Source: a bacterium (GTDB lineage Bacteria > Elusimicrobiota > Elusimicrobia > UBA1565 > UBA9628). From it: a stretch of DNA of 64,000 nucleotides. The translations under genes were made by a program, and so were the position numbers. Position 1 is the first letter of the stretch; the number at the start of each line of letters is the position of its first letter. The stretch is taken from assembly GCA_021822495.1 (NCBI GenBank), contig JAKAQO010000001.1, forward strand, positions 264,808 to 328,807, read 5' to 3'. Below are positions 1-64,000 of this stretch, in pieces. Below the pieces are notes generated by a model, which searched no databases, was not told where the DNA came from, and worked only from the letters and a program-made list of their open reading frames with translations.

Positions 1-384
1 GCCTGCGTTAAAAATGACGCGACCGGAGTCGCCAAGATTCTCAACGCCATGCCCAAGGGCGCTGTCAATCATATTTACAATAATCTCGCCGGACATCACG
101 GGGCCGGAGTTATTTGGTGCGCGGTGGGATTTCAAAATACGGTCATGGTCAAAGTGATGCTTGAACACGGAGCGAAACTCGACGGTAAAAGCGCGACCGG
201 CTGGACCTTGGCCATGGAAGCGGCAGCGACGGGAAATGACGTCATCGTCGGCATGCTCCACGCTCACGGGGCTAATTTCTGCGCGAAAAACAAAGACGGC
301 CAAACCGCGGCGGACATGGCCAAATCCTACGGATTCCCCAAAATCGCCCAAGAAATCAATTCCTGGACAATATCCTGCCGGTAA
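1..384 (+). CDS. Ankyrin-repeat protein, 5' partial (the frame is open to the window start)
   Basis: Frame 1 is open from position 1. The translation shows tandem ankyrin-like repeats (…GATPLHAA-type 'GWTLAMEAAATGNDVIVGMLHAHGANFCAKNKDGQTAADMA'). A terminator hairpin follows. Confidence 0.6.
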   Translation, partial: ACVKNDATGVAKILNAMPKGAVNHIYNNLAGHHGAGVIWCAVGFQNTVMVKVMLEHGAKLDGKSATGWTLAMEAAATGNDVIVGMLHAHGANFCAKNKDGQTAADMAKSYGFPKIAQEINSWTISCR

Positions 385-389
385 AAGGT

Positions 390-415
390 AAAAGGGGACT
401 GTCCCCTTTTTTTCT
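390..415 (+). terminator. Rho-independent terminator formed by a palindromic element (AAAAGGGGACTGTCCCCTTTTTTT), copy 1 of the repeat family
   Basis: Perfect 6-bp stem GGGGAC/GTCCCC around a central T, followed by a T7 run, directly after the ankyrin stop codon. Confidence 0.6.
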
Positions 416-497
416 TTGTCTTTCTAGGCCTTTTTTCGCGTCCCATCTAGGTCTTTAGGCCCAGGTCTTGATTCCGGTTTCCTGTTAGTATATATCA

Positions 498-3167
498 ATG
501 ATAAAAAATTATCGCCGACGTCAAAAAGCGGGATTCTTTATCGGGGCTTGCTTCCTGTTGACTCCCTGGGCCCACGCGCAAATCCTTTCTTTAAAGGATA
601 CACAGGCGATTAAAGCCTGTCAAATAACCCTAAAAACCTTTAAGACGCTTTCTTTCTCCCGGCAAAAAGAGATTTTATCCGGAAATTGCGATCACCCAAC
701 GACGTTTTTGATGAGAAAAACCGCCAACAACAATCCCCCGCAAGAAAATGGTCTTGAGAAATCTTCCAACCATATTCACGACCTTCTGCAAAGAGCGAAG
801 ACAAGTTTTGGCGCTCATTCATCGGATGAAAACATCGCCGTTTCCGGCCTTTCGGGAAAAACAGAAAGACTCATTTCTCCGGTTGCGGTTCAAACCCATT
901 TTTCACAACTTTCCTCGGCCTCAACCCCTCTCAATCCAAACTCGCCCTCTTCACCCAACGCTCAACCTCCAGCGCAAAAGCCCGGTAAACCCGCAAAACC
1001 AGCCACAAAGCCTGCGGCTAAAAAACCCCGGTTTATTCCGATTCCCGGAAGCGATTGGGAAAAAGCGGCTAATGGGGACGTCAGCCCTGAAGACGATCCC
1101 GGCTACGAAAGCGAAATTACTTTTAATGATCAGCTGATGAACCAAGATAATCAAGTCGGAGATACCAGCAAAGCCTGCCGCAAGCTCGATCTGCATGGAG
1201 CCGGAGCCTATTGGATAGGAGATTTGGGAATATCAGGCTCCATCCATCGCGCGATACTCGCTCTCCCTTACGCCAATGGACGCCTCGCGGTCTTGGATTC
1301 TTATACGCCGGCGCCTGAATATCATTACGGCTTTGTTCCCACCAGTATCAGCGGAGCGCCGCTCACCTTGACCTTGGGCATGAATACCAGTCTCAACACG
1401 ACCGTCATTCGCCCGCTTCCGCTGAACCAGGCCAGCGCCTGCAACAGTCTCCTGCGCATCTTTAATCCGCTTGACGCTAAAACCGTTTTTCCTCTCAACG
1501 CTAAACGCATCGAGAAAATGGAAATCGGCGAAATCTGGAAGTTGCCGGTTCAAATTCAAATCGCGGCCGGCCCGGGCCTTACCCCGATTTTCGGCCCCGC
1601 CATCATCGGGCTTAACCTCCTCTACTCCCAAACGGGCGGCTATGGCCTCACCTTAAGACGCCTAGATAAAACCCATCTGCGGGTCCGGCTTAGATTTAAC
1701 CACGCCAAACTTTTGAGCGCTTCGGGACAAACCCTTTTCAGCATGGCCGGCCCCATGTTGTCGGTGATATTTTCGCAAGAAGTGCCCGTCGTGGGAGATT
1801 CTTTGGGCGGCAGAAACGTCGGGCAAGGGCTCAGCCAACTCTGGATTACGCAGCTCATCAATTACACGACCACCAAACTTGGAGTGTCCATCTCCTGGAG
1901 CGGAGAAAACCAGGCCTTGATTGAATTTATCCTCAACCCCGAAGATCACAAGCAAATGCTGGAGCTTCAAAAACTCGCGACCGGCGGCAGATTCGGAACT
2001 CTTTCAACGCTTATGAAAATGTATACGGACTCGGCGAAAAACTCATTTAAGCTGACGGAAAAATCCGTGATTAAAAACGCCCGTCAAAACAGCTTGCGCC
2101 TGAAAAGCCCGGTCAATTTCCTCGGAACCCAGGAATCGGTGGGCATCAGCCGCTCGGTTAATTTCACGATTCCGATTATCTTTAATTTTTCAGCCCAATC
2201 CTCTCATGATCATCAGCAAATGAAAATACTCGATCCCTCCGGAGGAGCTTTCAAGGTTAGCGGAACCTTCAAAGCCTTTGACGCCTCTCATGGAAATCAA
2301 CATGGAGAATTACAACTCCCTTATTTCGGCTCTCTCTTTGAACAAGACTCCCAGGAAGGAGTTTCGACTTTCCTCTATTACGACAAGAAAGGACGCGTGT
2401 CCTCGCCGGTCATTCTCTACACCCAAAACGCGGGACTGACCAGAAACAGCAAAGCCCCTTTGCGCTTAACCGAACTTGCCCGTTCTTTTTTCCCAAGCTA
2501 TGGGGATAAGAAATTGGCTCTTCCCTTGGGCGGCCTCATTCCCAAAGGAGAGAAGGACGCCTACAAAGGCGGTTCCTCGGCCATGACCGTCGTTTTGGAT
2601 CATAATGCGATCTCTGACATTAAGCGCGCATCCAAAGACCTCATCTTCAAATCCTATTTAAACGCCCAAAAAAATCGACGGGAGCTTTTATTAATCGCCT
2701 CCAGAGCCGTAAAGAGGCATACCACTCCCGAAGCCCTCATTGACAGAGAAATTCGCGGTCTCTATCCTCCCGGAAAGCCAAGCCCTGAGAAAACCCGCCT
2801 TATTTCGCATCTTCATGCCGAAAAAGATCAATTCGAGCAAATGAGAGATTTAGTCGCGGAATTGCCTTATTTGGGAAATCCTCACAAAAAACCGCATATC
2901 ACTCCTGATGAAGAAACGCAAAATATCCGCAATTTCATAACGGGAAAAAGCAAAAATGGTTTGGCTTATGGAAATTTGATGAAAGTCATCGTGCGCCTCA
3001 TTAAACCCAAGCACTTAGCCGTGGAATTTGTCTTAAGCGCCAAAAGAAAAGGCGGCAAAAGAGACCAGACGCGCCTCTATTTGAACCATAAACTCGTGGA
3101 AAACCCTCTCATCAAGAGATGGAGTTTGGCCGCCTCCCGGTATCTTGTCCTTCAAACCACCGATTAA
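498..3167 (+). CDS. Large secreted hypothetical protein (889 aa) with an N-terminal signal peptide and a Pro/Lys-rich linker
   Basis: Long ORF. N-terminus 'FFIGACFLLTPWAHAQ' is signal-like. PAKPATKPAAKKP low-complexity linker. No family recognised. Confidence 0.6.
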   Translation: MIKNYRRRQKAGFFIGACFLLTPWAHAQILSLKDTQAIKACQITLKTFKTLSFSRQKEILSGNCDHPTTFLMRKTANNNPPQENGLEKSSNHIHDLLQRAKTSFGAHSSDENIAVSGLSGKTERLISPVAVQTHFSQLSSASTPLNPNSPSSPNAQPPAQKPGKPAKPATKPAAKKPRFIPIPGSDWEKAANGDVSPEDDPGYESEITFNDQLMNQDNQVGDTSKACRKLDLHGAGAYWIGDLGISGSIHRAILALPYANGRLAVLDSYTPAPEYHYGFVPTSISGAPLTLTLGMNTSLNTTVIRPLPLNQASACNSLLRIFNPLDAKTVFPLNAKRIEKMEIGEIWKLPVQIQIAAGPGLTPIFGPAIIGLNLLYSQTGGYGLTLRRLDKTHLRVRLRFNHAKLLSASGQTLFSMAGPMLSVIFSQEVPVVGDSLGGRNVGQGLSQLWITQLINYTTTKLGVSISWSGENQALIEFILNPEDHKQMLELQKLATGGRFGTLSTLMKMYTDSAKNSFKLTEKSVIKNARQNSLRLKSPVNFLGTQESVGISRSVNFTIPIIFNFSAQSSHDHQQMKILDPSGGAFKVSGTFKAFDASHGNQHGELQLPYFGSLFEQDSQEGVSTFLYYDKKGRVSSPVILYTQNAGLTRNSKAPLRLTELARSFFPSYGDKKLALPLGGLIPKGEKDAYKGGSSAMTVVLDHNAISDIKRASKDLIFKSYLNAQKNRRELLLIASRAVKRHTTPEALIDREIRGLYPPGKPSPEKTRLISHLHAEKDQFEQMRDLVAELPYLGNPHKKPHITPDEETQNIRNFITGKSKNGLAYGNLMKVIVRLIKPKHLAVEFVLSAKRKGGKRDQTRLYLNHKLVENPLIKRWSLAASRYLVLQTTD

Positions 3168-3257
3168 AAATCGGACAAGCCAACGGCTGAGATGTTATAA
3201 TGGAATTGGGGCGCAATGATTCCCAACCCGGAACCTTGGCCCTAAAGGAGATTTCTC

Positions 3258-4412
3258 ATGATTCCCATTTTTGGCGTCGCCGCGGAATATAAAAAAATTC
3301 GCAAAGACTTAAGAAAAGCCGCTCTTGAGGTTCTCGATTCCGGACATTATATTCTCGGTCCACACACAAGCGCGTTTGAACAGGAGTTCGCTTCCCTTAT
3401 GGAAGCCAAGCACGCCATCAGCCTTTCTTCCGGAACTGACGCCCTGGAAGTCGCCTTAAGAGCTTTGGGAGTCGGCCCGGGAGATGAGGTGATTGTTCCG
3501 ACATTTACCTTTGTCGCGACCGCCGCCGCCGTTTCTATCGTTGGCGCAACGCCGGTTTTTTGCGATGTAGACGCAAAAACTTTAAATATCGGCGCGAAAG
3601 AAATAGAAGCCGTTCTCACCCACAAGACTAAAGCCATTATCCCGGTTCATCTTTACGGCTCTCCGGCCAACATGACGGAAATTATGGAGTTAGCCCATCG
3701 CCGCAACCTCTTTGTTGTCGAAGACTGCGCCCAGGCCCATTTGGCCCGCTGGCAGGGAAAACCCGTCGGATCTTTCGGCCACATCGCGGCTTTCAGCTTT
3801 TATCCCTCTAAAAATCTAGGGGCTTTGGGCGACGCCGGAGCGGTGACCACCAACGACTCCGCCCTAGCCAATATTTGTCTGGAAACAAGAAACGCCGGGC
3901 GCGGCCTCACGGGGCCCACCTACGAATACGCGCGAGTGGCCGGCAACAGCCGCATGGCGGAAATTCAGGCGGCTTTTTTGCGCGTCAAACTCAAAGGGCT
4001 TAAGGAAAGAACGGATCAAAGAATCGAAGTCGCTAAATTTTACGAGAAAAAATTCTCAAAGCTTCCGTTAATCTTGCCGCCCGTCGGGGACGGCATAACG
4101 CAACCCGTGTTTCACCTCTACGTTATCCGAACTGAAAAAAGAGACGAACTCGCGAGTCATCTTAAAGAAGCGGGGGTGTCCTGCGGGGTTTATTATCCCC
4201 TCCCGCTTCATAGACAAAAATGCTATCAACACCTTAATCTCAACCCGGCAGCGTTCCCAAACGCCGAGAAAGCCTCTCAAACAGTCTTAGCCCTTCCCAT
4301 GCACCCATTTCTTTCTAAAAAGGAAATGGCACAAGTGGCACAAGCCGTGACTTCTTTTTTCAAAGGCTCGCGCTCAAAGCTCAATCAAGAAAGTCTATCC
4401 GTCGCCTCATAA
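3258..4412 (+). CDS. DegT/DnrJ/EryC1/StrS-family PLP-dependent sugar aminotransferase
   Basis: Motifs 'SSGTDALEVAL', 'DEVIVPTFTFVAT', 'FSFYPSKNLGALGDAG'. AAGGAG RBS upstream of the ATG. Confidence 0.85.
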   Translation: MIPIFGVAAEYKKIRKDLRKAALEVLDSGHYILGPHTSAFEQEFASLMEAKHAISLSSGTDALEVALRALGVGPGDEVIVPTFTFVATAAAVSIVGATPVFCDVDAKTLNIGAKEIEAVLTHKTKAIIPVHLYGSPANMTEIMELAHRRNLFVVEDCAQAHLARWQGKPVGSFGHIAAFSFYPSKNLGALGDAGAVTTNDSALANICLETRNAGRGLTGPTYEYARVAGNSRMAEIQAAFLRVKLKGLKERTDQRIEVAKFYEKKFSKLPLILPPVGDGITQPVFHLYVIRTEKRDELASHLKEAGVSCGVYYPLPLHRQKCYQHLNLNPAAFPNAEKASQTVLALPMHPFLSKKEMAQVAQAVTSFFKGSRSKLNQESLSVAS

Positions 4413-4418
4413 CCAATA

Positions 4419-5516
4419 ATGCCCCGACGCCTTCTCTTGGTCTCAACTTCGACAACCCGGGGAGGCGCGGAAAAAATAATCTACACCCTGGCGACTTATC
4501 TCAACCGCGAAAAATTTGAAATCGCGGGACTTGTGAGCGTCAAATCTCTGGGAGCTTATGGACCTCTGCTTCAAAAAGAAAATATTCCTGTTCACAGCCT
4601 TGAAATGGAGCCCCTGAGGTTTTTTTCAGCCGCGGCTCATCTAAAAAAAATTATTAATGAAAAACGCCCTGACATCGTTTTGGCCTTTATGTATCAAGCT
4701 CTTGAGCTTTGTCGAATCGTAAAACTCATCTCCCCCGCGCCCTTCAAACTCATTTCTTCTCACCGCGTCAACCCGCGCACCCGTTCCTTTGCGACTTTGC
4801 TGATAGACCAAATGCTTAAGACTCAAGATGATCTCACCATCGCAGAATGCAGGGCTTCCGCCTCTTTTTTGATCGAGCATCAAGGATATCCGGCAAACAA
4901 GGTTCAAGTCATTCATAACGGAATCGCAATTCCCACATTTCAAGCAGAGAAATCCGCTTTGAGAAAAGAACTCGGCATCTCTGAGGGCTCCTTTTTAATT
5001 GGAACGGCCGGGCGCCTTCATAAGCAAAAAAATCACGCCGCTCTCGTTGACGCCGTCGCAATTCTCAAAGATAGAAAAAACCTCTCCTGCGTGATCCTCG
5101 GCGAAGGTCCGGAACGCTCGGCGCTGGAACGTCAAATTGAAAAACTCGATCTCAAAGACCGCGTCTTTTTATTGGGCGAAAAAGAAAACGCCGCCTCCTT
5201 TTTGCCAGCCCTAGACGCCTTTATTCTTTCTTCAGACTGGGAAGGATTTCCCTCCGTCATTTTAGAAGCGATGGCGTCAAAAACACCGGTCATTGCGACC
5301 AATGTAGACGGAATCTCTGAAATTATCGAGAATGAAATCAACGGCTTTCTCGTTGTTCCTAATGATGCCGAGGCTTTAGCCCGTAAAATCGCCGAACTCG
5401 CCGACGCTCCGGATGATTTAAGACATCGTCTCATCCAAAACGCTTATCAAACCACGCTCGAACAATTTCCTTTATCAAAAATGATAGCGGCCTATGAGAA
5501 AATTCTTTTAGAGTAG
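4419..5516 (+). CDS. Glycosyltransferase family 1 (GT4)
   Basis: C-terminal 'EGFPSVILEAMASKTPVIATNVDGISEII' GT4 signature. Adjacent to the DegT gene. Confidence 0.8.
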   Translation: MPRRLLLVSTSTTRGGAEKIIYTLATYLNREKFEIAGLVSVKSLGAYGPLLQKENIPVHSLEMEPLRFFSAAAHLKKIINEKRPDIVLAFMYQALELCRIVKLISPAPFKLISSHRVNPRTRSFATLLIDQMLKTQDDLTIAECRASASFLIEHQGYPANKVQVIHNGIAIPTFQAEKSALRKELGISEGSFLIGTAGRLHKQKNHAALVDAVAILKDRKNLSCVILGEGPERSALERQIEKLDLKDRVFLLGEKENAASFLPALDAFILSSDWEGFPSVILEAMASKTPVIATNVDGISEIIENEINGFLVVPNDAEALARKIAELADAPDDLRHRLIQNAYQTTLEQFPLSKMIAAYEKILLE

Positions 5517-5541
5517 GGCCGCTTTAGTTATAATAATCTTA

Positions 5542-7146
5542 ATGACCTCACAAACCGACTCTCCGCTGGAAGAGGGCCAAAAGCCCCGTCAAACGCCGCC
5601 TGCGGTCTTAAAGCTCAAGACCCTCATTCAAAAAGCGGAAGCGGGCGGAGGCCCCGAGCGCGTCCAGGCGCAAAAAGCCCGCGGAAAGTTCACAGCCAGA
5701 GAACGCATTCATTATTTGCTCGATGAGGGGAGTTTTCAGGAAACCGATCTTTTGGTCCGCACCCGGGCCGCTGATTTTGGCCTCAAGGACAAGGACATTC
5801 CCGCCGACGGCGTGATTACCGGATTTGGAACCATCGGCGGAAGAGAAGTGGCGGTTTATTCGCAGGATTTCACTGTTTTAGGGGGCTCTTTGGGGCTCGC
5901 CCATGCCGCCAAAATCGTCAAAATAATGGACATGGCAATGTCCAGCCGCGTGCCCGTTATCGGGATACTCGACTCCGGCGGCGCCCGCATTCAGGAAGGG
6001 GTTGATTCCCTGGACGGCTATGCCCAAATCTTTTACCGAAATACGATGGCCTCAGGCGTTATCCCTCAAATCTCGGTCATTCTCGGCCCTTGCGCCGGGG
6101 GCGCGGTCTATTCCCCGGCTTTGACTGATTTTGTTTTCATGGTTGAGGGAATCAGCCACATGTTTGTCACCGGGCCTGATGTCGTCAAAGCGGCGACGGG
6201 AGAAGAAATCTCTTTTGAGGCCTTGGGCGGAAGCTCCGTACACGCCGCCAAATCCGGGGTCTGCCATTTTGTCGCGAAATCAGAACCCGATTGCTTTAGG
6301 CAAGCTCGCGAGCTCTTGTCGTATCTTCCCCAAAACCGCTGGGAACGCCCGCCCCGCATTGCCAATCCTGACCCGGTTCGCAGAAAAACGCCGCTTTTGG
6401 AAACTCTCTGCAATCTTGACCCTAAAAAGCCCTACCGCGTTCATCACATTCTTTGGCAAATCGCTGATGAACATAAGTTTTTTGAGGTTCAAGAGTCCTA
6501 TGCCCGAAACGTCATCACCGGCTTTATTCGCCTAGGGGGAGACGTGGTCGGGGTCATTGCCAACAACCCCGGGCATTTCGCCGGGGCCTTGGACATCAAC
6601 GCCTCGGATAAATCCGCGCGCTTCATCCGTTTTCTCAATTCCTTTAATATTCCCATTCTCACTCTGGTCGACGTCCCCGGGTACTGGCCCGGCCTCGATC
6701 AAGAGCACGGCGGAATCATCCGGCACGGAGCGAAAATTCTCCACGCCTATAGCGAAGCGACCGTTCCAAAAATTTCGGTCATTCTTAGAAAAGCCTACGG
6801 CGGGGCCTATATCGCGATGAGTTCCAAATATCTCAAGAGCGATTTTAATTTCGCTTTCCCGTGCGCCGAGATCGCGGTCATGGGACCGCAGGGGGCGATT
6901 GAAATTCTCTTTTCGAAAGAACTCTCCGCCGCAAAAACCGAAGAAGAAAAAAAATCCCTGCGCGAAAAACTAATCAAGGATTATTCCGAAAAATTCGCCT
7001 CGCCCTACCCCGCCGCGGCGTCGGGCTCCATTGATGAAGTCATCGAACCCGCGGATTTGCGTCTTAAAATCATCCGCGCTTTAAGACTTCTCAAAAACAA
7101 ACGTCTACCAGGACAACACTTGATTTCACGAAACATCCCGCTTTAA
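5542..7146 (+). CDS. Acyl-CoA carboxylase carboxyltransferase subunit (propionyl-CoA carboxylase beta / methylmalonyl-CoA decarboxylase alpha family)
   Basis: Carboxyl-transferase domain over the full length ('GGARIQEG', 'GPCAGGAVYSPALTDF', 'ANNPGHFAGALD'), 534 aa. Confidence 0.8.
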   Translation: MTSQTDSPLEEGQKPRQTPPAVLKLKTLIQKAEAGGGPERVQAQKARGKFTARERIHYLLDEGSFQETDLLVRTRAADFGLKDKDIPADGVITGFGTIGGREVAVYSQDFTVLGGSLGLAHAAKIVKIMDMAMSSRVPVIGILDSGGARIQEGVDSLDGYAQIFYRNTMASGVIPQISVILGPCAGGAVYSPALTDFVFMVEGISHMFVTGPDVVKAATGEEISFEALGGSSVHAAKSGVCHFVAKSEPDCFRQARELLSYLPQNRWERPPRIANPDPVRRKTPLLETLCNLDPKKPYRVHHILWQIADEHKFFEVQESYARNVITGFIRLGGDVVGVIANNPGHFAGALDINASDKSARFIRFLNSFNIPILTLVDVPGYWPGLDQEHGGIIRHGAKILHAYSEATVPKISVILRKAYGGAYIAMSSKYLKSDFNFAFPCAEIAVMGPQGAIEILFSKELSAAKTEEEKKSLREKLIKDYSEKFASPYPAAASGSIDEVIEPADLRLKIIRALRLLKNKRLPGQHLISRNIPL

Positions 7147-7832
7147 TGGAACGCGCCCAAATACTCGTCGTCGAGGATACGCCGTCAACCGCAAGCCTCA
7201 TCTCCCATATCCTCAAGGAAAAAAACTTGGGCGTCAAACTGGTTTCTTCATTGAAAAGCGCGCGCAGCGAACTTTCAAGCGTCACCTTTGATCTCCTCAT
7301 TCTTGACCGCGGCTTGCCGGACGGAGACGGGCTTGATTTCGTCAAGGAACTCCGAACTTCAAAAAAAATGGAGACCATCCCTATTTTAATTCTGACGGCG
7401 CAAAATGAGCTTAACGAACGCGTTTTGGGTCTTAACGAAGGCGCCGACGATTATCTCGGGAAACCTTTCAATACCCAGGAACTGGGCGCACGCATTGACG
7501 CTCTTCTGAGGCGATGCGGATACAAGCCGGAATTGACGGAAGTCTCCCTGGAAGATATAAAGCTCAATCTTTCGGCGCGAAAGGCCACTCGCGCCGGAAA
7601 AGCCGTGCCTTTAAGCGAAAGAGAATTCGATCTTCTTTGGTTTCTCGCCGAGAGGAAAAATATCGCGCTCAGCCGAGAATTGATTCTCCAGCGCGTCTGG
7701 GGTTATTCCCCGGGGCTTGATATCAGCACCAAGGTCGTGGATGTGACGATTTCCCACTTAAAAGAAAAACTGGGAAAAGCGGCTGATAAAGTCATTCCCA
7801 TTCGAGGAATTGGATATCGTCTTGAGGATTAA
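7146..7832 (+). CDS. OmpR/PhoB-family response regulator (receiver plus winged-helix); no cognate kinase adjacent
   Basis: 'ILVVEDTP…LILDRGLPDGDG' receiver and C-terminal trans_reg_C ('RVWGY…IRGIGYRL'). The start codon overlaps the upstream stop (TAATG). Confidence 0.8.
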   Translation: MERAQILVVEDTPSTASLISHILKEKNLGVKLVSSLKSARSELSSVTFDLLILDRGLPDGDGLDFVKELRTSKKMETIPILILTAQNELNERVLGLNEGADDYLGKPFNTQELGARIDALLRRCGYKPELTEVSLEDIKLNLSARKATRAGKAVPLSEREFDLLWFLAERKNIALSRELILQRVWGYSPGLDISTKVVDVTISHLKEKLGKAADKVIPIRGIGYRLED

Positions 7833-7834
7833 AG

Positions 7835-8317
7835 TTATTCTCGCGGTATTTTGACTTTAAATTTTAAAGTCTGCCCCACCGCCAAATGATCTCTCTTGGC
7901 CGCCCCGGCGGGTAATTCCAGAACGTATTGGCCTTGACCGCCAACCCTGGCGACATCGGCATCAGTCGTCTTAGGTGTTGAGGCCGCGACGTTCGGATAC
8001 AAAGCGGTGATTTTCTTATCCCAACCGATATAGACCATATCCAAATTGACCCAGGTATTTTTCATCCAAAACTCGAAATACCCCTCTTTAGGGAAAACGA
8101 AAAGCATCCCGTAATCTTTAGGAAGCTTTTTCCTAAACATCAGCCCCTCTTCCCGTTCTTTCGGCGTATCGGCGATATCGGCCTTAATCTTGGCGCCCGA
8201 AGAGGACGCGATGACGACATGGTGAGAGGCATGAAATGTTTTCCCGGTCTTGGCCCAAACAGAGGCTTTTGCGCAACAGACTAAGCCCAAAATTATAAAA
8301 GTCTTTTTCAATCTCAA
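7835..8317 (-). CDS. DUF192-domain secreted protein (start trimmed to an in-frame TTG with an AGAGGA RBS; the longer ORF-track N-terminus looks spurious)
   Basis: 'GLMFRKKLPKDYGMLFVFPKEGYFEFWMKNTWVNLDMVYIGWD' matches DUF192. A signal-like 'KTFIILGLVCCAKASVWA' follows the proposed TTG. The longer ORF would overlap a well-supported + strand gene. Confidence 0.5.
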   Translation of the reverse strand: MRLKKTFIILGLVCCAKASVWAKTGKTFHASHHVVIASSSGAKIKADIADTPKEREEGLMFRKKLPKDYGMLFVFPKEGYFEFWMKNTWVNLDMVYIGWDKKITALYPNVAASTPKTTDADVARVGGQGQYVLELPAGAAKRDHLAVGQTLKFKVKIPRE

Positions 8318-8387
8318 ACTCGTTTTCCTCTTGAGATATATCTTATTAAACAAATTGGTATACTGACAAAAGACAAAGGGAGGGTTT

Positions 8388-8621
8388 ATGGTTACGGGAC
8401 TTGTTTTGGTCAGATTGATGGCGGGAAAAGAAAAATCGGCGCTCAGCCAAATCAAGGCGATCAAGGGCGTCGCGCATGTCACGGCCGTTTTCGGGAGATG
8501 GGATTTAGTCTTAGACGTTGAAACGGAAGATATCGTCACTTTATCAAATGTCGTCGTCCGCGGAATTCGCTCCACCCCCGGGGTTCTCTCAACGGAAAGT
8601 TTGGTCACAACCGCCATTTAG
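8388..8621 (+). CDS. Small stand-alone Lrp/AsnC ligand-binding (RAM) domain protein
   Basis: 77 aa. 'GVAHVTAVFGRWDLVLDVETEDIVTLSNVV…' resembles the AsnC C-terminal domain. Strong AAGGGAGGG RBS 6 nt upstream of the ATG. Confidence 0.5.
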   Translation: MVTGLVLVRLMAGKEKSALSQIKAIKGVAHVTAVFGRWDLVLDVETEDIVTLSNVVVRGIRSTPGVLSTESLVTTAI

Positions 8622-8631
8622 CCGAGGCTGG

Positions 8632-9636
8632 ATGCCCCCCATTCTTTCCATCTCCAATCTCAAGGTCCGCTTTTCAACCGATTCCGGCACGATTGGGGCC
8701 GTTGAAAACCTAAACTATTCTCTCAACGCGAATCAAACCCTGGCCATCGTCGGGGAATCCGGATCCGGGAAAAGCGTCCATGCGCTTTCCATTCTCCGGC
8801 TTCTGCCGCCCCCGCCCCAATGCCTAGTTGAGGGAGAAATTTTATTTCACGACAAAAATCTTTTAAATCTCCCGCTCAAGGAAATGCGCAAAATCCGGGG
8901 AGACCGCATCGCGATGATTTTCCAAGAACCGATGACTTCCTTAAACCCGGTTTTAACCATCGGAGAACAGATCGCCGAGCCCTTGATGATTCACAAGGGA
9001 AAAACGCGCTCAGACGCCCTCAATGAGGCGGCGCGGCTTTTAGACCGCGTGGGAATTCCCGACGCAAAAAGCCGTCTCAAGAATTATCCTCATCAATTTT
9101 CCGGCGGAATGCGCCAGCGCGCGATGATCGCGATGGCTTTAAGCTGCAACCCCGAAATTTTAATCGCTGATGAGCCAACCACCGCCTTGGATGTCACCAT
9201 TCAAGCTCAAATTCTCGAACTCATCAAGGAACTCCAAAAGGAGTTTCACATGGCGGTGATTCTAATCACCCACAACATCGGCATCGTCGCCGACATGGCG
9301 GATCAAATGATTGTGATGTATGCGGGGCGGGCTGTTGAAACGGCTCCCATGAATTCTCTTTTTAACCATCCTTCCCATCCCTACACCCAGGGACTTTTAA
9401 GCGCGATTCCGTCTCTTGATTCCAAAAAAAATCGCCTTGAGTCTATTCCTGGTCGCCCCCCGGATTTAAAAAATAAGCCCCAGGGATGTCCTTTTTCTCC
9501 GCGCTGCCCTAAGGTTCAAGCCCAATGCAGGGAAAACGACCCGCCCTTTTTTGACCTTGGAGATGCTCACAAAGCCAACTGCTGGCTCATGGAAGAGTTA
9601 GGGACAGTCCCCAATTCTCAAGGAGAAAAAGTATGA
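8632..9636 (+). CDS. oppD: Oligopeptide/dipeptide ABC transporter ATP-binding protein (OppD/DppD-like)
   Basis: Walker A 'GESGSGKS', signature '[12 protein letters not shown]', Walker B '[11 protein letters not shown]', C-terminal oligopeptide-type extension. Start trimmed to the internal ATG with a GAGG RBS. Confidence 0.8.
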
Positions 9637-10646
9637 CAGAAGTTAGAGACAGTCCCCAATTTCCTCCTATTCTTGAAGTCAAAAATATCCGGAAATTTTT
9701 CTCATCCAAAGCGGGAATCTTTGGAAGCCCTAAAACCGTCCGCGCTCTCGACGGGATTTCTCTCTCGGTTCAAAGAGGAAAGACGCTGGGAATCGTGGGA
9801 GAATCCGGATGCGGGAAAACGACCCTGGGCAGAATTCTCGCGGCGCTTGAAACTCCAACGGAGGGGCAAATTTTCTACGAAGGCCGCGAAATCCAGAGCC
9901 TTAAGGGCCGGGAACTAAAAAAATTCAGGAAAGAAGTTCAAATCATCTTCCAAGACCCCTACGCAAGCCTCGATCCGAGAATGACGATTTTCGAAATTTT
10001 AAGCGAACCCTTTATTATTCACGGAGAATGGGACTCCGCCGAAACTCCTAAACGTTTATTGAAGCTCGCTTCAACCTGTGGAATCTCCCAGAGCCATTTT
10101 TCCCGCTACCCGCACGAATTTTCGGGCGGACAAAGACAAAGAGTGGGAATCGCCCGAGCCTTGGCCTTAAACCCGAAACTTGTCATCTGCGATGAACCGG
10201 TGAGCGCACTGGATGTTTCCATTCAGGCTCAAATTCTCAATCTGCTCAAGGACCTCCAGGAAGAAATGGGACTCACCTATGTTTTCATCTCGCATGATTT
10301 TTCGGTCGTCCGGCATCTCTGCGATGAAATCGCGGTCATGTATTTAGGCCGCGTTGTCGAGTCCGCCAAGGCCGACGAAATTTTTTCAAACTCCCAGCAT
10401 CCATACACCGAAGCCCTTTTGTCGGCCATCCCTCTGACCGACCCCGAAAAACAAAAATCGCGAAAGCGCATCATCCTCTCAGGAGATATTCCAAGCCCGC
10501 TCAACCCTCCCGCCGGATGTCCGTTTCATCCCCGTTGCCGTTATACCGAAAACTCGTGTCGCGAAAATGTGCCCGCTCTTTCAGAAATCTCTTCTAACCA
10601 TTTGATTTCTTGCCCCGTTCGCCCGCTCGCAAAAGTTCCTTCATAA
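9633..10646 (+). CDS. oppF: Oligopeptide/dipeptide ABC transporter ATP-binding protein (OppF/DppF-like)
   Basis: 'GESGCGKTT', 'FSGGQRQRVGIARAL', 'VICDEPVSALD'. Overlaps the oppD stop (ATGA). Confidence 0.8.
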   Translation: MTEVRDSPQFPPILEVKNIRKFFSSKAGIFGSPKTVRALDGISLSVQRGKTLGIVGESGCGKTTLGRILAALETPTEGQIFYEGREIQSLKGRELKKFRKEVQIIFQDPYASLDPRMTIFEILSEPFIIHGEWDSAETPKRLLKLASTCGISQSHFSRYPHEFSGGQRQRVGIARALALNPKLVICDEPVSALDVSIQAQILNLLKDLQEEMGLTYVFISHDFSVVRHLCDEIAVMYLGRVVESAKADEIFSNSQHPYTEALLSAIPLTDPEKQKSRKRIILSGDIPSPLNPPAGCPFHPRCRYTENSCRENVPALSEISSNHLISCPVRPLAKVPS

Positions 10647-10660
10647 GATATAATTTCACA

Positions 10661-12094
10661 ATGGATGAATTAGGAACCGCTCCCGCCGCCCACGCCGTTC
10701 AGCCAACAGAACACTCGCATAAAAAACCGGGCGAGTGGTTTGGGCACCCCAAAGGCCTTTACGTTCTTTTCTTTACCGAAATGTGGGAACGGTTTTCTTA
10801 TTACGGAATGCGCGCGCTATTGGTTCTCTACATGGTCAAGATTTTGATCTTGGACGCCAATAAAGGGATGACCATTTTTGGATACAACTCCGTCCGACAT
10901 TTCGTTCAGTGGTCGGTCGGCCTTTTTGGCGTTCACAACCCCCTCTCAGTCCAAGCCCTGGCTTCTCAAATTTACGGCCTCTATACCGGCTTTGTTTATT
11001 TCACTCCCTTTTTTGGCGGAATCCTGGCCGACCGGGTTTTCGGCCAGAGAAAATCGGTCTATATCGGCGGAATTTTGATGAGCATCGGGCACTTCCTGAT
11101 GGCCAGCGAGCGCTTTTTCTTCTTCGCGCTTTTCTTTTTAATCCTGGGAAACGGCTGCTTTAAGCCGAACATCTCAACCCAGGTCGGTAATTTATATCCC
11201 GAGGGCGACCCCCGCCGCGATTCGGCTTTTACCATTTTCTACATGGGAATTAATCTGGGAGCCTTTTTTTCTCCCTTGGTCTGTGGAACCCTTGGACAAC
11301 TGGTCGGATGGGATTGGGGTTTTGGCGCGGCGGGAGTCGGCATGGTCTCTGGACTTTTGATCTACCATTTCGGACGGCATCTCCTGCCGGAAGACCGCAT
11401 GATGAAAAAATCCGATGGCGCCGAGGCCGCGGAACCTCAAAAAATAACTTCCCAGGAGTGGAAAGCGATTGCGTCTTTAATTTTTCTCTGCATCGTCAAC
11501 ATCGTTTTCTGGGCCGTTTACGAACAGCAAGGAAACACGATGCAGCTTTGGGCGGATCAAAACACGAGATGGAATTTCTTCGGCTTCACTTTTCCTTCCA
11601 GCTGGTATCAGTCCTTTAACCCGATTTTCATTTTTCTCTTCGCCCCATTTTTGGATAAATTCTGGGAATGGCAGGACAGCCACGGCGGAGAACCCACGAC
11701 CGTCAACAAGATGGGCATCGGTTGCGTTTTACTTGGGCTTTCCTTTGTCGTCATGATTTTCGCCTCAAAACTCGTCGGCCCCGCCCAGCGCGGAAGCCTT
11801 TTGTGGCTGGTTTCAAGTTCCGCCATTCTCACCGTGGGCGAGCTTTATTTGTCTCCGATCGGGTTATCTCTCGTCACCAAGGTCTCTCCGGCCCGCATGG
11901 TTTCGATGATGATGGGAATGTGGTTTCTCTCGAGCTTTTTCGGCGATTACCTCTCCGGGTTTATCGGCGGCTTTTACGGAACGATGACGAAAGAAACTTT
12001 TTTCGCCTTGATGACCGGGCTTGGCATTGGCGCCGGACTTATATTCTTTGCCGCCAATCAACCCCTTAAAAAAATATTAGAACATGAGGTTTAA
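10661..12094 (+). CDS. Proton-dependent oligopeptide transporter (POT/PTR2 family)
   Basis: POT signature 'ERFSYYGMRALLVLY' and multiple TM segments. Start trimmed to an ATG clear of the oppF stop. Confidence 0.8.
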   Translation: MDELGTAPAAHAVQPTEHSHKKPGEWFGHPKGLYVLFFTEMWERFSYYGMRALLVLYMVKILILDANKGMTIFGYNSVRHFVQWSVGLFGVHNPLSVQALASQIYGLYTGFVYFTPFFGGILADRVFGQRKSVYIGGILMSIGHFLMASERFFFFALFFLILGNGCFKPNISTQVGNLYPEGDPRRDSAFTIFYMGINLGAFFSPLVCGTLGQLVGWDWGFGAAGVGMVSGLLIYHFGRHLLPEDRMMKKSDGAEAAEPQKITSQEWKAIASLIFLCIVNIVFWAVYEQQGNTMQLWADQNTRWNFFGFTFPSSWYQSFNPIFIFLFAPFLDKFWEWQDSHGGEPTTVNKMGIGCVLLGLSFVVMIFASKLVGPAQRGSLLWLVSSSAILTVGELYLSPIGLSLVTKVSPARMVSMMMGMWFLSSFFGDYLSGFIGGFYGTMTKETFFALMTGLGIGAGLIFFAANQPLKKILEHEV

Positions 12095-12095
12095 T

Positions 12096-13700
12096 ATGAC
12101 AAAAAAAATTCTGGTTCTTCTCCTGACCGCAACTCTTCTTAATTCTCCCGCTTTTGCCGCGAAAAAAGACAAAAAGAAGGGAGAAAAGCCCTCTCCAGAG
12201 GCCGTTCCGACGATCGGTTTTTTTAAGCCCACCCAAAAAATCACGACCGGTTCCGTGACCATCGGAAAGAAACGCATTGATTATGAAGCCGTAGCCGGAA
12301 CGCTGGTCGTTCATCCCAAGGGCTATGACGACGTTCTTCCGCCCACGGGTTCAAAAGCCCTCAAGGATGAAACCAAAAATCCCCAAGCCGAAGCCTCGAT
12401 TTTCTATGTCGCCTACTTTAAAAAGGGCGAAAAGCCAAACGCTCGCCCCATCACTTTCCTTTATAACGGCGGGCCCGGATCCTCAAGCGTCTGGCTTCAC
12501 ATGGGAGCCTTTGGCCCCAAAAGAGTCGTAACTTTGGACGACACGCATACCCCCGCGGCGCCCTACTCTTTAATCGACAATCGCTACAGTCTCTTAGACG
12601 TAAGCGATCTGGTTTTCATTGACGCCCCCGGAACCGGGTTTAGCCGCATCGCCGGAAAAGACGCGGCCAAGGCTTTTTGGGGCGTGGACCAGGACGCGCA
12701 CGCCTTCGCGGAATTTATCAAGCAGTTTTTGTCCAAATACGGGCGCTGGAATTCCCCTAAATATCTCTTTGGAGAAAGCTACGGCACCACGCGCTCAGCC
12801 GTCTTAGTGGATGAACTTGAAAATGACGAGGCCATTGATTTTAACGGAGTCATTCTTCTTTCTCAAATTCTCAATTTTGACCTGAGCATTGACGGCCCGG
12901 AATCCAACCCCTCGGTTGACCTTCCCTATGAACTCGCTCTCCCCACTTATGCGGCGACAGCCTGGTTTCACCACAAAATTCCCAATCAGCCGAAAAGTTT
13001 GGACGCGTTAATTAAAGAAGTCGAAAAATTCTCGATGACCGAATACGCCCAGGCATTGACCAGGGGCTTGACGCTGAGTTCCAAGGAAAAAGACGCCATC
13101 GCCGGGCAGTTGCATAACTATACCGGTCTTCCCGTTTCCTATATCAAAAAGGCTAATCTCCGGATTGACGGCGGGGAATTTGAGAAAAATTTAGAAGACG
13201 CCGAAGGCATGACGACCGGACGCTTGGATACGCGCTTTTCCGGCCCCACCTTGGACCCTTTAAGCAAGGAGGCCAGCTACGACCCGCAAAGCGCGGCCAT
13301 TAGCTCCGCCTACGTTTCAGTCTTTAACGATTATGTCCGCAAAACCCTTCAATACGGGAAAAATAAAATCTTTAAGCCGGAGATCGACATTCCGCATTGG
13401 GATTTTACCCATAACGGCAATCCCAACACGACTAACGTCATGCCGGACTTGGCGGATGCCATGAAGCAAAACCCTAATCTCAAGATTCTCCTCAACGCCG
13501 GCTATTTTGACTTGGCGACGCCCTTCTACGAAGGGGTTTACGAAATGCGCCATCTTCAGATTCCCCGAAAACTTTTCTCAAACATCGCCTTTCATTTCTA
13601 TCAATCCGGGCACATGGTCTACGCTCATGAGCCGTCTTTAAAGGACCTCCATCAAACCGTGGCCGATTTTATCCGAAAGACGGATAATCTCAAGCCGTAA
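12096..13700 (+). CDS. Peptidase S10-family serine carboxypeptidase, secreted
   Basis: Signal peptide. 'FLYNGGPGSSSVW' (GGPGxSS) and 'FGESYGT' (GESY active-site Ser) motifs. GAGG RBS before the second ATG. Confidence 0.65.
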   Translation: MTKKILVLLLTATLLNSPAFAAKKDKKKGEKPSPEAVPTIGFFKPTQKITTGSVTIGKKRIDYEAVAGTLVVHPKGYDDVLPPTGSKALKDETKNPQAEASIFYVAYFKKGEKPNARPITFLYNGGPGSSSVWLHMGAFGPKRVVTLDDTHTPAAPYSLIDNRYSLLDVSDLVFIDAPGTGFSRIAGKDAAKAFWGVDQDAHAFAEFIKQFLSKYGRWNSPKYLFGESYGTTRSAVLVDELENDEAIDFNGVILLSQILNFDLSIDGPESNPSVDLPYELALPTYAATAWFHHKIPNQPKSLDALIKEVEKFSMTEYAQALTRGLTLSSKEKDAIAGQLHNYTGLPVSYIKKANLRIDGGEFEKNLEDAEGMTTGRLDTRFSGPTLDPLSKEASYDPQSAAISSAYVSVFNDYVRKTLQYGKNKIFKPEIDIPHWDFTHNGNPNTTNVMPDLADAMKQNPNLKILLNAGYFDLATPFYEGVYEMRHLQIPRKLFSNIAFHFYQSGHMVYAHEPSLKDLHQTVADFIRKTDNLKP

Positions 13701-14506
13701 CATAGGCTCGCGCCGTCAAATCGCGCGCGCAAGTTCTCTTTCCGTCTGGGTCTTTTGCCGGAAATTCCATAGCCCTTTGGCCCCGTGTCAACTCATTTGA
13801 AAATGTTACCGAACAGGTCATAGGCCGTTTCATCGGAGGATCTCCCTGCTTTGAGCCCATCACCCGATCCAACGGCGTTTGCGGCTTGTCAAAAACTCGC
13901 CTCGTCTTCGAACCTCGCCTGACTGTCTTAATCAGCCTGACGGAAGGCATGAATAAATTCTCAAACAGCCTCAACTCGTTTCTATAGAGATCGTTTAAGG
14001 CTTCAACGACTTCCGCAGTGTCATAGCGCACCCATTCCACACCTCACAGAACTCACCAAGAATCTCACCTTTTTCTTTCTTCCCTATCGCCTTGTGATAC
14101 CGAACATACATCTCCTTCATATATTCCCATCTCCCATTTGGACTCATCAAAATGACCTCCCGATCCCCGCTGGAGACATTCAGGAATGATCATACCATCC
14201 TCTTTTTTCGGTAACATTTTGTATGAGGCGACCGTCCCTCCTTCGGTAACTTTAGCATGAGGCGATGCGTCCACTGTTTTTTCGGCCCAGAATTTGATAC
14301 CTTTTCATTGCGATTCTTCCTCCTTGGTGCGTCTTTTTCTCGACTCACTGTTGCCAAGTCGGGATGAATCGCCTCAACTTTTTTCAACTAGACTAGGGAC
14401 ATGATCTTCCAAATGTTTGCACTGAAGTTCCCCGTTGCAGCAATATATCGGTCTGTGAAAAATACTCAGACGAGTAGGACATTAAAAAGAATTAAAGGAT
14501 GATTCC

Positions 14507-14785
14507 ATGAACTGTTCCTGTAGCCGACACGTCCCGATCAAGAGCGTAATTTTTCATGGCAAATACGTCTGTCCGTGCGGTCAGGTGACTCGACCCCGCC
14601 TCAGTCGCATGATACTCGTTGCCGCGTTCATAATAATTGGATGGACAACGGATCGAATCGCGATTCTTTTCCACTTTGGAAAAGTTGCGGAATTCATGAT
14701 TGGCCTTGCGGGAACGGTTGGAATAGCCCTGCTATTCAATACAATCGGTGTTCTCTTCTTTATGCCCGGACAGAAAGAACGATAA
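14507..14785 (+). CDS. Possible small Cys-rich membrane protein (CxC…CPCG plus two TM helices) in an otherwise gene-poor segment
   Basis: 92-aa ORF with an AGGA RBS 7 nt upstream. Hydrophobic C-terminal two-thirds. No family recognised. Confidence 0.25.
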   Translation: MNCSCSRHVPIKSVIFHGKYVCPCGQVTRPRLSRMILVAAFIIIGWTTDRIAILFHFGKVAEFMIGLAGTVGIALLFNTIGVLFFMPGQKER

Positions 14786-15103
14786 TAATGGACTCGCGAT
14801 TAGGATCCGTGACAAGATAATATGGACAAATTCGGCGGCACGCTTTCTCGAAGACAGAGTATACAGGGATGGGGAAGCTCATCTTTGGCCAATTTCTGCA
14901 TTCCTGAGGAGCGAAACGAAAGCGTGCCGAATTGTCACGGAGGCTAAATGGGCGTCTGGGGCGGGAGAATTTGGTATCCGGGACATTTAACTCCAACGGG
15001 ACATGAATACGCCTTTGGCCTTGCCTTATTGGGACTCCTTCTTTTTCTTTGGATTTGGATCCTCAAGGCCTTTCGAGAATAGAACTTAAGCGAAAATGGC
15101 ATA

Positions 15104-16921
15104 ATGGGGAAAATGTCCGCGCATGATTTAAAAAGAAAACTCTGTCTTCTCCTGCCGCTTCTCGCCTTCACTAGTTGCCGCTCTAAAACGCCGTCTCAAG
15201 CGGCCTTCGATCCCACAACCTACACTTATTTAACAAGCGCGGGAACCGACAGCCTCGACCCCGCCTGGGCTTATGACACGGCCAGTGGCATGGTCATCCT
15301 CAATATTTACGAGCCCTTGTTTTTCTTTCACGGCTCTTCCGTTAAAAAACTCGACCCCTTGATCGCAACCCAGGTCCCCTCCCGCCAAAACGGGCTGATT
15401 TCAAAAGACGGGCGCGTCTATACGATTCCCATTCGTCAGGGAGTTTTATTCCAAGACGGGACCCCGATGACGCCCGAAGACGTCCGTTATTCTATTCTGC
15501 GCTTCATGCTTTTTGACCGGGACGGCGGGCCTTCGGGCCTTCTTTTACAACCTCTTTTAGGAGTCCCCAGCACTCGTGATGATAACGGGAAATTGATTCC
15601 CGGAATCGGCAAAAAAGCCTTTCGAGCGGTACGCGTTGAGGGAAACAATCTCATCTTAAGTTTGCCAAGACCCTATGCTCCGCTTCTGTCTATTCTCGCC
15701 ACCTGGGCCCCGGTCGTCTCGGAAAAATGGTCTGCCGAGCGCGGCGCCTGGGACGGAAGCCTTAAAACCTGGAAGAAATTCAATAACCCTAAAAAACAAG
15801 ATTCTCCTTTCTTTGAAAAAGCCAACGGGACCGGCGCCTTTTATCTCGGGAGATGGGACCGCAAAACCCATGAGATGCTTCTCAGTCGGAACGATCATTA
15901 TTGGAGAAAACCCTCTAGGCTTAAACGGATTGTCATTCGCGGAATTAGCGAATTTGAGACAGACAAACTTCTTTTAGAGTCAGGCCGCGCCGATTCAATA
16001 CGCGCAAGCCGCGAGCATTTATCCCAACTGGAAAAAATTCCTGGAATCCGCATTATCTCCGCTCCGGACATGGGAACCAACCCTTCCGCGTTTTTTACCT
16101 TCCACATCAGCACAACAGCCAATCCCTTTATCGGTTCTGGGAAACTAGACGGAGAGGGCATTCCGCCGGACTTTTTTTCTCATAAGAATATCCGCAAGGC
16201 CTTCGCCTATAGTTTTGACTATCAGGGATATATTAGAGACATCGAAGGGGGACAGGGCTTTCAGCCCACGGGTTGCATTCCCAACGGAATGTTGGGGCAC
16301 AATCCCAATCAAAAAACCTATCATTTTGATTTAAAGAAAGCCAAAGATTATTTTAAAAAGGCCATGGGCGGAAAAATTTGGAAAAAAGGATTTCGCTTTA
16401 CAATGGAATACCAAGCCGCTTCCGGGCCTTCCATGGCGGTCGCCCATATTTTTCAGCACAATATCGAAAGTTTAAACCCTAGATTCCGCCTGGATTTAAG
16501 ACCCATGGATTGGCCGGCCTTCTTAGACGCCCTTAATTCCGCCCGCCTTCCCATTTTTCCCATCGGCTGGATTGCGGATTATCCCGACCCCGATGATTTC
16601 GCGTTTCCCTTAATGGATTCAAAAGGCGATTATCCCTTCGCCCAAGGCTATAAGAACCCAGTGGTGGATCGATTGATTGCTAAAGCCGCCCGAGAACTCA
16701 ATCCCGAAAAACGCAAGAAACTTTATTGGGAAATTCAAAAAATTGAATATGAAGACGTTCCTCATATTCTCATTGTTGAACCGTCCGAAATTCGCGTTCA
16801 GCGCGATTGGGTCAAAGGATGGGTCTACAATCCCATTTTTCCGGATTCCCCTTCGGGCACCTATTTTTATTCAATTTATAAAGAACTCCCGAAAAATAAA
16901 AATCTAACGGCAAAAAAATGA
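15104..16921 (+). CDS. ABC transporter substrate-binding lipoprotein, family 5 (OppA/DppA-like)
   Basis: Lipobox 'LLAFTSC'. Family-5 SBP length. Conserved blocks shared with the paralogue at 49371. Confidence 0.8.
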   Translation: MGKMSAHDLKRKLCLLLPLLAFTSCRSKTPSQAAFDPTTYTYLTSAGTDSLDPAWAYDTASGMVILNIYEPLFFFHGSSVKKLDPLIATQVPSRQNGLISKDGRVYTIPIRQGVLFQDGTPMTPEDVRYSILRFMLFDRDGGPSGLLLQPLLGVPSTRDDNGKLIPGIGKKAFRAVRVEGNNLILSLPRPYAPLLSILATWAPVVSEKWSAERGAWDGSLKTWKKFNNPKKQDSPFFEKANGTGAFYLGRWDRKTHEMLLSRNDHYWRKPSRLKRIVIRGISEFETDKLLLESGRADSIRASREHLSQLEKIPGIRIISAPDMGTNPSAFFTFHISTTANPFIGSGKLDGEGIPPDFFSHKNIRKAFAYSFDYQGYIRDIEGGQGFQPTGCIPNGMLGHNPNQKTYHFDLKKAKDYFKKAMGGKIWKKGFRFTMEYQAASGPSMAVAHIFQHNIESLNPRFRLDLRPMDWPAFLDALNSARLPIFPIGWIADYPDPDDFAFPLMDSKGDYPFAQGYKNPVVDRLIAKAARELNPEKRKKLYWEIQKIEYEDVPHILIVEPSEIRVQRDWVKGWVYNPIFPDSPSGTYFYSIYKELPKNKNLTAKK

Positions 16922-17949
16922 TCAAATTTATCCTCAAACGCCTCATGATGCTCCCCCTGGTCATGCTCGGGGTCACCGCACTTTTATTTACCATCCTGCA
17001 ATTTTTGTCTCCCGATATGCGGGCCGCCCTCTACATTAAAGATCCCCGGCAGATGTCTCACTTAAACGAAATTATCCAGGAATACGGGCTTAATAAGCCA
17101 ATGCCGGTTCAATACGCCATTTGGCTTAAAGGGGTTCTCCACGGAGATCTGGGGTATAGCGAAACAGCCAAGATGCCGGTCTTAAACGCCATTCAGGCCT
17201 TTTTTCCCGCGACAGCGGAACTGGCCATCGCGGCTTTTTTCCCAACCCTCATTCTGGGCGTTTTATTTGGAGTTCTATCGGCGGTTTATAAAGACAGTTG
17301 GTTTGACCAACTGATGCGCTTTGTCGCGATTACCGGATACTCTCTCCCCAGTTTTGTCTTCGGGCTTTTTCTCCTCATGATTTTATACGGCGAATTTCAT
17401 CTTTTCCCGCCGGGACGCTATTCCATTAACGTGGATATCCTGGTTCACTCTTCTTCTTTTCATCATTACACCGGGCTTTTAAGCCTTGACGCCCTTCTCA
17501 ACGGACAATGGGACGCTTTCTTAAATATCGTCAAACACCTGGTCTTGCCCGCCACGACCTTGATCTATATTGAAATTGCCCTGATTTTGCGAATCACCCG
17601 CTCCTCCATGCTTGAGGAGATGGGAAAAGATTATGTCCGCACCGCCCGCGCCAAGGGCTTAGACGAAAAAACCGTCATTCTCAAGCACGCCCTTAAAAAC
17701 GCCTTGATTCCCGTCATCACCTTGTCGAGCCTTCTCTTTGTCGGGCTTTTGGGCGGAGTCGTCATTACCGAAACCGTTTTTGATTACCCCGGAATCGGGC
17801 ATTGGGGGGTGGTCGCGGCGCAACAGCTGGATGTGCCCGGAGTTTTGGGCTCGACCTTGCTCGCCGCTCTTTTGTTTGTGCTGGCTAATCTCGTTTCCGA
17901 CATTCTCTATGCCGTGGTGGACCCGCGAATGAGAACGGGAAATCAATAA
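16918..17949 (+). CDS. ABC transporter permease (OppB/DppB-like)
   Basis: BPD_transp_1 signature 'EMGKDYVRTARAKGL', six TM segments. ATGA overlap with the binding-protein gene. Confidence 0.8.
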   Translation: MIKFILKRLMMLPLVMLGVTALLFTILQFLSPDMRAALYIKDPRQMSHLNEIIQEYGLNKPMPVQYAIWLKGVLHGDLGYSETAKMPVLNAIQAFFPATAELAIAAFFPTLILGVLFGVLSAVYKDSWFDQLMRFVAITGYSLPSFVFGLFLLMILYGEFHLFPPGRYSINVDILVHSSSFHHYTGLLSLDALLNGQWDAFLNIVKHLVLPATTLIYIEIALILRITRSSMLEEMGKDYVRTARAKGLDEKTVILKHALKNALIPVITLSSLLFVGLLGGVVITETVFDYPGIGHWGVVAAQQLDVPGVLGSTLLAALLFVLANLVSDILYAVVDPRMRTGNQ

Positions 17950-17951
17950 GT

Positions 17952-18215
17952 TTAAGCCTTCTTGGACATCGCGCGGAACAAATCGTGAAGAAATTCTTGC
18001 GCGTTGGGCGCTCCGTGATAAGCCGCGGCCTCTTCGGGAGTTTTTTCAAGGGTGAGAAAGCATCCGGCGCAAAAAGAAATTCCGTGGCGGTCTAAAACCG
18101 GTAAAATCTCCGGGTGGCGGCAAATGAGATCAAAAAGCTGAATTTTTGCGATATTTTTTTGCGGCCTGTTTTTCTTGAGCCTCTTTAAAGCGGGCTTGCG
18201 TTTTCTTTTTTCCAT
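17952..18215 (-). CDS. DUF1858-like redox-disulfide small protein (CxGC)
   Basis: 'HPEILPVLDRHGISFCAGCFLTLEKTPEEAAAYHGAPNAQEF' matches the DUF1858 hybrid-cluster-associated domain. The Lys-rich N-terminus may be an over-extension. Confidence 0.5.
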   Translation of the reverse strand: MEKRKRKPALKRLKKNRPQKNIAKIQLFDLICRHPEILPVLDRHGISFCAGCFLTLEKTPEEAAAYHGAPNAQEFLHDLFRAMSKKA

Positions 18216-19261
18216 TCAAAAGGCCCCCGAGGGAAATTCATCGCCAGCCTAATCGCCAGATCAATATCTTCCTGGCTTGCGATTTTTTCTTTAAACGCGA
18301 GTTCCGCTTCCCCAATCAGCGCCTGGGCGATCTTGTTCCAGGATTTTTCGGCGGTAACATTGGCTGTCCCCCTCATCTCCAAGGCCATGGGGTTGACCGC
18401 GATGATTTTTCCCGATTCATAAATATAAAACCCGCGACCGGATTTTTTTCCCAGTTGTTTCAAGGCGACCAAACGCTCTTGAATCGGCTGCGGTTGAAAT
18501 CGGGCAGGCCGCCCCAAGGCTTCATAAATACTTTTGGTAATTGAGAGATTCACATCCAGGCCGATTAAATCCATCAGTTCAAACGGCCCCATCGGGACAC
18601 GTCCGATTTCTCTCGCCACTCTGTCAATTTCAAGCAGCTCCGCGCCGGACAAGACCTCGCGCTGGGACTCCAGATAATAGGGCCTCATGACACGGTTGAC
18701 GATAAAACCCGGGGTGTCTTGGACCGAAACCGCCCGTCTTTTAAGCCCTTCCTCGATAAAATCTTTCGCCGTTTTAAAAACCTCTTCTTGGGTTTGAGGC
18801 GCGCGAATCATCTCGACCAGCTTCATCGCGACCGGAGGGTTAAAGAAATGAAGCCCCAAGAATCGCCCCGGGGTTTTAAGCCCTTGACCGACATTGGAAA
18901 CCAAAAAAGACGAGGTGTTGGTGGCCCAAATCGCTTGAGGACAAACTTTTTCGATTTCAGATAAAATTTTGACCTTGACGGGCAAATCCTCGATGATGGC
19001 CTCAATGATTAGATCACAGGAAGAGAGTTCACCCAGGCTCTTGGCATAAACGATATTTTGATTTCCCCACTCCGCTCTTTCTTGAGAAATGCGATTTTTG
19101 GCGGCGGCGTTTAACAGTCCCTCCCTGATTCGGCCCGCGCCCGCGCATAAGGATTCCGGGAAAACATCCCATAAGGCGACCGGAAATTCATTTTGCAGGC
19201 ACAACTGGGCGATACCCGCGCCCATGGTCCCCGCGCCAAGAATTCCAACTCGTTCAATCAT
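18185..19261 (-). CDS. 3-Hydroxyacyl-CoA (3-hydroxybutyryl-CoA) dehydrogenase, Hbd/PaaH-like
   Basis: 'VGILGAGTMGAGIAQ' NAD-binding fold and 3HCDH N- and C-terminal domains. Start trimmed to 'MIERVGILGAG'; the ORF-track extension runs through the upstream palindromic repeat. Confidence 0.8.
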   Translation of the reverse strand: MIERVGILGAGTMGAGIAQLCLQNEFPVALWDVFPESLCAGAGRIREGLLNAAAKNRISQERAEWGNQNIVYAKSLGELSSCDLIIEAIIEDLPVKVKILSEIEKVCPQAIWATNTSSFLVSNVGQGLKTPGRFLGLHFFNPPVAMKLVEMIRAPQTQEEVFKTAKDFIEEGLKRRAVSVQDTPGFIVNRVMRPYYLESQREVLSGAELLEIDRVAREIGRVPMGPFELMDLIGLDVNLSITKSIYEALGRPARFQPQPIQERLVALKQLGKKSGRGFYIYESGKIIAVNPMALEMRGTANVTAEKSWNKIAQALIGEAELAFKEKIASQEDIDLAIRLAMNFPRGPFEWKKENASPL

Positions 19262-19285
19262 AAAAAAAGGGACAGTCCCCTTTTT
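19262..19285 (-). terminator. Palindromic element copy 2 (AAAAAGGGGACTGTCCCTTTTTTT on the minus strand), a terminator between the PaaA-like gene and hbd
   Basis: Same GGGAC(A/T)GTCCC core with flanking A/T runs, 3 nt after the PaaA-like stop and immediately 5' of the hbd ATG. Confidence 0.5.
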
Positions 19286-19287
19286 AT

Positions 19288-20115
19288 CTATCCGGGAATA
19301 AAGGGCTCTTCCGTCATCTTGGAAATTTCCGGCTTCCAATCGGGAACCTTGAGCCCAAATTGGGCGCATTTGTTTTTAACATCGGCGGCGAAAGATTGAC
19401 GAACCTCGTCATTATCCCGTTTTTTGAGCCCCAGCTTGCGGTAAATTTTATTTTTAGGAGATTCCGCCCGACCGAAAATATTCATCGTTCGCGGATACCA
19501 TTTATCGAGGGCCTTTTGGAGTTCATCGTGGGTCTTATCGTCTTTGGCCAATTTCTCGGTCCACTGATCCCCGTGCGCCATGTGCATTCCTTCTTCCTTA
19601 AAGATTCCGTCCATGACGTCGCACCAGGGCTTATAGGATGAATCCATCGCGTCTTCCAGTTGATGCCCGGCTCCCCGGTCCATGCAGAAATTAAACATGA
19701 TGAAGTCATACCAGGTCTCAATCGGATAATAAAAGATATTGACCCGCTTATCCTCGGCCACGCGCTTGGTTCCGATGTCGTCGTCTTGGACGCGCAGATT
19801 AAAATTGTGGCTTTGGTAATAATCATCCACGTTAATTCCCATTCCTTCTAAAAGACGGTACATCACCCGCGCATGGCGCACTTCATCTTTAACGATTTGG
19901 GCGACTTGCAAAGTCTCTTTAATATCCGGTGATTTCGCGATCCACGGAACGTATCCAAAAGCCCCGGCAAGCTCCGAGTCGGCCTGCATCATCATGAGAT
20001 GAGTCAAATTTTCTCGATATTCATCCGTCATTTCATCCAGCGTTTCAATCTTTTTTCCCGACGCAATCTTGGCTTGCAATTTTTCTTCTTTAACGCGCTC
20101 CGGTTCTTTGGACAT
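19288..20115 (-). CDS. Ferritin-like di-iron protein of the PaaA/PaaC (phenylacetyl-CoA epoxidase subunit) family
   Basis: 'MMMQADSELAGAFGYVPWIAKSPDIKETLQVAQIVKDEVRHARVMYRLLEGMG' fits the PF05138-type ExxH ferritin-like pattern. Confidence 0.55.
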   Translation of the reverse strand: MSKEPERVKEEKLQAKIASGKKIETLDEMTDEYRENLTHLMMMQADSELAGAFGYVPWIAKSPDIKETLQVAQIVKDEVRHARVMYRLLEGMGINVDDYYQSHNFNLRVQDDDIGTKRVAEDKRVNIFYYPIETWYDFIMFNFCMDRGAGHQLEDAMDSSYKPWCDVMDGIFKEEGMHMAHGDQWTEKLAKDDKTHDELQKALDKWYPRTMNIFGRAESPKNKIYRKLGLKKRDNDEVRQSFAADVKNKCAQFGLKVPDWKPEISKMTEEPFIPG

Positions 20116-20129
20116 AAGGCCTCCAGAAA

Positions 20130-20933
20130 CTATTTTCCTTTAAAATTAGGCTTTCGCTTTTCTAAAAATGCCGTAACGCCTTCCGCGTGATCTTCCGTTT
20201 TTCCCAAAATCTCCTGCAACTGGGCTTCATACTCCATCTGGGTTTCTAAATCATTTTCCAGGGAGCGGTTCAAAGCTCGTTTGGTCAACGCGACCGATAA
20301 AGGCGGGGCGCTTAAAATTTCTTTCGCCAAATCCCAAGCCGCCGGCCCGACTTCTTCGGGACTCGCCAAACGATTGACCCAGCCGAATCGAAACGCATCT
20401 TCGGCCGTTATGGGTTTGGCCGTCCAGGCGTATTCCAGGGCTAAAGAGAGTCCCAGAAAACGAGGCATAAAATAAGTCATGCCGGAATCCGGAACCAATC
20501 CCACGCGGGAAAAGGCGTTGATAAATTTCGCATCGCGGCTCGCGACCTTAATATCGGTAGACAAAATCAAACTCGCCCCCGCTCCGGCGGCGAGACCGTT
20601 AATCGCTCCAATCACCGGTTTTTCAAGCTTGCGAATTTGAGAAATTAAAGGATTAAAATGGCGGCGCAGTTCATCCCCCAGGGAAAAAGGAGCCTCCGCC
20701 TGCCGCTCTTTCAAATCTCCCAAATCGGCTCCGGCGCAAAAGGCTCGCCCAGCGGCGGTTAAAATCACGCAACGAATTTCTGGAGTTTTCTCCGCTTTTT
20801 TAAGGGCTTCTGAAATGCCTTTGAGCATTTCCAGGGTCAGCGAGTTGAGAACCTCCGGACGGTTTAAGGTCAAGGTCATGACCCCGCCTTCCATCTGAAT
20901 CAACAGGGGTTGAGACTCGGCGATTCGGGTCAT
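20130..20933 (-). CDS. Enoyl-CoA hydratase/isomerase (crotonase family)
   Basis: 'NRPEVLNSLT', 'AAGRAFCAGADL', 'IGAINGLAAGAGASL' crotonase motifs. Confidence 0.8.
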   Translation of the reverse strand: MTRIAESQPLLIQMEGGVMTLTLNRPEVLNSLTLEMLKGISEALKKAEKTPEIRCVILTAAGRAFCAGADLGDLKERQAEAPFSLGDELRRHFNPLISQIRKLEKPVIGAINGLAAGAGASLILSTDIKVASRDAKFINAFSRVGLVPDSGMTYFMPRFLGLSLALEYAWTAKPITAEDAFRFGWVNRLASPEEVGPAAWDLAKEILSAPPLSVALTKRALNRSLENDLETQMEYEAQLQEILGKTEDHAEGVTAFLEKRKPNFKGK

Positions 20934-21724
20934 TATTTGCCTCTAAATTTTGGTTTACGCTTTTCAATAAACGCCTTCATTCCTTCTTTTTGATCCTCGC
21001 TGTCAAATAAATCGTAAAAAAGCTCGCGCTCCAGTTTCAAGGCCTTGGGGTGATCGGGATAATCAGGGCTTAATGCCGAGAGAACTGATTTTTTAATCGC
21101 CATGACCGCCAAGGGCGGCATTGCGGCAATCTCTCGAGCCCATTTCATCGCTTCATCCAAAAATGATTCCGCAGGAACTACGCGGTTAATGATTCCAAGT
21201 TCAAGCGCTTCGCGGGCCGATATTTTTTTACCCGTCCAGAGAATCTCTAAAGCCTTTGCGCGGCCTAAAAGCCGGGCTAGTCGCACGGTTCCGCCCGCGC
21301 CCGGCATAACCCCAATTAAGATTTCAGGCTGACCTAAAACCGCGGTCTCAGATGCGATTCTTAAATCGCAGGCCAAGGCGAGTTCCAAACCGCCGCCCAA
21401 GGCGTATCCGCTGATGGCGGCAATGGTTGGCTTGGGGAAAGTGGAAACTTTATCCCAACGAGACAAATGCGGGTCCAAGCGCATTTCTTTTGAGCTTAAG
21501 CCTTCCATTTCCGATATATCGGCCCCGGCAGCGAAAGCTTTTTGAGAACCCGACAAAACGACCGCGCGCACGGCGGAATCAGCCGCGCAATCATCCATAG
21601 CTTTTTCCAATTCATCCATCAAAGGATGACTCAAGGCATTGAGCGCTTCCGGACGGTTGAGCGTAATGAGCCCGACCGCGCCTTTCTTTTCAAAAATGAC
21701 GGAGGGCTTCGTATCCAAGATCAA
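20933..21724 (-). CDS. Enoyl-CoA hydratase/isomerase (crotonase family), second paralogue
   Basis: 'NRPEALNAL', 'GSQKAFAAGADI', 'IAAISGYALGGGLELA'. Start/stop overlap with the neighbouring gene. Confidence 0.8.
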   Translation of the reverse strand: MILDTKPSVIFEKKGAVGLITLNRPEALNALSHPLMDELEKAMDDCAADSAVRAVVLSGSQKAFAAGADISEMEGLSSKEMRLDPHLSRWDKVSTFPKPTIAAISGYALGGGLELALACDLRIASETAVLGQPEILIGVMPGAGGTVRLARLLGRAKALEILWTGKKISAREALELGIINRVVPAESFLDEAMKWAREIAAMPPLAVMAIKKSVLSALSPDYPDHPKALKLERELFYDLFDSEDQKEGMKAFIEKRKPKFRGK

Positions 21725-23226
21725 TTAAGGTCCACCCACACGCTCTTAAGCTGGGTATAGGATTCAATCGCGTATTGGCTTTTTTCGCGGCCGTATCCGC
21801 TTTGTTTAAAGCCGCCCCAGGGCGCGGCGGCGTCCACAAAGTGATAGCAGTTGATCCACACCGTTCCCGCCTGAATTTTCTGGGCCATTTGATGGGCTTT
21901 TTTGACGTCTTTGGTCCACACCGCAGCCACGAGTCCGTAGGGGCTGGCATTGGCCCGGGAAACGACCTCATCCACTGAATCAAAGGGCATGACGGATGCG
22001 ACCGGTCCAAAAATTTCTTCCCGCGCAATCTTCATGGAATCGCCCACGTCCGAAAACACCGTGGGCTTAACGAAATATCCGGGCCCTGACGCGGCTTCTC
22101 CTCCGGCCAAAAGTTTGGCGCCCTCTTTTTTTCCGGATTCGATATAGGACAGAACTCGATTTCTTTGCTCTTCGGAAACGAGCGGCCCCATCTGGGTTTT
22201 GGGATCAAGTCCCGGCCCTTGACGGACGGTTTTGGCGCGCTCGGCCAAAATCTGGACCATTTCCTCGTATTTTGATTTCTCGACGAAAATTCTGGATCCC
22301 GCCGAGCAACATTGTCCTTGATTATAAAAAACTCCCATGAACATTCCCTTGGCGGCGGCTTCCAAATCGGCGTCGGCAAAGACGATATTGGGAGATTTTC
22401 CGCCCAATTCCAAAGTCACCCGCTTGAGGTTTCCCGCCGAGGCTTTAAGAATCTCGCGCCCCACCTCTGTTGAGCCTGTAAAGGTAATTTTATCCACGCC
22501 CGAATGGGCGGCTAAAGCGGCTCCGGCCGTCGGGCCAAAACCCGGAATAATATTGACGACTCCTTCCGGAAGCCCGGCTTCAAGCAAAAGCTCTCCTAAG
22601 CGCAAGGCCGACAAAGGCGTTTGCTCGGCGGGTTTTAAGACGACCGCGTTTCCGCAAGCTAATGCGGGAGCAAGACGCTCAACCGCCATGAGAAGAGGAA
22701 AATTCCACGGGATGATCGCGCCAATAACCCCAACGGGCTCGCGAACAGTGTAATGCAAAAACTTGGCCCCGGGATAATACGGGACAGACACCGGAATCGT
22801 TTCCCCGTGAATTTTCGTCGGCCAACCGGCGAAATAACGCCAAAGACCGATGGTCAGGGGCAAATCTCCGTTTTTGGCTTCGCGAATGGTTTTGCCATTA
22901 TTTAAGGTTTCCAGTTGCGCAAGCTCTTCCGAATGGGCCTCGACCAGATCGGCGATTTTGTTGAGGACTCTTTCTCTCTCCGCTGGGCTCATCTTGGACC
23001 ACGGTCCCTCCAAGGCCTTGCGCGCGGCGGAAACGGCCGCGTCCACATCTTTTGAATCCGCCTCGGACACGGAAGCCAAAACTTCGCCCGTCGCCGGATT
23101 ATGGGTCTTAAAAACTTTTCCGGATGCAGATTCAGCCCAGCGTCCGCCGATGAGAAGAGGATGACTTTTCTTTGATAAGAATTTTTGCAGATTCGGATGG
23201 ATTTCCAAAGCGGCGGCAATAGGCAT
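21721..23226 (-). CDS. NAD(P)-dependent aldehyde dehydrogenase
   Basis: 'ELGGKSP' and 'FYNQGQCCSAGSR' ALDH catalytic motifs, 501 aa. Confidence 0.85.
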   Translation of the reverse strand: MPIAAALEIHPNLQKFLSKKSHPLLIGGRWAESASGKVFKTHNPATGEVLASVSEADSKDVDAAVSAARKALEGPWSKMSPAERERVLNKIADLVEAHSEELAQLETLNNGKTIREAKNGDLPLTIGLWRYFAGWPTKIHGETIPVSVPYYPGAKFLHYTVREPVGVIGAIIPWNFPLLMAVERLAPALACGNAVVLKPAEQTPLSALRLGELLLEAGLPEGVVNIIPGFGPTAGAALAAHSGVDKITFTGSTEVGREILKASAGNLKRVTLELGGKSPNIVFADADLEAAAKGMFMGVFYNQGQCCSAGSRIFVEKSKYEEMVQILAERAKTVRQGPGLDPKTQMGPLVSEEQRNRVLSYIESGKKEGAKLLAGGEAASGPGYFVKPTVFSDVGDSMKIAREEIFGPVASVMPFDSVDEVVSRANASPYGLVAAVWTKDVKKAHQMAQKIQAGTVWINCYHFVDAAAPWGGFKQSGYGREKSQYAIESYTQLKSVWVDLN

Positions 23227-23240
23227 AAAAACCTCCTGAA

Positions 23241-23999
23241 TTAGGGTTTAGCGGCTAGAGCTTTGTCTAAAACTTCGGGAATGTAGAGAATTCTTTGGCA
23301 ACTTTCGCAAAAAACGAAATTTTTAAGTTTCGTGACCTCAATCACCATTTGGGGAGCGAGATTCATCCGACAGGCGCCGCAAACCGCCCCTCCATCGGAT
23401 TTCTTGATCGCCTTTGAAACTGGATCGCGCTTCCCGCGGGAACGGACATGATCGTAAATTTTATGGATATCCTCGGGAATAGGCTCCGCTAAATTCTTGC
23501 GCTCGGCCAGCAAGGTCTCTTTTTTCGCTTTAACGGCCGCAAGATCGGATTCTTTTTCGGCGATTTGAGCCAAAAAGGCTTTTTCCTCTACTCCAAAATC
23601 AGCCGTCGCCTTTTTAAACTCCTGTTGGGCGCCGTCAATTTGTTCCATGAATTCCAAAATTTTAGTCTCAATATCGCCGACTTCCGATTTCGCGCGGTCA
23701 ATCTCCACTTGGAGGGCTTTAAAAGCTTCGTTGGTCTTGACGGTATTGAGTTCGCCGGAATGCTTGCGAATGGCCTCTTCTTTTTGAGCAAGCTCCAACT
23801 CCCGCTCTTTTTTCTTTTTCTCGAAATCCTGAACCTGAGCCTTGGCCTGGGAAGCCTTTTGGCGGGCGGCTTCGATTTTGTTTTTTAAATCCGCGATGAA
23901 TGCGGGAATATCCGCCAGGGATTTATCGACGGCGTCAATGGCCTGATCGTGGGCCTGAAGTTCAATAAGGCGTCGAATATGCTCCGCGTTGAGGGCCAT
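23241..23999 (-). CDS. COG1579-type coiled-coil protein with a C-terminal zinc-ribbon (CxxC…CxxC)
   Basis: Long coiled coil then 'CGACRMNL…CESCQRIL'. Confidence 0.55.
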   Translation of the reverse strand: MALNAEHIRRLIELQAHDQAIDAVDKSLADIPAFIADLKNKIEAARQKASQAKAQVQDFEKKKKERELELAQKEEAIRKHSGELNTVKTNEAFKALQVEIDRAKSEVGDIETKILEFMEQIDGAQQEFKKATADFGVEEKAFLAQIAEKESDLAAVKAKKETLLAERKNLAEPIPEDIHKIYDHVRSRGKRDPVSKAIKKSDGGAVCGACRMNLAPQMVIEVTKLKNFVFCESCQRILYIPEVLDKALAAKP

Positions 24000-24019
24000 C
24001 GAATTTATTATAGCTAATT

Positions 24020-24382
24020 TTAATCGGCCTGTTTTGAGCGCGGACGCGAAGAATCCGCACGGTAAAGAATCACCTGGACTTTTTCCATCGTCACCAAGCC
24101 TTCACGAACCATCTCGTCAAGCTTGGGCAATATCTGATTAATTTTTTCCTCCGTATCAACAATCTCAATAACGATGGGAAGGTCATAGGAGAGTTCGAGC
24201 ATCTTGGCGGTGTGAACATGGGCTTTGCACCCGAAACCCATCATGCCTCTTAAAACCGTGGCGCCGGCCATTTTGAGCGCCTTCGCCTCGTTGATAATGG
24301 CTTCATGAAGGGGGTGCCCCTGCCACTGGTCCTGCTCGCCGACGAATATCCTCAACAGTTTTTGTTCGCCCTCAAGTTTCAT
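24020..24382 (-). CDS. DUF190 (PII-like) protein, typical crcB-operon partner
   Basis: 'LLRIFVGEQDQWQGHPLHEAII…GATVLRGMMGFG' matches DUF190. Immediately downstream of crcB. Confidence 0.6.
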   Translation of the reverse strand: MKLEGEQKLLRIFVGEQDQWQGHPLHEAIINEAKALKMAGATVLRGMMGFGCKAHVHTAKMLELSYDLPIVIEIVDTEEKINQILPKLDEMVREGLVTMEKVQVILYRADSSRPRSKQAD

Positions 24383-24396
24383 TGCATCCTCCCAAT

Positions 24397-24771
24397 TTAT
24401 ACCATCGTTCCGATCAAAACCCCAATGCGGTAAAAGACGAGCCCGGCCCCCAAGTTCCCAATTAAATTGGCTCCCGCCCGCATCATTTCGCCGTTATCGG
24501 CCAGATTTGAGGTTTCAAGGATCCAAGTTGAGAATGTGGAATATGCGCCGCAAAAACCCGTCATGAGAAGAAGTCGCGCATTCGGCCTTAAGGCCCCGCG
24601 AGACGTCATACCGGCTAAAACGCCCACGATGAGACACGCCGTTAGATTGACGACCCAGGTTCCATAAGGAAAGCCTGTTCCAGTAAATTCCGGAACCCAG
24701 GTCGAAACGAGGTAGCGAAGAAAGGTTCCTAAAATTCCCCCTACCGAAAGAATCAGCCACTTATTATTCAT
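24397..24771 (-). CDS. crcB: Fluoride ion channel CrcB/Fluc
   Basis: 'GGILGTFLRY…GFCGAYSTFSTW' CrcB motifs, four TM segments. Start at MNNKW with an AGGAG RBS. Preceded by a fluoride riboswitch. Confidence 0.85.
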   Translation of the reverse strand: MNNKWLILSVGGILGTFLRYLVSTWVPEFTGTGFPYGTWVVNLTACLIVGVLAGMTSRGALRPNARLLLMTGFCGAYSTFSTWILETSNLADNGEMMRAGANLIGNLGAGLVFYRIGVLIGTMV

Positions 24772-24797
24772 CAGAATAATCTCCTGATTAAGTTTTT

Positions 24798-24858
24798 TGG
24801 TAGGAGTTATCATCCTCGGAGAGACCAAGGCTTTTAGGCGAACCCCATCGCCTGTGGT
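24798..24858 (-). ncRNA. Fluoride riboswitch (crcB RNA motif) in the crcB 5' leader
   Basis: Minus strand reads AGGCGAUGGGGUUCGCCUAAAAGCC…GAGGAUGAUAACUCCUACC, matching the conserved GGCGAUGGnGUUCGCC…AAA…CUGAUGAUnCCUAC pseudoknot core, ~20 nt upstream of the RBS and ATG. Confidence 0.7.
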
Positions 24859-24863
24859 TTATT

Positions 24864-26045
24864 CTACAAAACTTCAAAAGTCCCGTCGGCTTTTTTGACG
24901 AAGACCTTATGATCCTGACGGGCGAAGACTTCAATCCGGTCTAACGCTAAAGGGTATTTTGCAATCGGAGATTTATCCCGGTAAGGAGAGTCAATTTTAT
25001 CCCCCACTGGAATGGATTGCCACCAATGAATCGCGTCTAATATTTCCTCAACGGGAACCGTCTCATGGTCGGTTAAATTAAGGACCGCTGTTCCCCACCC
25101 AAGGCCGTGGCGCTCAGCGTGCTTGTAAATCTGAGAATTGGCTTTGTTAAGAAACAAAGGAAATCCCTTGAGCGAATGAACCGTTTTCATCTCCGCCATG
25201 CGCCCGTCTAAAACCAAATCCGGAGTTGATTGTTCCCTCACCCCGCCCTCAATTAAAACCACCTGCAACTGATTTACGCCAGATTTCAGAAGAGATTCCA
25301 GCAGAACCCTTTCATGCGGCAACAAATCCGGCAGAATTTCAACCAGGGCTGGCGAATGGGATACATCCACCGTAATAATATCTCCGCCGTTCCCTCCAGG
25401 ATAATGATAAACCTTAAGCGACTGGATCTTCCCATTCCCAAAAGCGACCGCCAACTGCTCGCGGAAATGTTCAAGGGCCGCGTTGGTGTTGGGAATAGCG
25501 CGGGCCACCTCTCCCGCGTTTTGAACATGAATAATAGTCGGAGGGCCGCGAGCCAGAAGAGAACGGTTTTTTCCATCGTTTCCACCGCTAAAGCCCGCCC
25601 CATCCCAGGCCGACGAAAATCCTTGAAGCGAACCGTTATTTAATAATTTTTTCGCGAAATATTTAAGCCGCAGGAGTGTTTTTGAATGGATTTGGGAATA
25701 TTGGTTTTGTTGGCCGGATGAATAAGACCAAATCCTCGGAGCGGTAAAATTTTCAGCCGCAAGCGGCTTAAAATGATCCAGAAGCCCAACACTCTTAACC
25801 GGAGCGAGAATCGGATTTTTTTGCAAAAGAACGTCTTCGCTGGAAAGAATTTCCTGCCGAGGACTCAAGACCGCATCTTGTTCAAGAACCGCGCTGTTTA
25901 GATTTTGATCTTCATTATTAACGGAAGGAATCGAAATATTGACATTGATGGGGGCCAGCGTCTGGGGTTGAGAAGCATCCTCCGCGCGGTCAAGCGCATG
26001 AGAACTCAAGCTCACAAGTCTCAGTAAAAGAAGGAGCTTAATCAT
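24864..26045 (-). CDS. Secreted hypothetical protein (possibly phosphodiester-glycosidase/DUF2233-like)
   Basis: Signal peptide 'MIKLLLLLRLVSLSSHA'. Weak resemblance only; the family call is low confidence. Confidence 0.5.
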   Translation of the reverse strand: MIKLLLLLRLVSLSSHALDRAEDASQPQTLAPINVNISIPSVNNEDQNLNSAVLEQDAVLSPRQEILSSEDVLLQKNPILAPVKSVGLLDHFKPLAAENFTAPRIWSYSSGQQNQYSQIHSKTLLRLKYFAKKLLNNGSLQGFSSAWDGAGFSGGNDGKNRSLLARGPPTIIHVQNAGEVARAIPNTNAALEHFREQLAVAFGNGKIQSLKVYHYPGGNGGDIITVDVSHSPALVEILPDLLPHERVLLESLLKSGVNQLQVVLIEGGVREQSTPDLVLDGRMAEMKTVHSLKGFPLFLNKANSQIYKHAERHGLGWGTAVLNLTDHETVPVEEILDAIHWWQSIPVGDKIDSPYRDKSPIAKYPLALDRIEVFARQDHKVFVKKADGTFEVL

Positions 26046-26102
26046 ATTCTCATGATAGGACAAAAAGGCCCCTCGCGATAGGGCCAAAAGGCCTAGGGCG
26101 TT

Positions 26103-26120
26103 CTGGGCCTTTCGGCCCAG
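26103..26120. repeat. GC-rich REP-like hairpin CTGGGCCTTTCGGCCCAG
   Basis: Perfect 7-bp palindrome. Near-identical copy at 42639..42654 and a degenerate copy near 455..468. Confidence 0.5.
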
Positions 26121-26130
26121 ACCCGCCCTG

Positions 26131-26337
26131 CTAAATCAGAAATTTTCCCTTATCTGCCACGGCCGGGTGAGGAAAAGCCCTGTTGAAAGAGAGGCTTGCG
26201 GCATTGAGAAACGCAATATGTTCCTCGGGGGTCAAACGGGCGGAAAGCGCATTTGCCCTCATCCTCGCGAAATCCGCGCGGCGTTCGGACGATGCCGCCT
26301 CATCGAGAAATCCCCGTTTTTCTTCCTCGCTAAACAT
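26131..26337 (-). CDS. Small RHH/DUF1778-like putative antitoxin-type protein
   Basis: 'LSARLTPEEHIAFLNAASLSFNRAF' resembles ribbon-helix-helix antitoxins. 8-nt overlap with the upstream small ORF. Confidence 0.3.
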   Translation of the reverse strand: MFSEEEKRGFLDEAASSERRADFARMRANALSARLTPEEHIAFLNAASLSFNRAFPHPAVADKGKFLI

Positions 26338-26722
26338 GGAATTCTTCCTTAAGCCGCCGGTAATCGGCCTCTTTTTGAAGGAGTTTGTAATACTCCTCTA
26401 TTCGCGTCCAATCGAGACGTTTTAGGTTCGCCTTAATTAAAGTTCTTATATCAACAGCGTCTTGTTCGCGGCTGCCGGGATCGGAATTACAAAGGGCCTG
26501 AAGCTTAAGACCTATAATATCCTCGGGCCGAGCCACCTTGATGCTTTCTCCAAAAAGGGAAAACTCGACGGCATCTCTAATCATGCGGAGGCTGAGGGGT
26601 CTAAAGGCGTGAATAAAATCAACATAGCCAAAAACCGGGAAAACATTTCCTTGATATTGCGAAACGTTATCGCTGAAAAATATCCTCTTTACAGTATAAC
26701 AGATAAATTCTCCGCCGGAAGA
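26330..26722 (-). pseudogene. 5'-truncated ORF (the frame is open ~130 codons upstream of the only ATG); possibly a nucleotidyltransferase-like remnant
   Basis: The called 84-aa ORF continues in-frame upstream without a start codon as far as the GT4 gene stop. 'GYVDFIHAF…DIIGLKLQA…QDAVDIRTL' is weakly nucleotidyltransferase-like. Confidence 0.3.
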
Positions 26723-26728
26723 AACGAT

Positions 26729-27886
26729 CTAGGAAGACCATAACATTTCATAGAGCCTTTCCTGGGCGAAAACCATGCCGTGAATGTCAAACTCAGGGCC
26801 GATGGATTGGGTGGCGTTCCGCCCCAGGCGGCGGCGCAAATCGGTATCTTTCAGAAGGGCGATGACTCGCGCGGCGAGAAGCGAAACGTCTCCTTGAGGA
26901 ACGCAAAATCCATTTTCGTCGTCTTTAATCAAATCAGAAATTCCGTCGGTCGCGTAAACGGCGGAAGGCGCGCCGCTTTTCATCGCCTCCACCAAGGATC
27001 TCGGCAAGCCTTCCCAAAGGGAAGTGAGGACAAAAACATCAGAGATAGAAATCCATTCCGCCGCGTCTTTTCGCCAACCCGGGAAACGCATTCGCTCAAA
27101 AACTCCCAATTCCCGGGCTTTTTCTTCAACCGCGTCCCGCAAAGGCCCTTCGCCAATAAACAAAAACTGGGCGCGCGGAATTTCCCGGAGAACTTTTGAA
27201 GCCATCAAGACAAAATCCAGCGGATTTTTCTGGGGCTTTAAATTGCCGATAGAAAGAACCAATGGCGCATTCGTCTCAAAGCCCATTTCTCTCTTTTTAA
27301 TCTCTGGATCGGACACGGAAGCGGGAAAGCGAGATAAATCCACGCCTGAGCGAATCAAGTGAAATTTCGATTCCGGGCCGATGCCGTTTTTTAAGGCGTA
27401 ATTCCAATTTGAACGCGAGACAAAAATAAGCGCCCGGCTTAGACCCGCGCAAAGGCGCTCAAGAAACACGTAAATTTTTTTGACAACGGAGTTTTGGAAA
27501 TCGTTAAAGCCGAAACCATGATAGGTATGGACGACAACTTTAATTCCGGCCGCCCAAGCGGCCAGGCGCCCCAAGATTCCGGCTTTGGAGCTGTGAGTAT
27601 GAACGATATCCGGCTTTTCTTTTTTAAAGAAAAGCCAAAGCGAAAACAAGGCGGCTAAATCCGCAAAAGGACTAACTTCTCGGCGCAGAAAAGAAAAAAA
27701 GACGATTCGGTAAAACCCTTTCTCTGAATTTTCCTGGGCTTCATTGTCAAGCTCGCCGCCTTTTCCGCAAGCCAAAACCGCCTCATATTTTTCCGGGTTG
27801 AGATTTCTCGCCGTCCATAAAGTATTTTGCTGGGCCCCCCCGAAATCAAGGCGCGTAATGAGGTGAATGACCTTGAGTCGCTTCAT
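26729..27886 (-). CDS. Glycosyltransferase family 1 (GT4)
   Basis: 'FVLTSLWEGLPRSLVEAMKSGAPSAVYATDGISDLI' GT4 signature. Confidence 0.8.
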   Translation of the reverse strand: MKRLKVIHLITRLDFGGAQQNTLWTARNLNPEKYEAVLACGKGGELDNEAQENSEKGFYRIVFFSFLRREVSPFADLAALFSLWLFFKKEKPDIVHTHSSKAGILGRLAAWAAGIKVVVHTYHGFGFNDFQNSVVKKIYVFLERLCAGLSRALIFVSRSNWNYALKNGIGPESKFHLIRSGVDLSRFPASVSDPEIKKREMGFETNAPLVLSIGNLKPQKNPLDFVLMASKVLREIPRAQFLFIGEGPLRDAVEEKARELGVFERMRFPGWRKDAAEWISISDVFVLTSLWEGLPRSLVEAMKSGAPSAVYATDGISDLIKDDENGFCVPQGDVSLLAARVIALLKDTDLRRRLGRNATQSIGPEFDIHGMVFAQERLYEMLWSS

Positions 27887-28536
27887 CGATCTCCTCGCGT
27901 TTTAAGCCCGTGGGCGCAAAAGCCCAGGACCGGGCATCCCGCGCAAACGGGACTTGCGCGGCAATGATTCTTGGCCAAGGCGACCAGAAGTGCGTGAAAC
28001 TCCGCGTAGAGAAAACTCTTTCTCGAAAGACTTGCCTCGAAAAATTCTTGAAGACGCGAGTATTCGGGGTTTTTCATCCAGCCCATCCTGCGGCTGATGC
28101 GCGAGGTGTAGGCGTCAATGACAAAGACCGGGCGCCGGGCCGCGTAAAGGAGAATGGAATCAGCCGTCTCAGGGCCAATACCCCATAAGCCCAAGAGTTC
28201 TCCCCGAACCTTCTCCAGCGGGCCGGAAAGCCAATCCTTAAGCGAGCCCCCGCGACTCAGAGCAGCCTCGACGAAAATCTTGATTTTCCGGCTTTTCTGG
28301 CGGAAATAACCGGAAGAGCGAATCAAGGATTGAAGCTTACGGGGAGAGATTTTGATTAATTTTTCCAAATCCAAAATCCGGGCGGCCTTAAGACGCATAA
28401 GAGCCTTGCAGACATTTTCCCAATTCGTGTTTTGAGTCAGAATGGCGCCCAAACAAATTTCCAAGCATTCTTTCTCGCTTAAACTTCCCCAAAATCCCGG
28501 GCGATAGATTGGGCTCCGTCCATTTGCTGGAGTCAC
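27883..28536 (-). CDS. HhH-GPD superfamily DNA glycosylase, endonuclease III-related, with a C-terminal 4Cys cluster
   Basis: 'LGLWGIGPETADSILLYA' HhH-GPD motif and 'CRASPVCAGCPVLGFC'. ATGA overlap with the GT4 gene. Confidence 0.7.
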   Translation of the reverse strand: MTPANGRSPIYRPGFWGSLSEKECLEICLGAILTQNTNWENVCKALMRLKAARILDLEKLIKISPRKLQSLIRSSGYFRQKSRKIKIFVEAALSRGGSLKDWLSGPLEKVRGELLGLWGIGPETADSILLYAARRPVFVIDAYTSRISRRMGWMKNPEYSRLQEFFEASLSRKSFLYAEFHALLVALAKNHCRASPVCAGCPVLGFCAHGLKTRGDR

Positions 28537-28607
28537 CGGCCACCAACCTTGAGGGCCGTAAGAATTTAAGAGGGTTCTATAGATAAGCGCCGGAGAATTT
28601 TTCGGGT

Positions 28608-28982
28608 TCAGCTCTTTGTTCCTAAAACCTTTTCGATTTTCTTAAAGAGGCGCTGGGAGTCGAATGGCTTAATCAGGTAATCGTCCGCCCCGCTGGCAAA
28701 AGCCGACTCCACGTCTCCCATGCGCCCCAAGGCCGTCGTCATGACGATTTTAATTTCCTTGGTCGCCGGATCTTTTTTAAGAATTTGACAGACGTCAAAA
28801 CCGCCCATCTTAGGTAAAATTACGTCCAAAAGAATGAGTTGGGGCTTTTCTCGCCTGGCTGCGGCCACTCCCTCGGCTCCGTCCATGGCCGCAACAACCC
28901 CATACCCCTTGGCCGCAAGCAAGGCTTTCAAACTTTCCAGAATTGTCGGATCGTCTTCAACAACCAATATTTTAATGGCCAT
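28608..28982 (-). CDS. Single-domain response regulator (CheY-like receiver)
   Basis: 'ILVVEDDP…LILLDVILPKMGGFD…YLIKPF'. Confidence 0.8.
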   Translation of the reverse strand: MAIKILVVEDDPTILESLKALLAAKGYGVVAAMDGAEGVAAARREKPQLILLDVILPKMGGFDVCQILKKDPATKEIKIVMTTALGRMGDVESAFASGADDYLIKPFDSQRLFKKIEKVLGTKS

Positions 28983-39635: not shown

Positions 39636-40673
39636 CTATGCCGCCACGGTCCACGTCTCGGACCCTTTAAGCAACTTTTCTAAATCTACGGAAGACGATT
39701 TTTTCGCCTCGGAAATTTGGCCCTCCATCATCTCATGAAGAACAGGCCGAGAAACATTGCGAAACACTCCTTGGGGAACCGGGAAATTCGGCCGTTCCAT
39801 GTGAGACAACAGATAGGCCAAGGGAGCCGAGGTCTCATCATGGACCAAAATATCGGCGGGTATTTTGCCCGGCTCAAATTCGACCACCTCCAGATTCCAA
39901 TTCTTAAGCCGAATGCCTTTGTTTTTGTTTTTTCCAAACACCAAGGGCTTCCCGTGCTCTAAAACCAAATTCGTCTCGCTTTGAAGACTTTTATCCGAGA
40001 CTTCCGCCCACGCCCCGTCATTAAAGACGATGCAGTTCTGGAGAATCTCAATTAAGGCGGAACCCTTATGCTTGGCGGCCTTATCTAAAACCAAAGACAA
40101 GGCATTAAGATCCGTATCCACGGCCCGCGCCACAAACGTGGCTTCAGAGGCAAGGGCGACCGCAATCGGGTTCAGCGGATAATCAATCGAACCGTAAGGA
40201 GTTGATTTCGTCTTTTTCCCAATTTCAGAAGTCGGAGACAATTGCCCCTTGGTCAAGCCGTAAATGCGGTTGTTAAACAGGAGAATTTTAATATCGGCGT
40301 TGCGTCTTAGGGCATGAATGAGATGGTTTCCCCCAATCGAAAGTCCGTCGCCATCGCCGGTGACGACCCAAACCATAAGGTCAGGCCGAGCGCATTTAAG
40401 CCCGGTCGCCAAGGTTGGCGCGCGTCCGTGTATTGAATGAAATCCATAGGTGTTCATGTAATAAGGAAACCGGGACGAACACCCAATTCCCGAAACAAAG
40501 ACGATTTTCTCGCGCGGAATGCCCAAGCTTGGCATGAGTTTTTGAACCGTGGCCAAAATAGCGAAGTCTCCGCAGCCGGGACACCAACGCACCATCTGAT
40601 CGGAAACAAAGTCCTTGCGGGATAAAACCGGTCCCGAAGCCGGAAGATTTTCAATTTCCTTTTCGTTTTCCAT
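39636..40673 (-). CDS. korB: 2-Oxoglutarate:ferredoxin oxidoreductase beta subunit (TPP-binding)
   Basis: 'WCPGCGDFAIL' and 'GDGDGLSIGGNH' TPP motif. Confidence 0.85.
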   Translation of the reverse strand: MENEKEIENLPASGPVLSRKDFVSDQMVRWCPGCGDFAILATVQKLMPSLGIPREKIVFVSGIGCSSRFPYYMNTYGFHSIHGRAPTLATGLKCARPDLMVWVVTGDGDGLSIGGNHLIHALRRNADIKILLFNNRIYGLTKGQLSPTSEIGKKTKSTPYGSIDYPLNPIAVALASEATFVARAVDTDLNALSLVLDKAAKHKGSALIEILQNCIVFNDGAWAEVSDKSLQSETNLVLEHGKPLVFGKNKNKGIRLKNWNLEVVEFEPGKIPADILVHDETSAPLAYLLSHMERPNFPVPQGVFRNVSRPVLHEMMEGQISEAKKSSSVDLEKLLKGSETWTVAA

Positions 40674-42542
40674 TTATGATCCCCTTAAAACGCTCTCGAC
40701 AAAGTTTTCGATTTCCGCGATTTTAAACGGTTGCCCTTTAACCTTATTCAACCCAATCGCCGGAATAGCGAATTTAGCGCGAATGACCTTGAGAAGTTGC
40801 CCCAAATTCATCTCCGCGACTACAATTTTTTCAAAACCCGCCAGCAAATCTCCCAAATCAGAGGGAAGCGGATTTAGATAGCGTAAATGAATCGCCGACA
40901 CCGGTTCTTTTCTCGCCTGTAAATTCTTAACGGCCGCGGAAATAGCGCCGTAAGTGCTTCCCCATCCAATGACCAGAACTTTTCCCTTAGGGGAACCGAG
41001 AACCTGGGTCGGAGGAATTTCCTGGCTGATTTTATTTACCTTGGCCGCCCGCAAACGAACCATCTTCTCGTGGTTCTCCGGATCATAACTGACATTGCCG
41101 GTCACTTCTTGTTTTTCAATTCCCCCGATTCGATGCTCATAACCCGCAAGGCCTGGAGCGGCCCAAGGGCGAGCCAAGGTTTTCTCATCTCTGAGATAAG
41201 GTTTAAATTGGTCCTTGGCCGGAAGAGACGCCATCACGAATTTTTTGATATCGGAGACGCTCGGGATTTTCCACGGCTCGGAACCGTTGGCAAGATATCC
41301 ATCCGTTAAAAGAAAGACGGGGGTCATATATTTAATGGCGATGCGACAAGCCTCTATGGTCGCGTCAAAACAGTCCGAGGGGGTTGAAGCCGCAATGACC
41401 GGGACCGGGCTTTCGCCGTTTCGGCCGTAAAGGCACTGCAAAAGATCCGCCTGTTCGGTCTTGGTTGGAAGGCCGGTCGAGGGACCGCCGCGCTGAACGT
41501 CTAAAATCACAACCGGAAGTTCCGTCATGACCGCCAGCCCAATCGCCTCGGATTTAAGAGCGACTCCCGGGCCGCTGGTTCCCGTCACCGCCAAGCGCCC
41601 ACCGAAGGACGCGCCAATGGCGGAGCCGATAGCGGCAATCTCATCTTCCGCCTGAAAGGTTTTAACTCCAAAAGCCTTGTGCTTGGAAAGTTCATGTAGA
41701 ACGTCGGAAGCCGGGGTAATCGGATAAGAACCGTACCACAATTCCAATCCCGAAGCCTGGGATGCCGCGATAAAACCCAAGGCCGTCGCCTCATTTCCAG
41801 TAATGTTGCGATAAAGCCCCGGAGCCAAGGACGCTTTTCTCACTCGGTAGTGGAACCCAAATATCTCGGCTGTCTCGGCATAGGAGTTTCCAGCGAGAAG
41901 GGCTTTTTTATTCGCTTCCACTAATAAAGGAACCTTTTTAAATTTAGATTCAATCCACTTTAGCGTCCCTTCCATCGGGCGATCGTAAAGCCAATACATC
42001 ATTCCCAGGGCAAAAAAGTTTTTGCAGCGCTCCACCTGAACCTTGGTTAAGGCCAGACCGCTTAAGGCGTTTCCGGTCATCCTGGATAAGTCAACCTTAA
42101 TTACGCGAAAATCCGATAAGGAACCGTCTTCAAGAGGGTTTTTCTCGTAGCTAACCTTCGTTAAATTCTGCGCGGTAAAGGAATCCACGTTCGCAATCAA
42201 AATTCCGCCCTTTTTCAGATCTTTGACGTTCGCTTTCAAAGCGGCCGGGTTCATCGCCACCAAAACGTCGGGGGCATCCCCGGGGGTCAACACTTCTCTG
42301 GAACTAAAATGAATCTGATATCCCGAAACGCCCGGGAGCGTTCCAACAGGAGCGCGAATTTCCGCGGGATAATCCGGCAAGGTCGATAAATCGTTTCCCG
42401 CGAGAGCGGTTGAGGTCGTAAATTGCATACCCGTCAATTGAATTCCATCCCCTGAATCGCCCGCAAAGCGAATCGTCACCGATTCGAGTTCCTCCACGGG
42501 GCTGGTCTGGGTTTGGGGCGCGTCTTTAGATTGAATGGTCAT
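40674..42542 (-). CDS. korA: 2-Oxoglutarate:ferredoxin oxidoreductase alpha subunit with a fused gamma-like N-terminal domain
   Basis: N-terminal 'IRFAGDSGDGIQLTG' (gamma domain) plus the POR alpha domains. Immediately upstream of korB-sucCD. Confidence 0.85.
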   Translation of the reverse strand: MTIQSKDAPQTQTSPVEELESVTIRFAGDSGDGIQLTGMQFTTSTALAGNDLSTLPDYPAEIRAPVGTLPGVSGYQIHFSSREVLTPGDAPDVLVAMNPAALKANVKDLKKGGILIANVDSFTAQNLTKVSYEKNPLEDGSLSDFRVIKVDLSRMTGNALSGLALTKVQVERCKNFFALGMMYWLYDRPMEGTLKWIESKFKKVPLLVEANKKALLAGNSYAETAEIFGFHYRVRKASLAPGLYRNITGNEATALGFIAASQASGLELWYGSYPITPASDVLHELSKHKAFGVKTFQAEDEIAAIGSAIGASFGGRLAVTGTSGPGVALKSEAIGLAVMTELPVVILDVQRGGPSTGLPTKTEQADLLQCLYGRNGESPVPVIAASTPSDCFDATIEACRIAIKYMTPVFLLTDGYLANGSEPWKIPSVSDIKKFVMASLPAKDQFKPYLRDEKTLARPWAAPGLAGYEHRIGGIEKQEVTGNVSYDPENHEKMVRLRAAKVNKISQEIPPTQVLGSPKGKVLVIGWGSTYGAISAAVKNLQARKEPVSAIHLRYLNPLPSDLGDLLAGFEKIVVAEMNLGQLLKVIRAKFAIPAIGLNKVKGQPFKIAEIENFVESVLRGS

Positions 42543-42638
42543 TGAAATTCACCTATCTTTATAAATGTCAGTCTTTATCCATACTATAACTCTTTTTCCC
42601 GCCACTTTGAAATATTAGGTCCTTTGCCGGAGTCCGTC

Positions 42639-42654
42639 TGGGCCTTTAGGCCCA
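42639..42654. repeat. GC-rich REP-like hairpin TGGGCCTTTAGGCCCA (second copy) in the divergent promoter region
   Basis: Perfect palindrome sharing the TCTGGGCCTTTnGGCCCA core with 26103..26120. Confidence 0.5.
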
Positions 42655-42688
42655 TACACAAAGGCCCCGGGAATGTTACAACAACTTT

Positions 42689-44320
42689 ATGAACCCACAA
42701 AAACCCCAATCCCTGAAAAATAGAACAATCTTCTTGCTCGGTTCGTTCTTCCTCTCATTTGGACTAATCGCCGGGAAAGCTCAAGGCGAAGCCATTCGCT
42801 CCCCGGAGTCTGTTCCTCAAGAGATTCCGGCTATTTCCATTGAATCTCCCGTAAATCTTAATTTTTCAAACCCGCTGGAAACTTCTCTTAATCCCGATAC
42901 CCCTCTTGACCCCTCTCTAAACTTAATAAGGAAAGATTTGATTGCGCCCCAAATCGAAGAGAAAGCGCCTACTCAAAAGCCTTTGGTCAAGAAATTTCCT
43001 AAGACTATCAAGGATTCCGCGAAGAAGATTTCTCACCAAACAAAGAAGATTTTTGGCGCCGCCTCTCTCCGCTTTTCGCCCAACCAAGACTCAAAACAGC
43101 CGGAAGACCTCTCCGCTTCTCCTTTATTTGACGGGGGTGTTGCCCGCCACGACCAAGAAGCGCGATTGCCTAAGGCCGCTGAAGAGAAATCGTCTTTTAT
43201 CATCAACGACGACGGCGTTCGGATTTCTGGAAAAGCGGCGGAATATTACCGGGAAGTGCATCGCCTCGTTGATCAATACCAAGGGAAAATGGATCTCAGC
43301 GAAAGTTTGGGGGTCATGGACGATTCCTATGCGGACGTTTGGGCCAAAATTAAGATTATCAACCATGTGGCGCCTCAAGAACCTCTGGAAAACATCAATG
43401 AACACATGGATGAAACTTTAACCTGGGTTGACGCTCTGACCCGCATCAATGGACAGAGAACCGCGATCTACACCCACCGGGTTTTTTTCCATCCCTCGCC
43501 CAACCCAAAATCGGAAATCGAAGAAGGAATCCGCCGCGTATCCGGTTACTTAAAGGAAGTCGAAACGGAATTTAAAAAAGGCGGAACGGCGGAACGGCAA
43601 TTGGGCCCCATCGATCGGGTCGTTTTGGGTTTTGACACGCGCGGATACCAAGAAATCAAGAATTTCTTAAAGTCACAGGAAGAGAGCCTCAACAAATCTT
43701 ACGGAAACCGTTTCCGCTTTGTTTATTTGGACGACATCGCCTCAATTCCACAAAACGCGGAAGAGATGCGCAAAGCCTTGAATGAATTGACCGCCCATTA
43801 TGACAAGGATTCACTGCAAAAAATTTCAGAAGGAGTCATCTATAGCCGCTACACCGGGCTTCTTTTGGAGCTTAAGACGCTCGAACACTACTACAAAGAA
43901 AATTACCAAATACTCCAAAGCGGGCACGAACTCTTTGATCCCGAAGGCCGTTATATCACGGAAATTGACGCTCTCGTTAAAAGCCCGGAAGGAACAACCT
44001 ATCTCGTGGAGGCCAAATCCTCTCGCGTTCTTCTAACCAAGGAACGCGTTCTGGAAGGAAAAGTTCTTTACAAACTCGAAACCTACAAAAAAAATCAAGC
44101 TCTCATTGAAAAAGAAACCGGAGCGCCTCTCAATGTCGTCTTCGCGATGGACCTCGGAATCTCTCAAGACGGAGGAAGAAGCCACGGCAAACAAGCCGAA
44201 AGAATCCGCCGACAAAAAGAGTTGATGGAGTTTCTTAAACAGCAGGCCCCCGTTTTAAGCCGCCGCTACGGCTTTCCCGTCTCATTCCTTTTCATTGACG
44301 GCGGCCCCAGCGCTCGCTAA
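42689..44320 (+). CDS. Secreted or membrane-anchored hypothetical protein with a C-terminal PD-(D/E)xK-like motif
   Basis: N-terminal hydrophobic segment. C-terminal 'ELFDPEGRYITEIDALVKSPEGTTYLVEAKSS' gives a D…ExK spacing typical of restriction-endonuclease-fold nucleases. Confidence 0.5.
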   Translation: MNPQKPQSLKNRTIFLLGSFFLSFGLIAGKAQGEAIRSPESVPQEIPAISIESPVNLNFSNPLETSLNPDTPLDPSLNLIRKDLIAPQIEEKAPTQKPLVKKFPKTIKDSAKKISHQTKKIFGAASLRFSPNQDSKQPEDLSASPLFDGGVARHDQEARLPKAAEEKSSFIINDDGVRISGKAAEYYREVHRLVDQYQGKMDLSESLGVMDDSYADVWAKIKIINHVAPQEPLENINEHMDETLTWVDALTRINGQRTAIYTHRVFFHPSPNPKSEIEEGIRRVSGYLKEVETEFKKGGTAERQLGPIDRVVLGFDTRGYQEIKNFLKSQEESLNKSYGNRFRFVYLDDIASIPQNAEEMRKALNELTAHYDKDSLQKISEGVIYSRYTGLLLELKTLEHYYKENYQILQSGHELFDPEGRYITEIDALVKSPEGTTYLVEAKSSRVLLTKERVLEGKVLYKLETYKKNQALIEKETGAPLNVVFAMDLGISQDGGRSHGKQAERIRRQKELMEFLKQQAPVLSRRYGFPVSFLFIDGGPSAR

Positions 44321-46584
44321 TTTTTTGATGGGGAAGACGCTGGAACTTTTTTCTTAATCTTTTTCTTGACGGCTTTGCGTTTTTTCCAATTCTTATTCTT
44401 TGAACGTTTTTTCCCGCGGAGAGGTTTTTTCTCCGGAATTTGAACGCGTTTCTTAATGGAAGGAGAACCATAAGCTCTCTGAATCTGGTAATGGGGGAAA
44501 TATTGGGCGAGAATCGCGCGCCAATCTCGGCCCAGACTCGCTTGGCCCAAGGCTCCGTTTTTGCAAAGCCCAAGACCGCTCCCAGTTCCCGCTCCCCACA
44601 GAATAAAAAATTGGACAAATCTTCCGTCCTTGACGGGGGTTACTGTGAAAAGACTCGAACGCAATGAATGAGGAGACAACGCTTTTTGAATTTGAGAAAA
44701 TCCCTCGGCCGTCCACCTTCCCTTGGCTCCGATCACGGTCATCTGCAAAACCCGGCCGGTTTTCGAGCGACGATCAATTCGAATGCGCTTAATTTTTCCA
44801 ATATCCTCAAAGGCTTGAATTCTTTGCCGGATGAAATCCGCTGGAATAATTCTCACCCAACGGGAAAAAGTTTGTTTGACCGCCGCGGCATTTGAAAAGA
44901 GACTGTCGGGCGGAAAACCGTGAATCCAACGTTCCAAATCTGCCGGAGAAGCGGGGGCAATGAGCGCAGTCGGCGCATCCGCGACCGAAGTCAAGTGTTT
45001 AAGCGTCGGATCCGGATAATCAGAGCCGTCTTCGGTAAACCCTCCGCAATCCTCGTTCCACTCAACCTTGGCTACGCGCCCGTTGTAAGACAAGACCTCC
45101 CCCAATGTTTCCTGAACGCCCTTGGTCGCCCGGCTCATTTCAGAAGTGACCCCGCGATAACTCTGACAAGTGGAAGAGTCGCAGATATCGGTTTTCTCCA
45201 AATTAGGCCGCCCTAAACTTTTATACCACAAGGCCGTCGTGCGAGCGACCACCGCTTCAGCCTCCTGGGCCGCCATCGGGCTTTGCCCGCCCATAGCGCG
45301 GCCGACCACTCCATAGAGATAATCCTCAACCCCGGTTTCATTGACCAACTTAAACCCGCGGGGATTGGGAAAGACTTCAACCATACCGCGTAATTCACGG
45401 TCCCCGGAATCAAATCCGATCGTATTTGAGAAATGAGCGCTTTTGAGAAGAATCGAACCCAAAGAACCGGAAGAAGGAATAATTTTAAACGGTTCCTTAC
45501 TTGTATATTCGATATTGTCCTCGGTATCGCGAACCTCGATGAGCCCGTTTTCTGATTCAAAAGAAATCTGCCATTGATTATAGGGCGCAATATTATCGCG
45601 AATGACTTCGCCGTTGTGGGACACGATTTTAAACGAACGGTTGGTCATAAAATAGACTCTCGTCATGGTATGCGGCCGCCCTTTTTCTCCGCAAAAAAGC
45701 GCGACTCGAATGGTGGGGCTGGAAACATCTTCTTCCGTTGAAACATCCCCCGACAAAAAAGGACGGGATATCCGCCTTTCCGGAAGAATTTGGCTTGGCG
45801 GCTCCGCCAGATATTTCTGTATGGACTTGAGAATTTTAGCGAAAAAGACATTTCCTGGGTCCAAAGCCGAAAGATGATGATAAAGAATCCAAGCGTCTTT
45901 GTTTTCCCCAATTTTAAATTCCAGCCGGGCCAAATCAACCATGGCTTCAAAATTAAAAAGGTCCAGGCTCACGCTTTGATTAAAGGCGGCTAATGCCGCT
46001 TCCGGGTTTCCTAGGCGCAATTCCGTCCCCCCGGTCTTGTCATAAGCGACCGATAGAGTATACGGACTTTTAGTCAGACAAAGTCCGAAAGGCTTCACGG
46101 CCAACTTTGGGTGTCCATCCAAATTTTCCGCAACCCCCATTCCCAAATAGGCCTCCGCCTGTTGGGCCGAATTTAAGGAATATTTCAGCGCTTGAGAAAA
46201 AGCCGCCTTCGCTTCCCGATAATTTCCCGCGGAGAGATACCCCCAGCCTTCCTGATTGAAAACAAACCCATCCGCGTCGGAGTTTAAAGAAGCTCTCAGC
46301 CAATGGGCCAAAGCCTCATCATTACGGCCCAAATCCCGGTCTAAAATCGCCAGATTCTCATCCGGGCGATCAACACCGGAACCCATCACTTCCAAATAAC
46401 GGTAAGAATTTTTAGCGTCTTTAAAGCGACCTTCAAGAAACGCTTGATAGCCTTCCTTGCGGACGCCTTCAACTTCCGAGTCAATGCGGGTTTGGACGGT
46501 TTGGGTGGACGCGCTCGGAGTTTTTGCCAAGACGGAGGAATGCGCGAATAATAACGCCGCCCACAAAAACCAAGATCGGCTCAT
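44317..46584 (-). CDS. TPR-repeat plus SpoIID/LytB-domain protein with a Lys-rich C-terminal tail
   Basis: Signal peptide, TPR-like N-terminus, 'YLYGVVGRAMGG…AQEAEAVVARTTAL' SpoIID/LytB core, and a 'KKRSKNKNWKKRKAVKKKIKKK' tail. Confidence 0.7.
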   Translation of the reverse strand: MSRSWFLWAALLFAHSSVLAKTPSASTQTVQTRIDSEVEGVRKEGYQAFLEGRFKDAKNSYRYLEVMGSGVDRPDENLAILDRDLGRNDEALAHWLRASLNSDADGFVFNQEGWGYLSAGNYREAKAAFSQALKYSLNSAQQAEAYLGMGVAENLDGHPKLAVKPFGLCLTKSPYTLSVAYDKTGGTELRLGNPEAALAAFNQSVSLDLFNFEAMVDLARLEFKIGENKDAWILYHHLSALDPGNVFFAKILKSIQKYLAEPPSQILPERRISRPFLSGDVSTEEDVSSPTIRVALFCGEKGRPHTMTRVYFMTNRSFKIVSHNGEVIRDNIAPYNQWQISFESENGLIEVRDTEDNIEYTSKEPFKIIPSSGSLGSILLKSAHFSNTIGFDSGDRELRGMVEVFPNPRGFKLVNETGVEDYLYGVVGRAMGGQSPMAAQEAEAVVARTTALWYKSLGRPNLEKTDICDSSTCQSYRGVTSEMSRATKGVQETLGEVLSYNGRVAKVEWNEDCGGFTEDGSDYPDPTLKHLTSVADAPTALIAPASPADLERWIHGFPPDSLFSNAAAVKQTFSRWVRIIPADFIRQRIQAFEDIGKIKRIRIDRRSKTGRVLQMTVIGAKGRWTAEGFSQIQKALSPHSLRSSLFTVTPVKDGRFVQFFILWGAGTGSGLGLCKNGALGQASLGRDWRAILAQYFPHYQIQRAYGSPSIKKRVQIPEKKPLRGKKRSKNKNWKKRKAVKKKIKKKVPASSPSKN

Positions 46585-46588
46585 CGGT

Positions 46589-47080
46589 CTAGGGACTGCT
46601 GATCCTCAGCACGATTCGATTCGCGATATTGGGCAGGGATTGCGCGCGCTGAACCATCTCTTGAATGTCTTGAACCAGATACCAGGCTTCGATTTTATAC
46701 TCCGCTTCCCGCATATGTTGGTGGGCAAGCAAGGCCTTATCATGCAAGGCCTTGACATCCCGGTTAAGCCGTTCACAAACTCTCATCAAAGACTGCGCGG
46801 CCTTGACCGAAGATTCATCGTAGACGGCGACGCGCTCAATCGCTCCCACCTGATTGGGCACGGCAGCGACATCAAAGCCAAAACGCCTTATTTCCTGGCG
46901 GAAATGCTGAAGGTCGGAACCAAACATCATATCGGGATTTTTATGACCATTTTTGACGCTCGCGGAAATTCTCTGGGCGCGGAAAAGAAGTTCTTCTAAG
47001 CGCGCGCTTTGGACGGAAACGCGATCGCAAAGAATGCCCAGGCTCCCTTCCACCTGCCGCAAAGCGCGATCTGTTTCCAT
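46589..47080 (-). CDS. Hypothetical 163-aa protein, middle gene of a three-gene operon
   Basis: Tight spacing (4 nt and 10 nt) with the flanking genes. No recognisable domain. Confidence 0.5.
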   Translation of the reverse strand: METDRALRQVEGSLGILCDRVSVQSARLEELLFRAQRISASVKNGHKNPDMMFGSDLQHFRQEIRRFGFDVAAVPNQVGAIERVAVYDESSVKAAQSLMRVCERLNRDVKALHDKALLAHQHMREAEYKIEAWYLVQDIQEMVQRAQSLPNIANRIVLRISSP

Positions 47081-47090
47081 GGGTTCAACC

Positions 47091-49193
47091 TCAAGGTTTA
47101 AGCAACTGATCCAACTCTTGATTCTGGTTTTGTCCAGATGTTGGCGCCGCTTGCGGCTGAGCCGCGGGAGAAGAGCTTGGAGCCGGCAACGGCGAGGAAT
47201 TTCCAGTCGCCGATTGCGGATTTGGAATTCCCGGCATGATGTCGCCTTTTTTCATTTTCTTAACTGGGGATTTTTTGGCAACAGATTTCTTTTTCGCAAC
47301 AACCTTCTTTTTTAAGGCAACCTTCTTTTTTCTGCGCGCAAGAATTTTCTTTTTGGCTAAAGGACGCTTTTTTGCTAATTTTCTCTTAACCAAAGGAACC
47401 TGGGATTTTCCGGACAACAAATCCAACGCCGCTTGATTTTGTCCAACCACTTTTTGAAGAGACAAATCCGCCTGAAACTCGTAGGATTTTTGCGTTCCGT
47501 TCATCGCGGGCGGAGTTTGATAATTGACCTGATAAAGATTATCTTTTATCTTCTCGGCGCTCCAAGGACTCAAATCTCCCAAGGGGCCGCTAGCCGTCGC
47601 CCCCAAGGCTTCGGAAATGGTTTTCCCACCCAAAGAGATCGGCCAATTTTGGACCAGTTTAATCGCGGAATCTTTAAAAGATTGGTCCTGATCTGGAGGA
47701 AGTGGGGCCGGGGTCGGAGACGAAGCAGACGCTTGAGCGGCTACGGGAGACTGATTGGGCATGGAAAGCGACGATGCCGCCGAAGAAGCAAGAGGCAAAC
47801 TCAGCGCAACGGATTTTGGTTTAGATAACTCTAAGCCCGGAATAAGGCCTAAAACGTAAGCCAGAGCGAACAAGACACCCCCTGCGAGCGCGAAAATTAA
47901 AACCCAGACTCCTTTCCTGCTTTTTTTCTGCGCTTTGACCGGGGCTTCTGTGGATTCAGAGGGAAACCCGCCAAGAGAAGAGCTATCTGGAGGTGCCGAA
48001 ACGGCCTGAACCCCCAAGGGAATTTCCGCCCCCGCTGAAGCGCCTGGATCAATCAAACTGTCTCCAAGACCCGGAGTCTGATTAGTCTCCATTGGCGCAA
48101 CCGGAGACGCAGCCAAATTTGGGTCCGGAATATTGCCTATGGGAAGGATGAAATCCGGAACGGCCTCGGCGCCCGGAATTTGGGAAGTGGATTCTCCCAT
48201 AGGCGCGATTTGAGGCATTTCCGGCATGGACGCAGGTGGCGCAAAAGGAGACGGAGGAAACCCCACGTTGCCGGCCGCAGACCCTTCTAGAGACGCGGAC
48301 TCCAACGGCTGTTCCAAAGGGGTTATCGCGGGAGCCAAAACAGAAGCGGTTGAGCTCAAAGCAAGATCAGCAAACGCCGGAGGGGGAACTGCCGAAACTG
48401 GAGCGGAAGCAAAAGATTCCTGCTTGAGCCTCAACTCCGCGATTTCATCTTTAAGCCCGCCGACCATGCCCCGCAATTCATCCAAAGAGGCGCTCAAGGG
48501 GGCAACCTGCGAAGCTCCCTCGACTTTTTCAGCCAACTCCTGAATTCTGGAGTTCAAATCAGAAATCTTGGCTTCTAACGGCTGAACGCCGTTTTGAGAT
48601 TGCGAAAGAGATTCAAGTTTTTGACTCAGTTCTTCAATCCAACGTTTTTGAGATCGAGTCGCCTCCTCAAGAGAAACTCCCTGGGCGCGGGAATCAACGG
48701 CAATCTTCTCAATACTGTCTTTCAAACCTCCAAAAGACGCGGATATATTTTCCAGGTTTTTAATCCTTTGATCCCACTCCTTGGCTTGCCCATTATCTCC
48801 ATCAAATTTCGTTCGGAACTCATCCAATTCCCTTTTCACGTCTTTGACCGACTCCTGCATCTGGCTTACATTTTGGCCCAGGGCACCCAACTTCTCATGA
48901 ACAGCGCCCAACAAACTGAGTTCCTTGATTAAAAGAGTGTCTCCACTGAATTCCGGGCTTGGGTCGGGCTGACTGGGCGCAAGCTGGCTAGGAACCGGCG
49001 ATTTGGGTTTAGACATGGCCTGTGAAATGGAGGACATCAAGCTCGCCCTTTGCCAATCTCCGGCATCGGTGCCTTGCCGCCCCTCGGGACAAACCAAGGC
49101 ATCTCCGGAAAAATCCGGCCGAGATACGAGTTCTTCTATAGAAAACGGACCCACGACTTGATTATTCTGAAAAATCCAATATCGCTCGCTCAT
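47091..49193 (-). CDS. DUF4339 (GYF-like) N-terminal domain protein with a coiled coil, S/P/A-rich region, TM helix and Lys-rich stretch
   Basis: 'YWIFQNNQVVGPFSIEELVS…GDW' matches DUF4339. Long coiled coil. TM 'VWVLIFALAGGVLFALAYVLGLI'. 'KKRPLAKKKILARRKKKVALKKKVVAKKK'. Confidence 0.6.
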   Translation of the reverse strand: MSERYWIFQNNQVVGPFSIEELVSRPDFSGDALVCPEGRQGTDAGDWQRASLMSSISQAMSKPKSPVPSQLAPSQPDPSPEFSGDTLLIKELSLLGAVHEKLGALGQNVSQMQESVKDVKRELDEFRTKFDGDNGQAKEWDQRIKNLENISASFGGLKDSIEKIAVDSRAQGVSLEEATRSQKRWIEELSQKLESLSQSQNGVQPLEAKISDLNSRIQELAEKVEGASQVAPLSASLDELRGMVGGLKDEIAELRLKQESFASAPVSAVPPPAFADLALSSTASVLAPAITPLEQPLESASLEGSAAGNVGFPPSPFAPPASMPEMPQIAPMGESTSQIPGAEAVPDFILPIGNIPDPNLAASPVAPMETNQTPGLGDSLIDPGASAGAEIPLGVQAVSAPPDSSSLGGFPSESTEAPVKAQKKSRKGVWVLIFALAGGVLFALAYVLGLIPGLELSKPKSVALSLPLASSAASSLSMPNQSPVAAQASASSPTPAPLPPDQDQSFKDSAIKLVQNWPISLGGKTISEALGATASGPLGDLSPWSAEKIKDNLYQVNYQTPPAMNGTQKSYEFQADLSLQKVVGQNQAALDLLSGKSQVPLVKRKLAKKRPLAKKKILARRKKKVALKKKVVAKKKSVAKKSPVKKMKKGDIMPGIPNPQSATGNSSPLPAPSSSPAAQPQAAPTSGQNQNQELDQLLKP

Positions 49194-49370
49194 AGGACCT
49201 CAAAGCCTCCCTTAAATTTTCGCGTCTCAAACAAAAGTATAACAACTCTTCCCCTGAAATCAATGACAAATTTGTTACGCCCGCCTATGCCTTTCCCTCA
49301 TAATCATACGGGCGGCATTGTCCCAACCTTATGGTTATTGAGGAACGGGACTATATTCTATACTTCTCTT

Positions 49371-51098
49371 ATGCGAAAATCATTAGCTTTGCTGATAGTA
49401 GCGCTTCTGGCGCGCCCGGTATTCTCTAACTCATCTCAAACCTTCATTCTCGCTCAAGTAGATGAAATCACCAGCCTCGACCCGGCCTATCCTTATGATA
49501 ACGCCAGCCAAAACGTCATTTTTAATGTTTATGATACCTTGCTGGGTTTTGACCGTTCGTCTTTCATCCATTTAATTCCTTCAATAGCGACCCAGGTTCC
49601 CTCGCGGAAAAACGGAGGCATCTCCGCAAATGGACGAGTCTACCGTTTTCATATCCGAAAAGGTATTCATTTTCAAGATGGAGAGATATTGACTCCTGAG
49701 GATGTTCGCTATTCTTTGCTCCGCTTCATGCTGATGGATCGTCCCGGAGGTCCCTCAAGCCTTCTCCTCAAACCCATTTTGGGAATTGACTCCACCCAGG
49801 AGAAAGGAGTGTCCCTCAAATCTATTTTCGATTCCGCTCAAAAAGCCGTGCGCGTGGAAGGGCAAGACGTCGTCATTACTCTCAAGCGGCCTTTTGCTCC
49901 ATTTTTATCCATCATGGCCCGCTGGTCTTATGTCTTGCCAAAAAACTGGGCCGCCCAACACGGAGACTGGGACGGAACCTTCGCTTCCCTCCTTCATTTC
50001 AATCGCCCATCGGAAGACCGAAGCTATCTGCGAAACCACATGGATGGAAGCGGCCCTTTTAAACTCATGCTCTGGAATCCCATTTCCAAATATATCATCC
50101 TAAAGAGAAACGAGTATTATTGGCGAAAACCCGCCGCCCTGTCCCAGGTCATTATTCGCACCATCCCGGAATTTTCAACCCAAAAGTTAATGCTCAAGGC
50201 CGGAGACGTGGACGCCGTCAACGTGTCTCCCGCTTTTTTAAGCGAGGTTTCCAATATCCCAGAGGTAAGAATTGTTTCCCATCTCCCGCGCATTGCGACC
50301 GACCCGGTCTTCTTCTTTACTTTCCAGATTAGCCCCACCGCCAATCGCGATATCGGTTCCGGCCGTTTGGGAGAAGACGGAATCCCTCCCGATTTTTTCT
50401 CCGACTTGGACGTTCGCCTCGGCATGACCTACGCCTTTGACGCTAAAACCTTCGTTGGCGACGCTTTGAAAGGCGAAGGAACCATAGCCAAAAGCGTGGT
50501 TCCCCCCAAACTCCTGCCAACGCGCGTGAAAATTCCCTACCGCTCTTACAATCTCCAAAAAGCTGTCTTCCATTTTAAGCGCGCATTCCATGGACAAGTT
50601 TGGAAAAAAGGATTTCATTTTACCCTTACCTACAACACCGGTTCCGAAAATCGTATGGCCGCAGCCCTTATCCTGAAAAAGAACGTGGAAGCGCTCAACC
50701 CAAAATTTCACATCGATGTTCGCGGCCTGGACTGGCCCTCGTTTTTAGACAAAAGCGAAAAGCATTTGATGCCAATTTTCGTGCGCGGCTGGTACGCGGA
50801 TTATCCCGACGCCTATAATTTTCTTAATGCGTTCTACGCCTCAAACGGGCGCTATCCCTTGGAGCAAAAATATCAGGACCCTCAAATGGACTCGCTTGTA
50901 AAAAAATTAGCGGAAAGCCCGAACCGTCTCAAACGGATCGAATGGGAAAAGAAAATCTTAACGCGCGCAAGTAAAAACGCACCCAATATCCCGGTCGCTA
51001 ACCCAACCGCCATTTACGCCTTAAGGCGCGAGGTTGAGGGTTTTTATGATAACCCCATTGCCTTGGGACTCGATTATTACTATATAAGGAAAAAATGA
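49371..51098 (+). CDS. ABC transporter substrate-binding protein, family 5 (paralogue of 15104..16921)
   Basis: Start trimmed to 'MRKSLALLIVALLARPVFS' (signal peptide). The ORF-track N-terminus overlaps the preceding gene. The ORF track begins at 49050, and I could not reconcile its start with my reading of line 49021, so the start is accurate to ±2 nt only. Shares 'DVRYSLLRFML-DRPGGPSSLLLKPILG' with the first binding protein. Confidence 0.75.
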   Translation: MRKSLALLIVALLARPVFSNSSQTFILAQVDEITSLDPAYPYDNASQNVIFNVYDTLLGFDRSSFIHLIPSIATQVPSRKNGGISANGRVYRFHIRKGIHFQDGEILTPEDVRYSLLRFMLMDRPGGPSSLLLKPILGIDSTQEKGVSLKSIFDSAQKAVRVEGQDVVITLKRPFAPFLSIMARWSYVLPKNWAAQHGDWDGTFASLLHFNRPSEDRSYLRNHMDGSGPFKLMLWNPISKYIILKRNEYYWRKPAALSQVIIRTIPEFSTQKLMLKAGDVDAVNVSPAFLSEVSNIPEVRIVSHLPRIATDPVFFFTFQISPTANRDIGSGRLGEDGIPPDFFSDLDVRLGMTYAFDAKTFVGDALKGEGTIAKSVVPPKLLPTRVKIPYRSYNLQKAVFHFKRAFHGQVWKKGFHFTLTYNTGSENRMAAALILKKNVEALNPKFHIDVRGLDWPSFLDKSEKHLMPIFVRGWYADYPDAYNFLNAFYASNGRYPLEQKYQDPQMDSLVKKLAESPNRLKRIEWEKKILTRASKNAPNIPVANPTAIYALRREVEGFYDNPIALGLDYYYIRKK

Positions 51099-51742
51099 AA
51101 CTCGCCGATCGCTCCAAACAAGCCGGAAAAGTTCTCAAAGGTCTCAAAACGCTCTACCCGGACGCTCACTGCGAACTTAATTTCAGCTCCCCTTGGGAAT
51201 TAGCGGTGGCCACAATCCTATCAGCTCAATGCACCGATAAAAGAGTCAACGCCGTCACTCCCCGTCTTTTCAAGAAATACAGGACAATCGAAGATTACGC
51301 CAAAGCCGATATCAAAGAAATTGAGTCTATTATTCGCTCGACCGGTTTTTTTCGCTCCAAAGCGCTCTCCATCCAAGAATCGGCAAAAGTTCTTCTCAAG
51401 GACTTTAACGGTCAAATGCCCAAAACCATGGCCGAATTGACAAAACTTCGCGGCGTCGCCAGAAAAACCGCCAACGTCATTTTGGGAACGGCTTTTGGCC
51501 GCGCGGAAGGAATTGTCGTTGACACTCATGTCCAACGCCTTTCATTAAGACTGGGGCTTACGAAAAAAACCAATCCCGTCGCCATCGAAAAAGACCTCAT
51601 GCCGCTCATCCCGCGAAAGAATTGGATTTTTTTCGGGCACGCTTTGGTTTTGCACGGCAGAAGAATTTGCGCGGCAAGAAAGCCGCTTTGCCCATCCTGC
51701 TTCTTTAAACCCTTCTGCCCTTATGAATTTAAAAACAAATGA
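51095..51742 (+). CDS. nth: Endonuclease III
   Basis: 'LRGVARKTANVIL' HhH-GPD motif and 'CAARKPLCPSCFFKPFC' FeS loop, 215 aa. Confidence 0.9.
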   Translation: MKLADRSKQAGKVLKGLKTLYPDAHCELNFSSPWELAVATILSAQCTDKRVNAVTPRLFKKYRTIEDYAKADIKEIESIIRSTGFFRSKALSIQESAKVLLKDFNGQMPKTMAELTKLRGVARKTANVILGTAFGRAEGIVVDTHVQRLSLRLGLTKKTNPVAIEKDLMPLIPRKNWIFFGHALVLHGRRICAARKPLCPSCFFKPFCPYEFKNK

Positions 51743-51811
51743 ACCAACCTTTTTACCGTTTTTTTACCATCCTGTCACAAATTTGATACAAAGAAGGAGA
51801 ACTATAACCTT

Positions 51812-52915
51812 ATGGCAGACAAAGAACTGACTTTAAACCAACTTCTACAAGAGGCCATCACGGTTGGAGGAAGCGATCTCCATCTAATTCAAGGCACCTC
51901 TCCCATGGTCCGGGTTTCAGGCGAAATAGCGGCGTTAAAGCATCCTGCCTTATATTCCGATCAAATCATGGCCCTCGTTAAACCCTTTATTGATGAGAAC
52001 GAATCAGAATCTTTTAAAAAAGAGTGTAAACTTCATTTTTCGAGAAGCATTGAATCTCTGGGACGATTTCGTTTCTCTATTTATCGCGCCCTGGGAACAG
52101 TCGGGGCAACTATTCGCATTATCACAAGCAAGATTTATCCCTTGGCCTCCTTGGGACTTCCCCCCATCGTGGGGAATCTCATTACCCGGCGAACAGGAAT
52201 TATTTTAGTCACCGGCCCCACTGGAAGCGGAAAAAGCACCACCATGGCCGCAATGATTGAACAAGTCAATCAGAACGGACGCCCTCAAAAAATAATCACC
52301 ATTGAAGATCCCATTGAAACTATTTTCAAACCTGCCCATTGCATTTTCGTCCAAAGGGAAGTCGGAGTCGACACCCCTTCTTTCGAGATGGGAACCTTGG
52401 ACGCTTTAAGACAAGACCCTGATATTCTATGTATCGGAGAACTTCGGGATGCAAAATCCATTCAGGCCGCGATGCTGGCCGCAGAAACGGGGCACTTGGT
52501 CATCACCACCCTCCACACCCGGGACGCGTCAAAAACAGCCCAAAGAATCATCTCTTCTTTTCCGGAAGCCGACCAGCAAGCCCTCAGCGAGCAGTTCGCC
52601 TCAACGATTGAAGCCGTCATCTCCCAGGAACTTTTGCCGCGCGCGGACGGAAAGGGGATGGTGCTGGCGCCTGAAATCTTAATCGCAACATCGGCAGTCC
52701 GCCAACTCATCCGCGAAAGACGCCTTGAAGCCATAAACGACGCCATTCAAGCCGGAACCTCGGTCGGAATGGTTCCTAAGGACATGTGGCTTAAGAATCT
52801 GCTTCAGAAAAGTGTCATTTCCCGGGAGACCGCTCTTGCGGCGGCGCATAACGTACAAATGATTGATGAGAAAGCTCCTCCTCCGAAAGAAAATCTATTT
52901 TTCCGAAAGCTTTAA
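51812..52915 (+). CDS. pilT: Type IV pilus retraction ATPase PilT
   Basis: 'GSDLHL' N-terminus, Walker A 'GPTGSGKSTT', 'IGELRD' Asp box, His box 'GHLVITTLHT'. AGGAG RBS. Confidence 0.85.
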   Translation: MADKELTLNQLLQEAITVGGSDLHLIQGTSPMVRVSGEIAALKHPALYSDQIMALVKPFIDENESESFKKECKLHFSRSIESLGRFRFSIYRALGTVGATIRIITSKIYPLASLGLPPIVGNLITRRTGIILVTGPTGSGKSTTMAAMIEQVNQNGRPQKIITIEDPIETIFKPAHCIFVQREVGVDTPSFEMGTLDALRQDPDILCIGELRDAKSIQAAMLAAETGHLVITTLHTRDASKTAQRIISSFPEADQQALSEQFASTIEAVISQELLPRADGKGMVLAPEILIATSAVRQLIRERRLEAINDAIQAGTSVGMVPKDMWLKNLLQKSVISRETALAAAHNVQMIDEKAPPPKENLFFRKL

Positions 52916-52930
52916 TTCTTAGGCAAACCT

Positions 52931-53770
52931 TTAGCGCATCTTTTTGGAAAAAGATTCTATATCCTGGCCGTCATAGAAGTGAATTTGCTTCAAGCGCCTA
53001 AGGCCTCCCCAATGGACGATCTTCTCGGCGTCATCCAATAAGATTCCGGGATAAACTTTTCCATGAACGATAGCTAGCTTTCCTTGCGCGCGCAAGACAA
53101 CTCCTCCAAAATCAGGCCCGTAACGCTGCGCAAAATCCTCGATCTGGGAAACAAAGGGAACCGCGTCCGAAACTTGATAGAGCGAATACGCATCCTGGAT
53201 AAAAAGAATCTCGTCAAAAGCGGTCTTGTCCCATTCCCCGGCCACTTCCCGGCGCCCAATTCCCTCGGAAAATAATTTCTTCGCCTCTAAGACCTTTAAA
53301 TTGAAGTCTTTCGCGAATTTTGGATGGCGAGCGCCGTATTCAACCATAAACAAGACGCGATTGACCCGCGCGTAAAAAAAACTGTCCTCAGTCTCGACGG
53401 GAAGCCCTAAAGAGGCGATGGACAAGGCCCGAATCAAGGCCAAATCAAATTCCGGAGATGGAGGCGACAATAAAGCATTTTTATCGAACAAAATTCGAGA
53501 ATTCGGTTCCCAGGCGAAATTAACCAGGCGATTTTTTTTGACTGATCCAATAAAATCAGGGATAAATTCCGTCTCAGCCAGGAGTTTTCGTCCGATTTTT
53601 GTTTCCGAAATTTCTTTTTCCGCTTTTTTTAAATGTCGCGCCTGGACAAAAGACAATCCTGTTTCGGAAAAACCAAGTTCATTGGGAGAAACGACGGGTT
53701 GCGCAAAAGAGAGACCGGCGCAGGAAATAATGAGAGCCGAAAGCCAAAGTTTCAAATCACGCAGTCCCAA
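52931..53770 (-). CDS. Secreted hypothetical protein
   Basis: Signal peptide 'LWLSALIISCAGLSFAQ'. No family recognised. Confidence 0.5.
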   Translation of the reverse strand: MGLRDLKLWLSALIISCAGLSFAQPVVSPNELGFSETGLSFVQARHLKKAEKEISETKIGRKLLAETEFIPDFIGSVKKNRLVNFAWEPNSRILFDKNALLSPPSPEFDLALIRALSIASLGLPVETEDSFFYARVNRVLFMVEYGARHPKFAKDFNLKVLEAKKLFSEGIGRREVAGEWDKTAFDEILFIQDAYSLYQVSDAVPFVSQIEDFAQRYGPDFGGVVLRAQGKLAIVHGKVYPGILLDDAEKIVHWGGLRRLKQIHFYDGQDIESFSKKMR

Positions 53771-55166
53771 CGGCGGAATCCAGAGCGCTCAGCATATCCG
53801 AGACGCGGGAAAATTTCTCTCGTGTTTTGCCCTTCCTTTTTCCTTCTTCGATTTCGATTTGATCGAGTTTTTTCCATTCGGGAAAGGAGACAAATCGGCG
53901 CCGGCGTTCCCTTAAAAATTGTTCCATGGAAGCGGGTGGATGAACGGGCGGAACTGTCCAGCCGAATTTTCCGGCCAAGGCGTCCTCCAACATCCCTTTG
54001 ACAGTGGCGACCGAGTCGGCGCGGTTGGTACCGATGAGACCGCTCGGCCCTCTCTTAGCCCACCCCACCACGTATTCTCCCATACAGGGATTCTTTAAGT
54101 CCGAGGAAAGAACCCGCCCTTCCCGGTTGGGAATTTTTCCAGATTTTAAATCAAACGGAACTCCGGAAATGGGCGCGCCGCGATATCCAACCGAACGAAA
54201 GACAAGGCCGGCCGGCAATGTCTCAAACTGTCCGGTTCCCACGGCCTTGGCCTTTCCGTTTCCATCAGATACTAGGCGATTTTTCTCGATCTTAAGCCCC
54301 CCAACCCGGCCATCCTCAATAACGATTTCAACGGGAGAAACACAAAAACGAAGCCGAATTTTTCTGGGCTTATTTCCTTCTCCCATCTTCGCCTGGGCCT
54401 GGACATAATCGACATTCTTTTTATTTTCGGGATTCAGATAGTCGGTCTTTGAGGCTTCATCCAGCCGCGCCTCGTCTTCCCTGACCACCAAATCCGCCGT
54501 CGTAAGGCTTCCCAGCTCCTTAATCTCCGCCGGAGAATACGCGGCTTGGGCCGGGCCCCGACGCCCTAAAAGATAGACGATCTTGATTCGGCTCTGCCTT
54601 AAAGTTTCAAGAGCGTAATCCGCGATATCGGTCTTGGCTAGGATTTCCGGGCCTTCGGCCAAAATCCGCGCGACATCAATGGCGACGTTCCCAACTCCCA
54701 CAATCGCCGCGCTTTCGCAAGATAAATCGAATTTCTGATCCCGATAATCGGGATGGGCGTTGTACCATCCGACAAAAGCGGTCGCGGAATGACTGCCCAA
54801 AGCGTCTTCTCCGGGAATTACCATTTTTCGGTCCGTCTCAGCCCCGACCGCATAAACGATTTGATGATAGCGTTCTTTTAAATCAGAAACCTGGATGTCC
54901 TTTCCTAATTGAATATTCCCAAAAAAACGAAAACCCGGAAGCTGCGCGATTTTTTCATAAACTGCGGTCACGGCCTTGATTTTTTGGTGATCCGGAGCCA
55001 CCCCGCCGCGAACAAGCCCATAGGGAGTGGGCAAACGATCGAAAAGATCAACTTCAACCGGAACCTCTTTTTGCTTAAGAAGGGCCTCGGCGGCATAAAA
55101 GCCGGAGGGGCCGGAACCAACAATCGCCACCCGTAAAATTTTTTGAGAAAACTTGTCATCCGCCAT
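53757..55166 (-). CDS. FAD/NAD(P)-dependent ferredoxin–NADP+ reductase of the adrenodoxin-reductase (FprA) type
   Basis: 'LRVAIVGSGPSGFYAAEAL…DLFDRLPTPYGLVRGGVAPDH' with a second Rossmann 'AAIVGVGNVAIDVARIL'. Start trimmed to MADDKF. Confidence 0.75.
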   Translation of the reverse strand: MADDKFSQKILRVAIVGSGPSGFYAAEALLKQKEVPVEVDLFDRLPTPYGLVRGGVAPDHQKIKAVTAVYEKIAQLPGFRFFGNIQLGKDIQVSDLKERYHQIVYAVGAETDRKMVIPGEDALGSHSATAFVGWYNAHPDYRDQKFDLSCESAAIVGVGNVAIDVARILAEGPEILAKTDIADYALETLRQSRIKIVYLLGRRGPAQAAYSPAEIKELGSLTTADLVVREDEARLDEASKTDYLNPENKKNVDYVQAQAKMGEGNKPRKIRLRFCVSPVEIVIEDGRVGGLKIEKNRLVSDGNGKAKAVGTGQFETLPAGLVFRSVGYRGAPISGVPFDLKSGKIPNREGRVLSSDLKNPCMGEYVVGWAKRGPSGLIGTNRADSVATVKGMLEDALAGKFGWTVPPVHPPASMEQFLRERRRRFVSFPEWKKLDQIEIEEGKRKGKTREKFSRVSDMLSALDSAVGTA

Positions 55167-55278
55167 AACGCCCCCTTTAACCCTTCTCATGCCTTTTCCA
55201 ATCAATCGTAAGGACGGCATTGCCCCAACCATAAGCGCCCTGTCGCGAAAGAAGGGGCTAATAAGTAAAATATTTAAA

Positions 55279-56835
55279 ATGGGACTTATACATCAAGCGA
55301 AAAATAACGACCCCGTCGAGACTCTTCAAGAGCTTCTCAAACGCAGAGCCCAAGAAGCTCCGGGGAAGCCCTTTCTTTTCTTTAAAGACCAAATTTGGAG
55401 CAGACAAGAATTGGATATCGCCTCAAGCATCTTGGCCCAGGAAATCAAGGACCTTGGCGTCAAAGCCCAAGACCGCGTCGCCCTCATTGTTCCCAATGGA
55501 CCGGAATTCATCCTTCATTTCTTTGGAATCCTCAAGGCGGGAGCTCTCGTCGTTCCGGTCAACACCGCACTCAAAGAAGAAGAGATTTCTTTTATTCTCA
55601 AAGACTCAGGCGCGGTCTGCGCCTTCACGGGGCCGTCTCATGAGAAAAGCCTCAAATCCTTGACTGACCGCATCCCTTCCCTCAAAACCATTCAAGCTCT
55701 CCCTTTGGGGGAAGACAAAAATTTCTGGCTCAAAAAGGGGACAGTCCCCTTTATTGAGGAAAAGGGGACTGTCCCCTTTTCGGCGAGCCTCATCTACACC
55801 TCGGGAACGACCGGTTTCCCCAAAGGCGCCGAACTCACACATCGCAACTATCTGTTTGACGTGCAGAAATTCGTCGAAGCGACTCAAATGAATGAGTCCG
55901 ACCGGTTTTTATGTTTTCTGCCCCTTTTTCACGTCAACGCCCAAGTCGTCACTCTTTTATCCCCCCTCTATTGCGGCGGCGCCATGGTCTTGATGGAAAA
56001 ATTCGCGCCCAAGGAATTTTTTGAAACCCTCTCCTCAAAAAAAGCGACCTCCTTTAGCGGGGTTCCGTCCGTCTATTCCGTGCTTTTAGGCGTTCCGGAT
56101 TCCGCTAATTACGATTTATCCTCTCTTCGGTTTTGCATCTGCGGAGCGGCCCCGATGCCGGTTGAGATTTTTGAGCGCTTTGAAAAAAAATTCAACGCCT
56201 ACATCCTCGAGGGATATGGACTCTCGGAAGGAACCTGCGTTTCTTCCATCAACCCGCCGCCCCCGCAAAAAAGAAAAATCGGTTCCATCGGCCTTGCGCT
56301 CAAAGATCAGAATATGAAAATTTTGGATTCCGCAGGAACAGAACTTCCACGCGGGGAGATTGGCGAAATCGCGATTCAAGGCGAAAACGTCATGAAAGGC
56401 TATTGGAATAATTCCTCCGCAACCTCGCAAACCATTAGAGATGGTTGGCTCTACACCGGCGATTTAGGCTATCAAGACGCGAACGGATTTTTCTTTATCG
56501 CGGGGCGTTCAAAAGAAATGATTATCCGCGGCGGAGAAAACATCTACCCCAAGGAAGTGGAAGAGTCCCTCTATCGCCATCCCGCCATTTTGGAAGCGGC
56601 CGTGATTGGACTCCCGGATCAGCGTTGGGGCGAAGAAGTGGCGGCCTTTTTGGTTTTAAAAGAAGGTCAAAGTTTAACCGCCAAGGATGTTCGCCTATTT
56701 CTCAAAGACAAAATCGCCGATTATAAAATCCCGCGGCAAATCGAGATTCTTTCTTCCTTGCCTAAAACGGCGACCGGAAAAATCCAAAAGCTAAAGCTCA
56801 AAAAAGAAATTTGCGAAAGGGAGGGACTCCGATAA
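55279..56835 (+). CDS. Long-chain-fatty-acid–CoA ligase (AMP-binding), carrying an in-frame palindromic-repeat insertion before the P-loop
   Basis: 'IYTSGTTGFPKGA' AMP-binding motif and 'YGLSEGT', 'GYWNN', 'YTGDLG' cores. Start trimmed to MGLIHQ. Confidence 0.85.
   Translation: MGLIHQAKNNDPVETLQELLKRRAQEAPGKPFLFFKDQIWSRQELDIASSILAQEIKDLGVKAQDRVALIVPNGPEFILHFFGILKAGALVVPVNTALKEEEISFILKDSGAVCAFTGPSHEKSLKSLTDRIPSLKTIQALPLGEDKNFWLKKGTVPFIEEKGTVPFSASLIYTSGTTGFPKGAELTHRNYLFDVQKFVEATQMNESDRFLCFLPLFHVNAQVVTLLSPLYCGGAMVLMEKFAPKEFFETLSSKKATSFSGVPSVYSVLLGVPDSANYDLSSLRFCICGAAPMPVEIFERFEKKFNAYILEGYGLSEGTCVSSINPPPPQKRKIGSIGLALKDQNMKILDSAGTELPRGEIGEIAIQGENVMKGYWNNSSATSQTIRDGWLYTGDLGYQDANGFFFIAGRSKEMIIRGGENIYPKEVEESLYRHPAILEAAVIGLPDQRWGEEVAAFLVLKEGQSLTAKDVRLFLKDKIADYKIPRQIEILSSLPKTATGKIQKLKLKKEICEREGLR
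55732..55781. repeat. Inverted pair of palindromic elements (copies 3 and 4: AAAAAGGGGACAGTCCCCTTT…AAAAGGGGACTGTCCCCTTTT) inside the AMP-ligase CDS
   Basis: Identical cores to 394..406 and 19269..19280. Translates in-frame as KKGTVPFIEEKGTVPFSA. Confidence 0.7.
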
Positions 56836-58160
56836 GAAATTTTGACGCCGTCGTCATCGGAGGCGGAATCACGGGCGCGGGTATTGCGCGGGATCTCTCC
56901 ATGCGCGGGGTTAAGACGCTTTTACTTGAAAAAAATTCGTTCGGGCAAGCGACCACGGCCTCTTCCTCCCACATGATTCACGGGGGACTGCGCTATTTGA
57001 TGTATGACCGCTTAACGACTCAAACCACCTGCTGGGATTCGGGAAACATTCTCCAAATCGCGAGAAAAAATCTGACCCGCCTTCCCATTCTTTGGCCGGT
57101 TTACCGGGGGCACGCCCATGGAATTGAAACGGTTGAAACCCTTTTGGAATCCTACGATCAATTCCAAGTCATGAAGGGCGGGCTCAAACACCTGCGCCTC
57201 TCCAAGGAAGAAACGCTTTCTCTCATCCCCGGTCTTAAGGCCGAGGGGCTCGTGGGCGCCCTCTCCTTTGATGAATGGTGGGTAAACCCGGTCGAACTCG
57301 TCCAAAAAAATCTTGAGTCCGCGAAAAAATACGGGGCTCAAATCGAAGAAAAAAGAGAGGCTGATGAATTTATTTTCCAAAGCCGGAAAATCGTGGGTCT
57401 TAAATCCGCCGGAGAAGAAATTTACGCGAAAATTGTCATCAACGCCGCGGGGCCCTGGATTGATGAAGTGTCTCAACTCGCTCAAATTCGCATTCCGCTT
57501 CGCCTTCAAAAAGGAACCCATTTGGTTTACAAGGAAAAACTGATTCCCTTCGGGCTAATTCTTCAAACCCAGGATGAGAGATACGTCTTTGTCATTCCTT
57601 CGCCCCAGGGAACCTTGATTGGCCCCACGGACCTCGCAACTAAGGAAAAACCGGGCCAAATCAAAACCTCGGAGGAAGAAATTCAATACCTTTTAAAGAC
57701 GGCCGCCCATTATTTGCCATCTTTTCCCTCGCGCTATGATTCCACCATTGTTGGGGCGCGTCCCATTCTCGCTCAAAAAGGAAATGAAAAACTCCTATCC
57801 CGCGGATTTGAAGTTTTGGATCACCTCAAGCGGGATGGAATTGAAGGGTTCATCACCATCGGCGGCGGAAAAATGTCTGATTTTAGACTCATGGCTGAAG
57901 AAACCTCAAATCTCGCCTGCGAAAAACTGGGCGTTCAAGCTCCCTGCAAAACTGCGCTTGAAACTTTAGATGGAAAACCGCTTTCCCCTTCTTCATTTAA
58001 GCGCCCTTCCTCCACCCTTGAACGGTTTCTCAAAGCCTATCCCCGTCTCCGGGAAACCCACGCCTTTCTGCACCTGGCCCTGGCTTTTTTGAGACACAGC
58101 GTTTATTCTCAAAAAACTTCTTCTGAATTTACTTCTTATTATTCCCAGCTGGCGCCTTGA
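56811..58160 (+). CDS. FAD-dependent oxidoreductase, glycerol-3-phosphate dehydrogenase (GlpA/GlpD)-like
   Basis: 'AVVIGGGITGAGIARDL' and 'HMIHGGLRYL' motifs. Non-ATG (TTG) start in the ORF track. No glpBC partner genes. Confidence 0.6.
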   Translation: MRKGGTPIRNFDAVVIGGGITGAGIARDLSMRGVKTLLLEKNSFGQATTASSSHMIHGGLRYLMYDRLTTQTTCWDSGNILQIARKNLTRLPILWPVYRGHAHGIETVETLLESYDQFQVMKGGLKHLRLSKEETLSLIPGLKAEGLVGALSFDEWWVNPVELVQKNLESAKKYGAQIEEKREADEFIFQSRKIVGLKSAGEEIYAKIVINAAGPWIDEVSQLAQIRIPLRLQKGTHLVYKEKLIPFGLILQTQDERYVFVIPSPQGTLIGPTDLATKEKPGQIKTSEEEIQYLLKTAAHYLPSFPSRYDSTIVGARPILAQKGNEKLLSRGFEVLDHLKRDGIEGFITIGGGKMSDFRLMAEETSNLACEKLGVQAPCKTALETLDGKPLSPSSFKRPSSTLERFLKAYPRLRETHAFLHLALAFLRHSVYSQKTSSEFTSYYSQLAP

Positions 58161-58184
58161 TCAGAAACGTTTCACGCGATTTCG

Positions 58185-58646
58185 CTAACGCATCGTTAGA
58201 ACGGGAGTCGGAGGTTCTTCGTTGAGAAGCAACCAGTAGAGGCCTATTTGGCGGGCGGCCTCGGCGAATTGAATAAAATCTACGGGCTTTCGGACATAGC
58301 TGTTGACCCCGTGATCGTAAGCGTCGACAAGGTCTTGCTCTTCCTTGGAAGAGGTCAACATGATAATCGGCAATCGCCGGGTTCTATCGTCGGCCCTCAC
58401 GCGCTTAAGAACCTCGATGCCTCCAATCTTGGGCAAGTTGATATCCAGAAGAACGATCGCCGTCCGCGCATTTTCGCCCCGCCCGGCATAAGGGCCTTGA
58501 AAAAACAAATAATCCAGGGCTTCCGCCCCATCCGAGACGACGCGAATTTCATTAGAAATATCGGCTTTTTTAAATGCCCTTAAGGCCAAGGCGACATCGT
58601 CCGGGTTATCCTCGACCAGCAGTATGGTCCCCTGTCTCGTCTTCAT
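58185..58646 (-). CDS. Single-domain response regulator (receiver)
   Basis: 'ILLVEDNPDDV…LLDINLPKIGG…YVRKPV'. Start at MKTRQ with a GGAGGA RBS. Confidence 0.8.
   Translation of the reverse strand: MKTRQGTILLVEDNPDDVALALRAFKKADISNEIRVVSDGAEALDYLFFQGPYAGRGENARTAIVLLDINLPKIGGIEVLKRVRADDRTRRLPIIMLTSSKEEQDLVDAYDHGVNSYVRKPVDFIQFAEAARQIGLYWLLLNEEPPTPVLTMR

Positions 58647-64000: not shown

Follow-up and report, generated by a model that had tools for sequence, protein, structure and literature searches.

Palindromic repeats in the window

The DNA analysed here (the window, a stretch of 64 kb) opens with the 3′ part of an ankyrin-repeat gene (1..384, plus strand; Pfam Ank_2), which ends in a TAA stop codon at 382–384. 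Copy 1 of the repeat starts 5 nt past this stop codon as a perfect 21-nt palindrome on the plus strand, AAAAGGGGACTGTCCCCTTTT, at 390–410 (19-mer at 391–409), with a T7 run at 407–413. The next gene 3′ of copy 1 (498..3167, plus strand) encodes 889 aa without a Pfam domain, and its orthologues were used for recovering the orthologous copy 1 site.

Copy 2 (19262..19287, minus strand; 19-mer at 19265–19283) fills the 26-nt spacer between a PaaA_PaaC-family gene (19288..20115, minus strand; TAG stop at 19288–19290) and the 3-hydroxyacyl-CoA dehydrogenase gene hbd (18185..19261, minus strand; 358 aa, exact protein P0121), and reads ATAAAAAGGGGACTGTCCCTTTTTTT on the gene strand. The gap consists of AT followed by AAAAAGGGGACTGTCCCTTTTTTT, whose single arm mismatch is a G–T (GGGGAC/GTCCCT), and the T7 run abuts the hbd ATG. 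A naive ORF, 18185..19369, crosses this gap, which in the hbd frame on the minus strand reads KKGTVPFF. That ORF is an artefact, because the protein on record starts at the ATG at 19261.

Copies 3 and 4 lie in frame within an AMP-binding acyl-CoA ligase gene (55279..56835, plus strand; 518 aa, exact protein P0001). Copy 3 (55734..55752, plus strand), with A at its centre, encodes KGTVPF, and copy 4 (55761..55779, plus strand), with T at its centre, follows 27 nt past it, so that the two form an inverted A-then-T doublet encoding the 16-residue peptide KKGTVPFIEEKGTVPF directly before SLIYTSGTTGFPKG. The doublet, 55734–55779, can be folded as a single 20-bp hairpin of −44.8 kcal/mol (z −7.3). 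It is positioned in the linker preceding the SGTTGxPKG motif (here SGTTGFPKG), a linker that ranges from 0 to about 25 residues among ligase homologues.

Two degenerate copies, both of the form GTTAG(G/A)GACAGTCCCCAATT, accompany a pair of ABC ATPase genes. The first, GTTAGGGACAGTCCCCAATT (9598..9617, plus strand), lies at the 3′ end of the first oligopeptide ABC ATPase gene and gives the protein a 10-aa tail that is absent from the orthologue in L362; the second, GTTAGAGACAGTCCCCAATT (9643..9662, plus strand), is a direct repeat of the first and falls within the opening codons of the second ABC ATPase gene. The six copies are thus placed downstream of a gene and co-directional with it (two), within a gene (two) or at gene termini (two). 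The closest named homologues (50–60% identity) are from Elusimicrobia MAGs; for the ligase, hbd and the RAYT-like proteins described below, no database names were found in the source databases.

The sequence AAAGGGGAC(A/T)GTCCCCTTT occurs four times in the window, where shuffles give an expectation of about 0.01 for the 19-mer with up to three mismatches. The 13-mer with at most one mismatch is found at five places, compared with 0.06 in shuffles, and in 156 kb of sequence from the clade GGGACNGTCCC occurs 12 times against 0.14 expected. The half-sites by themselves are not enriched in the window and never stand alone: all three occurrences of AAAGGGGAC and all four of GTCCCCTTT lie within palindromes. 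The window's three longest perfect palindromes all belong to the GGGACWGTCCC family. A general richness in palindromes was considered and rejected, as perfect palindromes with arms of 7 nt or more number 11 in the window and 2–16 in shuffles, the long ones coming only from this family. An earlier note on this DNA had placed copy 1, with its T7 tail, after the ankyrin stop and copy 2 in the 26-nt gap, where the read-through ORF repeats the peptide KGTVPF, and had proposed one dispersed element family that is tolerated in frame within genes. Both placements are correct, and the family now stands at four full and two degenerate copies against 0.01–0.06 expected, with the two ligase copies in frame.

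Folding and terminator features

On the plus strand copy 1 folds with −15.7 kcal/mol (z −2.4) into a 9-bp stem with a 3-nt loop, followed by U7, and with its A-tract, GC-rich stem and T-tract either strand would form a hairpin that leads into a U-run. In copy 2 the 9-bp stem includes a G–U pair and is also followed by U7; the fold, at −9.9 kcal/mol (z −0.3), is no better than shuffles. A terminator scan lists both copies; the scan is unspecific, with 46 sites in comparison to 32.6 in shuffles.

At the orthologous sites in related genomes, GGGACWGTCCC is kept without a U-tract. This is the case at site 1 in L364 and L365 (...GTCCCCATTTACTAGG in L364) and at site 2 in L360 and L361 (...GTCCCTAATTCTTTGACCATG in L360). 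What the orthologous sites conserve is the hairpin tip, not terminator features. Copy 2 also sits within an ECH-ECH-PaaA-hbd operon. Termination or 3′-end protection by copy 1 after the ankyrin gene is plausible from its predicted fold, whereas a terminator role of copy 2 is doubtful, given that orthologues do not conserve the U-tract and that the site is internal to an operon. Both sites had been called intrinsic terminators in the earlier note; copy 1 has the anatomy for it, with its folding energy and U7, while for copy 2 the fold, the operon context and the unconserved U-tract speak against the assignment.

A conserved tip on co-varying arms

Three orthologous sites were recovered from related genomes, and they share an identical tip, GGGAC-W-GTCCC, with differing outer arms. 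The ligase gene carries two GGGACWGTCCC units each in the window, in L116 (86% protein identity) and in L359 (82%). This 11-mer is identical in all six copies, while the four-fold-degenerate sites of the gene are just 56–64% identical between genomes. The arms differ, with AAAAAG...CTTT in the window and GAGATA...TATCTC in L116. In a fourth ligase, that of L357 (78% identity), the linker reads ELGPVPDS (GGC CCG GTT CCC) where its relatives have ELGTVPDS, so the unit could have arisen or decayed via point changes rather than by insertion; from its sequence, the L357 site could be either ancestral or the remains of a copy.

The tip in the PaaA-hbd spacer is present in the window, L360 and L361 and missing from L362, and the arms around it in the three genomes are AAAAAG/TTTTT, GAATTG/TAATTC and AAATA/TATTT. 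At the ankyrin site the tip is retained in four of four genomes, the sequence in L364 and L365 being TAAATAGGGACAGTCCCCATTTA. Among 15 copies from the clade, which are partly orthologous to one another and hence not all independent, six of the 11 pairs are altered on both sides. The covariation score was 0.271, against 0.134 in shuffles (0 of 500 reached 0.271) and at most 0.139 in slid controls. Because the tip is identical and the arms co-vary at orthologous sites, the unit is an invariant tip, GGGAC-W-GTCCC, on a stem that is free to vary while it keeps pairing.

Comparing the flanks had been suggested as a way to define both the full element and any target-site duplication. The full element emerged, as arms that pair and co-vary around a fixed tip; the related genomes showed neither a target-site duplication nor a clean pair of filled and empty sites. 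The nearest to an empty site is L363, where the site 1 palindrome is interrupted by about 59–66 nt of inserted sequence bearing a 7-nt direct repeat. Host selection is at least as good a fit as mobility to the strong conservation at orthologous sites. By analogy, this conservation also fits the long vertical persistence of REPIN populations, as reported for REP/REPIN systems in the abstracts of that literature.

Distribution beyond the window

Among the matches listed, at least 114 stretches of GTDB species genomes, representing at least 10 phyla, contain the exact 19-mer. By record title, the listed carriers include Actinomycetota, Planctomycetota, Myxococcota, Bacillota and Nitrospirota, as well as Pseudomonadota, Acidobacteriota/Aminicenantes, Omnitrophota, Bacteroidota and SAR324. 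Thermophilibacter provencensis, Gordonibacter sp. 28C and Thalassospira lucentensis are examples of carriers in culture. Many of the listed carrier genomes have several copies of the 19-mer each, with outer stems that are genome-specific. In the listed loci, the sequences on either side of the searched 19-mer are complementary clearly more often than in shifted controls, to about ±16; at position ±13, where there is no base preference, 47% are paired compared with 24–29% in controls.

The scan of GTDB genomes for the 19-mer was run without a control pattern, and the set of all AAAGGGG-N5-CCCCTTT matches served as the internal control, sampled as the first roughly 120 stretches listed in each of the viral and metagenome collections. 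For either an ACWGT or a TCWGA loop the uniform expectation is 0.2%. Among the matches listed, the ACWGT loop was found in 28 of 141 metagenome A3G4-N5-C4T3 hairpins (20%), spread over 24 loci with a GC content of 39–70%, and the TCWGA loop in 22 of 141 metagenome and 9 of 129 viral hairpins. Carriage by phage is not supported, as the ACWGT loop is unenriched in viral contigs (1 of 129 hairpins, 0.8%, among the matches listed).

By crude ORF calls in the listed loci, the intergenic copies of other genomes lie between convergent (37), co-directional (61) or divergent (20) genes. A further 64 copies fall within an ORF, a figure that is an upper bound from a noisy census, since no frame of the unit contains a stop codon and spurious ORFs arise in high-GC loci. 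An excess of the GTVP frame among these in-ORF copies (30:17:17) was not significant, and the centre base of copies in other genomes showed no bias with the direction of transcription (32 A to 29 T).

No tRNA was found near the palindromes. At Rfam gathering scores there was no match at the palindromes, the only matches in the window being a fluoride riboswitch and a DUF3800-VI motif. Literature searches with GGGGACAGTCCCC, GGGGTCAGACCCC, their RNA spellings and the 11-mers returned just unrelated eukaryotic and viral primers.

The head motif and the polarity of doublets

Di Nocera, De Gregorio and Rocco (2013, PMC3733652) described inverted repeats (TIRs) that flank TIRYT genes and gave their consensus as GGGGWSAS. 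Both GGGGACAG and GGGGTCAG are instances of this consensus. On the strand with A at the centre, GGGGACAG is present in copies 1, 3 and 4, and copy 2 has AGGGACAG. Among the matches listed, GGGGWSAS fits 70 of 141 metagenome A3G4-N5-C4T3 hairpins and 14 of 129 viral ones. The consensus takes in the centre base, and therefore an otherwise symmetric unit gains a direction.

This direction is strongly biased in inverted doublets. Among 42 adjacent pairs in the listed loci, the inverted ones comprised 18 in the A-then-T order and 2 in the T-then-A order (binomial p of about 4e-4, our own calculation). In the A-then-T order the two heads read inward, as they do in REPIN, in gene-less TIRtron elements and at the ends of the L289 locus described below, and the in-gene doublet of the window has this same arrangement. 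The window as a whole contains single units and one dimer, and other genomes contain dimers and arrays.

Hairpins beside Y1/HUH transposase genes

A Pfam scan of 110 ORFs adjoining copies gave two matches to Y1_Tnp, a link to Y1 transposases that the earlier note had not made. A profile was built from these two ORFs and searched against six-frame translations of all collected loci. At nine loci it detected RAYT-like ORFs no more than about 150 nt from a hairpin of this repeat class, and at 120 viral loci it detected none. The same search yielded no RAYT-like ORF, and hence no cognate enzyme, across the 64-kb window and related loci totalling roughly 130 kb.

Three of the RAYT-like genes have GGGACAGTCCC on both sides: those of L002 (Planctomycetota), L007 (Nitrospira) and L081 (a gammaproteobacterial MAG). 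The flanking copies share their centre base (A/A) and are not an inverted pair. At L289 the gene lies between an inverted pair, GGGGACAGGCCCC...GGGGCCTGTCCCC, which are reverse complements; at L098 one hairpin copy is found upstream of the gene, and at L278 the sibling hairpin GGGGTCAGACCCC is nearby.

The NCBIfam model NF047646, 'REP-associated tyrosine transposase', was the best match for all five full-length proteins, of which three score above and two below its curated cut-off of 80 bits. The RAYT-like proteins are 183–291 aa long and carry the motifs NH[VFY]H, W[EQ]/FQ and Y[IV]xxNP, exemplified by NHVH/WE/YIEWNP in L002 (222 aa), NHFH/WQ/YIELNP in L081 (183 aa), NHFH/WQ/YIEQNP in L007 (228 aa) and NHYH/FQ/YVVLNP in L098 (291 aa). 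Judged by sequence, these motifs and lengths agree with what Quentin et al. (2018, PMC6006769) tabulate for TnpA-Y1 subclass 2.1, namely NHVH/NH[YF]H, W[EQ]/FQ, YIELNP/Y[IV]HLNP, a C-terminal extension and a median of 238 aa. Their table equates subclass 2.1 with Group 1 of Bertels et al. (2017), and its authors tie the subclass to the 'TIRYT' of Di Nocera et al. (2013). According to Bertels et al. (2017, PMC5581495), Group 1 is the most widely distributed RAYT group, occurring in 21 bacterial classes.

Comparison with known repeat systems

The closest relatives are the TIRs of TIRtrons. The GGGGWSAS head is shared, as GGGGACAG here and as GGGGTCAG in the sibling family. So are self-complementary members in dimers or clusters: some TIRs are self-complementary, belonging to moderately abundant families that occur in these forms (PMC3733652). 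The proteins adjacent to the hairpins share the motifs and length of subclass 2.1 with TIRYT proteins, and the spread of RAYT Group 1 over 21 classes matches the many-phylum spread of the hairpin. Unlike TIRtron TIRs as described, the unit here is a very short perfect palindrome in which it is the hairpin tip that is conserved. Metagenomes contain it in abundance, with about half of the listed A3G4-N5-C4T3 hairpins there fitting the head motif; at orthologous sites it persists while its arms undergo compensatory changes, and some of its copies are in frame within genes. Quentin et al. (PMC6006769) did not find REP-like sequences beside subclass 2.1 genes, whereas the hairpins described here flank such genes.

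With the canonical REP/REPIN-RAYT systems of E. coli and Pseudomonas (Groups 2 and 3), the repeats share short dispersed palindromes, which in the canonical systems lie mostly downstream of genes, and inverted doublets that fold into a longer hairpin. The canonical arrangement of a single-copy Y1 transposase flanked by its own repeats has its counterpart in other genomes (L002, L007, L081 and L098). Published REPs favour convergent over divergent gene pairs (PMC3733652), as do, by crude ORF calls, the intergenic copies of other genomes. The differences lie in the design of the unit. Canonical REPs carry a 5′ GT[AG]G tag at the foot of the hairpin, and no GTAG or GTGG abuts any copy in the window or the clade; here it is the tip that is conserved and not the foot, the palindrome is perfect and without bulges, and the same core recurs from phylum to phylum, while each canonical REP family is specific to a species.

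Rickettsia palindromic elements (RPE) lie in frame in protein-coding genes that stay functional, according to the account in PMC3733652. In the same account RPE-1 is longer, and the short RPE-4 and RPE-6 are CGTC-tagged REPs; the copies here have no CGTC tag. Bidirectional intrinsic terminators resemble copy 1 in their A-tract, GC-rich stem and T-tract, but they are not sequence families and need no fixed loop, whereas here the U-tract is lineage-specific and the tip is conserved.

Proposed identity and mechanism

Because the hairpins adjoin genes like those of subclass 2.1 and their head equals GGGGWSAS, we take them to be REP/TIR-type repeats. The copies in the window are probably REP-type hairpin repeats of the GGGGWSAS class that flanks RAYT Group 1/TIRYT/TnpA-Y1 subclass 2.1 genes, mobilised by such an enzyme. 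For the window's own genome, mobilisation by a RAYT would follow by analogy with the loci in which such genes adjoin the hairpin. In the mechanism we propose, a Y1/HUH enzyme encoded once elsewhere in the genome would recognise the hairpin when it is extruded in single-stranded DNA, and would copy or maintain both single units and inverted doublets. HUH/Y1 enzymes (RAYTs) bind and cut REP hairpins in single-stranded DNA, according to the text of PMC6006769 and abstracts of other studies.

Copies would then persist wherever they are harmless or useful. Between genes, the A-tract and T-tract flanks would make a copy a bidirectional RNA hairpin that is intrinsic-terminator-like or protects 3′ ends, and copy 1 probably ends the ankyrin transcript. 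Within genes, copies may survive because the unit is free of stop codons (by direct reading, the 19-mer has none in all six frames) and because they are sited in a variable linker or at gene termini.

A more specific version, which we offer tentatively and regard as somewhat less likely than not, is that GGGAC-W-GTCCC, together with its sibling GGGTC-W-GACCC, is the cognate, sequence-conserved REP of RAYT Group 1/subclass 2.1, the largest and most widespread of the RAYT groups. The enzyme would read the hairpin tip, and the same 11–13-mer would therefore turn up in at least 10 phyla, each genome with outer stems of its own. Individual copies, even those translated as part of an enzyme, would have become fixed by their hosts as functional elements, and compensatory changes would have preserved them over long periods at orthologous sites.

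Alternative origins of the hairpins

The best-surviving alternative, though an unlikely one, is that the copies are host-selected RNA hairpins, either terminators or mRNA-stabilising stem-loops, which arose through a favoured design and local duplication without any mobile-element biology. The favoured design would be the G4/C4 base, the A/T tracts and the self-complementary CWG tip. Copy 1 does have a complete terminator anatomy, and in other phyla most copies are bordered by A/T tracts, with A at −10 in 119 and T at +10 in 123 of 157 copies among the matches listed. The preference of intergenic copies for convergent over divergent gene pairs and a centre base that is unbiased relative to transcription point the same way, and a tip that is kept while the arms co-vary at orthologous sites is what selection on structure would produce. 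A terminator needs no particular loop, however, and the ACWGT loop is 100-fold over the uniform expectation in metagenomes and unenriched in viral contigs, among the matches listed. Nor would this alternative predict that the U-tract goes unconserved in orthologues, that the in-frame ligase copies are retained in three genomes, or that copies adjoin RAYT-like genes at nine loci, and the 18:2 polarity of inverted doublets is unexpected for independent terminators.

Considerably less probable is a double-stranded DNA operator, with GGGAC-W-GTCCC as the 11-bp dyad to which a nucleoid protein or a dimeric regulator binds and with the capacity to form a hairpin as a by-product. It would explain why the palindrome is perfect up to its centre, including a C and a G beside the centre that cannot pair in a hairpin, why the centre is limited to A or T, and why the tip is invariant while its flanks drift. 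The arms beyond the dyad nevertheless co-vary to stay complementary, which a duplex site would not need. The sites lie at gene 3′ ends and in coding sequence, not at promoters, and divergent intergenic regions are the class least used. An operator would further require binding to the same sequence in at least 10 phyla, and it leaves the adjacency to transposase genes unexplained.

A DNA-uptake-type signal is very improbable. Neisseria DUS and Haemophilus USS often form inverted pairs that double as terminators, are tolerated inside genes and occur roughly once per kb. The copies here are analogous in their dual location, both terminator-like between genes and in frame within them, and in a CTG/CAG core, but we rejected the uptake reading on the half-site counts, as AAAGGGGAC and GTCCCCTTT are never found outside palindromes in the window, and the density of about 1 per 13 kb and the distribution across unrelated phyla also oppose it. 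Restriction sites, Vsr/Dcm bias, primase CTG sites, CsrA, parS-type sites and CRISPR repeats were weighed and dropped, as we know of no result that supports any of them.

What the repeat family means

Short hairpin repeats of the REP class, in-frame copies included, are already described. REPs of 20–40 bp have been given proposed roles in termination and mRNA stabilisation (PMC3733652), and REPs in frame in many genes, including the transposase genes themselves, have been published (PMC6006769, PMC3733652). The impression in the earlier note that such a thing was undescribed for so short a unit is thereby set aside. Beyond PMC3733652 and PMC6006769 go the tip-conserved, perfect-palindrome form, its abundance in metagenomes and the polarity of the doublets (among the matches listed), as well as the covariation at orthologous sites and the direct flanking of subclass 2.1 genes.

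Reading the copies as one REP-type repeat family accounts for six odd features of the window together. It also carries a warning for annotation: the repeat is the source of the KGTVPF peptides and of the 10-aa ABC ATPase tail, the ORF that crosses the PaaA-hbd gap is spurious, and it is unsafe to call a terminator there. For the wider family, the results suggest that in uncultured phyla the repeats of the most widespread RAYT group can be recognised by a simple, searchable 11–13-mer (hairpins GGGGWSWSWCCCC). If confirmed, this would provide a handle on the function of Group 1 RAYTs and on the co-option of their hairpins by the host.

Centre base and flanks of the element

The palindromes of the REP-type hairpin element carry the tip GGGAC-W-GTCCC, with A or T as the centre base. 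When the clade copies of alignment A3 were oriented to place A at the centre, six of them read A-GGGACAGTCCC-C, with an A/C mismatch at ±6 (window 9606, window 19274, L116 10492 and the copies of the related loci L360, L364 and L365), while the opposite flank asymmetry was found among these clade copies only at L359 3776. With six A/C-mismatch copies against one of the opposite kind, the asymmetry of the flanks is thus linked to the centre base.

A sibling perfect palindrome, GGGGTC(A/T)GACCCC, made up 22 of the 141 A3G4-N5-C4T3 hairpins (pattern AAAGGGG-N5-CCCCTTT) among the matches listed from metagenome loci L237-L356. The two families share the central CWG and differ in the pair beside the centre, which is A-T in the GGGAC-W-GTCCC family versus T-A in the sibling. 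The sibling occurs three times in L278 (5-23, 1808-1826 and 2602-2620), where a RAYT-like gene (REP-associated tyrosine transposase type) lies directly downstream of it.

Gene junctions in the window and its relatives

Where two oligopeptide ABC ATPase genes meet, the element is present as two degenerate copies with the sequence GTTAG(G/A)GACAGTCCCCAATT (window 9598-9662). Spaced 45 nt apart as a direct repeat, they enclose the Shine-Dalgarno sequence and the stop and start codons. The first ATPase gene has a 10-aa tail that is extra compared with its L362 orthologue. Among the orthologous junctions compared, that of L363 is without the degenerate unit, like that of L362.

At the L363 orthologue of the ankyrin site (9841-9935), the palindrome is split into GGGACAGTCCC and CAGTCCCCATTTAC, separated by about 59-66 nt, and both junctions carry CAGTCCC as a 7-nt direct repeat. 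The inserted piece contains GGGACAGCGCC...GGCGCAGTCCCC, which is able to fold into a larger hairpin. The split may reflect an insertion into the element or a duplication within it. In the window's spacer 3′ of copy 1 (414-497), the block CTAGGCC...TTTT...CTAGG..TTT.GGCCCAGG is shared with L363-L365 as a conserved sequence, and TTTCCTGTTAGTATATATCA follows it immediately 5′ of the ATG of an 889-aa gene. These sequences may be a promoter lying very near this gene's start codon.

In two relatives, restriction-modification genes are inserted inside or beside the conserved ECH-ECH-PaaA-hbd block (Vsr and EcoRII-C at L361 343-1985; N6_N4 methyltransferase and MjaV at L362 5541-7527); the window block has none at that place.

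Structured RNAs elsewhere in the window

A fluoride riboswitch (Rfam RF01734, 47.1 bits) was matched at 24794-24861 on the minus strand, overlapping the 5′ end of ORF 24397..24828 when the first start codon is taken as its start; the syntenic L360 has a CrcB-family gene at this ORF's position, then DUF190. The Rfam DUF3800-VI RNA motif (RF02915) was matched at 32001-32064 on the plus strand with 39.7 bits, against a gathering score of 35; this match lies just upstream of ORF 32085..32822.

An array and possible in-frame copies in other genomes

An actinomycetotal MAG (L036 7915-8000) carries a tandem array of period 39 nt, GGTCCGGTCAGGTGGACCGAAAGGGGACTGTCCCCTTTT. No fewer than two complete units, followed by the beginning of another, precede the locus end, and all share one orientation. 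On a Bacteroidales-like metagenome contig (L327), three copies lie within long open frames (7913, 8422 and 8620), where they read QKGTVPNC; beside them are four intergenic copies that have perfect palindromes of 41 nt. The three QKGTVPNC copies may represent additional in-frame insertions.

Follow-up and report, generated by a model that had tools for sequence, protein, structure and literature searches.

REPIN-RAYT systems were reportedly the subject of work by Bertels and Rainey in 2011. A REPIN consists of two nearby REPs that form one long hairpin and constitute the replicating unit, and its cognate REP-associated tyrosine transposase (RAYT), usually a single-copy IS200-like HUH/Y1 enzyme, is flanked by the same REPs (PMC5581495). 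Inheritance of REPIN-RAYT systems is long-term and vertical, and described REPINs are almost always extragenic (PMC5581495). The passages of that source on E. coli REP/BIME elements and TnpA-REP (Ton-Hoang 2012, Messing 2012) describe GC-rich hairpins downstream of genes that the Y1 transposase binds and cleaves in single-strand form, and that may serve to terminate transcription or stabilise mRNA; their palindromes are imperfect, and a GTAG on the 5′ side guides cleavage (PMC5581495). Di Nocera, De Gregorio and Rocco 2013 (BMC Genomics 14:522; PMC3733652) described intragenic REP dimers in a survey that classes REPs according to the GTAG or CGTC tag carried at one of their ends. More than half of the intragenic REPs within ORFs are dimers, encoding about 20-30 residues, with many matches in DNA replication and repair genes; other REP family members lie within 20 bp of ORF 3′ ends, and flank RAYT genes to form REPtrons (PMC3733652). 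As far as the same survey recounts them, RPEs (Ogata et al. 2000, as cited in PMC3733652) are palindromic selfish repeats located in-frame in functional genes, to which they add a surface peptide, and those of the RPE-1 type are about 100-150 bp long and Rickettsia-specific.

Here, a pair of palindromes within an acyl-CoA synthetase gene of an uncultured Elusimicrobiota-like lineage was analysed together with the 64-kb stretch of DNA that surrounds it (the window). The assignment of the host as Elusimicrobiota-like comes from the best hits of its UvrA. The palindrome GGGGACWGTCCCC with A-run/T-run flanks is probably a REP, and the intragenic pair a REPIN-like REP doublet that has been inherited vertically in three sister species.

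Anatomy of the doublet and its copies in the window

Copy 1 is a 19-nt perfect palindrome, AAAGGGGACAGTCCCCTTT, at positions 55734-55752, with the 13-nt core GGGGACAGTCCCC (55737-55749) centred on A, and copy 2 is a 23-nt perfect palindrome, GAAAAGGGGACTGTCCCCTTTTC, at 55759-55781, with the core GGGGACTGTCCCC (55764-55776) centred on T. The whole doublet spans 48 nt (55733-55780), and its two 20-nt arms (55733-55752 and 55761-55780), separated by an 8-nt spacer, are perfectly reverse-complementary. RNA folding of the doublet gave a single 20-bp stem with an 8-nt loop (-44.8 kcal/mol, z = -6.85), in agreement with the long hairpin proposed in an earlier, sequence-only reading of this DNA, and DNA folding gave -25.8 kcal/mol (z -7.5); z ranged from -3 to -7.5 across the folds. 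There was no Rfam family match at the palindromes. The same reading had taken the two copies for an inverted pair; the units are instead a 27-nt direct tandem repeat in which orientation is set only by the centre base, with 21 of 27 positions identical in the window and 24 of 27 in the orthologue L001. TRF reported a period of 27 in L001; the window pair did not reach its thresholds.

Two further copies lie in intergenic DNA immediately after stop codons, and both show the features of an intrinsic terminator, a GC-rich hairpin with a T-run located 3′ of a gene. The first, AAAAGGGGACTGTCCCCTTTT followed by a T-run (390-410, plus strand), contains a 21-nt perfect palindrome starting at 390, 6 nt past the stop of ORF 49-384. 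The second, AAAAAGGGGACTGTCCCTTTTT on the minus strand followed by a T-run (19285-19264), is located between the stop of ORF 19288-20115 and the ATG (19261) of the next minus-strand gene. A third locus (9601-9657, plus strand) spans the 3′ end of an oppD-like CDS and the 5′ end of an oppF-like CDS, and contains a core copy, GGGACAGTCCC (9601-9611), and a degenerate direct copy, AGAGACAGTCCCC (9645-9657), which falls in the oppF-like 5′ end; both are flanked by GTTAG...CCCCAATT.

The sequence-only reading had counted four copies in 64 kb. Exact 13-mers are present at three sites (394, 55737 and 55764), compared to 0.00 expected from 100 shuffles, and the 11-nt core GGGACWGTCCC occurs five times (the same three sites, 9601 and 19269). 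Allowing up to two mismatches, there were seven occurrences, compared to 1.25 expected from shuffles, demonstrating an excess over chance. Two of the five cores lie right after stop codons and three touch coding sequence (two in the ligase gene and one at the oppD-like 3′ end), a sample too small to show a mostly extragenic placement. No copy in the window is flanked by a GTAG/CTAC or CGTC/GACG tag, the flanks being A-runs/T-runs or GTTA/AATT. MITEs are elements of 70-300 bp with terminal inverted repeats and a target-site duplication; the element described here measures 19-48 nt, and no target duplication is visible beside its copies.

The host loop and its orthologues

The doublet is located in a plus-strand CDS (55279-56835, inside the longer ORF 55153-56835) encoding an intact acyl-CoA synthetase/AMP-ligase of 518 aa, with full-length Pfam AMP-binding and AMP-binding_C matches and an AF2 model of mean pLDDT 86.6. 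The ORF and Pfam analysis bears out the proposal that both palindromes lie in a FadD-like CDS just before the P-loop, and the translation across the doublet in the ligase frame (...FWLKKGTVPFIEEKGTVPFSASLIYTSGTTGFPKG) bears out that each copy is read as K-G-T-V-P-F, which is what frame 3 of the REP encodes in either orientation and with either centre base. The doublet encodes residues 152-167, which form coil in the model (pLDDT about 71-79), flanked by a helix (147-152) and a strand (168-174), and there is a 10-residue gap opposite this peptide in the solved homologue 8weu. In 29 homologues the loop is hypervariable in both sequence and length and is missing entirely in some, and the loop of the window ligase is no longer than is typical for the family. 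The core motifs of the ligase are untouched by the doublet, which occupies a tolerant surface loop. The survival of the doublet in the gene can be attributed to four features: the REP has no stop codons in any frame, the length and spacing of the doublet are multiples of three, the surface loop before the P-loop is hypervariable, and the enzyme core is left unaltered.

Orthologues from two sister species, L001 (86% amino acid identity) and L002 (82%), carry both 11-nt cores exactly and at the same site, with T/T as centre bases and with different flanking codons. Judged from these alignments, the doublet is not a recent insertion, because both cores occupy the same site at this level of divergence. 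The sequence-only reading had named as a refutation orthologues with the same residues but without the palindrome; L001 and L002 keep the palindrome, and the reading is not refuted on this count. It had also raised the possibility of an assembly error. Palindromes can cause mis-assembly, and in a related assembly several contigs stop close to REP copies; however, identical DNA is present in an independent assembly (L003, GCA_027401815.1), the identical protein is encoded on 6 contigs, both cores are found in orthologues from other samples and assemblers, and the reading frame is intact, so that the probability of an assembly or sequencing artefact at the palindrome is negligible.

All four third positions of the core are conserved in the three species and only the free centre base varies, whereas only 44% of four-fold sites are conserved (56% changed). 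The 20-bp stem of the doublet is maintained in both L001 and L002: 6 pairs of the 20-pair hairpin have changed on both sides, 90% of cells are paired, and the covariation score was reached by 0 of 500 shuffles, with 42-57% pairing in slid controls. This covariation comes from three sequences and is equally compatible with one long hairpin or with two short ones; the P0121 loci are from the same species as L001 (99.9% identical) and contribute no covariation data. The palindrome has thus been preserved with compensatory changes in three orthologues while the surrounding loop diverged, and it is therefore testable whether intragenic REPs are simply tolerated, or are kept by RAYT activity, by templated repair of the palindrome or by a host function.

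An element kept by selection for a host function, whatever its origin, could act as an mRNA hairpin affecting decay or translation, as a partial intragenic or antisense terminator, or as a palindromic operator for a dimeric DNA-binding protein. The exact conservation of both cores against a background of changed four-fold sites, the six compensated pairs, the very stable fold and the terminator-like intergenic copies are consistent with such a function. However, no more than four T follow the gene-internal copies, which were not called terminator-like, no Rfam family was matched, and quasi-palindrome template switching or REP conversion would give the same covariation, here seen in three sequences only, in the absence of any function. 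This explanation, which is compatible with a REP origin and does not exclude it, appears quite unlikely as an account of the locus. The doublet inside the gene may be selected for its nucleic-acid structure, as a translated REPIN kept as a hairpin across speciation and acting on mRNA or DNA.

A need of this enzyme clade for a duplicated G-T-V-P motif, with the palindrome as a by-product of codon choice, is very improbable. G-T-V-P is invariant in both units in all three species and a sister-clade sequence has G-P-V-P, but the loop is hypervariable or absent among the homologues and is coil of moderate model confidence in the window ligase. Furthermore, synonymous third positions are conserved, the covarying positions cross codon boundaries and involve paired residues with no structural reason to co-vary, and the same DNA is translated as GQSP and GDSP in an Omnitrophota gene (L035).

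No clean empty site was found among the compared orthologues. A sister clade (L004-L007) has no palindrome and a loop only 4 residues shorter. At the spot homologous to the palindrome this clade has G-P-V-P (GGC CCG GTT CCC), which could be the in-place precursor of the palindrome, by a few substitutions from GGCCCGGTTCCC, or a decayed REP. The earlier proposal that the pair adds an 18-residue peptide without breaking the frame holds for the frame, but the net gain is only 4 residues relative to the sister clade and 10 relative to 8weu, and the sister clade already has G-P-V-P at this position. A purely local origin, in which a 27-nt slippage duplication of chance-palindromic codons occurred in an indel-prone loop, with no mobile element involved and with the likeness to other copies due to coincidence or convergence on a good hairpin, would fit this G-P-V-P without a palindrome. 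It would also fit the direct 27-nt tandem repeat, which is explicable by slippage, and the length changes of the same loop in the sister clade, where a separate duplication of 15 nt (PDSPR/PDSAT) and, in L006, an insertion of 13 codons are present. We nevertheless regard it as unlikely, as the identical 13-mer with A/T-run flanks is present at unrelated intergenic sites where none would be expected in 64 kb, and the palindrome is the REP that flanks RAYT genes in at least seven loci (see below). In addition, the flank variant in L001, ATAGGGACTGTCCCTAT, is exactly the REP variant flanking the RAYT in L133, and five substitutions (TTG to AAG, GAC to TTT) separate copy 2 of the window from the inferred ancestral ELGTVPDS unit, each of them lengthening the palindrome towards the intergenic consensus.

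Palindrome-flanked RAYT genes in other genomes

A cross-phylum scan of a 596-Gb collection was performed using the pattern AGGGGACWGTCCCCT, since WGGGGACWGTCCCCW has too few specified bases for a collection-wide scan. The scan is conditioned on the palindrome and gives no genome-wide counts or enrichment, and only RAYT adjacency and tandem arrays were counted as signal. A pattern of constant hairpin tip and variable stem was rejected as a selection effect, due to the small palindrome space relative to the size of the collection, and a stop-to-stop test of palindromes in CDS (118 loci), which is unreliable in high-GC contigs, was excluded from frame statistics.

The palindrome core directly flanks RAYT genes in at least seven loci from other phyla. 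The RAYT is flanked on one or both sides in L081, L122, L011 (Planctomycetota), L018 (Nitrospira) and L055 (Patescibacteria), and a RAYT-first scan added L133 and L166. Matches to Pfam Y1_Tnp and to NCBIfam NF047646 'REP-associated tyrosine transposase' (64.6-81.7 bits, cut-off 80) were obtained for the flanked ORFs, which retain the HUH motif and the catalytic Tyr. The RAYT adjacency upholds the view of the sequence-only reading that this is a selfish-type repeat. The RAYT link explains the data better than an operator site, a DNA uptake sequence or a restriction site, for which there was no evidence.

As an independent precedent, the same palindrome forms three in-frame doublets in the Omnitrophota gene mentioned above, a MiaB gene, located at gaps relative to the solved MiaB 7mjz, the same DNA encoding different peptides (GQSP and GDSP). 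The same 13-nt core is found beside distant RAYTs in Planctomycetota, Nitrospirota, Patescibacteria, Caldisericota-like and other contigs. Its presence both there and in MiaB suggests an unusually widespread REP family, and the very divergent RAYTs (27-33% identical) of at least five phyla may share one 13-nt REP core, GGGGACWGTCCCC, as their conserved recognition hairpin. If true, the shared hairpin would represent an ancient, fixed transposase-hairpin code, unlike the usual species-specific REPs, and this observation may matter more than the doublet itself if upheld in complete genomes. Both this proposal and the separate one of selection on the doublet as a nucleic-acid structure are rather unlikely.

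A tblastn search (E<=1) of the 64-kb window and of about 60 kb from related loci detected no RAYT, and mobility in the host genome, and RAYT activity there in the past or present, is therefore something that we infer. A homologue of the L133 RAYT, P0184 (L211), was considered as the RAYT of the host genome and rejected as it belongs to another sample. When examined for GTAG/CGTC tags, this related RAYT locus was seen to carry GTAGCCTGTCCCC.

If the palindrome is a REP, a RAYT of the HUH/Y1 type would recognise it in the form of a single-strand DNA hairpin and spread it, and the cognate RAYT of the host genome would be expected to have AAAAGGGGACWGTCCCCTTTT flanks. Some copies would have come to lie just past stop codons, where they resemble intrinsic terminators, and the two copies 27 nt apart in the ligase gene would constitute a REP doublet with 20-bp complementary arms. 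The doublet would have entered the gene, or arisen from one REP via a 27-nt tandem duplication, before the three species split, and either order of insertion and duplication may apply. Vertical inheritance would have followed ever since, with symmetry kept through paired changes on both arms; hairpin selection, templated quasi-palindrome correction or conversion from other REPs may each have maintained it. The locus adds a clear case of REP-type selfish DNA residing in a functional enzyme gene of an uncultured Elusimicrobiota-like lineage. For annotation, loop 'insertions' in MAG proteins that read GTVP, GDSP or GQSP may derive from REPs.

Comparison with described systems

The analogy with Rickettsia RPEs drawn in the sequence-only reading is apt: the doublet is in-frame in an ORF that remains intact (518 aa, full domains, confident model), and RPE-4 and RPE-6 are themselves treated as intragenic REPs (PMC3733652). 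It differs from RPEs in its size (units of 19-23 nt, doublet of 48 nt), in its phylum and in being RAYT-linked elsewhere. Like E. coli REPs, the intergenic copies are GC-rich hairpins downstream of genes, whereas the perfect palindrome, the single-base loop and the flanks, in which no tag was seen, appear to set this element apart from them. Like a REPIN, the doublet consists of two REPs that pair into one long hairpin and are inherited vertically; unlike described REPINs it is translated, and each REP is a perfect palindrome, so that orientation within the doublet is undefined. In contrast to described REPIN-RAYT systems, no RAYT of the host genome was found in the window or the related loci.

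Intragenic REP pairs are rare and have already been described, and the doublet is a further case. The palindrome is missing from the text and supplements of the 2013 survey (PMC3733652), and a full-text literature search for it returned only unrelated eukaryotic primers and sequences. As with the REPs of that survey, these are short palindromes entirely inside an ORF and present as a dimer, with other copies after stop codons in the window and REPs beside RAYT genes in other genomes. They differ in having neither GTAG nor CGTC in the window copies, and in their host, an uncultured Elusimicrobiota-like lineage in which the gene concerned is an acyl-CoA synthetase. A further difference is the conservation of the doublet, with covariation, across three species.

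The palindrome doublet in the acyl-CoA synthetase gene

The selfish palindromic element proposed by the sequence-only reading stands in kind, as a doublet of REPs (repetitive palindromes spread by REP-associated tyrosine transposases, RAYTs), but not in its inverted, 18-residue specifics, nor is it recent; the observation itself was largely correct. The palindromes do sit in frame in an AMP-ligase gene: the acyl-CoA synthetase coding sequence (55279..56835, 518 aa) matches Pfam AMP-binding (positions 2-384 of 384) and AMP-binding_C, and its frame runs through both copies as FWLKKGTVPFIEEKGTVPFSASLIYTSGTTGFPKG. An identical protein (P0001) is encoded on 6 contigs in the public collection. The doublet (55733-55780, within 55732-55781, which reads aaaaaGGGGACAGTCCCCtttattgaggaaaaGGGGACTGTCCCCtttt) is made of two copies that, flanks included, are perfectly palindromic over 19 nt (55734-55752) and 23 nt (55759-55781), and its two 20-nt arms (55733-55752, 55761-55780) match each other exactly as reverse complements. 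The long hairpin proposed for the pair was borne out by RNA folding, which gave a single stem of 20 bp closed by an 8-nt loop (-44.8 kcal/mol, z = -6.85; folded as DNA, -25.8 kcal/mol, z = -7.5); no other perfect hairpin in the window is as long. Assembly error at the doublet is excluded because an independent assembly, L003 (GCA_027401815.1), carries identical DNA. The units had been described as an inverted pair; they form a 27-nt tandem direct repeat, identical at 21/27 positions in the window and at 24/27 in L001 (where TRF gives a period of 27), and the inversion consists of the centre base alone, which is T/T in L001 and L002, the loci of two sister species.

Exact matches to GGGGACWGTCCCC were found at 394, 55737 and 55764, that is, three in 64 kb rather than the four first counted, relative to 0.00 expected from 100 dinucleotide-preserving shuffles; allowing up to two mismatches gave 7 matches in 64 kb, relative to 1.25 expected. 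The 64-kb window has five copies of the 11-nt core GGGACWGTCCC (395, 9601, 19269, 55738 and 55765). An intergenic copy at 390-410 (AAAAGGGGACTGTCCCCTTTT then a T-run) lies 6 nt past the stop of an ankyrin-repeat ORF, and a minus-strand copy at 19264-19285 (AAAAAGGGGACTGTCCCTTTTT then a T-run) occupies the gap separating the stop of a PaaA/PaaC-like gene from the ATG of a 3-hydroxyacyl-CoA dehydrogenase gene; read in the sense direction of the gene upstream, both scored as terminator-like. The gene-internal copies are not terminator-like, since just four T follow them. Where two oligopeptide-ABC ATPase genes meet, the core at 9601 and its degenerate counterpart at 9645 have common flanks (GTTAG...CCCCAATT) and make up a direct pair (9601-9657; GTTAGGGACAGTCCCCAATT and GTTAGAGACAGTCCCCAATT at a distance of 45 nt) that runs from the oppD-like stop to the oppF-like start, and REP-derived sequence seems to be the source of the oppD-like C-terminal tail and the oppF-like N-terminus.

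In the more fragmented assembly of GCA_027401815.1, one contig (DAHZIB010000128.1, L126) terminates roughly 620 nt away from the REP at 390-410, and further short contigs also end near the edges of this region, which may be repeat-induced fragmentation. Elsewhere, the window contains a fluoride riboswitch (24794-24861, minus strand; Rfam RF01734, 47.1 bits, E 6.4e-10) and a DUF3800-VI RNA motif (32001-32064, plus strand; RF02915, 39.7 bits, gathering score 35) that precedes ORF 32085..32822 and uvrA. The best named hits of UvrA, at 73-75% identity, mark the host as Elusimicrobiota-like.

Association of the palindrome with RAYT genes

A collection scan (596 Gb) with AGGGGACWGTCCCCT returned at least 118 stretches from many phyla. 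Those listed are mostly hairpin tips with A/T-run flanks, a pattern that was given no weight because it is expected when 596 Gb is searched with a palindrome. Among the matches listed, Planctomycetota and Omnitrophota contigs also contain tandem arrays, for example GGGGACTGTCCCCAGGGGACTGTCCCC; chance would not be expected to give either such arrays or a position next to members of a single gene family. A 211-aa ORF in L081 is a Pfam Y1_Tnp protein (E = 3.4e-15) with palindrome doublets on either side, and tblastn with this protein as query identified homologues in three loci where the gene is palindrome-flanked on each side (L018, Nitrospira; L122 and L011, Planctomycetota), and one adjoined by a single copy in L055 (Patescibacteria). 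These five RAYTs scored 64.6-81.7 bits against NCBIfam NF047646 ('REP-associated tyrosine transposase', cut-off 80), with one passing and four just under; all keep the HUH motif and the tyrosine, with mutual identity of only 27-33%. In a reverse search of 80 metagenome RAYT relatives, the 11-nt core was directly on both sides of the gene in two (L133, with AAAAATAGGGACWGTCCCTATTTTT four times, and L166, with doublets), and other RAYT loci had different palindromes, e.g. GGGGTCAGACCCC. A RAYT gene with REPs alongside is the REPtron arrangement (PMC3733652; PMC5581495), and the palindrome is filed as a REP because it flanks RAYTs in this way. One REP core common to several phyla is unusual. No RAYT was found in the 64-kb window or related loci; any action of a RAYT in this genome, any host function, and which came first, insertion or duplication, are matters that we infer.

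The seven palindrome-flanked RAYT loci belong to Planctomycetota, Nitrospira, Patescibacteria, one Caldisericota-like contig and one high-GC contig. A further RAYT (L211), 55% identical to that of L133, is flanked by inverted GGGGACAGGCTAC / GTAGCCTGTCCCC (AAAAAGGGGACAGGCTACTTTTTT / AAAAAAGTAGCCTGTCCCCTTTTT, at 2960-2985 and 3670-3695); this repeat is GTAG-tagged and has the GGGGACAG half of the window palindrome.

Age and maintenance of the doublet

The ligase's six closest homologues are orthologues in syntenic positions. Both L001 (86% aa, 83% nt identity) and L002 (82% aa, 81% nt) have the 11-nt core at both positions, reading LEIGTVPISAELGTVPISAS and LKSGTVPFLELGTVPDSAS, respectively, the latter with an in-frame 3-nt deletion in the spacer; the doublet is therefore older than the three-species split and, on this sequence comparison, is not recent. 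An orthologue alignment had been expected to reveal an insertion; the palindrome is indeed absent from the ligase of the sister clade (L004-L007, 75-78% aa), which reads LELGPVPDSPRPDSAT, but there is no clean empty site, the homologous place being GGC CCG GTT CCC. In place of the 18 residues claimed, the net loop difference is 4 residues relative to the sister clade and 10 relative to the solved homologue 8weu, and the loop is not long for the wider family, in which it is hypervariable in length and sequence (29 homologues).

Across the three species, four-fold sites with the first two bases conserved have the same third base in 82/185 cases (44%), and the sites inside the two cores are conserved in 4/4 (0.443^4 ~ 0.04); the only varying core position is the centre, the sole base free to vary in a palindrome. 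The flanks differ yet stay complementary (AAAA/TTTT in the window, CGAGATA/TATCTCG in L001, AGTC/GACT in L002). For the 20-pair hairpin, 90% of cells are paired, with two-sided changes at 6 pairs, one being A-U, U-A and C-G across the species; the covariation score was reached by 0/500 shuffles, and slid controls were 42-57% paired. Two separate short hairpins have equal support (90.5% paired, 6 pairs), so it is palindromic symmetry that is conserved and no one particular fold. The L133 REPtron has a REP variant identical to ATAGGGACTGTCCCTAT, the variant found in L001. Relative to the inferred ancestral unit (GAA TTG GGG ACT GTC CCC GAC, as in L002), window copy 2 has five substitutions, all of which lengthen the palindrome toward the genome's intergenic consensus. 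Selection for the hairpin, templated quasi-palindrome correction and conversion from other REPs would fit these three sequences equally well. Covariation across species within a coding sequence, and the REP core found across phyla, merit further work.

In the sister species, strains L001/L129 and L128/L130 match at 99.9% identity as far as an intergenic REP, ATGGGGACTGTCCCCAATTATTTTA (about 20263-20300), past which they diverge completely and the downstream genes differ, those of L129 including a ParE/Phd toxin-antitoxin pair that is not listed for L001; this REP marks the breakpoint of a variable region.

Tolerance of in-frame REPs and precedent

The REP is stop-free in all frames (KRG(Q/L)SPF, KGD(S/C)PL and KGTVPF), its two strands being equivalent because it is a palindrome, and the doublet length (48 nt) and unit spacing (27 nt) are both multiples of three. 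In an AlphaFold2 model of the ligase (mean pLDDT 86.6, pTM 0.87), doublet residues 152-167 form a coil (local pLDDT about 71-79) between helix 147-152 and strand 168-174, which runs into the P-loop. The stop-free REP, the length and spacing, and the coil site account for the tolerance of the doublet by the ligase. Every 4-kb block of the window (1-64000) has a negative GC skew (-0.06 to -0.13), and the whole window therefore lies on one replichore arm, which could matter for a hairpin element handled as single-strand DNA.

The window palindrome is also found in frame elsewhere. A MiaB-like radical-SAM methylthiotransferase gene in an Omnitrophota MAG (L035:4052-5380, JAUSED010000009.1) has three in-frame doublets (4309/4329, 4503/4523 and 4831/4851), two of them identical 46-nt units, encoding MGTVPKRRGQSPFF (twice) and KRGQSPKKGDSPLFF, and every one falls at a gap relative to the solved MiaB 7mjz. 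In the dxr gene of L133 (812-1984), the RAYT-flanking REP (1964-1974) supplies the final residues and the bases leading up to the stop, the C-terminus being ...RKIGTVPIF*. Di Nocera et al. 2013 described, for several species, REPs located wholly inside ORFs, over half of them dimers or groups encoding 20-30 residues, and equated such REPs with Rickettsia RPE-4 and RPE-6 (PMC3733652). The window palindrome is absent from that study (PMC3733652), and the REPs described there have GTAG and CGTC tags, whereas the window palindrome has neither. The in-frame REP doublet is nevertheless of an already known kind, since ORF-internal REPs were reported by Di Nocera et al. 2013.
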